64,000 bases of DNA from a virus (lineage: Duplodnaviria; Caudoviricetes), in IMG/VR virus record IMGVR_UViG_3300037851_000141, positions 64,001 to 128,000 of that record. One strand, given 5' to 3'. A program made the translations under genes and the position numbers. Under the pieces are notes generated by a model. The model searched no databases, had not been told where the DNA came from, and saw nothing but the letters and a program-made list of their open reading frames with translations. The number at the start of each line of letters is the position of its first letter. Within the stretch, counting starts at the first letter, position 1. Below are positions 1 through 64,000 of this stretch, in pieces.

Positions 1-1042
1 TGCCAGCGTTCATTCCGATCTGCGACATACATAAAGCTAACGCATATTCTCTCACGAATTGATGCTCATACATATAATCATCGGCAACTTTAGCGGTAGC
101 TGCAATCGCAATGATTCCACGGGATGTTGGGGCTGGAGTTATACGGACTTTATGTTCAAGTTCTAATAACTGTACGTCAAGTTTAGTTGAATAAAGGGTT
201 CTAAACATTTCAAGATACTGCATACCCATTTCCCAACCAACAACATCAACGAACCCACCTTGACCGCCATGCCAGTATCCATAACGATTATCAACCCAAG
301 CAGTAGGACTTTGCATACCCCATGATCCACCACCACCTAATAACAAGTGCATTGGCGAGAATAATGCTTCTCCTTGAGTTTCATATGCTTGCGTGCCAAA
401 ATACCCCGCCCCCAAATTGTGATGTAGAGCTATTATATTGCTTGGGAGGTCATATACAGACTTAAATATAAATCCTTGTTTACTTGGTTTACCTGTTGTG
501 TCACCTTCAATCCAGAATGGACCTTCGGCTTCAGGATCACCCTTTTCAGTTTGTGTGAAGCAATGATCTGGTTGAATACCATCACCACACCAACCTGGAC
601 CACGGCAAGGAGACTCTTCTGGACAACAAACGCCATTTATTGAAGTTGGTTTAGGATTCTCGCATGCGCCCAATGGTTTAGGAATATGAGTTGTATTAAT
701 GGCTCCGCAGTCAGTTGGTGGGCATGCTGTAGTTCCAGTTGTGCCTGTAGTTCCAGCAGCAGTTGTAGATAAACACTCTGTAGTTACTGGTTTACGCCAT
801 CTTCCGGCAGTTGGTCCCGGTTGATTTACTGACCCCGTGCCATCGTAATATACTGGCTCTGGGCTGATAAGGATGATTGTATTCTCATTACCCACACCAC
901 TAGCAAACTCACCAAAATAATCGCATGCTTGGTCAATACAATCATCAATTTGAGTTGTATCAATAATAACGTCTACTACTGGAGCGCCTAATTTACGACG
1001 AATCCAATTAGCAAGTTCTTTTTTCTTACGATATGGGCGCAT
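1..1042 (-). CDS. gp13: Neck protein, T4 gp13-like (3'-truncated by window edge), with a Cys/Thr-rich insertion
   Basis: Not in the ORF track; translated by hand from ATG at 1042 (GGGAGA RBS): MRPYRKKKELANWIRRKLGAPVVDVIIDTTQIDDCIDQACDYF...YDLPSNIIAL...FVREYALALCMSQIGMNAG. The N-terminal 'LGAP..IDDCIDQA' and C-terminal 'VREYALAL' resemble gp13-type neck proteins. Confidence 0.8.
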   Translation of the reverse strand, partial: MRPYRKKKELANWIRRKLGAPVVDVIIDTTQIDDCIDQACDYFGEFASGVGNENTIILISPEPVYYDGTGSVNQPGPTAGRWRKPVTTECLSTTAAGTTGTTGTTACPPTDCGAINTTHIPKPLGACENPKPTSINGVCCPEESPCRGPGWCGDGIQPDHCFTQTEKGDPEAEGPFWIEGDTTGKPSKQGFIFKSVYDLPSNIIALHHNLGAGYFGTQAYETQGEALFSPMHLLLGGGGSWGMQSPTAWVDNRYGYWHGGQGGFVDVVGWEMGMQYLEMFRTLYSTKLDVQLLELEHKVRITPAPTSRGIIAIAATAKVADDYMYEHQFVREYALALCMSQIGMNAG

Positions 1043-1057
1043 AGGTATCTCCCATAG

Positions 1058-1065
1058 TATTTATA
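1058..1065 (-). promoter_or_regulatory. T4-type late promoter TATAAATA for gp13
   Basis: Exact TATAAATA 16 nt upstream of the ATG at 1042; gp55 is encoded in the window. Confidence 0.7.
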
Positions 1066-1071
1066 TGTTTA

Positions 1072-1302
1072 TCACACGATTGATTGTATTTTCTCAAATA
1101 ATGCTGTCATAATAGATTTCATTTGATTTGGCGTTATTGTTTGAGCGCCAACTGTCAGATTTCCAATATCTGTCCAATTTACCGTTTTGGTATATTGTTT
1201 TCCATCTTCATACCACTCAGCTTGGGTAGCATTTCTATTAATATGTAGAGCTTTGCCAGTTACCTGAATATCTGCTACTTTAGGTTTTGTTGAGTCGTCC
1301 AT
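1072..1302 (-). CDS. Small hypothetical protein directly after a tail fibre gene (possible fibre chaperone or tip partner)
   Basis: ORF track 1072..1341; start refined to ATG 1302 (MDDSTKPK) with AGGAG RBS just after the fibre stop codon. Confidence 0.65.
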   Translation of the reverse strand: MDDSTKPKVADIQVTGKALHINRNATQAEWYEDGKQYTKTVNWTDIGNLTVGAQTITPNQMKSIMTALFEKIQSIV

Positions 1303-1313
1303 GATAATCTCCT

Positions 1314-4106
1314 TTATGGGGGCGAGGTTGAATACGTCCAAGTTGCGTTGGTTGAAGACAGGTCAAGATAACGATATTTGATGTTGTTGGTGTCTACTCT
1401 GTATGCTATGACAAAGTAGTTCCCTTTTTTGTATGTTATCGTATCGCCATCCGTACTTGGAACCGTTGGATGGGAACTTAGTGATGTTGTCCAAAGATGG
1501 TTTAATTCAATGCGAGATGAACAATACACAGCGCCAGATAGATTAGTATCACCGTAAACAGTCAGTTGATAGCTTGTGGCTGGGTCTGTGTTTATGCCTA
1601 CACGACCATCTGATAGTATCTTGAAACGCTCACTGCCATTTGTCTTACATACTATATATCCAGCGTCTACCGCTTCCAAGACAAGAGCGGCAGTTCCTCT
1701 GTGGGATAATACTGAATTAGAGTTAGCGCCGGCATTATCACGTAATATTCTTAGTCCATAGTCAGTATATGTATCATCACCATGGAAATCTATGAGGGCA
1801 TACCGATTGCCAGAGCCGAATGCGTTAACCTCAATCGCTGTTCCTGTAGACATATCCCCGTTAACTTCTAACGCATAGCTTGTTGCCTGACGATTTATGC
1901 CAACCTTCGCATTACCTACACGAAGAACCGGAGTTTCTTGATATGACAAGTTAACTTCGGTGCCGGCAACTTGGATTGGTGCCCAACTTCCAAGGTTAGT
2001 CGTGTGGCTACCAACTGTAACCATGTTGCTTGATGATGTGACATATCCGCAAATCAGTTTGTTAATCCCGTCAGCACCGACAACAAGGTGTGGCCCCCAC
2101 GCACCGGCAGCAGCCTGCAATACTGACCCGCCAATTGCAACAGGACCATCATTGGCAATTCGCATGCGATAACTGTTATTAGTATAGAAATCCAGCGGGT
2201 GATTAGTATTGACCGCAACGAAAGCAGACCCTATCGTGCTGTAGCAGCCGAAATCGGCCTGAATGGCGGAATTGGAAGAGTATGCCCTAAAGCGGATATT
2301 GTCGGCCCCGTCGGCATATACGAAACCGGCAACTTCTAAAGCATGCACAGTTGGTTGTCGGCCAATGCCAATTCGCGCATCACCAACGTACAAGACCACA
2401 GTTCCATCAGAGTCAGCCAAGGCAAAATCGGCAATCGCACCACGATATGGACTACGATAATATGTACCCCAATTAGCATCACGCGACCACACACCACCAG
2501 TAAAATCGCCAGCGGTGGCCTGAAGCATCGCTAGGCCACCACCAAGAGTTACTTTGGATACTGTATATCCACTACGAGTAGCTGTTAGAAAATAATCGGC
2601 TGCGTTATAAGCATCATTGAGACATCCAAAATACATTGATGTACTATTCGTCCACACTTGCCAAAGTTTCTCATTTGTTGCTGCCGTTGATTTACACCAT
2701 GTTACAGTTGGATCGCTATTTACGTCACACCCAATGCTGGTGCCAGTTGCGCTACTAGAACCATTTGTAGTTCCAGAGGCGAGGATACGACCACTTGCCT
2801 GTAATGCCTCGCTGCCTGTTGGGTCCATGAGGATTCCAACTTTATTATAGAATCTCACAACACTGGCAGAATCAATAGTCAATCCACCATCTTCATATCC
2901 ACCATTGTTTCCGGCATAACGAAGCAGTCTAAACATTCCGCTAATTTCATCTATCACCCAAGTCTTTGTATTTCCTATAATAGCAAGTTCGCCACCTTCA
3001 GTGTTATTATACTTATTTAATACTAAGCCCCGGCCACCAGCATTAGTTGGGAATACTTCGACAGCGCCAGAAACCTGTAAACGTTCACTACCAGTTGGAG
3101 CCATACCGATGCCAACTAATCCGGCAGATGATATGCTTATGCGATCTGTGAATGTCTGTGCGCCTATAGTCGTTGGGTTACTTGATTGTATGATAAAACC
3201 ATCCGGCCCCTTATTTAAGAGTCTTACTCCCCAATAATCTGAATTTACTCCAGCCCAACGTTGATATTCTATGTACGGATTGTCTGATGCTGAGAAGAAC
3301 CCAATCGTCGGAGAGCCAGCACCAGATAATGTTGCGTTTAATGTGCCATTTATTTGTAGGGAGGCGGTGCCGGATGGTGACATTCCAATTCCGACTTTCC
3401 CACCATACTTATTCAACGATAAACTATATTTGTTGCTTCCTGCCGATGTCTGAAATGCTTCTAATACGTACTCACCAGATGTATCACTATATCCTTGTAA
3501 AGTAGTATCATTTGATGTATCATGATCAATATACTGGCGACCTATTCTTACATTTGATCCAACTTGACTAATTGAAGAATTGCCTAACGCTGTACTAGAT
3601 GTGGCAACTGGAATATAGTTTGTGGTTAATCCACTTATACCTCCACCGCCAGTTATATTATCTATTTGAGATTGTAAATGACCTGTAATTTCAGCAACTT
3701 CACTCTTATATATGTCTGGAGTTGGTTTTCCGCTACTTACTACATTACCGGAGCTATCAGTTACAAGTATGTTTTGATCAGTAATATTAGTTAAAACGAA
3801 TGGAACATTTACTTTTACGCCAGTTGTATCTACAGTTAAGCCATTACTACTATCTGTTGTAATTTTTATGGCTGTTCCGTGTTGGATATTAACATCAGAA
3901 TCATCTATAGATACTTCTTTACCTAATCCAGCAGTCATTATAACGTGAGTATTATCAAGCTCAACTTTCGTTTGTCCTGCTGGTGGTAATGGATCTGCTG
4001 TATATTTAAGTGTTACCGATTCGCCTTGAATGGTATGAATAGCTGATGGACCACCTATTGTGCTATTTTGGCTAACTTTAAGTGTTTTTATCTTGGTTTC
4101 TGCCAT
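1314..4106 (-). CDS. Long tail fibre protein (930 aa)
   Basis: At least six repeats of the fibre-shaft motif (K/R)(V/I)GI(G/N)xxPxxxxxL(Q/E)VxG; Gly/Ser/Thr-rich; carries the shared 'LVTDSSGNVVSS' and 'ITGHLQSQIDNI' motifs. Confidence 0.8.
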   Translation of the reverse strand: MAETKIKTLKVSQNSTIGGPSAIHTIQGESVTLKYTADPLPPAGQTKVELDNTHVIMTAGLGKEVSIDDSDVNIQHGTAIKITTDSSNGLTVDTTGVKVNVPFVLTNITDQNILVTDSSGNVVSSGKPTPDIYKSEVAEITGHLQSQIDNITGGGGISGLTTNYIPVATSSTALGNSSISQVGSNVRIGRQYIDHDTSNDTTLQGYSDTSGEYVLEAFQTSAGSNKYSLSLNKYGGKVGIGMSPSGTASLQINGTLNATLSGAGSPTIGFFSASDNPYIEYQRWAGVNSDYWGVRLLNKGPDGFIIQSSNPTTIGAQTFTDRISISSAGLVGIGMAPTGSERLQVSGAVEVFPTNAGGRGLVLNKYNNTEGGELAIIGNTKTWVIDEISGMFRLLRYAGNNGGYEDGGLTIDSASVVRFYNKVGILMDPTGSEALQASGRILASGTTNGSSSATGTSIGCDVNSDPTVTWCKSTAATNEKLWQVWTNSTSMYFGCLNDAYNAADYFLTATRSGYTVSKVTLGGGLAMLQATAGDFTGGVWSRDANWGTYYRSPYRGAIADFALADSDGTVVLYVGDARIGIGRQPTVHALEVAGFVYADGADNIRFRAYSSNSAIQADFGCYSTIGSAFVAVNTNHPLDFYTNNSYRMRIANDGPVAIGGSVLQAAAGAWGPHLVVGADGINKLICGYVTSSSNMVTVGSHTTNLGSWAPIQVAGTEVNLSYQETPVLRVGNAKVGINRQATSYALEVNGDMSTGTAIEVNAFGSGNRYALIDFHGDDTYTDYGLRILRDNAGANSNSVLSHRGTAALVLEAVDAGYIVCKTNGSERFKILSDGRVGINTDPATSYQLTVYGDTNLSGAVYCSSRIELNHLWTTSLSSHPTVPSTDGDTITYKKGNYFVIAYRVDTNNIKYRYLDLSSTNATWTYSTSPP

Positions 4107-4109
4107 ATA

Positions 4110-5570
4110 TCACCATAAGAAGTAGTGGAGTTTATATCCAGTTGTTGAAGGTACATCTGATAATACGACATTAAATCCTGTTCCTGTAACATTATATATA
4201 TTCGGAATAAGTAATTGGCTGGAACTTGTGGGAACAACAACGGTAACAACGGGATGAGTGTTGAATCTTGATGCGTGTGTGACTGTATATACATCATCAG
4301 TTGTATTAAGATCAATAGCGCCATCAACAATTAAGTTCCATATTTGATTTTGTAGATAACCAGATACATCTTCGACTGTAGCGTTTGTTGCTAAATCAGT
4401 TACAGCTATTCCAGATGAAACTATACCACCAGAAATATTGGAGACTAATATATTTTGGTCATTTACGGAAGAAATAAAATTACCAGATACTTTAACATTA
4501 CCTTCAACTTCTAATCTCTGTGTTGCCGTGATGCTGCTACCAAGATGAATATATCCAGTAGATTGTTCAATTCTCATTATTCCAAAGGTATCAGTACTAT
4601 TGATCTGTACAGCAACAAGGTTACTCACTCCATCACCATCAGTTGAAATAGTCATTCCTTTTAAAGTTCCGCGATTAATAGCCAGAAGAACAGTCGGATC
4701 TGTGGTATCTGGTAAGTTACTATATATGGTATTATTAGTATATATTGATCCATTAACAGATAACGTGTAAGTTGGTGTTGTCGTAAAACCAATACCCACT
4801 TTTCCGTCTTCAATCCGCATCCACTCACTTGATGCTGTACTACCTGATGGTGTTCCGAGAAATGAATGTCTAGTACTCCTATCAGTACCGGACCAAGTAT
4901 TTTTAGCATATATCACATAACTTCCATTGGAGGAAGTTGTATAACTCGAACCATCATAACCATAACCGGCAATCGATATTAACGCTGATCCGCTTGATAC
5001 TGTTGTTGGTGATGATCTAGTACCATTTGCGCGTCTGCCACCGATAACCGTATTAGAATTCCAGGTATCTCCAATTAAACGTACAAACGCACTATTAGCA
5101 CCACACATTCTAAACGCTGTGGTTGTATCAAGTGTGTCATTTGGTATTGATTCAGATCCAAAATCCGCTCTTATCGCTCCAGAAACTTGAACTCTTTGTA
5201 CGCCATCAGGAGTTTTTGCTATTCCTATCTTATTATCTGTTTGTGTTATTAATGAGTTTTGTAAATTGTTTCCATCAAATTGTGGTAAATTGCCTGCTGT
5301 TAGATTTACGGTTGACGCATAACTTCCCGAAATACTAACTGTGAACGTATTTGTAGGAGATTCAACAATTTGTATTCCTGAGTCACCTTTAATATCTATA
5401 CTATTTATTTGTGATTGTAGTTGTCCAGAAATATTAGCAACATCTGATGAAGTTATACTCCATTGAGTTGAAACAATATTACCATTTGAATCAACAGTCA
5501 GCGGTTTACCTTGATCTGATATCAAATCTTTTATTTTTATACCAGAATCAGATAAGATTTTATTTATCAT
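4110..5570 (-). CDS. Tail fibre-like protein (486 aa)
   Basis: GIG-type fibre repeats, one 'GIQIVESPTNTFTVSISG' repeat, two 'SGxLQxQI' repeats and a C-terminal 'IDLNT...GYKLHY' module. Confidence 0.75.
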   Translation of the reverse strand: MINKILSDSGIKIKDLISDQGKPLTVDSNGNIVSTQWSITSSDVANISGQLQSQINSIDIKGDSGIQIVESPTNTFTVSISGSYASTVNLTAGNLPQFDGNNLQNSLITQTDNKIGIAKTPDGVQRVQVSGAIRADFGSESIPNDTLDTTTAFRMCGANSAFVRLIGDTWNSNTVIGGRRANGTRSSPTTVSSGSALISIAGYGYDGSSYTTSSNGSYVIYAKNTWSGTDRSTRHSFLGTPSGSTASSEWMRIEDGKVGIGFTTTPTYTLSVNGSIYTNNTIYSNLPDTTDPTVLLAINRGTLKGMTISTDGDGVSNLVAVQINSTDTFGIMRIEQSTGYIHLGSSITATQRLEVEGNVKVSGNFISSVNDQNILVSNISGGIVSSGIAVTDLATNATVEDVSGYLQNQIWNLIVDGAIDLNTTDDVYTVTHASRFNTHPVVTVVVPTSSSQLLIPNIYNVTGTGFNVVLSDVPSTTGYKLHYFLW

Positions 5571-6334
5571 GACAAATACTCCGCAGTTTTTTCAGAAATA
5601 AGAGTTGCCCAATCCGTATCAGATAATGCCGTATCCCAATATGCGTATTCTCTCCAATGTGTATGGTTGTATCGGGTGTTATTGGACTCTCCCATTCTAA
5701 TAGAAGTGCCAGTACCAATTACCGTAGCCGTAGTGCCGGACCCGCTAGTACCATTATACCATGACGACCACTCTTGGGTTGACTTCATCCTGTAAAATGT
5801 CAAGAAACTGACCAACCTAGCCGCTACGGTGTCTCCATTGAATAATAAGGTGTTAACTATTCTGGGACTTGTACGATAGTAAACAGTTGGAGAAATGAAT
5901 GCGCGTCGGCGATCAAATGCTCGAACGTTGCCATCCCAGCAGCCGTAGATGTCTATAGCGTCGGTGTGCGCGCAATCCTCGGTGCAACCTACAAGCATCA
6001 TCGTAAACCCGACCGACCCCATGGCCGTGCGTATAGGATCGCCAACACCACCGACCTTGTAAAACGCACCACGACCAACAGTTCCGGTACCGTTTCTGCC
6101 CATATTAACACCAGTCTTGCCAAATACCAAACCTGTCTCAACAACCGGAGCATCACCCAAATGGCCAAGGGTAAAGCCAGCTTGCGTGCCATATGATGGC
6201 CAGCGACGAGGAACAGCGTCATTGACTGTGGAAGTCTGATCCTCTGCATGGTAATGAATACTTGCGGTCTGTATTATAGGAACCGTGTTGACAGTCCCTC
6301 TAAGAAGTGGTAGAATTCCCATTCCTAACATCAT
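5567..6334 (-). CDS. LamG/concanavalin A-like jelly-roll protein, putative receptor-binding tip
   Basis: Start refined to 6334 (ATGA overlap with the upstream stop). C-terminal 'WYNG...IRMG...EYAYWDTALSDTDW' resembles LamG-like domain ends; markedly GC-rich. Confidence 0.55.
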   Translation of the reverse strand: MMLGMGILPLLRGTVNTVPIIQTASIHYHAEDQTSTVNDAVPRRWPSYGTQAGFTLGHLGDAPVVETGLVFGKTGVNMGRNGTGTVGRGAFYKVGGVGDPIRTAMGSVGFTMMLVGCTEDCAHTDAIDIYGCWDGNVRAFDRRRAFISPTVYYRTSPRIVNTLLFNGDTVAARLVSFLTFYRMKSTQEWSSWYNGTSGSGTTATVIGTGTSIRMGESNNTRYNHTHWREYAYWDTALSDTDWATLISEKTAEYLS

Positions 6335-8079
6335 GGCTGACCCTTCCAATCTACAAGAACATTGGAATCATTAGAACCAAGACTTTCCATCGTAACAACC
6401 ATCCATTTGCTCGCGGTTGTTGCCGATGGGGCCGCAGTCATCCAAGACCAACCATTAGGCCAATATACCGTTCTACTTACACCATTATCCCGTAATCTCA
6501 AACCATATACATTCCCAGGATTTAGATAAGATGTTGCGAATGTACAATCCGTATCTAATCCATCCAACACACCAATAGTTTCATTTGCTCTTAAATTTAG
6601 AGTAACATTTGAACTACTACTTAATGTTTGAAATGCTGTACCATCATAGCCATTTAAGATTCCAACAATATAACTTATTTTATAACCAGATACAGGAGGA
6701 ATTGCTGATAATATGACGTTAAAGCCAGTTGATGTTATATTATGGATGTTAGCTAAAATAAGATCGCTTCCAGAAGTAGGAACAACGACATTTATCATAG
6801 GGTGTGGATTTTCTATAGCGTCATGGGTAACGGTATATAAATTGGTTGAAGTGTTAAGATTTATTTCTCCAAGTATTATATGTGTTGCGCCAGTTATTGT
6901 ATTTATTTGAGTTTGTAATATATTAACTTGATTATTTGTATATGAAACTGATTGGTTGTAGGCATTAGCAGAAGCAGATTGTACATAGGATGTTGAAGCA
7001 TAATCTCCGGTAATAGAAACCATCCATACATTACTTGGAGATTCAACAACCCTTGCTCCACTTACACCTATAACATTGAATGAATTTATTTGAGTTTGTA
7101 AATTGCCAGAAACCGAAGCAACATCAACAGACTTTATATATTCAGTTGACGTATCGAACCTATTTGCTCCACTATTCCAAACAGCAACTCCACCATTTAT
7201 AGGCGAATTCTCTCTGGTTGCTACTGGTTGTAAGTCATTTATTTGACCGACCTTAAACGTATCTGTCAGTTCATCAAATATAATAGCATAATCTGTTAAT
7301 GAACCTCTATCAACAAGCAATCCCGCCGAAATATTAGTAACACCAGCACCAACCTCACCAGCATTAATGTAAATAATATTATCTTTTGCTGAAATTGATT
7401 CTGTATTTACAATAAACTGCGTGCCAGATACTATTAAATCTCCATTGACTGTTACATTATCTGTAAATACTTTATCACCACTAAATTGAGAACTTAATGA
7501 TGTTATTGTAGTAATTTGATTTTGTAATGATCCGGTTAAACTTTCTACTTGAGAAACTGTAGCATAATCGCCAGAAACACTAACTGTAAACGTATCATTA
7601 GGAGATTCTACAACTGATATCCCTGAACCACCAAGAATAATAGTAGTATCTACAGGGGAAATACCATTGATTTGTTCCTGTAAATAACCAGATATATCAG
7701 AAACTTCGGCACGGAATATATCTGGAGCCGGTTGAGACTCTAGATTGTCTAAACGTAAATCAAATACTGCTGTTATATTTTCTACTTCGGATCTTAATGT
7801 AGCATCACCGAAACTGCCAGAGACACTTATTGTAAATGTATTGGTTGGAGCTTCTATAACTTGAATTCCGTATCCACCATTTACTTCTATATTTGTACCT
7901 GAAATGTTATCTATCTCGTTTTGTAAATATGCTGATATAGCTGCTGTTTCAGATTTTGTAATGTAATTATTGAAATTCTCGCTAGATGATATTATATTAC
8001 CTTGAGAATCTATAGTTAACAGATTTCCGGTGTACCCTTGAAGATTGTTTATCTGTATATCATCTGTGCGTATCTTCAT
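6331..8079 (-). CDS. Tail fibre-like protein (582 aa)
   Basis: Three ESP/EAP repeats, several SGxLQxQI repeats, one 'INLNT...GYKISY' module and a C-terminal 'RTVYWPNGWSW..P' domain of the kind found at fibre C-termini. Confidence 0.75.
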   Translation of the reverse strand: MKIRTDDIQINNLQGYTGNLLTIDSQGNIISSSENFNNYITKSETAAISAYLQNEIDNISGTNIEVNGGYGIQVIEAPTNTFTISVSGSFGDATLRSEVENITAVFDLRLDNLESQPAPDIFRAEVSDISGYLQEQINGISPVDTTIILGGSGISVVESPNDTFTVSVSGDYATVSQVESLTGSLQNQITTITSLSSQFSGDKVFTDNVTVNGDLIVSGTQFIVNTESISAKDNIIYINAGEVGAGVTNISAGLLVDRGSLTDYAIIFDELTDTFKVGQINDLQPVATRENSPINGGVAVWNSGANRFDTSTEYIKSVDVASVSGNLQTQINSFNVIGVSGARVVESPSNVWMVSITGDYASTSYVQSASANAYNQSVSYTNNQVNILQTQINTITGATHIILGEINLNTSTNLYTVTHDAIENPHPMINVVVPTSGSDLILANIHNITSTGFNVILSAIPPVSGYKISYIVGILNGYDGTAFQTLSSSSNVTLNLRANETIGVLDGLDTDCTFATSYLNPGNVYGLRLRDNGVSRTVYWPNGWSWMTAAPSATTASKWMVVTMESLGSNDSNVLVDWKGQP

Positions 8080-8088
8080 TTAGTTCCC

Positions 8089-10446
8089 TTAGAATGTTGA
8101 CACTCTTGTTCCAGGAGATAGTATTATGTCAAAGTTTCCTGTTCCAGCATAATCTGTCTTTGAGACTCCTTTACTTGTATTTGATTCCTGAGCAATAACA
8201 TAAACTGGAGTAACATTATCAAACCAAGTAAACGAATAACTTCCATTTCCTACTCTTGTGGTCTGCATGATCAAAACATCTGTAGTTGAATTATACATTT
8301 TTATAGTTACAGTACCGCCACTTGAATTTGTTATATTACCAGAAACCGTGTAAGTATAATTATGCCAAGATAACCACGCAACAGCCGATACAGTTCTGTC
8401 TAATGGAGTATCACAAGTAACGTCAGTACTATTTCCGATAGGATCAAATTCATATTGGGATGTTGGTTGATTTGTATAACATTTTATTAATGGACACAAT
8501 CTCATACAGGAATATCGAACACCCAATCCAGTATCAATTCCAGTTAATCCTGGGTTTGTTGCGACCCAACCTAAACTGGCACCACGCTTAAATCTTAATA
8601 CACCAACTGAATACGCATCAGAACCATTATCAAATTGTTCATATCCAACACAACAAATAGCATATGATGATGCGTCTGGAATATTCCAATTAATTGTTTT
8701 GGTTGTTCTCAATCCAGTTGCCCAATCACTTGAAGATGTTGCGGATTTAATGTTTAATAAAGCACAAGTTGTTTTGTTGGATGAACTATAACTACATGAA
8801 TATAAAATATAAGATACGGCAGACATACCACCACCATTAGCCGGCGTTGTATCATATCTTGTTTTTATTGTTAAAGTATTTCTACCTCTAACGAAACTTA
8901 TTCCAGAACCGGCAATACCACCAGAATCCCAACGTTGAATTACTGGTATTGGTCCTGCGGTAGATGCTGGTGGAACTGTGTATGTTCTAGCAGATTGAGA
9001 ACCGAATGCTAACAATAAGTTTCCTGGGTCTGCTGATTGGTGTGATATTACTAAACTACCAGCACGAACTAAAGATGGGTTAGCATCTAAAATATTAAAT
9101 TGTACTTCTTTAACTGTTTGATCTGATTCAGTTGTTCCTGCTCCGTATGCGTCAGTTACACCGTGAGGGAAAATTAACTGTTGAAGTACTGTACTGTTTT
9201 CAGTTGGCTTGGTAAATGTATATGTAACAGTTAATAGAGCGCCGGCATGAGCCAATGTTGCGCCGGTTGCTGATGTTACTCTGGCCTTGATATCATGAGC
9301 AGAAGAATATGAAACGTCATTTCGTATCCATTGAATAATAGTATATAAGTCTGACTGTTGTGATGCGTCAAATGTTGCTAATAGTGTTTCTGTTTCAGTA
9401 TCTATTTGTCCATAAAAAGACCAGTCTGTTGTACCAGCTTCGTCAGTATTGAATAAATATTGTAAATACGTATCTGAACCAGAAATACTAGATTCTGGTA
9501 AAAATGATGATAAATTTGGCCAGTCTCCAGATTGCCCTATTAATGTTTGGGACGTACCAATTGCTCCAGTTAAACTATCAACGGGAAGTTTTATGGTTTT
9601 TATATGCGTTGATGATGTATCATCTTGATCATATGTTATAATAATCTCAGATGACCCGAAAATCGTATTATCTGATCCTTGGGTGCCTCTACCACAGAAG
9701 GAAAACCAAGCACTAAATGTGTGCGAATTTCCTGATGCCCAAGCTGTACTTGTGATGCTAGTTATATCTATATCTAGTATATGCGACCAAGATTCTCCGT
9801 GTGTTGTCTGGTTTGTTGTTGTCCAATCGGCAACTAAAGCTGAACTTGTCCCACCATCCCAGGCTCCACGAATATACAGTCTTTCCAATGATACAATTTC
9901 AGATGAACCGAATATTATACGAAGGGAAGCAAACCGTATATTTCTCGGAGATGTCATATCTGGAATAGTAATAGATTTGGCAGAAGCAAATTCCCATTGT
10001 ACACCAGCAGATAAAGATGACAGGGTACCGCCAGTTCCAACTCCAGTACGACGCATTCTAACATAATACCATGGACCATCGGATTCACTATTTACTTGAG
10101 TTGTAACGAAATCGTCGCTTGGAAATGAAATTGTTGCGTTGTCTGTTGGAAGTGTAGTTACGCCAGTAGAAGTCCATCCACCAGATCCATATCTTTCCCA
10201 TAAAACTGTACCTGTAGGCGCGGTCGAAGTATCAAATGACATACAAACTGGTTTTCTTGTAAATCCGAAATAAATTTCGTCATTGACCGCGCCGCCCATT
10301 GGAACGTCTGCCGTAGCTGAACTATTTATATCAGTAGTTTCATCTAACCAAACTCCAGCTATCTGAGTCCAACATTTGCCAACACCCATTGTAGAATATA
10401 CCGTGTTTCCACCAGCAAATTGAACTGTATTAACTATAGTAGTCAT
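8089..10446 (-). CDS. Putative virion structural protein (785 aa) with tandem beta-rich repeats and a C-terminal beta-sandwich
   Basis: Ser/Thr/Gly-rich ORF in the late fibre block; C-terminal 'YTVSGNITNSSGGTVTIKMYN...GNGSYSFTW' resembles carboxypeptidase-regulatory-like beta-sandwich domains. Confidence 0.6.
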   Translation of the reverse strand: MTTIVNTVQFAGGNTVYSTMGVGKCWTQIAGVWLDETTDINSSATADVPMGGAVNDEIYFGFTRKPVCMSFDTSTAPTGTVLWERYGSGGWTSTGVTTLPTDNATISFPSDDFVTTQVNSESDGPWYYVRMRRTGVGTGGTLSSLSAGVQWEFASAKSITIPDMTSPRNIRFASLRIIFGSSEIVSLERLYIRGAWDGGTSSALVADWTTTNQTTHGESWSHILDIDITSITSTAWASGNSHTFSAWFSFCGRGTQGSDNTIFGSSEIIITYDQDDTSSTHIKTIKLPVDSLTGAIGTSQTLIGQSGDWPNLSSFLPESSISGSDTYLQYLFNTDEAGTTDWSFYGQIDTETETLLATFDASQQSDLYTIIQWIRNDVSYSSAHDIKARVTSATGATLAHAGALLTVTYTFTKPTENSTVLQQLIFPHGVTDAYGAGTTESDQTVKEVQFNILDANPSLVRAGSLVISHQSADPGNLLLAFGSQSARTYTVPPASTAGPIPVIQRWDSGGIAGSGISFVRGRNTLTIKTRYDTTPANGGGMSAVSYILYSCSYSSSNKTTCALLNIKSATSSSDWATGLRTTKTINWNIPDASSYAICCVGYEQFDNGSDAYSVGVLRFKRGASLGWVATNPGLTGIDTGLGVRYSCMRLCPLIKCYTNQPTSQYEFDPIGNSTDVTCDTPLDRTVSAVAWLSWHNYTYTVSGNITNSSGGTVTIKMYNSTTDVLIMQTTRVGNGSYSFTWFDNVTPVYVIAQESNTSKGVSKTDYAGTGNFDIILSPGTRVSTF

Positions 10447-10477
10447 TTAAGCTTCTCCGAAAGAGTATTATATTGTA

Positions 10478-13400
10478 TCATGTTTTCTTAACCTTTAATG
10501 TCAATCGTAGATTAGAACAATTTGATGCTGATTTAAGATAATATCCAACAACATCATTTCTGACAATAGTTGTATTAGTCCAGCCAGATAAGTCTGTGTT
10601 TCTTACATATTGCTGATTAGTTAGGATTGGATTGCCCGTTCCCGAAATCTTATTTGCCACTGTTGGAATATTATCATTAACTTTCCAGACTTCAATTTCG
10701 GCAGACGCACCAGATGTATTAGCCAACATGGTGTATGCCATTATAGTGCCATTATAACTTATTGTGTTATATCCTATAGATCCTGATATTGGAGTTGACC
10801 CACCACCATCAAATACAACACCAGTATCAACCAATAGAACATCAGCATCCGAATCTATATTAGCATCGGTTACTGAGGATAAACTGCCACCAGCACCACC
10901 AGATATTGTAATAGTTTGTCCTGATTGAATTAATTGAATGTTTGGGCCTGCTGATAAAACAACTGCACCAGATAATCCATTTATAGTTGTTCCATTTCCA
11001 CCAGTTATATTGTCTATTTGGAATTGTAGATATCCACTTATTTCAGCAGTTTCAACATCAGTTACGTATCTTAATGGTAATATATTGCTAACCCAAGTTT
11101 CATCTTGTATTGAGTTATTGACACTGACCAGATTATTTCTATTAGTTAATTGGCCTGAATAATCTGGTCCGACACTTGTAAACCAGAATTTAGAATTTTG
11201 TAATGTTATTGAAGTTGACGTTTCTACATTTATAAATCTCTTACTATTGTGTGAATCGACCCCTTGAATTATAAACTCTTTGGAATAACATCCGTATAAG
11301 CCAACACCATCACAAGAAGAAATATTATATGCTATACCTGGAGTGTCTGGCATTATAGCAGCACGATATGTTGTTGCTTCGGTTCCACAACCATTTAATG
11401 TAATTGCTTTACTGGCTGAGAAGTTGTATCCATAAGAACAACTATCAGCAGAACAACCTTGGAATGAACAATATGATGATGATTGAATGAGATATCCACA
11501 ATAGATGGCACCATTCGCATAGCAACTTAACCAAGAACAACCTGTAGCTGTTGATACTCTCCAAGCATTACCACCAATATCTTCGGTACGGCAATTCTTC
11601 CAACAACTTGATACTGGTATACTGATTCTATATCCATCTCCAGCCATTTGATATAATTTAATATTTTCATATAAGTTATTAAGGGCATTATTTGTTGCGT
11701 CTACTCTGATACCACTACTATTTGTCGCATCTATACCAGCACCACGAATACCAATATCTCTTATTATTAGATAGTGTATGTCATTACCAACTCCACCATC
11801 TAACATATATTGAGTTCCGCCACCATTCCAAGTAGCACCTACACCATAAACATTTGTTCTTATTTCAGATGCTTCGGCACCAACACCCATTATTTCTATA
11901 TAACTGTATATTGTTAATGGTTGACTAATTAAGTATATACCTTCTGGGAAGAATACTACACCACCACTAACTGCCGCAGTATTTATGGCATTTTGTATTG
12001 ATGTTGTATCATCGCTAGAATTATCACCTTTAGCTCCAAAATCCTTAACATTATAGAATATCTTAGTTTGTAATTGTCCAGATATTGTTGATACTTGTGT
12101 TGTTGTAGCATAATTACCGGAGACACTAACCGTAAATGTATTAGCTGGAGACTCAACAACTTGTATTCCGTTACCACCTAATACTGTAGAACCCCCTCCT
12201 GGTTGAATGTTATCTATCTCATATTGTAAGTAACCGGAAATATTAGATACTTCTGTGCGATAAATGTCTGGAACTGATGCGCCGCTACTAACTATTCTTC
12301 CTATTGAGTCTGATACTAATATCTTACCATCAACAATAGGAGTCGTGAGTGAACCAGATGTACTTATGTTTCCGGTTGCGCTTATTATTTCGTTTACGTA
12401 TAATCTTTTACCTACCGCAACACCACCAGCAACAACTAATGCGCCTGAAGTTGAATTCGTTGACACAGTAGTGGCAGGAATATATACTTCGGTGTGATTT
12501 GTTGATTTGCCAAGAATAATTTGTTTTGACTTGGTTGATGTTGCTTGATATCCTATTGCTACACTTGTATCGAATCCATTAGTCGTTGCCTCTCGACCGA
12601 TAACAACTGAATTTGATCCGCCAGCACTAGCATCTTTTCCAAGGGCAACACCACCTATGCCTGCCGAAGTTGCTCTACCTACGATAACACAGTCTGTGGC
12701 TGTATCTGATGGTCTACCTATGATTACGGAGTTTGTTGTTGATCCAAAACTACCGCCATTAGATAGTATGACCGCATTTGTAGCGTTATTTGCTCCTAAA
12801 TCTACATTATTTCCTACCAATAGAATATTATAAGATGTACTTGTTTTGTTTAATGTTGATCCAATAAATACATCTGGTGTCGTGGAACCAGCGCAAGTTA
12901 TTGTTATGTTTCTACCGAGTAATAGTCCTCCCAGATTATCTTTTACATCATTCCACGTATTATTATTGCCTATATTAATACCGTTACGAGTAGGAGAATA
13001 TTCGATTCTTGTTGCTCCACTGGTTCCAGCATACGCAACCAATGCTCCGCTAATCTGTAGCGTTTCACTTCCCGAAGGTATCAAGCCAATTCCGACTTTT
13101 CTTGTGGATTGAATTATATTTGAGTCGGAGAGTTTTCCTCCACTAACAACTGGTATATACGTTTCGGTTAATCCATTTGATCCAATATAATTACCAGAGA
13201 CGCTAACCGTAAAAGTATTAGCTGGAGACTCAACAACTTGTATTCCAGTTCCACCTAATACTGTTGATCCTACTCCCGGTTGAATGTTATCTATCTCATA
13301 TTGTAGATAAGCAGACACCGCAGCAGTTTCGGTTCTTAGAGTATAATCTGATAATGGAATAGCATTTATCTGTTGTTGTAATGACCCGGTTAAACTAGAT

Positions 13401-16400
13401 ACTTGAGAAACCGTAGCATAATCACCAGAAACACTTACTATAAATGTATCGTTTGGAGATTCTATGACTTGTATACCATTTCCACCTAAAACAACTGTAG
13501 TATCAACTGGACTTATACCGTTTATCTGATTCTGTAAATATCCAGATATATCAGAAACTTCGGTTCTTCCAATATAATCATTTGCTTGTGCTTGTGTTAA
13601 GTGATAGTATTCTCCTAATGTTCCGCCTTGTAAATTAGCAAGAGTATTATGATCGGTACTTCCTCCAGATATAGAAGCAGAAATAGTTATTTGGTTACTT
13701 CCATTATCAGTTATTTGTATATTTGAGCCTTGAACTAATGTAAGAGTTCCAGATAAATTATTTAACTTATTTACATATGTTGCTGATTCTATAACATCCA
13801 ACCTTCCATCTAATGACCCACTCAAAGTAGCAACAGTAGATGATCCGATGTAATCAGCATATTGCGCAGATGTAAGATGGAAGTATTCGCCAGCAGTTCC
13901 ACCCTGTAATCCACTTAAATTATTATGTGTGTTTGTACTTGACGTTGTGATATTTACACTTTGATTTTTAATATTAACTACATCAACGATTCTTGCATCG
14001 CCATTTGTTGCTGAGAATGATAAAGAATATTGATGGGTTATACGATATAATGCGATAGTTTCAGAAAATGGAAAATTACCTAAAGATAATGATGATAATG
14101 ACTCAGATTGCGCTAAGGCCAATGATGTGTAAATGGTCTGCCCAGGAATAATAAAAACTCCACCAGTACCTATGGAATTCGTAACTAATACATAATAATT
14201 TACCCAGCGGTTATTGGTTGTTATATCTGTTAATTGCCAAGTTGCACCAGTATATTGATTATATCTAATGTTTCCGGCGTTGATAAAATATGGATATGCT
14301 TCGGTTGAACTCCAAGTCCAGTCGCCAGAACCACCACTACGATATAATACAGTGTAAGGTCCACCACTAACTACACCAGACACAACATTTATTATATCCT
14401 CATCAAAAAAGTCTCCAGTAGATATTGAATATTTGTTATCTGCTGGTATATCTGAATTTAAGTTATAACTGCCTATAGTTAATCCACTCTTATATTGAGA
14501 ACCGCGAGTAAAATGTAAATAATTGTGGGTCACGGCATCCATTATTGTTCCGTGACGTTCTTCCAACAAGAAATACTTAGACAGCGTTGCATCAAGATAA
14601 ACATAAGCAATAGGTATAGTGGTTAGAAGATCCCAAAGTGTAGTCGAATATGTAAGAATACCGCTTAAATTATAATAGAAATAATGAGAACCTGATGTTG
14701 CTGTTATAACCTTTTGTTGTACACCAGTTTTACGTATTTTAGATCCACGACTATATATGTTATGCCCGCCGGAAATAGTAAATGTGAGTGAACCTAAATC
14801 AAAACCGATAACTGAGTCTGTTCTGTTCTCAAATCCAGTAGGTTCAAGTAATCCAGCAGAAATAGCGTCTGAAACTGAGGTTAATTGATTTTGTAAATAA
14901 GCAGATATCGCAGCAGATTCGGTTCTTAGTGTGTATAAGTTGAACTTGTTATTGATGAAACCAGATACAGCAGCAGTTTCAGTACGGAGTGTATATGAGG
15001 ATAAAGGGATAGCGTTAATTTGTTGTTGTAATGATCCTGTTAAACTTGATACTTGTGATACTGTGGCGTAATTACCAGAAACACTAACTGTAAATGTATT
15101 TGTAGGAGATTCAACAACTTGGATTCCTGAGCCGCCGCGAACATCAATACTATTTATTTGATTTTGTAAATAACCTGATACAGCAGAAGTTTCGGTTCTA
15201 GTTGTATACGAATTGAATTTATTATTTAAGAACCCTGAAATAGCGGCAGTTTCAACTCTAGTAGTATAAGCTGAAAGTGGTATAGTGTTTATTTGATTTT
15301 GTAAATAACCAGATACAGCAGATGTTTCGGTTCTTAATGTATAGCTTGATAGTGGGATATTATTAATTTGTTGTTGTAAATTACCTGAGATAGAACTTAC
15401 TTGAGAAACCGTAGCGTAATCACCAGAAACAGAAACAGTAAATATATCATTTGGAGATTCTATAACTTGAATACCATTACCACCTAATATTGTTGTTTTA
15501 TCACTTGGATCTATAGCATTTATTTGATTTTGTAAATAACCAGAAATATCAGAGGTTTCAGTTTTGGTAATGTAAGTTGATTCAACATTTCCAAGTCTTA
15601 TGTCGATTGGATTGGTTATATCAGTAATATTTGACGTAATTGCTATATAACCATCTGTCTCTGGAAACATTAACGTTATATCGCCAGACTGACCAGGATT
15701 TCCGGCAATAGTTATTTCTTCGCCAGCAACATCCAACGTCGATAAATCAAATTTTAACAATTTATCGGGTTGAGAATCATAATATATAGCAAAATCAGAA
15801 TCACTAAATCTATTGGTCGTTATTATAGAATTTCCGCCAGATTGACTATCTCCAAATTTACCGGCATGTATTATTTCGTAATCTAGTGGATTGTTAAAAT
15901 TCGATATTCCTTCTTTAACTAATATCCAACCTCTAAAAGAAGCATCATAAAAATTCTCAGCAGGATTTTCGAAAGCTTCAGTTCTTATTCCGGCTAAAGC
16001 CAATTCTTTTGTAAGGTATGTGTTTTGTCCATAGAATATATACGTTCTTCCAGATTGACCAAATAAATATATTCTCTGGATAGTCCAATTATTACTAGAA
16101 ACTGATTGTAGTGTTCCAGAACCATCATCATAACTATTTGGTGAAATTAATGTTTGTAATGTTGAATATATTACTCGGCCTTCTGTTGCTGAACGATATA
16201 CATAGAAAAATGATACGGGATTTGACTCAGCTTGTATAGATAAATGTGGATTTAATATTGTGTTTATTGTATTGGAATTTAATCTATAAATCGAACCAGA
16301 TGATTTCTTTAATGTCAAATCGGATGATGGATTTCCCGGTTCGTATATATTTCCTTCTATATTTATTGACCCTATTGATGACGCCAAATCTGCATATTGG

Positions 16401-17416
16401 TTATATAAATCAACTGGATATGGTTGAATATTTGACACAAAGTTAACTGTACCATCTCTATGTATTACTTTACCGAGTTGAATTAAGTTTCTAAAGTTTT
16501 CGGGTGTTGGAGATTCTGGTATAAATTGAGGAGAGCCAGATAAATCCATATAAACCATAGAAAAATCAGACGATGATATGGTTGGAACGGTTACAGTTTG
16601 TGTCATCCAAATTACTATACGTGATGTAACTGAATTTCCAGAATCTAATGAACTAGGATCTACAATTTGGCCGACTCCACCGGAAATAGTAATTGTTGTT
16701 GGACTTGCTACAGATAACTGCCCGCCTTGGATTATACCAGTAGATGAATGTGATAGAGCGGTTTGTCTAGCAAAATATGCGTTTCTTGCTGCACCATCGA
16801 TACCAAGTTTGACATTAGTAGGATATTGAACATTATAAAAGTACAGTGGATTTGATGGAGAATAATCGATATCTTGTGCGCTTAATCCAGTAACAATAGT
16901 ATTTGTATATGATATCGATTGATTGTATGAATTAGCTGACGCCGAATCAACATAACTTATTAAAGCATAAGAACCCGATACACTAACTGTAAAAGAATCA
17001 TTCGGAGACTCGACAACAGATATGCCGTTTCCACCAAATATTATAGTTTTATCACTTGGGTCTATGGCATTTATTTGATCTTGTAAATAACCGGATACAG
17101 CAGAGGTTTCAGTCCTTAGTGTGTAATTTGATAAAGGTATATTGTTTATTTCATTTTGTATATAAGAACTAATTCCTTGAACTTCTGACTTTGTTATATA
17201 AGATGATTCTATTACATCAATCCTATTATCTAATCCAGCACTTATATTTTGTAATTCTGTCCTTAATGAATCTAAATTTCCGCTTGATGCTATTGTGGTT
17301 ATATCTACTGAACTTGATATGAATTTTCCAGTTGAATCAAGGATAACTATTTCATTATTATTTCCGGCTAATGTATCTACCACTAGACCTTTTTTTATAT
17401 GCCATTCCCCGGCCAT
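10478..17416 (-). CDS. Giant tail fibre/tailspike (~2312 aa) with a YadA-like head segment and a pectin-lyase-like beta-helix
   Basis: Start refined to ATG 17416 (MAGEWH; AAGGGG RBS). 'YNVKDFGAKGDNSSDDTTSIQNAINTAAVSGGVVFFPEGIYLIS' is the Pectate_lyase_3-type N-terminal motif; 'GVALGKDASAGGSNSVVIGREA...SVAIGYQA' is a YadA/Hep_Hag head-type repeat; six ESP repeats. Confidence 0.85.
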   Translation of the reverse strand: MAGEWHIKKGLVVDTLAGNNNEIVILDSTGKFISSSVDITTIASSGNLDSLRTELQNISAGLDNRIDVIESSYITKSEVQGISSYIQNEINNIPLSNYTLRTETSAVSGYLQDQINAIDPSDKTIIFGGNGISVVESPNDSFTVSVSGSYALISYVDSASANSYNQSISYTNTIVTGLSAQDIDYSPSNPLYFYNVQYPTNVKLGIDGAARNAYFARQTALSHSSTGIIQGGQLSVASPTTITISGGVGQIVDPSSLDSGNSVTSRIVIWMTQTVTVPTISSSDFSMVYMDLSGSPQFIPESPTPENFRNLIQLGKVIHRDGTVNFVSNIQPYPVDLYNQYADLASSIGSINIEGNIYEPGNPSSDLTLKKSSGSIYRLNSNTINTILNPHLSIQAESNPVSFFYVYRSATEGRVIYSTLQTLISPNSYDDGSGTLQSVSSNNWTIQRIYLFGQSGRTYIFYGQNTYLTKELALAGIRTEAFENPAENFYDASFRGWILVKEGISNFNNPLDYEIIHAGKFGDSQSGGNSIITTNRFSDSDFAIYYDSQPDKLLKFDLSTLDVAGEEITIAGNPGQSGDITLMFPETDGYIAITSNITDITNPIDIRLGNVESTYITKTETSDISGYLQNQINAIDPSDKTTILGGNGIQVIESPNDIFTVSVSGDYATVSQVSSISGNLQQQINNIPLSSYTLRTETSAVSGYLQNQINTIPLSAYTTRVETAAISGFLNNKFNSYTTRTETSAVSGYLQNQINSIDVRGGSGIQVVESPTNTFTVSVSGNYATVSQVSSLTGSLQQQINAIPLSSYTLRTETAAVSGFINNKFNLYTLRTESAAISAYLQNQLTSVSDAISAGLLEPTGFENRTDSVIGFDLGSLTFTISGGHNIYSRGSKIRKTGVQQKVITATSGSHYFYYNLSGILTYSTTLWDLLTTIPIAYVYLDATLSKYFLLEERHGTIMDAVTHNYLHFTRGSQYKSGLTIGSYNLNSDIPADNKYSISTGDFFDEDIINVVSGVVSGGPYTVLYRSGGSGDWTWSSTEAYPYFINAGNIRYNQYTGATWQLTDITTNNRWVNYYVLVTNSIGTGGVFIIPGQTIYTSLALAQSESLSSLSLGNFPFSETIALYRITHQYSLSFSATNGDARIVDVVNIKNQSVNITTSSTNTHNNLSGLQGGTAGEYFHLTSAQYADYIGSSTVATLSGSLDGRLDVIESATYVNKLNNLSGTLTLVQGSNIQITDNGSNQITISASISGGSTDHNTLANLQGGTLGEYYHLTQAQANDYIGRTEVSDISGYLQNQINGISPVDTTVVLGGNGIQVIESPNDTFIVSVSGDYATVSQVSSLTGSLQQQINAIPLSDYTLRTETAAVSAYLQYEIDNIQPGVGSTVLGGTGIQVVESPANTFTVSVSGNYIGSNGLTETYIPVVSGGKLSDSNIIQSTRKVGIGLIPSGSETLQISGALVAYAGTSGATRIEYSPTRNGINIGNNNTWNDVKDNLGGLLLGRNITITCAGSTTPDVFIGSTLNKTSTSYNILLVGNNVDLGANNATNAVILSNGGSFGSTTNSVIIGRPSDTATDCVIVGRATSAGIGGVALGKDASAGGSNSVVIGREATTNGFDTSVAIGYQATSTKSKQIILGKSTNHTEVYIPATTVSTNSTSGALVVAGGVAVGKRLYVNEIISATGNISTSGSLTTPIVDGKILVSDSIGRIVSSGASVPDIYRTEVSNISGYLQYEIDNIQPGGGSTVLGGNGIQVVESPANTFTVSVSGNYATTTQVSTISGQLQTKIFYNVKDFGAKGDNSSDDTTSIQNAINTAAVSGGVVFFPEGIYLISQPLTIYSYIEIMGVGAEASEIRTNVYGVGATWNGGGTQYMLDGGVGNDIHYLIIRDIGIRGAGIDATNSSGIRVDATNNALNNLYENIKLYQMAGDGYRISIPVSSCWKNCRTEDIGGNAWRVSTATGCSWLSCYANGAIYCGYLIQSSSYCSFQGCSADSCSYGYNFSASKAITLNGCGTEATTYRAAIMPDTPGIAYNISSCDGVGLYGCYSKEFIIQGVDSHNSKRFINVETSTSITLQNSKFWFTSVGPDYSGQLTNRNNLVSVNNSIQDETWVSNILPLRYVTDVETAEISGYLQFQIDNITGGNGTTINGLSGAVVLSAGPNIQLIQSGQTITISGGAGGSLSSVTDANIDSDADVLLVDTGVVFDGGGSTPISGSIGYNTISYNGTIMAYTMLANTSGASAEIEVWKVNDNIPTVANKISGTGNPILTNQQYVRNTDLSGWTNTTIVRNDVVGYYLKSASNCSNLRLTLKVKKT

Positions 17417-17487
17417 ATTTTTATCCCCTTCCAAACGATCCAGAGATTCGTCGTCCAACGGTTAAATTGGATTAGGTTGTACGCCCA

Positions 17488-17495
17488 TATTTATA
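17488..17495 (-). promoter_or_regulatory. T4-type late promoter for the giant fibre gene
   Basis: Exact TATAAATA in the intergenic gap, about 70 nt upstream of ATG 17416. Confidence 0.6.
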
Positions 17496-17500
17496 TCATT

Positions 17501-20236
17501 TCAGGGAGATACACGAATCGCTTTTACATTCCAAGACCCAGCCATAGACAAAGCAACTAATCTTAAATATCCGGCATTAATATCAGATATAAGATCAAGA
17601 TTACTTGTGTCTCCTATGCTTGGAGTTGATGATTCAGCATATTCTACAGTACTACCATCTGTTATAGCTAATATATTACTTGTACGAAGACCAGTAGAGC
17701 CAGAAACAGAAACCGTCCAGTTAGCAGAATTCGTAGCACTAGCAGCAACAGAATCAATTACGGAAGTTGATATTACATCATTTACATAACTTCTTGGTAA
17801 TAGATTGTTTACATAATTTATTGATTGAGTGTATGAATTGGCTGATGTTGAATTTACATAACTTGTTAAAGCGTAATCCGAAGATACGGCCACGGTAAAT
17901 GTATTTGTTGGAGATTCTATTACTTGAATACCATTTCCACCAAGAACATTAACTGAGTTTATTTGATCTTGTAAATAACCACTAATATTAGAAACGGCCG
18001 AGATTGTGCTAAATGTATCTAATATTGAAATAGATTTGCCACCATCAATAATTCTTCCATCACCATTCCAAGTTAAGAAATTCCCAGATGGTCCAGCAGT
18101 TAAAGTTGATACATAAACGTTAGGTGTTTTTATTCCTCTATATTCGGATGTTGGATCTAATGGATATTCTGAGTTGGTAAGAAGATTATATATAGCTACA
18201 TTAGTATTTCTCATATTTGTGCCGCGAGTCATACCACTTGGCGGCGGAATAATTGAACTAGCAGTATTATTATATTTAACCGTAACCGTGTGAACACCGG
18301 GAGTAAGACCAAACCAAGTATAACTAAAATGAGACTTAGCTGATGAAGGTGCGGTTGTGTCAGTTAACCACGTTCTTGCTTGTGATATAGACACTCCAGT
18401 ATTATCAACTCTAGCATACTGAGCAATTCCGCTGCCAGAAATTCTAAACTCAAAACCACCATATCTTAACTCTTCAGAAGCAGCAAATCTGTTCCAAGTG
18501 GCAACAACATCACAATCTAATAAAAATTCGCCTGTATTTGGAATATATACGTCAAATAGTATATCAGCTTGGACGCCACCGCCAGTAGTATAAACACCAA
18601 CTCCACGTTGCGAAGAATCTCCTTTTATTCCACAGTTATAATATCCTTGAGTAAATGGAGAGTCTGGTGGTTCAACTCTTAAATAATCTCTATCTTCTCC
18701 AGTCAATGATCCACTACTTAATGTCCAATTCCTATAGTTTTTAGAATCACGCAAACGTCTTCCAAATGGACCTAGTATATTAGAAAAATTATAATATCCC
18801 GGTGTAGATGTTAATGTTGGACCAAATAAAGTTAATATATTCTCATAATCCCGCATTGATTCTCTGGTAGTTGTTGATGAATAATTACATTTATCAAATT
18901 TTAAGTTGCCATATTGGTCATTGTATATAACATAATCGTCAAACTTTGATTGTCCGCTTATTGGAGAGTTTATAACAGTACCATAAAACACTTGGCGAGT
19001 TTTTATAACATTTTCATAAGATTGCGAGGCTCTAGCGTGAATTTCATCAGCTAAAACATTTGATTCATAAACTATAGTATCATTAGTTACCGCACCCAAA
19101 AGAGTTGAATTATAATAATAAATATAATTGTTATTTACAGAACCTTGATCTGTCTGAGCTACACTTAAGGCATCATCAACCACAAGCTCATCTGATATAT
19201 AAGCAGAGTTATTAACAGTTAGTAAACCATCAGTTGTAACATTACCATTCCCATAAACAGTTAGTCCATTTGATCCACCAGACGAATTTATTACAAAACT
19301 TCTAGCATCATAAAGATTGATTATATTTCCGTTGTTATACGCATTTTGTAAAGTTACCAATCCACCAGATAAAGTTTGTAATTCAGTGAAAAGAACATAC
19401 TCGCTACTTACGCTAACAGTATATACATTTGATATTGATTCTAATACTTCAATTCCATTTCCGCCAAGTACGATAGTAGATTCTTGTTCTATACTATTAA
19501 TCTGGTTTTGTAAATAAGCACTAACATCAGCGGTTTCAGTACGAGTTGTATATGCTGATAATGGAACAGCATTTATTTGATTTTGTAAATAAGCACTAAC
19601 ATCAGCGGTTTCAGTTCTTGTAGTATAATTTATTTCAATTGACGTAATTCTATCAGTTAAATCGCCTGTTATATTAACCATTTCTGTTCTAAGATATGGA
19701 TCGCCCACTTCAGCAAACTCAAGCCCACTTTGATCCATTTTAACTAATACAGCCTTACCCTCACTACCAACATAAGAATTGGGCGAGTCAGTTAACTGTA
19801 AGAAATTAGATACACCACCAGATAAAACGATAGCATCAATCTGATATTGTAAATAACCAGAAATATCAGACGATTCAGCTTCAGTGATATACGTTTCTTC
19901 AAGATTTGTTATACGTTCATCAAGAGCAGCCGTAGCATTATCAACATAAGTTCTATAAACAATGTTAGAAACTGCTATATTACTACTTACTATTTTTCCC
20001 GAACTATCTGTGGCTAAAAGTTCATTAGCATTAATATAATTTACATTAAGGTCTGAAAATGTCTTTTTACCATCTATAATCTGTGTAACATTTGATTTAG
20101 AAACATAATCTCCATTTAATATTTCAAGATTATCGGCAATATACTTAAAATTGTCTATTATAAGCTCACCACCATCTCTATTGGGTGGCGGGTCTGTTAT
20201 TTTTAAGCCTTTATACAATTCAATATTCGTTGCCAT
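17501..20236 (-). CDS. Tail fibre-like structural protein (911 aa)
   Basis: N-terminus paralogous to 26408..28015; tandem 'YTTRTETADVSAYLQNQIN' repeats; two ESP-type repeats. Confidence 0.7.
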   Translation of the reverse strand: MATNIELYKGLKITDPPPNRDGGELIIDNFKYIADNLEILNGDYVSKSNVTQIIDGKKTFSDLNVNYINANELLATDSSGKIVSSNIAVSNIVYRTYVDNATAALDERITNLEETYITEAESSDISGYLQYQIDAIVLSGGVSNFLQLTDSPNSYVGSEGKAVLVKMDQSGLEFAEVGDPYLRTEMVNITGDLTDRITSIEINYTTRTETADVSAYLQNQINAVPLSAYTTRTETADVSAYLQNQINSIEQESTIVLGGNGIEVLESISNVYTVSVSSEYVLFTELQTLSGGLVTLQNAYNNGNIINLYDARSFVINSSGGSNGLTVYGNGNVTTDGLLTVNNSAYISDELVVDDALSVAQTDQGSVNNNYIYYYNSTLLGAVTNDTIVYESNVLADEIHARASQSYENVIKTRQVFYGTVINSPISGQSKFDDYVIYNDQYGNLKFDKCNYSSTTTRESMRDYENILTLFGPTLTSTPGYYNFSNILGPFGRRLRDSKNYRNWTLSSGSLTGEDRDYLRVEPPDSPFTQGYYNCGIKGDSSQRGVGVYTTGGGVQADILFDVYIPNTGEFLLDCDVVATWNRFAASEELRYGGFEFRISGSGIAQYARVDNTGVSISQARTWLTDTTAPSSAKSHFSYTWFGLTPGVHTVTVKYNNTASSIIPPPSGMTRGTNMRNTNVAIYNLLTNSEYPLDPTSEYRGIKTPNVYVSTLTAGPSGNFLTWNGDGRIIDGGKSISILDTFSTISAVSNISGYLQDQINSVNVLGGNGIQVIESPTNTFTVAVSSDYALTSYVNSTSANSYTQSINYVNNLLPRSYVNDVISTSVIDSVAASATNSANWTVSVSGSTGLRTSNILAITDGSTVEYAESSTPSIGDTSNLDLISDINAGYLRLVALSMAGSWNVKAIRVSP
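19506..19615. repeat. 75-bp-period tandem duplication inside a fibre gene
   Basis: ttttgtaaataagcactaacatcagcggtttcagt occurs identically at 19506-19540 and 19581-19615. Confidence 0.9.
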
Positions 20237-20262
20237 GCTCTCTCTTTAGAATAGATCACCAT

Positions 20263-20270
20263 TATTTATA
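20263..20270 (-). promoter_or_regulatory. T4-type late promoter
   Basis: Exact TATAAATA, intergenic, 27 nt upstream of ATG 20236. Confidence 0.7.
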
Positions 20271-20293
20271 TTTTAATGAGACGAATAATTGAA

Positions 20294-20779
20294 CTATAAT
20301 AGAGCAGGAATTAGACCAGCATTTGACTTAATCTTCAATAATGCTGCGGATTCTTCTGGCGTTAATCCACTCACACCAGTTTCAATAACTTGGAGGATTG
20401 GTAAATTACTTGTTCTTAATTCACAGTGAGTTTGTTGGTTAATAGGAACAGAACTATAATCAAATAAAGGAGTTCCAACAATTTCAGGAAATAAATTACC
20501 AACTAATACTAACTTTGTTGCTTGGATACCTGTATATGGAATTGGACATATCTTCCAATCATTCTTTATAAAGAAAGCTGAACCAAGATATTCTGTACCA
20601 CCAAGAGGATCACCGCCTGTTGATGAGAATGCTTGGTCCCATTTAAGATTATCATCAATTTGAGTCCACTCTTTCCATAAACTATAAATATCAATAACCT
20701 CAATATTCGCAGAATCCTCACCAGATCCAAACGTTATTTCGACACATTTTTCAAGACCATTAAATGAAATTGTCGCCAT
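20294..20779 (-). CDS. Hypothetical virion-associated protein (161 aa)
   Basis: Intact ORF with its own late promoter; 'IYSLWKEW...NLKW..AF..TGGDP' segment is partly similar to the N-terminus of 20897..22249. Confidence 0.65.
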   Translation of the reverse strand: MATISFNGLEKCVEITFGSGEDSANIEVIDIYSLWKEWTQIDDNLKWDQAFSSTGGDPLGGTEYLGSAFFIKNDWKICPIPYTGIQATKLVLVGNLFPEIVGTPLFDYSSVPINQQTHCELRTSNLPILQVIETGVSGLTPEESAALLKIKSNAGLIPALL

Positions 20780-20804
20780 AGATTAGAATATGTCCCTTAG
20801 CCAT

Positions 20805-20812
20805 TATTTATA
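20805..20812 (-). promoter_or_regulatory. T4-type late promoter
   Basis: Exact TATAAATA 26 nt upstream of ATG 20779. Confidence 0.7.
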
Positions 20813-20830
20813 TATTATATGTGGTATTAT

Positions 20831-20872
20831 AAAAAAATAAAGAGCCAATAAACTATTAATATTGGCTCTTTA
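20831..20872 (-). terminator. Rho-independent terminator after the 450-aa gene
   Basis: 12-bp stem aaagagccaata/tattggctcttt followed by a U-run on the minus strand. Confidence 0.8.
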
Positions 20873-20896
20873 CTTCAATATAAGAAAATAACTATA

Positions 20897-22249
20897 TTAT
20901 GGATTATTATAGTTACGTTCAAGAGCAGCAACGAGAGATACTGAATTAGCCGTTGAACGTTGTATAGTACCAGTTGCTTTAACGAATTGGCCAGTACTCA
21001 ATCCAATGGCAACAGCAGTTATTGGTGCATCCTCACCTTCACTGCCTGGGCCGCGTTGAACGTTTGAGTCATAGTCAAATGTATGTTGTATGCTTGATTG
21101 ACCTGATATTGGACCGGCCATAGCACCAGAAGCAGAATCAATGACAGTAATAGCATTAGCAGTACCATAATCATATCCCAAATTACTTCCAGCATCATCA
21201 TTAGTAAAGAATACACGATATATACCATTAGCATCATTGACAAGGTTATCACCAAAATTGAGAGTTAAAATAGCAACATATGGGAATGTACGCTCAGTTC
21301 CAGTATCATCAACGAACACAAGTCTGTTGGTGTCAATTGATTGGAAGTTATCAATATACACGCCGCCAGTTGAGTCAAGTTTTGTTTTTAATGTATCACC
21401 AACGAATTGTAGAAGTTCGTTTGTGACTTTACCAGTCTTTGTTCCACCACCAGCATCAATATCTGTAGCTTTACGTAGCGCAGATTGAACCGCCATATAT
21501 ATTTCTTCGGCAGTTTTATTATTTCCATCAATAATAACGTGGAAATCTCTATTTGTTGAACCAATGAGTCTTTGTTGTGGTGATGCGTACCAAGTAATCG
21601 TCACACCATAAGCATCTACAGTAAGGTCTGGTTGTGTAACTTTAACATCTGTACCGTTAGCAAGAGGGAAACGATAGGCTTGATATGTAAGAGTACTAAC
21701 ACCGATATCAGTTAATGATGATGAAGCATATGTCTTAGCTTGTTCGCGGACATATAGTTTCAGATAAGAACGATAATCAAAGTTTCCGTGAGTAACATCA
21801 CCGTAAACTTGTATAGCTTGATTTACTGGACCAGTCAATACGATATTGGTTGGCGTACCATCAGCGGCAAGTTGACGATAATAAACTTGGTCCGAAGCTC
21901 CGATAGAACCAAGTGAGATACATCCAATCCATTCTTCTTGTGATACACCCGAACCATCTTTAAGCGCCCAACCACCAGTACGAATAAGTTGTTTTGTTGT
22001 TGTATCACCAAAATCCCAGCCGTTAACTAATTCGAACTGTTCATCCGTAATAGGCGTTATTGGGAAAGCATATTTGATTAATGTTGAACTGGTTTTCCAT
22101 TCTTCTTTAAGGAACGAATATAAGCATTTAAGAGTAACGCCATCAGTAGATAAGTTTCCAGCTATATTAAGTGTTATCTTAAGCGTGGCCGGATTTATAG
22201 TAACTTCCGTACCTTGATTCAGATTATCGGGGTCAATGATTAATGCCAT
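20897..22249 (-). CDS. Hypothetical structural protein (450 aa)
   Basis: Intact ORF bracketed by its own late promoter and terminator, consistent with high expression; no recognisable catalytic motif. Confidence 0.65.
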   Translation of the reverse strand: MALIIDPDNLNQGTEVTINPATLKITLNIAGNLSTDGVTLKCLYSFLKEEWKTSSTLIKYAFPITPITDEQFELVNGWDFGDTTTKQLIRTGGWALKDGSGVSQEEWIGCISLGSIGASDQVYYRQLAADGTPTNIVLTGPVNQAIQVYGDVTHGNFDYRSYLKLYVREQAKTYASSSLTDIGVSTLTYQAYRFPLANGTDVKVTQPDLTVDAYGVTITWYASPQQRLIGSTNRDFHVIIDGNNKTAEEIYMAVQSALRKATDIDAGGGTKTGKVTNELLQFVGDTLKTKLDSTGGVYIDNFQSIDTNRLVFVDDTGTERTFPYVAILTLNFGDNLVNDANGIYRVFFTNDDAGSNLGYDYGTANAITVIDSASGAMAGPISGQSSIQHTFDYDSNVQRGPGSEGEDAPITAVAIGLSTGQFVKATGTIQRSTANSVSLVAALERNYNNP

Positions 22250-22272
22250 GTATTATTCCTTTTATATATTCT

Positions 22273-22280
22273 TATTTATA
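22273..22280 (-). promoter_or_regulatory. T4-type late promoter
   Basis: Exact TATAAATA 24 nt upstream of ATG 22249. Confidence 0.7.
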
Positions 22281-22283
22281 TCA

Positions 22284-25200
22284 TTAAGCTGGATTATTAT
22301 ATTGCCTATCTATAACTAAAGATATTGGAATTGATACTATTGATCCATCTAATTCGTATCCAGTTAATCTAAATGCCTGATATCCCAGAGCAAATACAAC
22401 AATCGTAGCATTTATAGTTACACCAGTATAATCGTAGTTAAGTGTAAATGTTGTACCGGATGTCGATTCGATTCCTCCAAGTTCAGACATATCAGACTCA
22501 TCATATATTCTGACTTCAGTTCCAATTGGCAGATCAGTTAGAGTCAATTCACCTTGACTAACAGCATAAGTAGCAGACGGCGCAACCGTTGTGAAAATAG
22601 CCAAAGATGCTACGCGAGTATTATTTGCTGCTTGATTTTGTATTGGTAATATTTGGTTTGGGCTGGCGACAGTTGTAGCTCTTACAGTAGCACCACTTCT
22701 TATGTTTTCCGAAGCTGCCCAAGTTCCGGTTACTGAACTAACCCATAGATGTCCCGTTGTACCATTATCAACGATTTCATCAACAACAGCAGTAGCAGAT
22801 GATGTTTGCCCGTTTATAGTCTCGCCTTGAACAAATGCTGTTGATTGTCCTGTAAATGGAATTGTCTGCATTGCTGTCATTTTTATTTTTATTCTGAAAC
22901 CAGTTGAAGCCGATACAGTTTCAGCAAGAAGATTTGTGCTATTTAATATTTTATAAGAACCATATCCTGAACCAGTATCTAACGCATATTCTATTTTAAT
23001 ACACCCAAGTCTCTTAATAGAATCATTACTTGTTGTATCACCTAATGGGCCGGCAACTGGAGCGCCACCGAGATATACTGTAGTTCCCGTGGTTAGACCA
23101 GTATTGGCGGATCTAAATCCTGACACACCCTTGATTAAATGTGGCCATTCCCATTCAATATAGGATCCGGCAACTGGAAATAATATAGTACCGTCATTCT
23201 GGAAAATTGGTGGGTTTGTTGTTGATAATGTATATGGTTTATCATCCTTTGAAGATGCGTTCATCAATAATAAAAGATTTCCGGTTGTTTCAGTTTCATA
23301 TAGTTCGTAAAATATATTATCATAAACAGTTGTATAGTTATTATCAACAGTAATCGTATTATTTGATGTTGGATCTATTAATACGCTTGTTGTATTCATT
23401 AATGGTAGCAGGAAACCACCGAATACTCCTTTTTTAATAACATTTAACCATTGTGTTGATAGCGGCCATATTCCGCCAGTATTTGAGCGAATGTTTTGTA
23501 AAATTACTTCACCAGAGTTATTGGCTGTCGAATACGGTAAAAATGTTGCGTTAACTACTCTTGGATATATAGGAAGATTATCAAAATCAAAATTATGTAA
23601 GAACGTATTATTAGATGTTGTTGATGTATCAATTGCTAATACGCCACGGGAACCGCCAGCAACATTTAATGTAAAACCTATAAATCTATTTGATGCTGAT
23701 GCGGATATGAATAATGGAAATTCTGTCATGCCACCGAAACCGTATTGAGTCCATGTTGTTACTGTATTATTATTAGATCCAGTGTCCAACCTTAATGCGT
23801 AAGCTCCAGCCTCGGCTGTGGCCGTTTGGGTAAAATTATTCCACACCATAGTTCTAAACGAAGGTATAAAATTTTTATCAGTACTAACATGTAGTTCTGT
23901 ATATGCTGTACTTCCAGTATTACTTGGGTTTGCTGCGATTTGACATTTAATTTGTCTCCCACCATTGAAGGATACGGCACTAATACCACCATGATTTGCG
24001 GTGCTTCCGGCAGTCGTATTATTTGACAATTCTGTTTCGGTTGCTGTTAATGATGTGGTAGATGTTTGACCAGCGAGTGGACCGGCTGAAGAACCAAGAA
24101 CAAACTGAGGATCACCTACACGGATAACTTTACCAGTTGAAAATGAACTTGCTCCACCTATTCTAACTGTCGTAGTAGTTGAGCCGGAAGAAGTTGTAAT
24201 CGTACAAGAATATCTTTTAATTGCGCGAGTAAGTGTACATGATTGTGTAACTGTTTGCGGAGATGAACCGTTATCCTCACACCGGATGTTTATATCAAAT
24301 TGTGGATTTGTTGTCGTAGCACCAGAACCAGATACCCACATATATATAGAAAACGTATATGTATTTCCGGCCGTTGTTGTAAATGCTTGAGTTACTGATG
24401 AATCTGCTGATGTCGGAGTTAGTGTATCAGCATCGTGAGTTGTGGATGACCAAGCGTTTCCTAGTGGACCTCGGGCGGCGTTAGTTGTAACCGTTACTGA
24501 ATTTTTTGTCCACGATGCGTTGGAAAAATCGGCAGATTGAAGACATAAATTGGTTATGCTATTAGTTGCTGTTGGAGTTGCTTCTTGTTGTGCCGAATCT
24601 GTGTAGACGCCAGCCGAATCATATTTTCTTAATGTGTAATAATATGTTGTGCCGTTCGATGCCGTCGTATCATTTAATAATTCCATATAAACGTCTGTAT
24701 TTGATATTGCTGCACCTTGTAGAGTTGTTATTGTGCCGCCGGTTGGAATAGTGCCTGAAACTCCATACGTAGTTGATCTATAAATTTCGTATCTGGTTCC
24801 AGACGTTGCGGCAGGTTCTCTTCTTGGCCACCTTAATACAACTTGGTTATTATTTGGTGTTGCTCCGAACCAATACGGATGATTTGTATCACCAGAATAT
24901 GGTGTTGCCGAATAAGTTCTGCCAATTTGATATCCATGTTGAAATTCATCCCAACCAAGTTCATGGGATGCTCGTTTATGAACAGTCTTTATATAATATT
25001 GCGTTCCATTTACAAGACGATCCCCTGTTGATGGATCGTGTGTAATATATATTAATGATGATGATACGCCGTTGGAAAAATTTCCATAATTACCAATATT
25101 GCTAGACCATCTTGTTCCTGTTACTGCATTGTTTGAACAAGCAGTAAAACATAATCCAGCCCCAAAAAAACTATTATTAGATAATGTTGCATTGGATGTA

Positions 25201-26357
25201 TATTGTAATCTTAATGCAAAGCTAAATCCTTTTTGTCGTTGTAACATGTAAAAACAACAATTGCTTATAGTAGACCCATCAGCATAATTTATTGTTAAGT
25301 GTCCTAATGGTGATGTGTTTGTGTTTCCTAATCCAGATATTACACGACAACATGTATATAGTTTATTAATATACGCTCCAGTTATTTGTTGCCAAGTTTT
25401 AAGATTTGGAGTCATCACACCAACATCTTGAGTTAACCAACCAGATGAATAATAAGGCCAACGAATGCCAGCAGTAATGGCAACGTTGTCTATATTTAAG
25501 TCGTAACACTCCGTAATGTCAGGGTGCATTCCCAAACAACAATTTGTTAATGATATCGTCTGTGCTTGGCCGCCAGCAATATATGAATAACTGAAATTAC
25601 ATTTATCAGCTATAAGTTTTCCACCGCCAGACATCAAAAATGATGCGTTTCTGGTTGATGTACCATCCTGAAATGTTGTTCTTGATGATTCATCAGTTAT
25701 AACAACGTTGGGAACTCTTACTTTAGCGCCAGTTGGAATAATTTTACCATTTATTCCATTTCCAAAGGTTATAGTTGTTGTAAATAAAACAGTATTACTA
25801 CCAGTTTGAGTTGCTGATATTGCTGGCGTTGCCATCTGAACAAAGAATCGACCTCTATCATCAGCCGGTACACCAGTTAAATCTGGATATTGGCCATACC
25901 ACGCAGCATCATGAGTTTGAGCCAAATTTATCCAAGGTACAAACTCATTAGATCCTGAAGCGGTTTCTACGAATACAGCCGCAGTGTAATCAGCATAAGG
26001 TAACGTCATTTGTTGGCCAGATGTACCATCGCTCGTTCCAACATCAATCCAATTTCCTTGAACTTCGAATGTAGCCAATCCGTTAGTTAATTGAATAGTT
26101 CTATTTGATAATGTACCAGCTATTTGTTTAACTGTGAATCTAACTGGAGTAGTCGTACTTGTATTTTGTATTAATAATTTTCCATTGTTAATTGTAATTG
26201 GCGCAGTTGTGCTACCGTTTGTACCCCAAGATTTTGTCTGATTGGTATTTACTGTTACTGTAGCACCATTATTAATAACTAAGTTGTCGCCAGTTACCCA
26301 GGCACCGCCGGCAATATCATCAACGTTTGTATCAACAGTAATAGTTCTTGTGGTCAT
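22284..26357 (-). CDS. Large multidomain virion protein (1357 aa): beta-helix-like region, fibronectin III domain, carbohydrate-binding-like domain
   Basis: FN3-like 'VVLRWP...TRYEIYRST...NDTTASNGTTYYYTLRKYD'; CBM/head-spike-like 'TNLCLQSADFSNASWTK...TAGNTYTFSIY'; Asn/Cys-laddered beta-helix-like stretch. Confidence 0.65.
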   Translation of the reverse strand: MTTRTITVDTNVDDIAGGAWVTGDNLVINNGATVTVNTNQTKSWGTNGSTTAPITINNGKLLIQNTSTTTPVRFTVKQIAGTLSNRTIQLTNGLATFEVQGNWIDVGTSDGTSGQQMTLPYADYTAAVFVETASGSNEFVPWINLAQTHDAAWYGQYPDLTGVPADDRGRFFVQMATPAISATQTGSNTVLFTTTITFGNGINGKIIPTGAKVRVPNVVITDESSRTTFQDGTSTRNASFLMSGGGKLIADKCNFSYSYIAGGQAQTISLTNCCLGMHPDITECYDLNIDNVAITAGIRWPYYSSGWLTQDVGVMTPNLKTWQQITGAYINKLYTCCRVISGLGNTNTSPLGHLTINYADGSTISNCCFYMLQRQKGFSFALRLQYTSNATLSNNSFFGAGLCFTACSNNAVTGTRWSSNIGNYGNFSNGVSSSLIYITHDPSTGDRLVNGTQYYIKTVHKRASHELGWDEFQHGYQIGRTYSATPYSGDTNHPYWFGATPNNNQVVLRWPRREPAATSGTRYEIYRSTTYGVSGTIPTGGTITTLQGAAISNTDVYMELLNDTTASNGTTYYYTLRKYDSAGVYTDSAQQEATPTATNSITNLCLQSADFSNASWTKNSVTVTTNAARGPLGNAWSSTTHDADTLTPTSADSSVTQAFTTTAGNTYTFSIYMWVSGSGATTTNPQFDINIRCEDNGSSPQTVTQSCTLTRAIKRYSCTITTSSGSTTTTVRIGGASSFSTGKVIRVGDPQFVLGSSAGPLAGQTSTTSLTATETELSNNTTAGSTANHGGISAVSFNGGRQIKCQIAANPSNTGSTAYTELHVSTDKNFIPSFRTMVWNNFTQTATAEAGAYALRLDTGSNNNTVTTWTQYGFGGMTEFPLFISASASNRFIGFTLNVAGGSRGVLAIDTSTTSNNTFLHNFDFDNLPIYPRVVNATFLPYSTANNSGEVILQNIRSNTGGIWPLSTQWLNVIKKGVFGGFLLPLMNTTSVLIDPTSNNTITVDNNYTTVYDNIFYELYETETTGNLLLLMNASSKDDKPYTLSTTNPPIFQNDGTILFPVAGSYIEWEWPHLIKGVSGFRSANTGLTTGTTVYLGGAPVAGPLGDTTSNDSIKRLGCIKIEYALDTGSGYGSYKILNSTNLLAETVSASTGFRIKIKMTAMQTIPFTGQSTAFVQGETINGQTSSATAVVDEIVDNGTTGHLWVSSVTGTWAASENIRSGATVRATTVASPNQILPIQNQAANNTRVASLAIFTTVAPSATYAVSQGELTLTDLPIGTEVRIYDESDMSELGGIESTSGTTFTLNYDYTGVTINATIVVFALGYQAFRLTGYELDGSIVSIPISLVIDRQYNNPA

Positions 26358-26404
26358 TAAATCTCCTCAGACCATTAATCATTATTATACATCAATATCA
26401 TCCA

Positions 26405-26412
26405 TATTTATA
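26405..26412 (-). promoter_or_regulatory. T4-type late promoter
   Basis: Exact TATAAATA overlapping the upstream stop codon, 48 nt before ATG 26357. Confidence 0.6.
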
Positions 26413-28015
26413 CGATTGTTATTCCGATTAGATTATCATTTCCGTCATATGTAAATGATTTAGATTGATATCGTCCAGAACCAGAAATACTTACTAATAA
26501 ACCATTTATGTTATATGAAAAAGATTTAGCACCATATTCATCAACTAAATATATTAAATTATTGCTTCCATCATATGTTAATGTTTTATCTCGACCGTGA
26601 ACCTGAACTACAACTGGATCTGGATAATTACCATCAAGATCGCCGCCGGCAGCACCAGATATTCCGTTAATAGATGATATATTCTTATTTATCCATTTTA
26701 TTCCATCATAGAAAAGAACTTCGCCTGAAACTGGAGTAGTTAAAACAACATCAATAAGACCATCAAGAGTAGACGACCCGCCACCAGTTATTCCAGTAAT
26801 TTGATCTTGTAAATATCCACTTATACCAGATACTTCGGATTCTGTTATATACGTTGCTTCAATAATATCTAATCTATTATCTAAACTTGATGAAATTGAC
26901 GCAACATCAACATAAGTTATATAGTTTCCAGACACACTGACTGTAAAAGTTTGAGTTGGAGATTGAACTACACTAATACCACTTCCACCACGAACAACAG
27001 TATTTTCACTTGTTATTCCGTTTATTCTATTATTGAGATATCCACTAACAGCAGCAGTTTCAGTACGAAGAGTATATGCTGATAAAGGTATCGTATTTAT
27101 CTGGTTTTGTAAATATGCGCTAATACCTGATACTGTTGAGTTTGTAGCATAATTTCCAGTAATATTAAGCGTAAATGTGTTTGTTGGTGATTCAATAACA
27201 CTAATGCCACTTCCACCAATTATATTATCAACTTTATTGTTTATTTGACTCTGTAAATACGCACTAATATCAGCAACTTGAGATGATGATGTATATGTTG
27301 TTGAATCTGTAGCAAGAATATAGTTAAGTTTATATCCACTAACCGCCGGTACGCTTGATAAAGAAACCTTGAAACTCGTATTACCTATTTCAGATATTCC
27401 AGTTACAAAAAGCGTATCTCCACTAATCGGAATCACAAGAGAAACAACCGGAACAGAATTGTCTAAATAACTATGCGTAATTGTATAAGTTTGATCAATT
27501 GTATTTAAGTCAATAGATCCGTTAAGAGAAAATGCTAAAGTCGAGTTTATCCATTTACTTGTCGATGAATCATATACCAAAAATTGACCATCTACAGGCG
27601 AAGAAATGTTAACATCATTCAGATCCACTAAATTTGTCGTTAACTCACCGGAAACAGAAATCGTATATGTATTGTCTGGAGACTCAACTATAGAAACATT
27701 AGACCCAGCTATTAATGTTATGTTCGAGCCGCCACCACTTGTTAAATCCGAAACCGAAATACCACTATCAATTATCTTTCCACAAGTATCTACAGTTAAT
27801 ACATTACCAGCAGAAATACCAGTGACATAAAGATTATTGAATATCTTATCACCTTCAATAATCTGAGTAACATCTGAAGACGAAACATAAGTATTAGATA
27901 TTTCTTTTACATTTTTAGCCAATACCTTAAAATTATAGGTATTTATCTTATCTTTTGGATCAGTTGGGGGAGTGCCTGAAAGCTTTATCCCCTTATATGG
28001 CTTTATTCCTGACAT
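26408..28015 (-). CDS. Tail fibre-like protein (535 aa) ending in YD/RHS-like repeats
   Basis: Three ESP-type repeats, SGYLQxQI repeats, an 'IDLNT...GYKLNY' module and C-terminal 'TLTYDGSNNL', 'FSYNINGLL', 'FTYDGNDNL'. Confidence 0.7.
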   Translation of the reverse strand: MSGIKPYKGIKLSGTPPTDPKDKINTYNFKVLAKNVKEISNTYVSSSDVTQIIEGDKIFNNLYVTGISAGNVLTVDTCGKIIDSGISVSDLTSGGGSNITLIAGSNVSIVESPDNTYTISVSGELTTNLVDLNDVNISSPVDGQFLVYDSSTSKWINSTLAFSLNGSIDLNTIDQTYTITHSYLDNSVPVVSLVIPISGDTLFVTGISEIGNTSFKVSLSSVPAVSGYKLNYILATDSTTYTSSSQVADISAYLQSQINNKVDNIIGGSGISVIESPTNTFTLNITGNYATNSTVSGISAYLQNQINTIPLSAYTLRTETAAVSGYLNNRINGITSENTVVRGGSGISVVQSPTQTFTVSVSGNYITYVDVASISSSLDNRLDIIEATYITESEVSGISGYLQDQITGITGGGSSTLDGLIDVVLTTPVSGEVLFYDGIKWINKNISSINGISGAAGGDLDGNYPDPVVVQVHGRDKTLTYDGSNNLIYLVDEYGAKSFSYNINGLLVSISGSGRYQSKSFTYDGNDNLIGITIV

Positions 28016-28052
28016 TTAGATGATGAACCTCTTGAATCTTGTCGTTCATCAC

Positions 28053-28060
28053 TATTTATA
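28053..28060 (-). promoter_or_regulatory. T4-type late promoter
   Basis: Exact TATAAATA 38 nt upstream of ATG 28015; the leader has an 8-bp hairpin (28021-28051). Confidence 0.65.
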
Positions 28061-28065
28061 CGTTT

Positions 28066-28587
28066 TTAGATGCGACCTAATGCTTTCTTGATAAGTCGAA
28101 TCATCTCCCACTTTTTCTTTTTGGGTGCCATTTTCTCAACTTCTGCCATATTTATCTGTAATACCCGGCAAGCAGTCTCAAGATCATTATTCGTTATCTT
28201 TACCCAATTAACACTATCAGGATCAAATGGCAACCCAAGCGCACTAACATCATCTACCATCTTAGCTTCAACAATAACTTCTTCCTTCTTCTCTGGAACT
28301 AAATCCTGCGGCTGACTACGATACTTCTCAGCTAATGATTCTTGATTCCTTATATCTTGCTGGATCTGCTTATCTTGTGTTAAAAACTGCCCACGATTGT
28401 CCTGAGTATATACGTTAACTTTGTTAAAATCAAATGGAACTGGACGTAAAAAACTAAAACTCTTAAGATATTCTACTGGACCATCTATAGTCATTCCAGG
28501 TTCAAGTTTAATAGCAGGATTCCCAGGCAACCAAAATAATCTAAAATGTACAGGGAAATCCATCGTGTTGAAAAATCTTCCGTTCAT
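28066..28587 (-). CDS. Hypothetical protein (173 aa): small N-terminal beta domain plus a C-terminal helical, possibly HeH/Rho-N-like domain
   Basis: Intact ORF with AGGAG RBS; N-terminus resembles the N-terminus of the glycosyltransferase at 45545. Confidence 0.65.
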   Translation of the reverse strand: MNGRFFNTMDFPVHFRLFWLPGNPAIKLEPGMTIDGPVEYLKSFSFLRPVPFDFNKVNVYTQDNRGQFLTQDKQIQQDIRNQESLAEKYRSQPQDLVPEKKEEVIVEAKMVDDVSALGLPFDPDSVNWVKITNNDLETACRVLQINMAEVEKMAPKKKKWEMIRLIKKALGRI

Positions 28588-28620
28588 AATATAACTCCTA
28601 AATTCGGTAAGTTATATTAT
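28586..28620 (-). promoter_or_regulatory. 11-bp hairpin occluding the RBS and start codon of 28066..28587
   Basis: ATAATATAACT pairs perfectly with AGTTATATTAT, which contains the end of AGGAG and the AT of ATG. Confidence 0.6.
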
Positions 28621-28638
28621 ATCAGAAAATATAAAATT

Positions 28639-30405
28639 TTAGCAAATCAGTTCCCATTTTTTATATCCACAGTCCCAAAGTCTGTAGAGTTGGTGTTTGT
28701 CTGCTATTTGATGTTCGGATTCTTGAGAAATACCAAACATCTTATATAGTCTTTTTTTATTGAAGGTAAATCTATGTCTACGCTTCCAACCAGTTATATT
28801 ACCTACATATGAATATCTTACTGGAATATCTGACTTAAAGGTAAATCCATTTTTATCATATACTTCTCCATTACTCCATCTATTGTCACTATATGAAAAT
28901 AATGATGAATTTGGGTGTGTATCTCTAAACCTTTTTAATAATCTACTAAATGCTCCAACGACATTATGGTTAATAAGATTACAAAAACGATTAAGTTCCC
29001 AATCACCTTTTCTCGACTCAATTCCAACTTTAAATGTCATTAACGAGACTATCTTATTTTCGTGTATTAGAGCGTAAGCAATATCAGTTTTTCTATCAGC
29101 GCCTTGAATATGGTTTAGCTTACAAAAATTATCTGCTTCGACTTTATTTATTTCAACAATCGTACAGTCTTTTGCGTATATTTTATTTTCAGTTTGTCCA
29201 AGATAGTTTTTAATACGAGATTTACATATTTCTTGTTTATCTATCCATTCATCCTCAAAAATAGTAATAAGTTTGATGCCCAATTCTAAACACTTCTTAT
29301 ACTTGTTATAGTGATATTTACGATCTGTTATATATTTTTCACAATGCCAAACATTACCACAGAATTCAATAGCCAATTTTCGTTCATCAATGTAAATATC
29401 AAGTTCGTGCGGCGTTATTATTTTTTTATTATTTTGTTCTATTTTTTCAACTGGATATATGCTGCTAATAAAATCATATATTTCATTTTCGGTTTGTCTT
29501 TTTGTGGATTTATAACATTTAGGACAAGTCAGTTTATAGTATTTTCCAGTTATTTGATGCCAGTTATATTCGAATTCATATCCACACTCATTACATTTAA
29601 GTTCAATTGGAGTATCACAGTCAACGTAAACTTGGTCTGGATTTGTTGGATATATGTTATTTTCTTTACAAATATCTTTTATTTTTTCATATATTCTGGT
29701 TTTATTAATAATATTACGGCAACCTTGACACTTATCTAAATTTCTAACTAAGGTTTCTTTTTCATATCCACAATCAAGACATATAAACTTAGATTTACTT
29801 CTCGTTCCATTGAATTCTACTATATGCCAATTACCTTGACTCTTTATATGTTCAATTGATACTGTTGTGATTTCTTTATTGAAAATTGGTTCTTTTATTT
29901 GTATATTTTTATGATTTTTATATTTAATGTTATTTATTATTTGTTCGTATTCTTGTTCAGTTTTTATTCCTAACTTCAGTTTATTACATTCATCACAAAC
30001 AAATTGAGGTTTATTTAATGACCAATGATTGAGTGCTTTTATTGTATGATTATGTCCATTTTTACATATGAACGTTATTTGATCTGTCCACTTATTATAA
30101 TATTCTTGTTTCGGTTCAAAATCAAGATTATATTGTTTGGCGTATTCCTCAATTTCTGTTTTTGGAAGCCCCATTTCTTTATATTTTGTTTCTTTATGAC
30201 AGTGAGGACAAGAACTTATATCTTTTCTACCAGTCTTTATTTGTGATATTGATGCTTTATATGTGTGGGTTGAATTTTTTGGACAAATGATAGTAATTGG
30301 AGTATTTGTGTTGAATGTTGCCTCATCTGGTTGTATAATATTTAGACCTTTTGATAAGAAATATTCATTTAGCAACTCTGACATTTTTGGTTTCGGCCGA
30401 GGCAT
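28639..30405 (-). CDS. Hef-like free-standing homing endonuclease: Zn-ribbon repeats, PD-(D/E)XK nuclease and a C-terminal GNAT/Mom-like domain
   Basis: Several CxxC pairs (CPHC, CDEC, CLDC/CQGC, CNEC/CPKC); 'ELDIYIDERKLAIEFCGNVWH'; 'NHIQG...WELNRFC...VVGAFSRLL...SYSDNRWSNGEVY..NGF'; very AT-rich; own promoter. Confidence 0.7.
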   Translation of the reverse strand: MPRPKPKMSELLNEYFLSKGLNIIQPDEATFNTNTPITIICPKNSTHTYKASISQIKTGRKDISSCPHCHKETKYKEMGLPKTEIEEYAKQYNLDFEPKQEYYNKWTDQITFICKNGHNHTIKALNHWSLNKPQFVCDECNKLKLGIKTEQEYEQIINNIKYKNHKNIQIKEPIFNKEITTVSIEHIKSQGNWHIVEFNGTRSKSKFICLDCGYEKETLVRNLDKCQGCRNIINKTRIYEKIKDICKENNIYPTNPDQVYVDCDTPIELKCNECGYEFEYNWHQITGKYYKLTCPKCYKSTKRQTENEIYDFISSIYPVEKIEQNNKKIITPHELDIYIDERKLAIEFCGNVWHCEKYITDRKYHYNKYKKCLELGIKLITIFEDEWIDKQEICKSRIKNYLGQTENKIYAKDCTIVEINKVEADNFCKLNHIQGADRKTDIAYALIHENKIVSLMTFKVGIESRKGDWELNRFCNLINHNVVGAFSRLLKRFRDTHPNSSLFSYSDNRWSNGEVYDKNGFTFKSDIPVRYSYVGNITGWKRRHRFTFNKKRLYKMFGISQESEHQIADKHQLYRLWDCGYKKWELIC

Positions 30406-30432
30406 AAACTAACGCTCACTTTCGTATATTTT

Positions 30433-30460
30433 ATTCTAATAAACTATTTTTCAATGTCAA
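30433..30460 (-). promoter_or_regulatory. Sigma70-type promoter for the Hef-like endonuclease
   Basis: TTGACA (30460-30455), 16 nt spacer, TAGAAT (30438-30433). Confidence 0.7.
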
Positions 30461-30501
30461 TAAAAATATTTATCTTATTTATTATATAGTTAGTTGATGA
30501 T

Positions 30502-30540
30502 AAAAACAAAAGAGAGGGGATTTTTGGTCCCCTCTCTTTA
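30502..30540 (-). terminator. Rho-independent terminator after the major capsid gene
   Basis: 12-bp stem aaagagagggga/tcccctctcttt followed by a U-rich tail on the minus strand. Confidence 0.9.
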
Positions 30541-30565
30541 ACAATATCACTATATCAAGACTTTA

Positions 30566-31924
30566 TCAGCGTGAACCAGCAAGGGCTGAGTTCTGGAGGT
30601 TGACAATCTTGATGAAACGGTAGTAGTTTTCGGCCCCGAACAGGTTATCACAGATACCGTATCTGGTCATTACACCAATGACAGGTTGGAATGATTCAAC
30701 CTGAGTTGTACGGCTGAAGAGAACAGGAACGTATGGGCAGTAGATAATACCTGCGTCATTGTCCTTTGGTCCCTTATAGCCAACAACAGCGTAGTCTTCA
30801 GAGGCAAAGCTGTCACGATAGATGGTGAAGCGGCCCAGAGTACCAACCTTAGCAACACCTGATACTTCAGTATTCAGTGAAGCTGAAACTGGAGACATGA
30901 GGAAGTTGTCAAGAGATTCAAGAGCAGCAACAACACCTGGGGAAGCGATAACGAAGTTACCGGCACCACGACGAGTGGCAACAGCAATTTCATTTGAGGC
31001 TTTCAAGAGAATGGTGTACAGAGTACGGAACTTCTCTTGTTCCCAACGGCCATCAGCAGTACCATTAGCATCGCCAACTGTACCATAGTTCCAAACAAGT
31101 ACGCCACCTTGAACAGCACGATAGATGATACGGTTCTTGATTTCGAGGTCGATTTCAGCAGCAATCTCATAGGCGAGAAGGTCTGTGAGTTCGTCTTCTA
31201 CGTCAACATTGTGCATGTTGGCAAGGTCTTGTTGGGCTTCAAGAGTCCAGCGAGCCTTGAGCTTACGGGTATTAGCAGTAATCTCTTTCTTTTCAATGGT
31301 TAAGCCCATTTCGCGGATGGTATCAGTTTCGCCACCGCAAACTTTACCATTGGTGTCAAGACGTTCGCCAAACGCAGTTGGATAAGCATTTGAGCCTTGA
31401 GCAATACCAGTACCAGTTACGTCAGCAATGGTTCCACCAGTTCCAATGTTCTCATGGTTGCCATATTGACCAATAGCAGCATTTGAAGTAATTGAAGTAG
31501 CAGTAGCATCGATTGAGCCTGAGTAAGCTGGGTAAACGGTGTTGTAGCCAGCTTCGGTACCAGCAACAGCGCCAGATTGATAACGATAACGGAGAGCATA
31601 AGCCAAGCCTACTGGAGTAAACATTGGTTGTACGCCTACGAGGTCGTTGGTGATAAGTTCAGGGAATACGCGGGCAACGAGAGGCATTGCGATTCCCATG
31701 TACTTAGCGACACCTTGTTGGCCGTTGATGGCTTGGTTTACAGTACCATCGGTGCAGCCAAGGCCAGCTTCAGAAGCGGTGCCTGATTCGTTAAGAACTT
31801 CACGGGCGAAGTATTGTTCTTCGTTTTCGAGCAATTTAGCAGTTATGATCTGCTTACGTTCACTCTTGATGTGCTTGATCATAGGATCCCATTTCTCAAG
31901 CAGCATTTCGGTGTTATTCTTCAT
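30566..31924 (-). CDS. gp23: Major capsid protein, T4 gp23-like
   Basis: 'VGVQPMFTPVGLAYALRYRY', 'EMGLTIEKKEITANTRKLKARWTLEAQQDLANMHNVDVEDELTDLLAYEIAAEID', 'GIIYCPYVP', 'FQPVIGVMTRYG'. Confidence 0.97.
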   Translation of the reverse strand: MKNNTEMLLEKWDPMIKHIKSERKQIITAKLLENEEQYFAREVLNESGTASEAGLGCTDGTVNQAINGQQGVAKYMGIAMPLVARVFPELITNDLVGVQPMFTPVGLAYALRYRYQSGAVAGTEAGYNTVYPAYSGSIDATATSITSNAAIGQYGNHENIGTGGTIADVTGTGIAQGSNAYPTAFGERLDTNGKVCGGETDTIREMGLTIEKKEITANTRKLKARWTLEAQQDLANMHNVDVEDELTDLLAYEIAAEIDLEIKNRIIYRAVQGGVLVWNYGTVGDANGTADGRWEQEKFRTLYTILLKASNEIAVATRRGAGNFVIASPGVVAALESLDNFLMSPVSASLNTEVSGVAKVGTLGRFTIYRDSFASEDYAVVGYKGPKDNDAGIIYCPYVPVLFSRTTQVESFQPVIGVMTRYGICDNLFGAENYYRFIKIVNLQNSALAGSR

Positions 31925-31964
31925 GGTTTTTTCTCCTTTTATGAGGTTATTTTATAAACAGGTA

Positions 31965-33077
31965 TCAGCCTTTAGCATAAGTTGGCTGAATTTTGGAAGC
32001 CCAAGAGTTAAGTTTCTTATCACTTTCGGTGAGTTCAACTTTCTTAGGGGCTTTTTCCGCAGGAACGCCATCAGCGATTACCTTTTTCATTTGGGCATCA
32101 ATAGCCTTTTGTTGTACTGGTAATACTTTTGGTTCTTCCTTCTTTGCTTCGGTGATTACGGTCTTTGTTTCAGTTGTTTTTTCAGTGGCTTTTGGAGTTT
32201 CCTTAGCTACTGGTTTAACTTCCGATTCAAGGACGATATCTCTGATTTTAGCAAAGTGAGCATCAAGTTCTTCGACATCAACACTTTCGAGAAGTTTGAT
32301 TGCCTTGGAACGTTGAGCATCAGTGAGTCCTTCGGTTATGGCACCAATTTTCACTTTCTTTTCAACTTCTCTCTTTTGTTTGGCGATTGCGATGGCTTCT
32401 TTCTTAGCAGATTGAAGGTCGCTTTCCAACTTTGAGATGGTGTCACGGGACTCTTTGATTAACGCATAGCTTGTATCGTCCAGCTTGATAAAGTTCTTGG
32501 AGAATGATTCCATGATACTATTAACAAGTGGTTGGTACACGCTTAACTTAGATGCGGATTCCATGATTTCAGAAGGAATAGCTGATTGGAGTTTAGCTTC
32601 GAGATAGTCGCTAACCCGTTCAATCATTTCTTCCTTGAATTTTTTAACCTCTTCTACAAGGAGGGCATCTTGTTTTGTTTTATATTCCTTAGCCTCGTTA
32701 AAGACCAAGGTTTCGATTTCTTTACGGTAAGTAGAAGCTTTATCAGCGAGTTTAGTTTCTACTTCAGTCTTATATTCAGCAGCTTGTTTGAGTACAGTTT
32801 CTTCGAGTTGTTTCTTGAAGGTTTCTGCTTGTTCAACGAGTACTTTTTCATTTTCAGCAGTTTCGGCGGCGAGTTTAGCCTTTTCTGCTTCGATTGATTC
32901 TTTGAGTTCTTTTTCTTTAGTTGCGAAGGATTCAGCTAGGAGTTTTTCTTTAGCTTGAACTCTGGCTTCAACAGTTTCATTGATAAGTCCAGATATTTTT
33001 TCTTTTTGTTCTTTTGAGAGTAAATCTTTATCGGTTCCCTCAAGAAGAACATCAAGGATATTTTGTTGTTGAGCCAT
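31965..33077 (-). CDS. gp22: Prohead core scaffolding protein, gp22-like
   Basis: Long Glu/Lys coiled-coil between protease and capsid genes; 'MIERVSDYLEAKL' and 'ITEGLTDAQRSK' are gp22-like. Confidence 0.85.
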   Translation of the reverse strand: MAQQQNILDVLLEGTDKDLLSKEQKEKISGLINETVEARVQAKEKLLAESFATKEKELKESIEAEKAKLAAETAENEKVLVEQAETFKKQLEETVLKQAAEYKTEVETKLADKASTYRKEIETLVFNEAKEYKTKQDALLVEEVKKFKEEMIERVSDYLEAKLQSAIPSEIMESASKLSVYQPLVNSIMESFSKNFIKLDDTSYALIKESRDTISKLESDLQSAKKEAIAIAKQKREVEKKVKIGAITEGLTDAQRSKAIKLLESVDVEELDAHFAKIRDIVLESEVKPVAKETPKATEKTTETKTVITEAKKEEPKVLPVQQKAIDAQMKKVIADGVPAEKAPKKVELTESDKKLNSWASKIQPTYAKG

Positions 33078-33108
33078 GTGTGAATCTCCTATTGATCTAT
33101 TCGTTTAT

Positions 33109-33116
33109 TATTTATA
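33109..33116 (-). promoter_or_regulatory. T4-type late promoter for gp22-gp23
   Basis: Exact TATAAATA 32 nt upstream of ATG 33077. Confidence 0.75.
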
Positions 33117-33134
33117 TCTCGACACGCACTTGAT

Positions 33135-33842
33135 TTACAAACTTTTTAAAGATGAGATAAAGTTAGTAAGAGCTTCGGCAAAAAGTTCTTTACGATCTAT
33201 GGAATGTTTAGGTAGAATATTTACTTTTCTTTGTAATTTATTGACACATTCTAAAATAGTTCCATTATCGCCAATTATATATTCTTTATTTTCTAATATA
33301 CCTTCAACGAAACCTTCAGGGGCGCTTGGATCGGCAACAGCATCAACTGCGATCATTTCATAGGATTCGACTTGTTTAGAACCATCTGGATTTTGATTAT
33401 CGCTTAATGAACCAAGACCGCGAGTTGAAACGCCGATACGAAGTTTATCATCAAGGAAGGTTTGGAGCATTTTACCGCAAGGATGGGAGATTAGGACTTT
33501 AGCTTTACCAATACAATCATTACCTTGCCAGTCGAGATTTATGATATAGTGAGAAACCCGATCAAGGTTAATTTCAACACCTTCAGGATGGCCAAGTTCT
33601 CCCATTGAGCGGAGTCCTGTACTTGGGTTCATTCTTTCTTGCTTATATTTCTGTACAACACTTTCCATCAACTGTTTACCATATTTACGACCATTACGAT
33701 TTTTAGCTTCGCATTGGATAAAAGGTCCATTAATATAATAAGATTTTTGATATGAACCGTCGTCTTGCTTGAATTTCTCAATAATAGTTTCTACGGGTTG
33801 AATATCGAAGTTTTTGGCTTCAGTTATGAGAATCATTGACAT
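33135..33842 (-). CDS. gp21: Prohead maturation protease, T4 gp21-like
   Basis: 'YINGPFIQCEAKNRNGRKY', 'MGELGHP', 'INLDRVSHYI', 'IGVSTRGLGSL', 'DAVADPSAPEGFVEGILE'; start refined to MSMILITEAK. Confidence 0.95.
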   Translation of the reverse strand: MSMILITEAKNFDIQPVETIIEKFKQDDGSYQKSYYINGPFIQCEAKNRNGRKYGKQLMESVVQKYKQERMNPSTGLRSMGELGHPEGVEINLDRVSHYIINLDWQGNDCIGKAKVLISHPCGKMLQTFLDDKLRIGVSTRGLGSLSDNQNPDGSKQVESYEMIAVDAVADPSAPEGFVEGILENKEYIIGDNGTILECVNKLQRKVNILPKHSIDRKELFAEALTNFISSLKSL

Positions 33843-33864
33843 TTTTACCGTCCCTGGCGAAGCG

Positions 33865-34053
33865 TTATTTATTGACTGATTCTGCTGCGGCTTTATTGGC
33901 AGTAGCATTAATCTCGTCAATGATCTTCGCCTTATTCTTATTTATACAATTATTTAGGGCATCTTTGACGGCATTTGGGAAGTGTTTATCAGCTTCGACG
34001 TAATCTTCTTTAGACATAGCTGATAAGAATTTTTTGAGTGCTTCTTTTGACAT
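33865..34053 (-). CDS. Small prohead core protein (gp67/gp68 position)
   Basis: 62-aa helical ORF between portal and protease, the position of T4 gp67/gp68. Confidence 0.55.
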   Translation of the reverse strand: MSKEALKKFLSAMSKEDYVEADKHFPNAVKDALNNCINKNKAKIIDEINATANKAAAESVNK

Positions 34054-34065
34054 AGGTTGTTCCTT

Positions 34066-37026
34066 TTATTGTGCAAAGCTTTCTAAGTCTGGTCCAGAGG
34101 TCGATTTTGGTTTAGACTCTCCACCGCCAGTTTCATCTCCACCAAGGTCGGGAGTTTCATCTGGTCCACCGCCGGTATCTTCTCCACCGAGGTCAGGTAA
34201 ATCTTCTAATCCGCCTCCACCACCCCCGCCACCAGATCCATCACCAATTGAAACGGGAGCTTCGGCTTCTTCTTGTTTTAACATTTCAGTATTTTCTTGG
34301 ATTTCACTTGGGGTTAGTTTGAGGCATTTTTTCATTACAAACTTACCAGATAATAGTGGTTTTTTACCTTCTTCATCTGATTGGGCGAACTGCATGAGTT
34401 TTTCCATATTTTCAGTACGCAGACTCATGATATTATTTTGGAAGTATTCTTCGAACAGGTTATTTGATAGTAATGAAACGTCGATATCCCGGTCACTAAT
34501 ACCAAACTCGTCAACATATCCTTTAAGTTGTAAGTGAGACATGAATACTTGCTTGAATACTGTTGAAAATCGTTGAGAGTAGGTTGTACACATTTTATGG
34601 AAGCGGTATTCATCTCTGGTAACATCCGAAGTATCACCGAGCGAGAATCCAGCTTCTTCATTTAGTCTTGAGATAGGAATACGAAGACCGCGATATAACT
34701 TTTTAAGGAAGTAGGTAACGTCATCAATTTCGCTAAGATTTTGTCCACCTGGAAGGGTTTCTACTTTACTTCCTTTACCATCTTGAGATATAAAGAAGAA
34801 ATCTTCGACCATTGCCTGTGGGTCATATATTTCGCCGGCTTCTCCTGATTCTGGATTATAGGTTTTACGTTGGCGATATTTTCTCATTAATTGTTGAACA
34901 TATGCTTCCGCTTTTGGTTTAGGCAATTTACCGACTTCTATAGTAAATACTCTCTTTTCAGTACCTTTACAATTATGAACTGGTATATTATTAACTATAA
35001 AATTATGCTCATCGTGGCACACTTCAATATCATATACAGTTGATGTACCAATTTGATCAACATGGCATACATTCTCATATTCTGGCAATGGTAATTTAGT
35101 AAGAGTAATAGAATATGAATCCGATCTATTTATAATACGTTCACCAAACTTACCTGGACCTCCTTTTGTTTTTTTAATCAATCCAGAACATAACCCCATA
35201 GATGCCCATAATTCTTTGATATCTTCAACAAGTTGTCGGTTTGATAATTTTATTGTTGTAAACCAAGTTCCCTTATATGTGTATCTTTCACTACCATCAG
35301 CATCAGATAAACCTTCAATAAATGCCATTTTAATTTCATCCGATGATGTGAAAACCCATTCTGGTATTCTCTTTTTATCATGTCCATGTATATATCCTAA
35401 ATTCTCAAATACCTTAACTCCAATTATAGATGATGTATAGTATGATGTAAACTTTTTATCTTTATTTGATGAACGTTCACATTTTCCAAAGAATTTTTTA
35501 AGTAGGCCAGAATAATAATCATTTAATTCAGGATATTCGCCTTCAGCAAATACTATATTATGTTTATGTACTGTTCCATCTCCTATTAAAAATCCAAATA
35601 ATTTAGCAAACTCAGCATTTACAATATCTGGCAAATGTATTCTTGATGAATTACATTCCCCTTTGTTTACTATTTCAAGATAACTCTCAGGTATTTCAAG
35701 TCTTTCACAAATCTTTTTGGCAAGTTCCAATGGTAATGATTTATTATCTGTATATAAAAATTGCCAAATACGATTAAATTTATAATCAATATCTTTCGCA
35801 ATATTTTTGATAAACTCAGTTTTACTAACATTAAATTTCTTATTTCTTATAAAAGTTCTATCAGTCAATTTTGCCCATGGTTCTCCAAATAATTTTATAA
35901 TAGGAGTATCTACTTGCTTATTATCATTTTTAACATTTATTAATTGATGAACTTTTGGAATTAAATCTTGAGCCTGAATATAAGATATTATTTTAGTTTT
36001 CTTATTTCTAACTAATATTGGATGATCTGGAGTACATGTTAATTCTGAGTGATGGCTTCTGACTCTTACAACTTCTTTAGTACCATTATTCCATTTATTA
36101 CTAACTTTTGTTTCATATTGTTTACCATCTTTATAAGAATATACAGTATCTCCTATTTCAACATCTTTAATATATTTCCATCCAGTGTTGGTTCTGATTC
36201 GGCTAAATTCATCCAAACATAAACGATAAATAACAACAGCATCTTCCATTTGTTTAAGTTTTCTATAGTCGATTTTAGCACGTTCAAGATAAGATAATAC
36301 AATTTTAGTCCAACGATCTTCCCAAGCATATATACCAGAGTTAGCATAGGCGACAGCTTCGGGTGGTAGAACGAGTATATTTGATTCGTTTTTATGTACG
36401 AATTGATATACTTGTTCTGTGTCAGGTTCCCAAATTGTATGGGTAAATTCTGGACGTAATCTCTTAACTCTTATTAAACCTCGTTCTTTTACTGTCGTTG
36501 GGTCTATAACTTTTTCGAAGAATATTTCACCATCGATCATGTAATCATTAAACCATTCATATACATTTTCTTTAGCATTCATAACGTCATGGAGTACATA
36601 TTTCCATTCTTTTACCAGATTAGCGACTATATTTTCATTTTGTGATAGTCTGTTATTTTTTATATTAAATTGGACGAATTCACCTTGGTCATTGAAGTTA
36701 ACACATTCATCTACAACTTCACCTATAGCAAATCCGATTTCAGGGAAGAATGACATATCACGGTAGACTTTAAGACGATTTAGTTTACCGGGTTCTGAGT
36801 TATATACGAATGAGTTGAAATATCCTGTTTGTTTTTGGAAGTCAATAGCAGATACAGCAGAAACGTCAGCCATATCAGTTGCGCTTGGAATCTGTTGTTT
36901 ACCGTATTTCTCACCTTGTCTGTCAAAAGTATTATAAACACGTTTGAAATGTTGTTGCTGGGCGGCTTTAGACCATCTGTTTCTTCTCACAAATGGTTCA
37001 ACGATCTTTCTAAATAGGTCTGCCAT
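34066..37026 (-). CDS. gp20: Portal protein gp20, interrupted by an intein
   Basis: 'YRDMSFFPEIGFAIGEVVDE', 'YMIDGEIFFEKVID', 'LKQMEDAVVIYRL', 'RVFTIEVGKLPKPKAE', 'YFLKKLYRGLRIPISRL'; start refined to ATG 37026 (GGGAG RBS). Confidence 0.95.
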   Translation of the reverse strand: MADLFRKIVEPFVRRNRWSKAAQQQHFKRVYNTFDRQGEKYGKQQIPSATDMADVSAVSAIDFQKQTGYFNSFVYNSEPGKLNRLKVYRDMSFFPEIGFAIGEVVDECVNFNDQGEFVQFNIKNNRLSQNENIVANLVKEWKYVLHDVMNAKENVYEWFNDYMIDGEIFFEKVIDPTTVKERGLIRVKRLRPEFTHTIWEPDTEQVYQFVHKNESNILVLPPEAVAYANSGIYAWEDRWTKIVLSYLERAKIDYRKLKQMEDAVVIYRLCLDEFSRIRTNTGWKYIKDVEIGDTVYSYKDGKQYETKVSNKWNNGTKEVVRVRSHHSELTCTPDHPILVRNKKTKIISYIQAQDLIPKVHQLINVKNDNKQVDTPIIKLFGEPWAKLTDRTFIRNKKFNVSKTEFIKNIAKDIDYKFNRIWQFLYTDNKSLPLELAKKICERLEIPESYLEIVNKGECNSSRIHLPDIVNAEFAKLFGFLIGDGTVHKHNIVFAEGEYPELNDYYSGLLKKFFGKCERSSNKDKKFTSYYTSSIIGVKVFENLGYIHGHDKKRIPEWVFTSSDEIKMAFIEGLSDADGSERYTYKGTWFTTIKLSNRQLVEDIKELWASMGLCSGLIKKTKGGPGKFGERIINRSDSYSITLTKLPLPEYENVCHVDQIGTSTVYDIEVCHDEHNFIVNNIPVHNCKGTEKRVFTIEVGKLPKPKAEAYVQQLMRKYRQRKTYNPESGEAGEIYDPQAMVEDFFFISQDGKGSKVETLPGGQNLSEIDDVTYFLKKLYRGLRIPISRLNEEAGFSLGDTSDVTRDEYRFHKMCTTYSQRFSTVFKQVFMSHLQLKGYVDEFGISDRDIDVSLLSNNLFEEYFQNNIMSLRTENMEKLMQFAQSDEEGKKPLLSGKFVMKKCLKLTPSEIQENTEMLKQEEAEAPVSIGDGSGGGGGGGGLEDLPDLGGEDTGGGPDETPDLGGDETGGGESKPKSTSGPDLESFAQ
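34972..36219 (-). mobile_element. Intein (416 aa) with LAGLIDADG homing endonuclease, in the portal gene
   Basis: Starts CLDEFSRIRTNTGWKYIKDVEIGDTVYS; block B 'LTCTPDHPILV'; LAGLIDADG blocks 'LFGFLIGDG' and 'FIEGLSDADG'; ends 'VYDIEV...NFIVNNIPVHN' followed by +1 Cys. Confidence 0.95.
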
Positions 37027-37084
37027 GATTACTCCCAATATATCATTATAATATAAGTTTGTAAATTATATTATAAGTCAAACC

Positions 37085-37092
37085 TATTTATA
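37085..37092 (-). promoter_or_regulatory. T4-type late promoter for the portal operon
   Basis: Exact TATAAATA in the divergent intergenic gap, 59 nt upstream of ATG 37026. Confidence 0.7.
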
Positions 37093-37125
37093 TATTTTTT
37101 GTTGGATATATAATAAATAGAATAT

Positions 37126-37569
37126 ATGGGTTTAAAACAAGGCATATTTAATCCACAACACCCAGAAAAATGTAAGGGTAAACTTCGTTCCGTATATAGG
37201 AGTGGTTGGGAATTGACGTTTATGAGATTTTTAGATACGAACTCTGGTGTAGTTGAATGGAGTTCTGAGTCATTGCCTATTAGTTATTTTAATCCAGTCA
37301 AGAATAAGATATGTCGTTATTATCCAGATTTTCTCGTAAAGTATAAGGGTAAAGATGGAGAATATCATATTGAACTTATTGAAATAAAGCCATATCGTGA
37401 GACTCAACCGCCAAAAATACACGGTAATAAGAAACAGAGTACTTTATTAATGGAATGTAGAACTTGGTCAATTAATCAGGCGAAATGGGAAGCTGCCAAA
37501 AAATTCTGTGAGCAGCGAGGAATAACTTTTAGATTGATGACTGAAAAGGAACTTAAAGTTATCCGTTAG
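37126..37569 (+). CDS. gp4: Head completion nuclease, T4 gp4-like (TnsA-type fold)
   Basis: 'YRSGWELTFMRFLDTNSGVVEWSSE...RYYPDFLV...IEIKP...NQAKWEAAKKFC...FRLMTEKEL'. Confidence 0.9.
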   Translation: MGLKQGIFNPQHPEKCKGKLRSVYRSGWELTFMRFLDTNSGVVEWSSESLPISYFNPVKNKICRYYPDFLVKYKGKDGEYHIELIEIKPYRETQPPKIHGNKKQSTLLMECRTWSINQAKWEAAKKFCEQRGITFRLMTEKELKVIR

Positions 37570-37781
37570 TTACTTTTTGGTATATATGTCCAGCCAAGAA
37601 AGAATTTAAGCCAGAACCGTTTCCATAGAGAAGGTTTTTTCATAACAGAAAATTTTAATCCAACATCGGTATCAATTTCTCCACAATAGGGAGTGTAATT
37701 ACAACAAATACCGTCAGTCTTCATTCCCATAATCATATTTGTTTGATTATCTCGTATATAAGGATGATTCATATCAGTCAT
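37566..37781 (-). CDS. Hypothetical protein (71 aa)
   Basis: ORF overlaps the upstream stop codon; 'KKPSLWKRFWLKFFLGW' amphipathic segment. Confidence 0.5.
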   Translation of the reverse strand: MTDMNHPYIRDNQTNMIMGMKTDGICCNYTPYCGEIDTDVGLKFSVMKKPSLWKRFWLKFFLGWTYIPKSN

Positions 37782-37948
37782 TTTTTATCCTGTTCTGGTT
37801 TCTGTTCTGGTTTCTGTGATGGTTTAGTATCTTCTATTAATTTCTTGATTGTATTTAGGGCTTCAATTATTTTTTGATGTTCTACTCTGGTTACTTGGGC
37901 CAATGATGATGCTTGGTCAAGGATTTGTAGGGCTTGTTCTGGAGTCAT
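37778..37948 (-). CDS. Hypothetical protein (56 aa)
   Basis: Hand-translated MTPEQALQILDQASSLAQVTRVEHQKIIEALNTIKKL...; overlaps with both neighbouring genes; below the ORF-track cutoff. Confidence 0.6.
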   Translation of the reverse strand: MTPEQALQILDQASSLAQVTRVEHQKIIEALNTIKKLIEDTKPSQKPEQKPEQDKK

Positions 37949-38649
37949 GGTGTTTCCTTTATTGTACTTTTGAGTTCATCGTAAAGTTGGTAGATTCGTT
38001 TATTCCATTTAGCTTTATAAGTGTCATTTAAGTTATTTCTTATTTCTGGATGTGTCTTGTTTACATTATACCAGAAGAAGTCAATAAATTCTCTGTTTGT
38101 TTTTCCAAAGAAGTTATTAAATTGTTCAATAGTTTTTATTTTAGTTCTTAATAAGTCATAATATTTTGTAGCCATCTGTAGGTAATATGCGTTAAATTCC
38201 TTTGGACTATTATAATATTCTGGATCTGACAATATTGCCGTATTCTTATTTTGTTTTATTCGTTTATTATCGTTTTTATGGATTAATTCATGGATGATAA
38301 TATCTTTGTATTTTATTAAGAAATCTAAAATTTTATCGTTTTTTATATAGTCATCAACTTCTGGGTCTGTTTTTCTATCAAATACAAGTCCAGGACAAGA
38401 AACCTGTTTACCAGTTGAATCTCTGTATGTTATTTTTCCTATTCCAGTTCCACCATCATCATTTGTAAAAGCTAAACAAAATGGTTCATTAAGCATTTTA
38501 TCGAATCTATATATAAAACTATTGACTTTTATAACATCATTAAAGTTGTTTACGATTTTATAATATATTTCTTCAGCATCTCTTATTTGTTGTTCATCAC
38601 CTTCTCGCTCTGAAAATATATCAATTATTTTATTTTTTAAGTATTTCAT
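37945..38649 (-). CDS. HEXXH (zincin-like) protein, family copy 1
   Basis: 'IIHELIH...YYNSPKEFNAY...KRIYQLYDEL'; paralogous to three other ORFs in the window. Confidence 0.7.
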   Translation of the reverse strand: MKYLKNKIIDIFSEREGDEQQIRDAEEIYYKIVNNFNDVIKVNSFIYRFDKMLNEPFCLAFTNDDGGTGIGKITYRDSTGKQVSCPGLVFDRKTDPEVDDYIKNDKILDFLIKYKDIIIHELIHKNDNKRIKQNKNTAILSDPEYYNSPKEFNAYYLQMATKYYDLLRTKIKTIEQFNNFFGKTNREFIDFFWYNVNKTHPEIRNNLNDTYKAKWNKRIYQLYDELKSTIKETP

Positions 38650-38809
38650 CGATTGTTCCAGTTTGTATTAATGGCAATTTTTCTTGAGTTACCATAAATA
38701 TTTCCATCGATACTCCATTATAGTTTATGATATGATTTGGCAGTATACGTCTAGTTTCATTGGCTTGTTCTTCCGTTATTTTTTTTCCTACTGTACATTC
38801 ATCGCCCAT
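38630..38809 (-). CDS. Hypothetical protein (59 aa)
   Basis: Hand-translated MGDECTVGKKITEEQANETRRILPNH...; fills the gap between two HEXXH paralogs. Confidence 0.4.
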   Translation of the reverse strand: MGDECTVGKKITEEQANETRRILPNHIINYNGVSMEIFMVTQEKLPLIQTGTIDEILKK

Positions 38810-38813
38810 TAGG

Positions 38814-39513
38814 TTAGTCCTTTATTTTACTTTTGAGTTCGTCATAAAGTTGATATATACGTTTATTCCATTTTGTTTTATAAGTTTGATTAATGTATTT
38901 CAGAATATTGGGGTGCGTTTGTGAAATATAATTCCAAAATTTTGGTAAAAATTCTCTGTTGTCAGTTCCAAACAATTTATTAAATTGTTCAACGGTTTTA
39001 ATGTTTTTTACTATATCATATAACGTACTTGCGGCAGCCAAAAAATACGCATTATTTTCAAGAGGATGATTGTAATACTTCATTTTATCCGAATTAACAG
39101 AATTTAGTTGTACTGTCATTCTGTTATTGTCATTTTTGTGTATTAATTCGTGTATAATTGATTCTTTATTGTTTTGCCAAAATTTTTTTTATTTGATTAT
39201 TTTCTAAATATGGTATTATTTTATTTGATTCGACTGTGAAATCAAAAATAAGTCCAGGTAATCGATATCTAACATTTTTATCTAAAATATCAACATATCC
39301 AAAACCATGACCTTTACCGCCATTATCAATAAAAGATAAATAAAATTCATAACCAAGTATATCCGAAAAATTAAATATTGTTGAAAGGTTCGGTATAGTT
39401 TTTACTTTATTAAAATTATTTAATATTTTATAGTATATTTCTTCAGCATCTCTTATTTGTTGTTCATCACCTTCACGTTCTGAAAATATATCAATTATTC
39501 TCTTTTTCATCAT
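38814..39513 (-). pseudogene. HEXXH family copy 2, split by a one-base frameshift in an A8 run (39183-39190)
   Basis: ORFs 39166..39516 and 38814..39119 match the N- and C-halves of copy 1. Removing one A gives ...NQIKKFWQNNKESIIHELIHKNDNNR..., restoring the HEXXH motif in frame. Confidence 0.75.
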
Positions 39514-39528
39514 CAACTCCTGACAAAG

Positions 39529-39536
39529 TATTTATA
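39529..39536 (-). promoter_or_regulatory. T4-type late promoter for the HEXXH pair
   Basis: Exact TATAAATA 16-19 nt upstream of the start, with AGGAG RBS between. Confidence 0.7.
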
Positions 39537-39560
39537 TATTATCAAAGAAGTTGTAATATA

Positions 39561-40535
39561 TCATCCATTCAACACCTTTTTCTGGTTATACGATTCAACT
39601 AAAGTTTTTATAATAGGTTCGTAATTGGATATCTTATCTATGAACTCACGGAACTTATTTTCTGACACATATTGGAATATTTGTTTACCATCAGCCATTA
39701 TATAATCATCCAGAGTTTGATTAAGAGTTTCAACAAGTTTAGCTGGAGTATATTGAAGGTCTATGAGGATTGTATTACGTTTAAATCCGATTTTAGCCTG
39801 TTTACCTATAGTCAGTGGGAAGTTGCAGCCATTTTCAGTAATCATAACTGGTTTATCATTTTCAAGAATTGGTGTTGTATCGTTATATAAGTCTTTAAGT
39901 AATTCTGGGGATTCGACCATTTTTTGGGCAGTTTTTTCGCCAAGTCTCTTTGTAACTGACTCATCTCCCATTTTTCTTCTGATTATATTTGGTACGTTAT
40001 CACCGGAGTCGCCACATATTATTTTTACTTTAAGTTCTTTTTCTGGATCTTCACTCTCTAAATAAACACCTTTAATCGGGTCAAACACAGAGACGTTATT
40101 ATATTTAAGTAATTGTTTGAAGTCGGTATCTGATGTTACTATTATTTTCTTTTCACCTTGATTTTGTTTAGCGATAGCACCAATAACGTCATCAGCCTCC
40201 ATAAAATTGACTTTGATTACATAGAAGGGGAAGTAGCATTTTAGGTCTTTAAACAGTTCATCCATAGTCGAATACAACCCATCCCAATCAATATGAGCTT
40301 GTTCTTCTCTCTTTTCTTTTCTATTGGCTTTATAATCAGGATAAATCTTTCTACGCCAATTTTGTTTAGAATCTGCTGCTATAACAACTTCGGTTGGCTC
40401 AAACTTACGGCAAAGATGAAAAATAGATTGAATCATTAGATGCTTAAAATAATTCCATCCCACATCTTCTATATCTTTACGAGCTACAAAAAAGTTACGA
40501 TAAGATAAGTGATTAAAATCTATAAGTAGCTGCAT
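39561..40535 (-). CDS. rnh: RNase H / 5'-3' exonuclease, T4 rnh-like
   Basis: 'LLIDFNHL', 'IAADSKQNWRRKIYPDYKANRK', 'MEADDVIG', 'IVTSDTDFKQL', 'ICGDSGDNVPNI'; start refined to MQLLIDF (GGAG RBS). Confidence 0.92.
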   Translation of the reverse strand: MQLLIDFNHLSYRNFFVARKDIEDVGWNYFKHLMIQSIFHLCRKFEPTEVVIAADSKQNWRRKIYPDYKANRKEKREEQAHIDWDGLYSTMDELFKDLKCYFPFYVIKVNFMEADDVIGAIAKQNQGEKKIIVTSDTDFKQLLKYNNVSVFDPIKGVYLESEDPEKELKVKIICGDSGDNVPNIIRRKMGDESVTKRLGEKTAQKMVESPELLKDLYNDTTPILENDKPVMITENGCNFPLTIGKQAKIGFKRNTILIDLQYTPAKLVETLNQTLDDYIMADGKQIFQYVSENKFREFIDKISNYEPIIKTLVESYNQKKVLNG

Positions 40536-40583
40536 TGAAGTTCTCCAAGCAACCATTATAGCTGAATCAAATAAGTAATCAAA

Positions 40584-42185
40584 TCATTTCTTTAGTTTAG
40601 ATAAGTCAATTTTTGGATAGCCGGAATCTTTTAATTTAAGTTCATCAGTTGTAAATATAGATTCTTCCAATTTACGACTTGTTAACTTATCACCTAAACG
40701 ACTTGGAACCGTAGCAATACCTTGAGTTGCGTTGACGGCTTGATTTACAGTACCATCAGCAGCACCAGGGCCAGCAACAGCAGCAGTTCCACACTCGTTC
40801 ATAGCAACATCAAGTATTTTGGCTTCACCAGACTTAAGTAATGATAACAGTTTAATCTGACTAATAAAAGACATTTCGCCATTATCTTTAGTTAATTGGA
40901 TACGACCATTCTTAAATTCTGGATTAACTGAGAAAATATCACCATTTATTTCTATATCTCTGCCTTTTAAGTTTTCAAGTTCAGATAGGTCAGTTGTTTT
41001 AGATAAGAGGGATTGATATGCTTCACGAACTGAGCAGAACATATCACTCTTTTCTTTAGGTTCAACAGTTTCAGCTTCATTCATTTCTGGCTTTGGTTCA
41101 TACATTTCATACCAGTAATTTGTTCCATCATACATAATTGAAACGTTATTATCAACCAAATAAGAATCTTCATCTTCGTCCAATTCATCAACTTGTTCAA
41201 AGCTTGTATCTGTGGCAACATCAAGATTATCATAATGGTTTTCTAAGTCATTATAATTTACATCATCTGATACTTTATCTTCGTCATTATGGATTTGTTC
41301 TGATGCGTAATCTGATATGCTTATTGGACTTAGATCGTTTTTAGCTTCGAGTACTTGGTCAATTTCTTCAAGCATTTTACGGAAGCTGGCTTGAAGACCA
41401 GTTAAGGCAGTTGACATACGTTCATCATTAGTCTTTTTAGTATCTTCGTGTGTTTCTGGGTTTACATCAACATCATTAGCTTTATACTTATCCCATTCTA
41501 TTTCTTCATTTAAGTTTTGTTTTTGTATTTCTTCTTTAGCTGTAGCAGTTGGTAATGGTTTTAACATGCTTATATCAATTTCTTCTGGGTTATTTTTATT
41601 ATCATACCAAATTACAGTAGCTTTTGATCTTCCAGGAACATATTGACGATTGCCGAATTTAGGAATAGCACCGACGCGAATTCTATTTTTTTCTAATGGG
41701 CTATTGGCAAGACGAGCATCAGAATAAGTAACATAATATCCACTTTGAGTTTCATTTTCTGGAGTAGCGATTGGGTCTGTGGTTGGAGCATCTTCTTTTA
41801 CAACTTTTTTAGCAGCAGCGAGTTCGGCTTTAGCAAGAGCAGCCTTTTCAGTTGCTTGTTTCTTATTAAGGTCTGCTATTTCTCCCATTTTTTTAGCTTT
41901 ATCTTGTTCCATTCTTGCTATATTAGTTGTGGTTGTTTCTTCATTTGTAGGAATAATATCTTTTCCTTCAGGCAATTCTTTAGGTAATGGTGCGTCTGGA
42001 ATTGATGATTGTAGTTTATCTTCTGGTTTGGCTTGAGGAAGAACATCAACAACAGGTTCTTCATAAATAACTTCATCATTGAGAACGCGAACACTATATC
42101 CATGTCCTTCAAGAATTGTATATTTTTGGTCTTTAGAAACTACATTAAAGCGTTGACCACGGTATTTAGCCTTCTGTTGTGCCAT
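40584..42185 (-). CDS. Acidic hypothetical late protein (533 aa), probable head-internal protein, containing a capsid N-arm-like segment
   Basis: Late promoter upstream; many hydrophobic-X-Glu sites; residues 'MNECGTAAVAGPGAADGTVNQAVNATQGIA' match gp23. Confidence 0.6.
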   Translation of the reverse strand: MAQQKAKYRGQRFNVVSKDQKYTILEGHGYSVRVLNDEVIYEEPVVDVLPQAKPEDKLQSSIPDAPLPKELPEGKDIIPTNEETTTTNIARMEQDKAKKMGEIADLNKKQATEKAALAKAELAAAKKVVKEDAPTTDPIATPENETQSGYYVTYSDARLANSPLEKNRIRVGAIPKFGNRQYVPGRSKATVIWYDNKNNPEEIDISMLKPLPTATAKEEIQKQNLNEEIEWDKYKANDVDVNPETHEDTKKTNDERMSTALTGLQASFRKMLEEIDQVLEAKNDLSPISISDYASEQIHNDEDKVSDDVNYNDLENHYDNLDVATDTSFEQVDELDEDEDSYLVDNNVSIMYDGTNYWYEMYEPKPEMNEAETVEPKEKSDMFCSVREAYQSLLSKTTDLSELENLKGRDIEINGDIFSVNPEFKNGRIQLTKDNGEMSFISQIKLLSLLKSGEAKILDVAMNECGTAAVAGPGAADGTVNQAVNATQGIATVPSRLGDKLTSRKLEESIFTTDELKLKDSGYPKIDLSKLKK

Positions 42186-42714
42186 TTGATTCTTCCTTAT
42201 CGTTATCTTTATTTATACTCTTTTGTCTTAGTAATTCTGTCTTCATTCCATAAACAGCAATACAAACCGCATCAGCAATACCATCTGAGTCAGTTTTACA
42301 CCGCTTTGAAGCTTTCAGTGATATATCTGGGCAATTCTGTTTACAAAAATTTATAGCATCATCTTTATCAGCGGTATTAGCACCCAGAACTTCCTTTTTC
42401 CATTTTTGGGGAGTAACATAATAAAGTGGTATCTCAAGAATATCAAATATTGCGTGAAGTCCTCCAGCAGTCTGACCAAAAGAGAATATAGAAACAACAT
42501 TTTGATTAGGCATAGAACCAACCAATTCAATATACCCAGCATCAACTTTATGATTTTGTATATATTTGTAAACTGCGTTAAAATTAGTTATTATTGATTC
42601 TTTTTTAACTTTTTTTATTCTTTGGATTGGCATGGCAAGAACTTCAACAATTTTGCCACTTTCGCATATAGCAATACCGCCTTTATTCCCTGGGTCGATT
42701 CCTACTATTTTCAT
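42166..42714 (-). CDS. RuvC-like Holliday junction resolvase
   Basis: 'MKIVGIDPG..GGIAI', 'YIELV', 'FSFGQTAG', 'QKWKK', 'DGIADAVCIA'. Confidence 0.85.
   Translation of the reverse strand: MKIVGIDPGNKGGIAICESGKIVEVLAMPIQRIKKVKKESIITNFNAVYKYIQNHKVDAGYIELVGSMPNQNVVSIFSFGQTAGGLHAIFDILEIPLYYVTPQKWKKEVLGANTADKDDAINFCKQNCPDISLKASKRCKTDSDGIADAVCIAVYGMKTELLRQKSINKDNDKEESNGTTEG
42210..42217 (-). promoter_or_regulatory. T4-type late promoter for the 533-aa gene
   Basis: Exact TATAAATA 25 nt upstream of ATG 42185, inside the 3' end of the RuvC-like gene. Confidence 0.6.
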
Positions 42715-43127
42715 TTAGCATCTTCTTTGTTGAAAAATTGAGTCAAGAACTTGCTATTACGAACTCCATTTACAAAATCAGCGTATTGAGATGAATCTGG
42801 TTTATGGCCAGTTATTTGAGTAAAGAGGATTCCGATTTCTTCCAATAACGGCTCAGAGGAACAGCATCCACCAACACACTCTTCTTTTATGATTATAGTT
42901 TTTGATTTCTTCCAAGATTCGCCTTCGTTATTACCATTTATTCTTATTTTATGCTGCCATTTATTCATTAGCGTGAAACTTTCAAGTGCGGGAATGAACT
43001 TAATGCCACATTTAGCGCAAGAATATTCATTACACTGAAGATTGCCCGGCTCCATAGTGACTTTTGTTGCGAGTTGGGTTGTTTCGCCGCCGCATTCTGG
43101 ACAGGCTACTTTTGGTTTATTATTCAT
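42711..43127 (-). CDS. Hypothetical protein with an N-terminal zinc ribbon
   Basis: CPEC...CAKC pairs; operonic overlaps with both neighbours. Confidence 0.6.
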   Translation of the reverse strand: MNNKPKVACPECGGETTQLATKVTMEPGNLQCNEYSCAKCGIKFIPALESFTLMNKWQHKIRINGNNEGESWKKSKTIIIKEECVGGCCSSEPLLEEIGILFTQITGHKPDSSQYADFVNGVRNSKFLTQFFNKEDAK

Positions 43128-43524
43128 TGTTTAATCCTAATTTGGTAAAAAGATTTTGTTCCTTAAATACATTTTTTATATAATTAAGGTTATCTTTTGA
43201 GAAGTAAGGTTTTTTAATCATTTTCTTTTCTTCTGTAAAAAACAATTGATGTCTGGAGTTCATTATAGTAGAACCGTCGATGATATTGTAATACTTTAGT
43301 AATGACTTGACTTCTTTTTCTACAAATAAATAGTTCTCTGCTAATTGGGATTTACATAGATTATAATACGATTCAAGTACAGGCCCAATTTCTTTATCAG
43401 CTTCTTTTAATATAGAGAAAATCAATTTAAGTTCTGGTTCACCTAAGACATGACCATCACGGAGCCTACGAGAATATTCCAATGACTCAAGATGGCGGTC
43501 CAGACGTTTTATAATTTCGGTCAT
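43120..43524 (-). CDS. Hypothetical protein (134 aa)
   Basis: Intact ORF with GGAG RBS; TATAAATA at 43582-43589. Confidence 0.6.
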   Translation of the reverse strand: MTEIIKRLDRHLESLEYSRRLRDGHVLGEPELKLIFSILKEADKEIGPVLESYYNLCKSQLAENYLFVEKEVKSLLKYYNIIDGSTIMNSRHQLFFTEEKKMIKKPYFSKDNLNYIKNVFKEQNLFTKLGLNNE

Positions 43525-43603
43525 AATGATTCTCCAACTGGATATTATAGCAAACTTTGGTATAATATTATCTGGTATATATATTTATAGAAAAGAGGAC
43601 ACT

Positions 43604-51430: not shown

Positions 51431-53674
51431 ATGTCAATTAAAGCTTTACAAGAATATACTCGTTATGCTAAGTATGCCAAATATCTCCCAGAAAAAAAGA
51501 GAAGAGAAACTTGGGAAGAACAGATTAATAGAGTATTTGACATGCACGAACAACATCTTGGAAAAAAAATAAATGAGATTCGTGATGATTTTAACTTCGC
51601 AAAAGAAATGGTATTAAAACGAAGAGTATTAGGTTCTCAAAGAGCATTACAATTTGGTGGTAAAGCTATATTGGATAAGAATGCCAGACTTTACAACTGT
51701 TCATCATCTTATATTGATAGACCTCGCGCATTTCAAGAATCATTATATCTGTTGCTATGTGGTGTTGGTGTTGGATTTAGTGTCCAATATCACCACGTAA
51801 ATAAACTCCCAAATATAAAAAAGAGAACAACTAAAGAAAAAACATTTATAATACCAGATACTATTGAGGGTTGGGCTGATGCTTTAGGTATATTAGTATC
51901 AAGTTATTTTGAGACTTGTGATTTATTTACAGAATACAATGGTAAAAAAGTTATATTTGATTATTCATCAATTAGACCGAAGGGAGCTAAGTTAAGTTGG
52001 GGTGGTAAGGCTCCAGGTCCATTAGGGTTAAAAACTTCATTAGAAAAGATTGAGCAGTTATTTGATCGTTGCTTAACTGAATCAAAAAATAAACTTGAAA
52101 CTATAGATGTATATGATATTCTCATGCACGCCTCCGATGCGGTGTTATCTGGCGGTGTTCGTAGATCAGCAACTATTTGTATTTTCTCTCCTAATGATGA
52201 AAAAATGGCTAAAGCTAAAATAGGGGATTGGTTCAAAACAAACCCTCAACGTGGAAGATCAAATAACTCTGCTTTACTGATAAGAAACGAAACAACCAAA
52301 GAACAATTTTCTGAAATAATGAAAAGTGTAAAGGATTTTGGAGAGCCTGGATTTGTTTGGGCAGATGATAAGGAAATTCTATTCAACCCATGTGTAGAAG
52401 TGGGTATGTATGCTAAAGACGAAAATGGCAATAGTGGTTGGGAATTCTGTAATCTTTGCGAGATAAATGTTAAGAAATGTAAAGATGAGAATGATTTTTA
52501 TGATGCTTGTCGTGCTGCTTCTATTTTAGGTACAATTCAAGCATCTTATTCATCATTCCCTTATCTTGGTGAAATAACCGAAAGAATAGTCAAAAAAGAG
52601 GCATTACTTGGTGTATCTATGACTGGCGTTATGGATAAACCAGAAATAGCATTAAATGAAAAGATACAAAAAAATGGAGCAAATACAGTAAGGAAGATAA
52701 ATAAAGAAATAGCAAACAAGATTGGTATTAATCAAGCCGCAAGAACTACCTGTTTGAAGCCAGCCGGTTCAACTTCATGCTTATTGGGAACATCGTCCGG
52801 TATTCACCCTGGCCATGCGAAGAGATACTTACGTAGAGTTCAAGCAAATAAGATTGAATATCCAGTTAATTATTTTAAGATGTTTAATCCATTAGCTGTA
52901 GAAGAATCAGTCTGGTCAACCAATAAGACAGATTTGGTTATTACGTTTGTTTGCGAAGTTCCAGACGGCGCTATTGTTAAGAATATGGTTAGTGCTATTG
53001 ATTTATTGAAAAACGTAAAATTGACTCAGCAAAATTGGGTTGAATATGGAACAAATGAAAGTTTAAGTTCTTTACCATCACTTCGTCATAATGTTTCTAA
53101 TACAATAACTGTTAAACCTGATGAATGGGAAGAAGTAACAGAGTTTATATACGCGAACAGGTCATCATTTGCCGGAATTTCATTATTACCATCATCTGGA
53201 GATTTAGATTATCCTCAAGCTCCATTTACAACCATTCATACTCCAGCCGAAATTGTTAAAATGTATGGAGATGGTTCACTTATGGCATCTGGACTTATTG
53301 TTGATGGATTAAGAGTGTTTGATAATAACTTATGGTTAGCTTGTGATACCGTTCTTGGAATTGGAGATGTGTTGGAATTGACAGATGAACAGAAAAAACT
53401 AAAAAATGGACAATTAAAGAAGATTGTTGACATGCTGGAACAAAAAGATGATTGGGTTCGTCGTGCTAAACAGTTTGCTACTCGTTATTTTGAAGGTGAT
53501 ATTAAAAAAATGACACATTGTCTTAAAGAAGTTCATAATTGGAAATACTTCTGTGATCTAAAGCGGGAATACATGGATGTGGATTGGTCCTTGGCAGTAG
53601 AAGATGAATATAATATAGATACCACTAAACTTGCTGGTGAAGCTTGTTCCGGTGGCCAATGTGAAATGAAATAG
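51431..53674 (+). CDS. nrdJ: Class II (adenosylcobalamin-dependent), monomeric-type ribonucleotide reductase
   Basis: 'LGSQRALQFGG', 'LYNCS', 'GGVRRSATI', 'NPCVE...FCNLCEIN', 'TCLKPAGSTS', 'HNVSNTIT', C-terminal 'ACSGGQCE'; no small subunit gene adjacent. Confidence 0.88.
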   Translation: MSIKALQEYTRYAKYAKYLPEKKRRETWEEQINRVFDMHEQHLGKKINEIRDDFNFAKEMVLKRRVLGSQRALQFGGKAILDKNARLYNCSSSYIDRPRAFQESLYLLLCGVGVGFSVQYHHVNKLPNIKKRTTKEKTFIIPDTIEGWADALGILVSSYFETCDLFTEYNGKKVIFDYSSIRPKGAKLSWGGKAPGPLGLKTSLEKIEQLFDRCLTESKNKLETIDVYDILMHASDAVLSGGVRRSATICIFSPNDEKMAKAKIGDWFKTNPQRGRSNNSALLIRNETTKEQFSEIMKSVKDFGEPGFVWADDKEILFNPCVEVGMYAKDENGNSGWEFCNLCEINVKKCKDENDFYDACRAASILGTIQASYSSFPYLGEITERIVKKEALLGVSMTGVMDKPEIALNEKIQKNGANTVRKINKEIANKIGINQAARTTCLKPAGSTSCLLGTSSGIHPGHAKRYLRRVQANKIEYPVNYFKMFNPLAVEESVWSTNKTDLVITFVCEVPDGAIVKNMVSAIDLLKNVKLTQQNWVEYGTNESLSSLPSLRHNVSNTITVKPDEWEEVTEFIYANRSSFAGISLLPSSGDLDYPQAPFTTIHTPAEIVKMYGDGSLMASGLIVDGLRVFDNNLWLACDTVLGIGDVLELTDEQKKLKNGQLKKIVDMLEQKDDWVRRAKQFATRYFEGDIKKMTHCLKEVHNWKYFCDLKREYMDVDWSLAVEDEYNIDTTKLAGEACSGGQCEMK

Positions 53675-53675
53675 A

Positions 53676-53683
53676 TATAAATA
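53676..53683 (+). promoter_or_regulatory. T4-type late promoter for patatin
   Basis: Exact TATAAATA in the 28-nt gap after the nrdJ stop, 20 nt before ATG 53703. Confidence 0.65.
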
Positions 53684-53702
53684 GAATAAAAAGGAATAAC
53701 AT

Positions 53703-54569
53703 ATGAAAATACTCGCTCTCTCTGGTGGTGGTACTTCTGGTTATAGAACCGCCCAATTTCTCCATTTATTAGAACAATATACTAATACACCATGTTGGAC
53801 GATGTTTGATATGGTTGTTGGTTTATCTGCCGGATCTATAAATGCTGGAATGATAGCCAAAAAAACACCAGCAAAATATGTAGCAGACCAGTTTAGAATT
53901 TTCTGTCCTAAAATGTTTGGGAATCCGAGAAATATATTTAGTAGATTATTTTGGAAATCACAGTTTGATAATGCCGAGTTAATACGACTAACGCGAGAAA
54001 ATATGGACTTTGATGTTTCTGAAAGTGCTGTTAAGACTATGATTTATGCTCTGGCGATTTCTGGTACTGATACTATTAAGCCTAAACACTGGAAGTCTTG
54101 GACTGATTCAGGTGTAAAAATGTATGATATTGTAATGGCAAGTTCGTCAGCCCCATCTATGTTTCCTCCATATGATATAACCATAAATAATCAAACTATA
54201 ACATATACAGATGGTGGTTTAATCAGCAATAATCCATCAATGGCGGCATTAACAGAGGCAATAAAACTAAAGACTGATATAAAGGATATACATATAATAA
54301 ATGTTGGTAATGGTAGTATGCCTTCAATTCAACATGGTAAATTTACTTCTTTGTTTGATGTTGCTACTAAATTAGGTAATGTATGTATTCCAGCAGCAGA
54401 AGCATCAACTGAATATCAATGTAATCAAATAATAGGTAATAACTTGCTTGTAGTTCGTCCACCAAAGTATATTCCATCAACTAAATTAGCGTTTGATGAA
54501 ATGGATGAACAAGCCAAGATGATGTGGGATCTTTATAAGCCTGCTGTTATGGATGTTTTAGCCAAATAA
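53703..54569 (+). CDS. Patatin-like phospholipase
   Basis: Oxyanion motif 'LSGGGTSG', nucleophile 'GLSAG' (GxSxG), 'ASSSAPSMFPP', catalytic 'DGG'. Confidence 0.92.
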   Translation: MKILALSGGGTSGYRTAQFLHLLEQYTNTPCWTMFDMVVGLSAGSINAGMIAKKTPAKYVADQFRIFCPKMFGNPRNIFSRLFWKSQFDNAELIRLTRENMDFDVSESAVKTMIYALAISGTDTIKPKHWKSWTDSGVKMYDIVMASSSAPSMFPPYDITINNQTITYTDGGLISNNPSMAALTEAIKLKTDIKDIHIINVGNGSMPSIQHGKFTSLFDVATKLGNVCIPAAEASTEYQCNQIIGNNLLVVRPPKYIPSTKLAFDEMDEQAKMMWDLYKPAVMDVLAK

Positions 54570-55274
54570 TTACATTTCGTAGAGTTTAACGTTATCTGCT
54601 TGCTGGGTAAACTTTTTAATAAGTTGCCCAGCAATTGCGTTAGCAGAGTCTTCAATTTCTCCACCAATGTTCTGTACTGGCCCTTTTATTTGATTTGTTA
54701 TATTTTGATTATGGTGTACAAGTTCATGTGCCAACGATCTACAAATATCAGCTAAAGCTCTGTTTTTACCATATACTGTTACTTTTTTGGTTTCAGGACT
54801 ATATGAAGCTGTTGTCATATTGCCATTTCGTACTGATGTTATATGTATTTCAGGTATATCATTCCATTCAAAATGTTGAGCTATAAAAGATAAGAAGTTT
54901 CTGAACATATCTTTTTTATCATCATCAAAGTTAAGGTCAGAATCAATCTTTACTGCGGTATTCATCATTTCTTCTTGAATTACTCTTTCAGGTCGATTCA
55001 TAGTAATCCAACCGAGAGTGTCTTCTTTTATTAATCTTTTTTCTAATTTATTGCCAGTAAATACGTCAATCCATATATGTTTATTTTTTATGATTAAACT
55101 GTTCGCGTCTTTTAGGCAGTTTGATTCACACAAATATTCCCCAAGTGTTTTATTACCCAATGTTCTTATTTGATATTTTACTTGTGTTTTTTCTGGAATC
55201 TCTGAATTTTGTATTTCTTCTGATAAGAATTGAGCGAATCTCTTTTTATAATCTATTTGTTCTGGAATTTTCAT
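54570..55274 (-). CDS. HEXXH-motif hypothetical protein (separate family)
   Basis: 'TTASY', 'RSLAHELVHHNQ', 'EIEDSANAIAG'. Confidence 0.65.
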   Translation of the reverse strand: MKIPEQIDYKKRFAQFLSEEIQNSEIPEKTQVKYQIRTLGNKTLGEYLCESNCLKDANSLIIKNKHIWIDVFTGNKLEKRLIKEDTLGWITMNRPERVIQEEMMNTAVKIDSDLNFDDDKKDMFRNFLSFIAQHFEWNDIPEIHITSVRNGNMTTASYSPETKKVTVYGKNRALADICRSLAHELVHHNQNITNQIKGPVQNIGGEIEDSANAIAGQLIKKFTQQADNVKLYEM

Positions 55275-55528
55275 TCTCCACCACCTTCTCCAGCAGCACC
55301 ATCAGCAGAATCATTGCCGGCATCACTAAACATTTGTCCGAATAAATATCCACCCCAACCTCTTTTTGTTTTATGTATTTTCTTTTTCTTTTTACCTTCT
55401 TCTAATTCTTGTTCCGTAAAGTCTGGTTTATGTAAGTCTTGTGCCTGTTTGACTTTAGAATCATGTATTTCGTCTTCTGATTGAAATATTTCTTTGATTT
55501 TTAGTTTCAGCTTATCGTTGGGTTTCAT
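55271..55528 (-). CDS. Small hypothetical late protein (85 aa)
   Basis: Intact ORF; TATAAATA at 55545-55552 upstream; Lys-rich 'KKKKKIHKTKRGWGGY' then a Gly/acidic tail. Confidence 0.6.
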   Translation of the reverse strand: MKPNDKLKLKIKEIFQSEDEIHDSKVKQAQDLHKPDFTEQELEEGKKKKKIHKTKRGWGGYLFGQMFSDAGNDSADGAAGEGGGE

Positions 55529-55559
55529 AGATTTACCTCATCGTTATTTATACGTTTTA

Positions 55560-57335
55560 TTAATCTATTATTTTGGTAAATCCATTTTCTTTTTTGACTT
55601 TAACTATTTTATCAAAGTCATCGTAGCTTATTTCGGATTTATGAGTAATTATATAGGTACACATATTAGGATATTCTCGTTTGAAGTCTATTTTTAGGTA
55701 TTCCATAAGATGATTGATTCCATTAGCGCACATAGAAGAGTCAAGAACTTCATCAAGAATAAGAACATTACAATCAACTGAATTTCTCATGCGTGATATA
55801 TCCAGAATAGTAAATAACCAAGCAACATCTATTCTCTTTTGTTCGCCAGCAGAGAAGTTTTCATATACCATTTCATCTCTGTGTTTTGATTTAAGTGTTT
55901 CATTCAGTTCGCCATCAAATTTAATAGTATAAGTTGCTCTCATCGTAGCCAAGTGTTTATTCATTTTTTGATTTAGGTGAGGTAATATCTTTTTAATCGT
56001 AAAGTTTTTAATACCTTTATCACCTAATATATCTCTCATAGTTTCGCACATGATAAACTTTTTACGAGCGACGTTGTATGATTCTTTACGAAGTTCTATA
56101 TTGGCTTTATCTTTTAGTAATGATTCTTTTGATATTACGTTATTTGCTGAGAATGTTGATTGTTCGGTTTCTTTTAGGCTTTGTTGGAGGTTATGTATTT
56201 CAGTTTCTTTTCGGTGTATATTATTGTTTAAGGTGTTTATTAAGGATTCTGATGATTCTATTTTCTGTAATTTCTGAGTTATTTCTGACAGTTTGGTATT
56301 ACATTCAACGAGTTTAGCTTCGTATTTATTGATAGAATCTTGGAGTGTTGATATTTCGGTTTTTATTTCTGATATATGTGATTGTACGTGTTCGCTTGTA
56401 GTAGGTGTTCCGCATTCTTTACAGATAGGATTGCGTTCTATATTTGTTATTTTTCTTTCTTTTTGTTGAACGTCGGATTTAGCTGATGAAATTTTGGATC
56501 TTATGTTGGATTGTATTTCTAAGAGTTTATATTTAGCTTCGGTTATTTTAGTTTTAGTTTCTTTATTTATTTCTGGAGGAAGTTTAGATGATAAATCTGA
56601 GAGTTCAGTTTCTTTGGATTGTATTTTTATTTTTAAGTCTTCGATTTTTTGTTGTTTAGTTTGTTCAAAGGTCTTTTGTAGTTCTTGTATTTTTTTATAA
56701 GTTTCTATTTTATCTTTATATGCTTTTATGGATGTTTGTATTTCAGTCTCAAAGTTTCTTATTTCGGATTTTAATTCGTTGTATTCTTTTTTCGTCTTCT
56801 CATACATTCTACCGTAAATAGAGAGATTCATGATTTGTTCAAGGAATTCTCTTTTTTCTGCCTTCTCCATTCTAAAAAAAGGTTTGGAGTAGTTGATATT
56901 AAGTGTTATGAGATTGATGAAACTTTTATAACTTAATCCTAAAAGATTGTTGATATCGTCTTGAGTTGATTTTTTAGATGCTTTTTCTTTTTCTTTATCT
57001 TCGCTCTCGTTTATAAGATGTAGATAATCAGGTTTAATGCCTCTTTCTATTCTATAAACGGTATCTTTGATGCGAAAACGAACAGTTACTTGACATTCTC
57101 GTTCATTTATGGCATTGATAATTTGGTCTTTATTTAGTTTTCTTATTGTCTTGCCATATAAAGCGAAACAAAGAACTTCTGCTCCTATTGATGATTTACC
57201 GCTTCCATTACTGGTACTATGCCCTATAACTTGACCAGTGATTGCGTTAAGTCCGCGAGAGTATTCTAATTTAACAGCCTGAGAACCTATTGATAGAAAA
57301 TTCTTAGCTGAAACGTCAATAAATTCAAGTTTCAT
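55560..57335 (-). CDS. gp46: Recombination endonuclease ATPase subunit (Rad50/SbcC-like), gp46
   Basis: Walker A 'NGSGKSS', zinc hook 'CKEC', signature 'FSAGEQKR', Walker B 'LILDEVLD', coiled coil. Confidence 0.95.
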   Translation of the reverse strand: MKLEFIDVSAKNFLSIGSQAVKLEYSRGLNAITGQVIGHSTSNGSGKSSIGAEVLCFALYGKTIRKLNKDQIINAINERECQVTVRFRIKDTVYRIERGIKPDYLHLINESEDKEKEKASKKSTQDDINNLLGLSYKSFINLITLNINYSKPFFRMEKAEKREFLEQIMNLSIYGRMYEKTKKEYNELKSEIRNFETEIQTSIKAYKDKIETYKKIQELQKTFEQTKQQKIEDLKIKIQSKETELSDLSSKLPPEINKETKTKITEAKYKLLEIQSNIRSKISSAKSDVQQKERKITNIERNPICKECGTPTTSEHVQSHISEIKTEISTLQDSINKYEAKLVECNTKLSEITQKLQKIESSESLINTLNNNIHRKETEIHNLQQSLKETEQSTFSANNVISKESLLKDKANIELRKESYNVARKKFIMCETMRDILGDKGIKNFTIKKILPHLNQKMNKHLATMRATYTIKFDGELNETLKSKHRDEMVYENFSAGEQKRIDVAWLFTILDISRMRNSVDCNVLILDEVLDSSMCANGINHLMEYLKIDFKREYPNMCTYIITHKSEISYDDFDKIVKVKKENGFTKIID

Positions 57336-58399
57336 TCTTCAGTCTCCTTCAAGCATTCTTCATATAAACTGTTCGCGTAAAGTTTCAATTCATCTTTAGA
57401 TACTTTTAGGTCTGGTTGTTGATCTACATACTCACACATAATAGACAGTTCGTTGCCTTCAAATTCGCTAAGTTCTATATTCTCATTATCAAGTTCTACA
57501 CCTTCGACTTCATCTATTGTTGAATATTCTAATGGTTTTTGAGATTCTATTAATGTTAGTAAATCAAGTCGTTTATTATCATCAATTGGTGTATCTATGA
57601 ATAACTTAATCCAATTATTATGTATATTTTTTATGAGTTCTTTATCTTTTGTCAATTCCGATAGTTTAAGTTTTATATGTTTTGGACTCCAGGTATTTTC
57701 TATAAACTTAACAGAGTCATCGGAAGAATCAAAAATATAAACACCTTTTTTATCTCCACATTCTCCCCAAGTCAACTCATAAGGGCTTCCGCAATATTGG
57801 ACGTTTTCTTTTCTCTGACCGTTATGAAAATGCCCAGAGAATACCTTTTTATAATTCTTGAAACTATCTATCTTAAGTCCGAAATCGCACGTAACACCTT
57901 CAATCACATCAAACGTGTTAACTTCAAAATGTCCTAAACATAAATCATAAATTTTTATTCCCTCGGCTATCTCATTAAATCTCTTAAGTTCATCACTTTC
58001 AGGACATAACCAAGGGAAGGCTATAACAGATTTATTCCCTATTTTATATTCTGATACAGTTTTGATTATTTCAATTCTCTCATTATAATCAATAAACATA
58101 TTTAATGATGAAATTTGTAAACTATTTTTATAGAATATGTCATGGTTGCCCGCTATTATCTTTATTTGTAGATTTGGTACACTCAGCAATATATCTAAAA
58201 TGTTATAAGCTTTTTGTTTGCCGTATATATGTAAGTGTTGTCTATCATCAAACAAATCACCAAGAATCCATAGTACATCGATATTTTCAGATATACATAT
58301 GTTTTTTATTTCCTGGAAGAACTTGAGAATGATATCGTAGAAAAGTTGGGATTCTTTTCTTGCTCCAATATGTATGTCGCCAGTGAGTAGATATTTCAT
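57332..58399 (-). CDS. gp47: Recombination endonuclease nuclease subunit (Mre11/SbcD-like), gp47
   Basis: Phosphoesterase motifs 'GDIHIG', 'GDLFD', 'GNHD', 'GHF', 'SGHFH'. Confidence 0.95.
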   Translation of the reverse strand: MKYLLTGDIHIGARKESQLFYDIILKFFQEIKNICISENIDVLWILGDLFDDRQHLHIYGKQKAYNILDILLSVPNLQIKIIAGNHDIFYKNSLQISSLNMFIDYNERIEIIKTVSEYKIGNKSVIAFPWLCPESDELKRFNEIAEGIKIYDLCLGHFEVNTFDVIEGVTCDFGLKIDSFKNYKKVFSGHFHNGQRKENVQYCGSPYELTWGECGDKKGVYIFDSSDDSVKFIENTWSPKHIKLKLSELTKDKELIKNIHNNWIKLFIDTPIDDNKRLDLLTLIESQKPLEYSTIDEVEGVELDNENIELSEFEGNELSIMCEYVDQQPDLKVSKDELKLYANSLYEECLKETEE

Positions 58400-58438
58400 C
58401 CATCCATTATAGCTATTTACATATCAAAATCAAGAAAA

Positions 58439-59083
58439 TTAGCCCAATAAACGATCATCTTTTTTATGATAATCTAAATTTTTTAAGTAATCTTCGACAT
58501 ATTGTTTTTTAGCTTCGCTCTTTTTCTTTTCTTTTTTGATAACTTGAATAAATGCGTTTTTAACAATTTCTGTACAATAAGCGAATGCGTTATTACTTTT
58601 TTCTGGATTAAATGACCGACTATATTTAAGTAAAAAGAACGTAGCTCTGGACTTCATTTCTTCAAGATAGGTGTATCCAGAATAGCATGGTTTGGTTGCG
58701 TAGTTTTCAATAAGGTCAAGGAACATTTCACCAAGTCGTTCCGTTGCTCTGCCATTACAAGGTCGTTTAAACACATTATCATATTCAGCTTTTTTATCTT
58801 TTAGTTTATTTTTTAAGTCAGTTAATGTATTTTCTCTTGGTCGTTTTAGTTGTTGATATTCTTCAAGTTCATTCTTAAGAGAAACGATTTCTTCTTTTAT
58901 TTTTTTAAGTTCTTCTTTCTTTTGTTCTTTTTCAACTTCAACGGTAGCTTTGAATGCTTGAAGTTCTTTTATTAGTTCGGCATTGTTTACGTGCTGTCTC
59001 TTTATTATCTTTATTTTACCTTTACCACGTTTACGATTTTTTAGTTCTTTATTATTCTGAAAAAGAGACTTGTCTGTAAACAT
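58439..59083 (-). CDS. gp55: Late transcription sigma factor, T4 gp55-like
   Basis: 'HVNNAELI', 'LGEMFLDLIENYATKP.YSGYTYLEEM', 'FNPEKSNNAFAYCTEIVKNAFIQVIKKEKK'; adjacent to gp47/gp46 as in T4. Confidence 0.92.
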   Translation of the reverse strand: MFTDKSLFQNNKELKNRKRGKGKIKIIKRQHVNNAELIKELQAFKATVEVEKEQKKEELKKIKEEIVSLKNELEEYQQLKRPRENTLTDLKNKLKDKKAEYDNVFKRPCNGRATERLGEMFLDLIENYATKPCYSGYTYLEEMKSRATFFLLKYSRSFNPEKSNNAFAYCTEIVKNAFIQVIKKEKKKSEAKKQYVEDYLKNLDYHKKDDRLLG

Positions 59084-59106
59084 TTATTGCTCCTTTGGAT
59101 GTGCCT

Positions 59107-59114
59107 TATTTATA
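59107..59114 (-). promoter_or_regulatory. TATAAATA late-promoter motif upstream of gp55 itself
   Basis: Exact motif 24 nt upstream of ATG 59083. Confidence 0.5.
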
Positions 59115-59186
59115 TATTTTATCATGGGATAGTATTTTTTATTCTCATATGATATAATAAACGTCTACAACTAAAGGATTTGTACT

Positions 59187-60230
59187 ATGTCAATTCAGCC
59201 AATGATAAATATGACTTGTTTCCCATCAGATAAGAATGGATGTGGATTCTATCGTACTCTTATTCCTCTTGGTTATTGTTCTACCGAATATAACTGGAAT
59301 GTATCTTATTTGTATCAATTCGTTTTTGACTTAAACCTTATTCGCAGTTGTAATTATGTTCGGTTTCAACGTCAATGTACCGAAAATCAAAAAAGATGTG
59401 TAATTGAATATAAGAGATGTATTGAAGGAACAAAATCAAATACTAAAATTGTTTATGAATTAGATGATATTGTCCATGGAATAGAACCACATAATATAGC
59501 AGCATATCAATTTTATACACCAGTACGTCGTCAAAATGTTCTGGATTTGATGAGAATGTCAAATGCGGTTACTTTTAGTACTAAATTTCTTAAACATTTT
59601 TATGAGCGCGAATTTAATATAAAAAATTCTGTTGTTATTCCAAATTATTTACCTAAGTTCTTGTGGAATCCAGATCAAACTGTAGATAAGCGACCACATA
59701 AAGCCAAGCCTGTAATCATGTGGGCAGGTTCAGCATCACACGTAGGTCCAGGTGGTGATCTTGAATTCCTTATTCCTATGATTGAATCAACTGTAGATGA
59801 ATTTGAGTGGCTTTTCGTAGGATGCTTACCGCCATGTCTCAATCATTATCGGGATCGTGGTAAAGTATCATTTATTGATTGGGTTGGTTTTTGGAAGTAT
59901 CCAGCCCTCATGCAGTCCATAAGAGCCGATATTGCTATTGCTCCAATTCGGGATTCACTATTCAATTATGCTAAATCTGATCTTAAATATATAGAATACT
60001 CAGCTATGGGAATTCCTTCTATATGCTCAAGTATTGGTAATAAAATAGGACCATACGACCAGACAAACGCCAATCTTACCGAAAATGACCCCGATTCCTG
60101 GTATCAAGCTATAAAAGACCTACTCAATAATGAAGATAAATATTATGAAACGATTAATAAACAATATGATTTCGTAAATAAACGCTGGCTTGAGGATAAT
60201 ACTGGAGATTACAAGAGAGTTTTCGCTTGA
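59187..60230 (+). CDS. GT-B (GT4-like) glycosyltransferase
   Basis: 'GCGFYRTLIP', 'VYELDD', 'SNAVTFST', 'IMWAGSASH', 'DIAIAPI...FNYAKSDLKYIEYSAMGIPSICS'. Confidence 0.85.
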   Translation: MSIQPMINMTCFPSDKNGCGFYRTLIPLGYCSTEYNWNVSYLYQFVFDLNLIRSCNYVRFQRQCTENQKRCVIEYKRCIEGTKSNTKIVYELDDIVHGIEPHNIAAYQFYTPVRRQNVLDLMRMSNAVTFSTKFLKHFYEREFNIKNSVVIPNYLPKFLWNPDQTVDKRPHKAKPVIMWAGSASHVGPGGDLEFLIPMIESTVDEFEWLFVGCLPPCLNHYRDRGKVSFIDWVGFWKYPALMQSIRADIAIAPIRDSLFNYAKSDLKYIEYSAMGIPSICSSIGNKIGPYDQTNANLTENDPDSWYQAIKDLLNNEDKYYETINKQYDFVNKRWLEDNTGDYKRVFA

Positions 60231-60280
60231 TTTAATTTTATTCTAAATTATAATTGATACAAGGAATAAATAAATGAAAT

Positions 60281-60592
60281 ATGGAACTTATACTCCACCC
60301 GGCGATTGCGTTTTTTCAGTTGAGTTTGTCCTTTATTTTACTTGGGATTTCTAAAATAAAAACTCATATTGATTGGGTTGCGATGGTGAGTGGAGTTGCT
60401 GGTTCATTTTTAGTAGCAACATCATCTGAAAAAATAAGGCTACTTGGTTTTATTTTATTCTTAACTGGTAATATTCTCTGGATGATTTTTAGTTTCAGAG
60501 ATAAGAAGTTAAGAGCTATATTTGTATTAAATGCTTTTTATTTTTTGAGTTCTGCTTTAGGAATTTACTCAAATATTTTTTGGATTTTTTAG
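60281..60592 (+). CDS. Small integral membrane protein
   Basis: About four hydrophobic helices in 103 aa. Confidence 0.55.
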   Translation: MELILHPAIAFFQLSLSFILLGISKIKTHIDWVAMVSGVAGSFLVATSSEKIRLLGFILFLTGNILWMIFSFRDKKLRAIFVLNAFYFLSSALGIYSNIFWIF

Positions 60593-60614
60593 CTTGATGT
60601 CGGTCTAAATACTC

Positions 60615-60914
60615 TTGTTATGGGGGTTGAATATGAGTTATTTCAAGTTGCCTAAAGGCTGGACCGAACATGATTGTAATAAGGCTATAGATAATTTACT
60701 CAATAGCGGAATGAAACAACTTGGTTATGAAGATTATGAAAAATCATCCAAGTCATTTCTAAAAATTGCTCAGATAATTCGTTCTCTTCCAGAATTGCGT
60801 AGAAGAAAAATATTAGAAGAAAAAAGAATACACGATGAACAAAGACTGATGAAACAACGAGGAATAACCAGAGAAGAGTACTTAAAAGAAATGCTTGAAA
60901 AAAAGACTGCCTGA
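60615..60914 (+). CDS. Hypothetical protein (99 aa; true start may be 60633)
   Basis: Intact ORF in a plus-strand gene run. Confidence 0.5.
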   Translation: MLWGLNMSYFKLPKGWTEHDCNKAIDNLLNSGMKQLGYEDYEKSSKSFLKIAQIIRSLPELRRRKILEEKRIHDEQRLMKQRGITREEYLKEMLEKKTA

Positions 60915-60927
60915 TATATAATAGTAC

Positions 60928-61581
60928 ATGGTAGTTGAGATTCAAGATAATAAAAGAGAAAATGAACTCATAAATCTGTTCAATCTCACCAAGACAAATT
61001 ATAATCGTATTGGTATAGATGCTAAACTTAAAGTAGGCAAGAAAAATTTTGATTTTGAGATTAAGTCTACGACAACTGGTATAGTTTCTACTGCTTCTCC
61101 ATTAACGCTCGAACATGTAAAAAAATGGAGAACTCGTCATTGGATAATCGGCATCTATAATAAACAAGCAGAAATCCAACATTGCTATTACGGTTCTCCT
61201 GATAAGATGACAGAATGGTTGGATTATTGGGAAAATGATATTGGGCGCGGCATAACAATATCAGATATGCTTGTTGAACGAATTGATTATGAGATGTTAT
61301 TTAGAATCTTCGGAGAAAAATCAATATATACGTTAAACGATGCTAAACCTGTATTCCGAGCATTATATACCTCAGAAAAATATAAGAGTTTGATGGATAG
61401 AAAAAATGGTTATTCCGCACAAAGAATGCTTCAGATGTTCAAAGACCATAATAAAACGTATCTTTATCGTGGTTCTGGCGTAAATAATCCTAAAATAAGA
61501 AAACCAGTATATGAAAATTGGATTAAAATAACTTCCAACTATTCAGCTACCTTAAGAAAAATATTGCGTAATCAAAAATAG
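60928..61581 (+). CDS. PD-(D/E)XK nuclease-like protein (restriction endonuclease-like)
   Basis: 'GIDAKL...FDFEIKST' fits the D...(D/E)XK catalytic pattern. Confidence 0.5.
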   Translation: MVVEIQDNKRENELINLFNLTKTNYNRIGIDAKLKVGKKNFDFEIKSTTTGIVSTASPLTLEHVKKWRTRHWIIGIYNKQAEIQHCYYGSPDKMTEWLDYWENDIGRGITISDMLVERIDYEMLFRIFGEKSIYTLNDAKPVFRALYTSEKYKSLMDRKNGYSAQRMLQMFKDHNKTYLYRGSGVNNPKIRKPVYENWIKITSNYSATLRKILRNQK

Positions 61582-61619
61582 TCGCTATAATTGTTCCACC
61601 TAAACAAAAGGAGACTCAC

Positions 61620-62015
61620 ATGGGTAAAGACAATCAAGAAGAGAAAGAGGACAAGCCGAAGAAGGCATTCTCAATTAAGGGTATAGTTTGGGACGATGGT
61701 GGAGTAGACCTAATTATACAAGAATATCGTAAACTTGGAACTGGTCGTGGCGCTCCAACTCTTTGCGGCCCACTCAGCCCTTCAGAATTTGGTAAAGCCC
61801 TTCGTGATATGGGACTTAATGCTCAAGGTGTCTTACAATCAATCTCATTTGATGTAGGTATCACTAAGGATCTTCAATCAGTCAAGAATGCTGATGTAAT
61901 TGAAAAGATTGAAGCTGACTTGGCCGAACCTCCAGCCGAAGTCAAGAAAACCAAAAAGCCAGTTGTAGATTCAGACGATGTAAACGATATACCAGATTCA
62001 CTTGATGAGGAATGA
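61620..62015 (+). CDS. Hypothetical protein (131 aa)
   Basis: Intact ORF with a strong AGGAG RBS. Confidence 0.65.
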   Translation: MGKDNQEEKEDKPKKAFSIKGIVWDDGGVDLIIQEYRKLGTGRGAPTLCGPLSPSEFGKALRDMGLNAQGVLQSISFDVGITKDLQSVKNADVIEKIEADLAEPPAEVKKTKKPVVDSDDVNDIPDSLDEE

Positions 62016-62016
62016 T

Positions 62017-62493
62017 ATGGAAGACAATTTCTTATATACATTTCAATGCTGGCTGAATAAACGAGAATATCCAGATGCTAAACTTCCAGTAAAGAAATAC
62101 TCAACCGATGCTGGATTTGACATTTCATCTGCTGAATCATGTCAGATAAACCCCGGCGAAACCAGAGTAGTCCATACCGGGGTCCATTTTAATATCGTGC
62201 CTGGATGGGAGATACAAATACGCTCAAGAAGTGGGTTAGCTGCTAAAAACAACATATTTGTATTAAATTCTCCAGCTACTATTGATGCTGGGTATACCGG
62301 AGAGATAATGGTTATTTTACATAATGCGTCTGAAAAAAAATCTCTTGAAATAAAGTCTGGAGATAGAATTGCTCAACTTGTATTTCAACGAGTTCCAGAA
62401 ATACAATTAGTTGAAATAGAACAACCAACTATATCTAAACTGGTTGAAGATAAAATACGTGGAACAAACGGATTCGGTTCATCAGGAGTATAA
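62017..62493 (+). CDS. dut: Trimeric dUTPase
   Basis: 'DAGFDI', 'IRSRSGLA', 'NSPATIDAGYTGEI', 'GDRIAQLV', 'RGTNGFGSSG'; start refined to MEDNF. Confidence 0.95.
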   Translation: MEDNFLYTFQCWLNKREYPDAKLPVKKYSTDAGFDISSAESCQINPGETRVVHTGVHFNIVPGWEIQIRSRSGLAAKNNIFVLNSPATIDAGYTGEIMVILHNASEKKSLEIKSGDRIAQLVFQRVPEIQLVEIEQPTISKLVEDKIRGTNGFGSSGV

Positions 62494-62494
62494 A

Positions 62495-64000
62495 TTGTAT
62501 AGTTCATTATATTTTTCTCGTAGATCAAGCGTACTTCATGTGTGGGAATATAATAAAGAGGGGAAAAAAGTTCATAAAAAAGTGGACCCCCCTCTTTATT
62601 TCTTTGTCACCACACCAGACGAAACCGAATATAAAAGTATCTATGGTGATAATGTTAAGAAGTTATCATTTACTACGTATTCTAAGTTTCGTGATGCTAA
62701 AGAAATGTATAAATCAGCCAATCGTAAAGTCTTTGAGTCTGATGTTGACGTAGAAACAAAATATATAATTGAGAATTGGGCTGGTAAAGAGTTTGAACAG
62801 CCAGTACATGATATAAATTACGTGGATATTGAGGTCCATTCCGAAACTGGATTCCCTCATCCTGACCAAGCTGACCATCCAATTACTATCATTACTGTAT
62901 ATTCAACTAAAAATAAAAAGTTTACTATATTTGCTCAAAAAGACTTTAACCGAGATTTCACTAATGCTAAAGGTGAAAAGGTATTACAAGAAACTGATGA
63001 TGTTTATATTATTGAAGATGAAGCTGAGATGCTATCTGCTTTTATCTCGTTTATTGGTGATGGACATGTTGATATTTTAAGTGGATGGAACTCTGAATTT
63101 TATGATATTCCTTATATTATAAACCGAGCAAATAAAATACTTGGCGAAGATGAAGCAAAAAAGATTTCTCCATTAGAACATATAGAAACCAGAACACAGA
63201 CATTTAAGGATGGTAAAGAACGCACAACATATGAAATTGCCGGCCTAAATTGTATTGACTATTTACCTCTTTATAAAAAATATAATCCAAAACAACAATC
63301 AAGTTTCAAGTTGGATTATATAGCTAAATCGGAACTTGGTGAATCTAAACTTGAATACGAAGGTACGCTAAAAGATTTGTATAGAAAAGATTGGCAGAAA
63401 TATGTAGAATACAATATCCAAGACGTTGCCCTTCTTCATAAACTTGATAATAAACTTGGTTTCATGAAATTGATGATTGATATATGTTATAGTTGCTGTG
63501 TTCCCTTCAGTCAATATGAAAAGACCACTAAAGTTTTGGATGGTGCGTTTATATCAACTCTTAAACTTGAGAATGTTGTTGTTCCAGACGCAAATGTTGT
63601 AGAAGGTAATCAATACGAGGGCGCGTTTGTTCGTGATCCTGAAGTTGGTTGTTGGGATTGGATTGTTTCATATGACGCAACATCTCTGTATCCTTCTATA
63701 ATGATTCAACATAATATCAGTCCAGAAACTAAAATATATAAATGTAATGAAAAAGCAACTAAAATAATAATGGGTTGTCTTGAAGGTAAAGAGTCAGAAT
63801 TTGAACCTTGGGAATTAAACCTTCAAGCGTGTGATCAAGAAATTAGTTGTAAAGAAATGATCGCTCAAATAAAAGAAAAGAAATATTCAATATCAACAAA
63901 TGGTGTCATATACTCTCATGAAAAAATCGGAGTTATCCCAAGATTCTTAGTTGATTGGTTTAGCAAGAGACAATTCCATAAGAAAAAACAGTTTGAGTGT
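62495..64000 (+). CDS. gp43: Family B DNA polymerase, gp43-like (3'-truncated; TTG start)
   Basis: Not in the ORF track; hand-read from TTG 62495 (AGGAG at 62484-62488). Exonuclease motifs 'YVDIEVHSE', 'GWNSEFYDIPY', 'FKLDYIA', 'YNIQDV'; region II 'YEGAFV...SYDATSLYPSIMIQHNISPET'. Confidence 0.93.
   Translation, partial: MYSSLYFSRRSSVLHVWEYNKEGKKVHKKVDPPLYFFVTTPDETEYKSIYGDNVKKLSFTTYSKFRDAKEMYKSANRKVFESDVDVETKYIIENWAGKEFEQPVHDINYVDIEVHSETGFPHPDQADHPITIITVYSTKNKKFTIFAQKDFNRDFTNAKGEKVLQETDDVYIIEDEAEMLSAFISFIGDGHVDILSGWNSEFYDIPYIINRANKILGEDEAKKISPLEHIETRTQTFKDGKERTTYEIAGLNCIDYLPLYKKYNPKQQSSFKLDYIAKSELGESKLEYEGTLKDLYRKDWQKYVEYNIQDVALLHKLDNKLGFMKLMIDICYSCCVPFSQYEKTTKVLDGAFISTLKLENVVVPDANVVEGNQYEGAFVRDPEVGCWDWIVSYDATSLYPSIMIQHNISPETKIYKCNEKATKIIMGCLEGKESEFEPWELNLQACDQEISCKEMIAQIKEKKYSISTNGVIYSHEKIGVIPRFLVDWFSKRQFHKKKQFEC

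What the first reader, a model, noticed from the sequence alone, without database searches (positions are those of the whole stretch)
40713..40802. A copy of the mature major-capsid N-arm inside an unrelated 533-aa late protein
gp23 (31706-31795) LNESGTASEAGLGCTDGTVNQAINGQQGVA aligns without gaps to MNECGTAAVAGPGAADGTVNQAVNATQGIA, with 19/30 identities. The DNA is also visibly similar (shared ggcttgRtttacagtaccatc). In both proteins the segment begins at a hydrophobic-N-E site, the expected gp21 cleavage point (established for T4 gp23). Maturation would therefore release a ~70-aa C-terminal peptide whose N-terminus mimics the mature capsid arm. It could anchor an internal protein in the lattice by arm-swapping, regulate expansion or head size, or act as a decoy for capsid-sensing host defences such as Lit or CapRel-type sensors (inference). 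I know of no described precedent.
Basis: partly seen in the sequence, partly recalled or inferred. Interest (0 to 1): 0.75.

Follow-up and report, generated by a model that had tools for sequence, protein, structure and literature searches.

The report
Capsid N-fist copy in core protein
A late gene of a 332-kb T4-like freshwater phage carries, between two conserved head-protease cutting sites, a copy of the first ~27 residues of the mature capsid protein; phage T4 keeps its own version in the uncharacterised gene 61.1, so a cut-out copy of this capsid arm may be a general, unstudied part of T4-type head assembly.

Summary
Residues 462-491 of the 533-aa protein (X) match gp23 residues 44-73 at 19/30. 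BLASTP extends the match to 24/49 (E=5e-9). These are the only two copies in the 331,849-bp genome.

It is not a recombination scar. X belongs to a large metagenomic family, and this block is its most conserved part: 29/33 identical in an orthologue that is 29% identical overall.

The block corresponds in position to the T4 gp23 "N-fist" (residues 66-91) plus the start of the N-arm. In 17 of 18 alignable family members it lies between two hydrophobic-x-E sites of the type cut by the T4 prohead protease. AlphaFold2 predicts it disordered. Six of seven X orthologue loci checked have an exact T4 late promoter (TATAAATA) 30-37 nt upstream of the start codon.

T4 has its own analogue, gp61.1: an internal-protein-type targeting leader, a copy of T4's own fist (17/37, E=1e-9) and a basic tail. 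Cross-clade comparisons give no alignment, so each copy tracks its own capsid protein. Earlier reports of this scan noted gp61.1 in other T4-like genomes. X shows the same principle in an unrelated protein of a distant jumbo-phage clade.

My best reading is that X is a prohead core polyprotein that releases a free ~44-residue fist peptide. Packaging, cleavage and the binding partner are all inferred.

The parts
42210..42217 (-). T4-type late promoter TATAAATA, starting 32 nt upstream of the X start codon
   Evidence: Exact match. An exact TATAAATA lies 30-37 nt upstream of the ATG in 6 of 7 X orthologue loci.
40584..42185 (-). Gene X: 533-aa acidic protein (101 D+E, 66 K+R), a member of a large uncharacterised family of T4-like jumbo phages
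   Evidence: No Pfam, PHROG or NCBIfam match.
42060..42185 (-). Conserved N-terminal small beta domain (residues 1-42)
   Evidence: This is the family-wide conserved block. AF2 pLDDT is 87-96. Fold searches give only generic small beta-barrel hits.
40794..40802 (-). Site 1: M462-N463-E464, a predicted prohead-protease cut just before the copy
   Evidence: A hydrophobic-x-E lies 1-3 residues before the copy in all 18 alignable family members (for P0166 it was read by eye from the sequence). It is the same kind of site as LNE in gp23.
40662..40793 (-). Predicted released peptide, residues 465-508 (44 aa): capsid N-fist copy, then a P-S-R-L-G stretch and a basic cluster
   Evidence: BLASTP against gp23. 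29/33 identical in P0006, which is 29% identical overall. Predicted disordered, pLDDT below 50.
40662..40670 (-). Site 2: L506-E507-E508, a second conserved predicted protease cut
   Evidence: An L/I/F-x-E site directly after the basic cluster in 17 of 18 alignable members. E508 is invariant in alignment A2.
30566..31924 (-). gp23-type major capsid protein (452 aa), the only Gp23-family gene in the genome
   Evidence: Pfam Gp23 at 1.5e-96. Single match in the whole genome.
31706..31795 (-). gp23 residues 44-73: LNE cleavage-type site plus the positional equivalent of the T4 N-fist
   Evidence: Alignment to T4 gp23. Conserved across about 40 close gp23 homologues. T4 N-fist = residues 66-91 (PMC7136217).
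33135..33920 (-). Prohead serine protease (Peptidase_S77, T4 gp21 type), the presumed processing enzyme
   Evidence: Pfam 1.2e-27, PHROG head maturation protease 4.7e-50.
31965..33077 (-). T4-type scaffolding protein (gp22-like), a candidate docking partner of the gp23 N-terminus and of its copy
   Evidence: Pfam T4_CASP 5.7e-11, PHROG head scaffolding protein.

Best explanation
X is a late-made prohead core (internal) protein built like a small polyprotein. It has an N-terminal beta domain, acidic helical regions, and a disordered module that copies the capsid protein from its maturation cut through the N-fist to the start of the N-arm.

Proposed mechanism: the phage's gp21-type (S77) prohead protease cuts at the conserved hydrophobic-x-E sites on both sides of the copy and releases a free peptide of about 44 residues (P0002:465-508) inside the maturing head. 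This mirrors what T4 gp61.1 would yield after removal of its 10-residue targeting leader. The copy works by occupying the sites normally used by gp23's own N-terminal segment. Before cleavage these would be contacts with the scaffold or protease inside the prohead. That is the same gp23 region where the T4 head-length mutations A66D, A94V and G97S map. After cleavage they could be fist sockets of the lattice.

Shown here: the copy, its selection, the flanking sites, the late promoter, the predicted disorder and the independent T4 analogue. Inferred: packaging, cleavage, the binding partner and the effect on assembly.
For: 1. Real and unique copy: E=5e-9, with only two copies in the genome.
2. 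Strong selection: the block is the longest invariant stretch in a family that is otherwise about 30% identical. The family includes many metagenomic members.
3. Site 1 is present in 18/18 and site 2 in 17/18 alignable members. Long forms have a third site before a ~90-residue C-terminal domain, which also occurs as stand-alone proteins (P0116, P0125).
4. An exact TATAAATA lies 30-37 nt upstream of the ATG in 6 of 7 orthologue loci.
5. X lies on the same strand about 3.5 kb upstream of the portal-protease-scaffold-gp23 block, and this layout is kept in L003 and L087.
6. X is very acidic with nine hydrophobic-x-E sites (eight L/I-x-E plus MNE), like T4 core proteins.
7. The copy is predicted disordered while the flanking domains are confident. 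This fits the T4 N-terminal region, which is disordered inside the prohead (PMC9546572).
8. Independent analogue: T4 gp61.1 has the M-K-T-F/Y-K/Q-E-F-I start that in T4 is otherwise found only in ipII and ipIII. It then copies T4 gp23 residues 57-93 (17/37, E=1e-9). Homologues occur in 1433 phage records.
9. Cross-clade comparisons find no alignment, so each copy follows its own gp23.
10. gp61.1 is essentially leader plus copy plus tail. This argues that the copy itself is the functional product, not just a tag for a cargo.
Against: There are no proteomic, structural or genetic data for X or gp61.1, so presence in the prohead and cleavage are inferred from sequence only. Hydrophobic-x-E motifs are frequent in acidic proteins. 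Within the jumbo clade, X-gp23 identity is no higher within a genome than between genomes. In L087 the X copy is degenerate while gp23 keeps the standard fist, so close identity is not always required. In more distant relatives with other fist sequences (L133-L135), the gene slot upstream of RNase H holds a different repeat protein and no fist copy lies within 10 kb of gp23. T4 gene 61.1 sits in the primase cluster with no exact TATAAATA in T4 17,500-20,700 around it. X and gp61.1 are not demonstrably homologous (hhalign probability 2.6%).
Confidence: 0.45

Rival explanations
1. Lattice anchor by arm-swapping. After cleavage at E464 only, the C-terminal fragment inserts its fist copy into the sockets that normally take a neighbour's N-fist. 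That would tether the rest of the fragment (in long forms, the ~90-residue C-terminal domain) to the shell, or fill orphan sockets next to the portal or vertices.
For: In T4 the N-fist binds four subunits and helps form the Soc site. The fists that face the portal are disordered, so orphan environments exist (PMC9958956; PMC7136217). Long X forms have a folded-looking C-terminal domain after the copy. The genome has no gp24 paralogue.
Against: Conserved second and third protease-type sites lie between the copy and the C-terminal domain, so a tether would be cut. This phage and its closest relative lack that domain entirely. T4 fists dock on the outer surface after externalisation, whereas a core-derived free peptide starts inside. 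A free peptide competes poorly with tethered fists.
Confidence: 0.2
2. Pseudo-substrate or timer. The copy reproduces the extended recognition region around the gp23 cut so that it competes for the prohead protease and paces, or reports on, capsid cleavage.
For: The similarity is centred on the cleavage site in both clades. In T4 it also includes the residues before the cut (F-x-x-F-L/I-x-E). T4 encodes other regulators of gp21, such as Inh (annotation).
Against: In the X family only the residues after the cut are conserved, and upstream residues vary freely. Known gp21 specificity needs only L/I-x-E (PMC9026906). A conserved 27-33-residue block downstream is therefore more than recognition needs.
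Confidence: 0.12
3. Shared handle for a third factor. Both gp23 and X carry the segment because the same chaperone, modifying enzyme or decoration protein must recognise both. The conserved Cys could, for example, be used for a cross-link.
For: A Cys sits in most copies, either right after the cleavage Glu or in G-C-x-D-G, as it does in the gp23 fists.
Against: Some family members (P0107, P0108) have no Cys in the block. No candidate enzyme was identified. The T4 fist and gp61.1 have no Cys.
Confidence: 0.08
4. Decoy for host defences that sense the capsid protein. A soluble copy of the gp23 N-terminus titrates a capsid-sensing immunity protein.
For: Capsid-sensing defences exist (general knowledge). 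The copy is disordered and exposed.
Against: The flanking protease sites, the T4 head-targeting leader on gp61.1 and the position next to head genes point to action inside the prohead. From my memory of the literature, the known T4 Gol trigger of Lit lies just after the copied region, not within it.
Confidence: 0.05
5. Neutral recombination scar or chance similarity.
For: None beyond the short length of the match.
Against: E=5e-9 for the pair. The block is the most conserved part of the family across proteins about 30% identical. An independent analogue exists in T4.
Confidence: 0.01

Closest known systems
T4 gp61.1 (54 aa, 'hypothetical protein') and its long forms in Ac42, Miller, Miro, V07 and other Straboviridae
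   Same: A non-capsid protein carries a copy of its own phage's gp23 cleavage site, N-fist and start of the N-arm, followed by a basic cluster. A hydrophobic-x-E site precedes the copy. The product after cleavage is about 44 residues in both cases.
   Different: There is no detectable homology to X outside the copy (hhalign probability 2.6%; BLASTP finds nothing significant, best E=0.07 outside the copy). gp61.1 uses an IP-type leader or a ~100-residue N-domain, lies upstream of the primase gene and has no exact late promoter in T4. X is 533 aa, acidic, late-promoted, lies between RuvC and RNase H, and has a second cut site after the copy. gp61.1 is itself uncharacterised; I found no functional paper on it.
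T4 prohead core proteins cut by gp21 (gp22, gp67, gp68, IPI-III, Alt)
   Same: Made for the head, acidic or charged, carry L/I-x-E sites, and are cut into fragments or freed from a targeting piece during maturation (PMC9026906, PMC9958956).
   Different: T4 gp67 and gp68 show no fist-like segment (read by eye), and a whole-genome search of T4 with the fist finds only gp23 and gp61.1. X has no sequence similarity to any of these proteins, and no CTS-type leader was recognised in it.
N-fist / N-arm of T4 gp23* (residues 66-91 and following)
   Same: The copied block is the positional equivalent: it starts at the maturation cut and ends where the conserved Gp23 Pfam domain begins. In T4 this region is disordered inside the prohead. 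After expansion it binds four subunits and helps form the Soc site.
   Different: In X the block is not attached to an HK97-fold body, and it is followed by another protease-type site.

Membership tests
T4 gp61.1-type capsid-arm mimics | Copy of the same phage's gp23 cleavage site plus N-fist in a non-capsid protein | tested here: met
   X vs own gp23: 24/49, E=5e-9. T4 gp61.1 vs T4 gp23: 17/37, E=1e-9. Cross-clade pairs give no alignment.
T4 gp61.1-type capsid-arm mimics | Sequence homology to gp61.1 (short or long form) outside the copy | tested here: not met
   hhalign A7 vs A4: probability 2.6%, motif region only. No PHROG hit for X. The own genome has no homologue of the long-form N-domain.
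T4 gp61.1-type capsid-arm mimics | IP-type capsid targeting leader (M-K-T-Y/F-x-E-F-I-x-E) or the long-form N-domain | tested here: not met
   X starts with a different conserved beta domain.
T4 gp61.1-type capsid-arm mimics | Basic cluster directly after the copy | tested here: met
   S-R-K in X and R-R-K or K-R in relatives, against K-K-K-K in gp61.1.
gp21-processed prohead core / internal proteins | L/I-x-E cleavage sites at conserved positions | tested here: met
   Sites 1 and 2 are conserved in 18/18 and 17/18 members. This is shown by sequence only.
gp21-processed prohead core / internal proteins | Late expression together with the head genes | tested here: met
   Conserved TATAAATA upstream of the ATG. 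This is a promoter motif only; no transcript data were examined.
gp21-processed prohead core / internal proteins | Physical presence in proheads and actual cleavage by the protease | not testable with these tools
   Needs prohead or virion mass spectrometry, or in vitro cleavage. The phage is uncultured.
Gp23 / HK97-fold capsid proteins | HK97-fold body (Pfam Gp23 domain) | tested here: not met
   No Pfam Gp23 hit for X. The AF2 model shows small beta domains and long helices, not an HK97 fold.

The most novel reading that the evidence does not exclude
T4-type phages, from classical Straboviridae to distant freshwater jumbo phages, all make a free, protease-released copy of the capsid protein's N-fist inside the maturing head. 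This peptide acts in trans on the shell: it fills orphan fist sockets at the portal or vertices, or it competes with gp23 arms for the scaffold and so sets head size or gates expansion. That would be a new class of capsid maturation factor, missed even in T4.
Probability: 0.2. Interest if true: 0.85.

Novelty: new variant of a known kind. Interest (0 to 1): 0.62.

Why it matters
T4 head assembly is one of the best-studied assembly pathways. Even so, I found no paper in the searchable library that describes a second, protease-flanked copy of the capsid N-fist.

Two very distant T4-like lineages keep such a copy in unrelated carrier proteins, each matched to its own capsid protein. This argues for a conserved function in prohead assembly or maturation. 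The copied region is the one where T4 head-length mutations map, and it later locks capsomers together.

The idea is directly testable in T4: delete or mutate gene 61.1, look for the peptide in proheads, and measure head size, cleavage and expansion. If the peptide binds a defined site, it could also serve as a natural handle for loading or displaying cargo on T4-type capsids.

Tried and rejected
- **INPHARED phage collection.** Searching with X (tblastn) and with gp23 DNA gave no match.
- **First database scans with X alone.** The IMG/VR scan and the metagenome scan with alignment A1 found nothing. Family alignments were needed.
- **Fist copies next to gp23.** I looked within ±10 kb of gp23 in 80 IMG/VR loci. 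There was no X N-domain and no second fist. Many contigs are short, so this is weak evidence.
- **Whole-record searches for X.** Five records with related gp23 were searched, and only gp23 itself matched.
- **Gene conversion.** Within-genome DNA and codon identity is not clearly above between-genome values, so I rejected recent conversion.
- **Fine co-variation in Straboviridae.** Across 10 gp23/gp61.1 pairs the matched-pair identity sum was 173 against a shuffled mean of 167, P about 0.036 without phylogenetic correction. An apparent V/I co-variation held in 8 of 10 pairs only. I treat this as weak.
- **Complex prediction.** Two copies of gp23(74-452) plus X(462-533) gave no verdict, with a score of 0.00. 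This counts neither for nor against binding; a fist socket needs up to four subunits, which exceeds the size limit.
- **Fold and Atlas searches with the X model.** These returned only generic small beta-barrel hits or noise.
- **T4 gp67 and gp68 as precedents.** Neither contains a fist-like segment.
- **C-terminal domain of long X forms.** It was not found anywhere in this genome.
- **Miller et al. 2003 T4 genome review.** It could not be read because it is not held in the library.

Full report
**Observation**

The window carries a T4-type head module on the minus strand:
- a portal gene with an intein (34066-37038);
- a Peptidase_S77 prohead protease (33135-33920);
- a gp22-like scaffold (31965-33077);
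- a gp23-type major capsid protein, P0001 (30566-31924).

The 533-aa ORF P0002 ("X", 40584-42185, minus strand) lies between a RuvC-like gene and an RNase H/5'-3' exonuclease gene, about 3.5 kb upstream of the portal.

BLASTP gives 24/49 and E=5e-9 for the pair. A six-frame scan of the whole 331,849-bp genome finds the motif only in these two genes. The genome has a single Gp23-family gene and no gp24 paralogue.

**Not a scar**

X has no Pfam, PHROG or NCBIfam match, but it has many relatives in metagenomes. Two came from the word-indexed search. Two more came from IMG/VR, with flanking DNA (L003 and L004). A profile search of 1.84 billion representatives added about twenty clear members.

In the alignments (A1, A2) the copy is the longest invariant block. 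P0006 is 29% identical to X overall but 29/33 identical across the copy. Upstream of the cut the sequences vary freely, and the conserved block starts at the cut. The extra upstream similarity is therefore specific to this phage or due to chance.

**What the block is**

Alignment to T4 gp23 places the block between the maturation cut and the start of the Pfam Gp23 domain. That is the positional equivalent of the T4 "N-fist" (gp23 residues 66-91) plus the first residues of the N-arm.

According to the T4 structural papers:
- this region is disordered and inside the unexpanded prohead, where it probably contacts the scaffold;
- it carries the head-length mutations A66D, A94V and G97S;
- on expansion it is externalised, binds four subunits and contributes to the Soc site;
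- the fists that face the portal stay disordered (PMC9958956, PMC9546572, PMC7136217).

About 40 close gp23 homologues keep the same fist as this phage. More distant gp23 clades have other fist sequences.

**Anatomy of X**

A motif-centred listing of the family shows three things:
- A hydrophobic-x-E site, the T4 gp21 cleavage type (L/I-x-E, PMC9026906), lies just before the copy in all 18 alignable members. For P0166 I read it by eye from the sequence.
- A second such site lies directly after a basic cluster in 17 of 18. In X this is L506-E507-E508.
- Long forms have a third site before a ~90-residue C-terminal domain.

That C-terminal domain also exists as stand-alone proteins (P0116, P0125). 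It is absent from X, from its closest relative and from the rest of this genome.

X is very acidic (101 D+E against 66 K+R) and has nine hydrophobic-x-E sites in total: eight L/I-x-E plus MNE.

AlphaFold2 with the family alignment gives:
- a confident N-terminal beta domain (residues 1-42);
- helices at 82-131 and 246-283;
- a small beta domain at 405-460;
- a disordered 462-533 region, pLDDT below 50.

The layout therefore looks like a polyprotein that would release a free peptide of about 44 residues (P0002:465-508).

**Expression**

An exact T4 late promoter, TATAAATA, lies at 42210-42217 (minus strand) and starts 32 nt upstream of the ATG. The same motif lies 30-37 nt upstream of the start codon in 6 of 7 orthologue loci, and the seventh has one mismatch. 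The same motif precedes the portal, protease and scaffold genes of the window. The order RuvC-like gene, X, RNase H, then portal-protease-scaffold-gp23 a few kb downstream is kept in L003 and L087. In L004 the gp23 gene lies about 26 kb away on the other strand.

**An independent analogue in T4**

I searched T4's own genome with its gp23 residues 60-102. This gave a second hit at E=2.5e-5 in gene 61.1. By BLASTP, gp61.1 (54 aa) matches gp23 residues 57-93 at 17/37, E=1e-9.

Its first eight residues fit M-K-T-Y/F-Q/K-E-F-I. In the whole T4 genome that pattern occurs only in ipII, ipIII and 61.1. The IP leader is the known capsid targeting sequence and is removed by gp21 (PMC9026906; the sequence itself is held in 10.1101/2021.01.19.427310). 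Removing it would leave 44 residues: a fist copy plus a K-rich tail.

Homologues occur in 1433 phage records. Some are 150-166 residues long, with the copy at the C-terminus behind a hydrophobic-x-E-E site. Several GenBank records call them "major capsid protein, T4 gp23-like" or "putative capsid component", so annotators have seen the similarity. I found no paper on its function.

Earlier reports of this scan describe gp61.1 in the same way in at least eight other T4-like genomes. I read them only after finding it independently.

X and gp61.1 are not detectably homologous. The fist of X does not align with T4 gp23, and gp61.1 does not align with this phage's gp23. At clade level, then, each copy tracks its own capsid protein. 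This holds whether the copies arose once and co-evolved with gp23 or arose twice independently.

**Limits on the mimicry**

- Within the jumbo clade, X-gp23 identity is no higher within a genome than between genomes, and codon identity is only slightly higher.
- In L087 the copy in X has drifted to a G/A/S/T-rich stretch that keeps only the end of the motif, while its gp23 has the standard fist.
- In ten Straboviridae pairs, matched-pair identity is only slightly above shuffled pairings (173 against 167, P about 0.036, not corrected for phylogeny).
- In three more distant relatives (L133-L135), the slot upstream of RNase H holds a different repeat protein, and no fist copy lies within 10 kb of gp23.

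**Interpretation**

The common denominator of X and gp61.1 is a fist copy with a basic tail that is set up to be released by the prohead protease. gp61.1 has nothing else attached, so the copy is probably the functional product and not merely a targeting tag.

I favour a prohead core protein whose copy occupies the sites used by gp23's own N-terminal segment (0.45). Before cleavage these would be scaffold or protease contacts; after cleavage, possibly fist sockets. The rivals are:
- a lattice anchor by arm-swapping, weakened by the cut sites that follow the copy (0.2);
- a protease pseudo-substrate or timer (0.12);
- a handle shared for a third factor (0.08);
- a defence decoy (0.05);
- chance or a scar (0.01).

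Packaging, cleavage and binding are all inferred. The complex prediction gave no verdict and is not used as evidence.

**Novelty**

The carrier protein family is undescribed. The principle matches T4 gp61.1, which is itself uncharacterised. I class this as a new variant of a known kind (protease-processed head proteins and the gp61.1-type capsid-arm mimic). Its interest is raised by recurrence in two distant lineages and by direct testability in T4.

Noticed in passing
window 34066-37038 (-): The T4-type portal gene (990 aa) carries an intein with a LAGLIDADG homing-endonuclease domain (Pfam Intein_splicing and LAGLIDADG_3). Related phages have intein-less portals of 534-578 aa.
   Followed up: partly
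window 28639-30405 (-): A 588-aa HNH/zinc-ribbon homing-endonuclease-like gene lies directly downstream of the major capsid gene (PHROG 3339 and 559).
   Followed up: no
window 37126-37569 (+); also L001:4057-4500, L133:3688-4128, L134:4861-5334, L135:1105-1605: A ~147-aa ORF sits on the opposite strand between the RNase H region and the portal. Its positional counterparts in four related loci are called TnsA-like (PF08722). It is a conserved lone endonuclease-like gene inside the head-gene neighbourhood.
   Followed up: no
T4 AF158101 104945-105250 (gp23 residues 57-65) vs the ipII, ipIII and 61.1 starts: The last residues of the T4 gp23 propeptide (F-G-S-F-L-T-E) resemble the capsid targeting sequence of the internal proteins (Y-Q-E-F-I-A-E). 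The CTS itself may imitate the end of the capsid propeptide.
   Followed up: partly
P0006:170-235 (relative of X); profile positions 130-225 of A2: Some X relatives carry an inserted ~90-residue basic domain that alone accounts for most of the 567 hits of the profile search. It is a widespread small domain of unknown function found in many short proteins.
   Followed up: no
P0129 (342 aa, X family member): This relative has two tandem copies of the degenerate fist-like module. Each begins after an E-D-S-A stretch and each ends in a basic cluster plus an L-x-E site.
   Followed up: no
X family and gp23 fists: In most, but not all, family members a single Cys sits either directly after the cleavage Glu (E-C-G) or in G-C-x-D-G, and the two positions are nearly mutually exclusive. 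The gp23 fists of the clade have it in G-C-x-D-G. This could mark a disulfide or other cross-link.
   Followed up: no
L134:2338-2832 and L134:3433-3897; L133:1256-2663: In distant relatives, a 164-aa protein is homologous to the N-domain of long gp61.1 forms (E=4e-17 vs phage Miller) but has no fist copy. The genes upstream of RNase H there encode proteins with repeated P-V-x-R-E-M-G motifs, which recall the P-S-R-M-G stretch that follows the copy in X.
   Followed up: partly
whole genome G000: There is only one Gp23-family gene in 332 kb (CheckV completeness 92%). The phage has no gp24-type vertex paralogue, so its pentons are presumably made of gp23 or of an unrecognised protein.
   Followed up: partly
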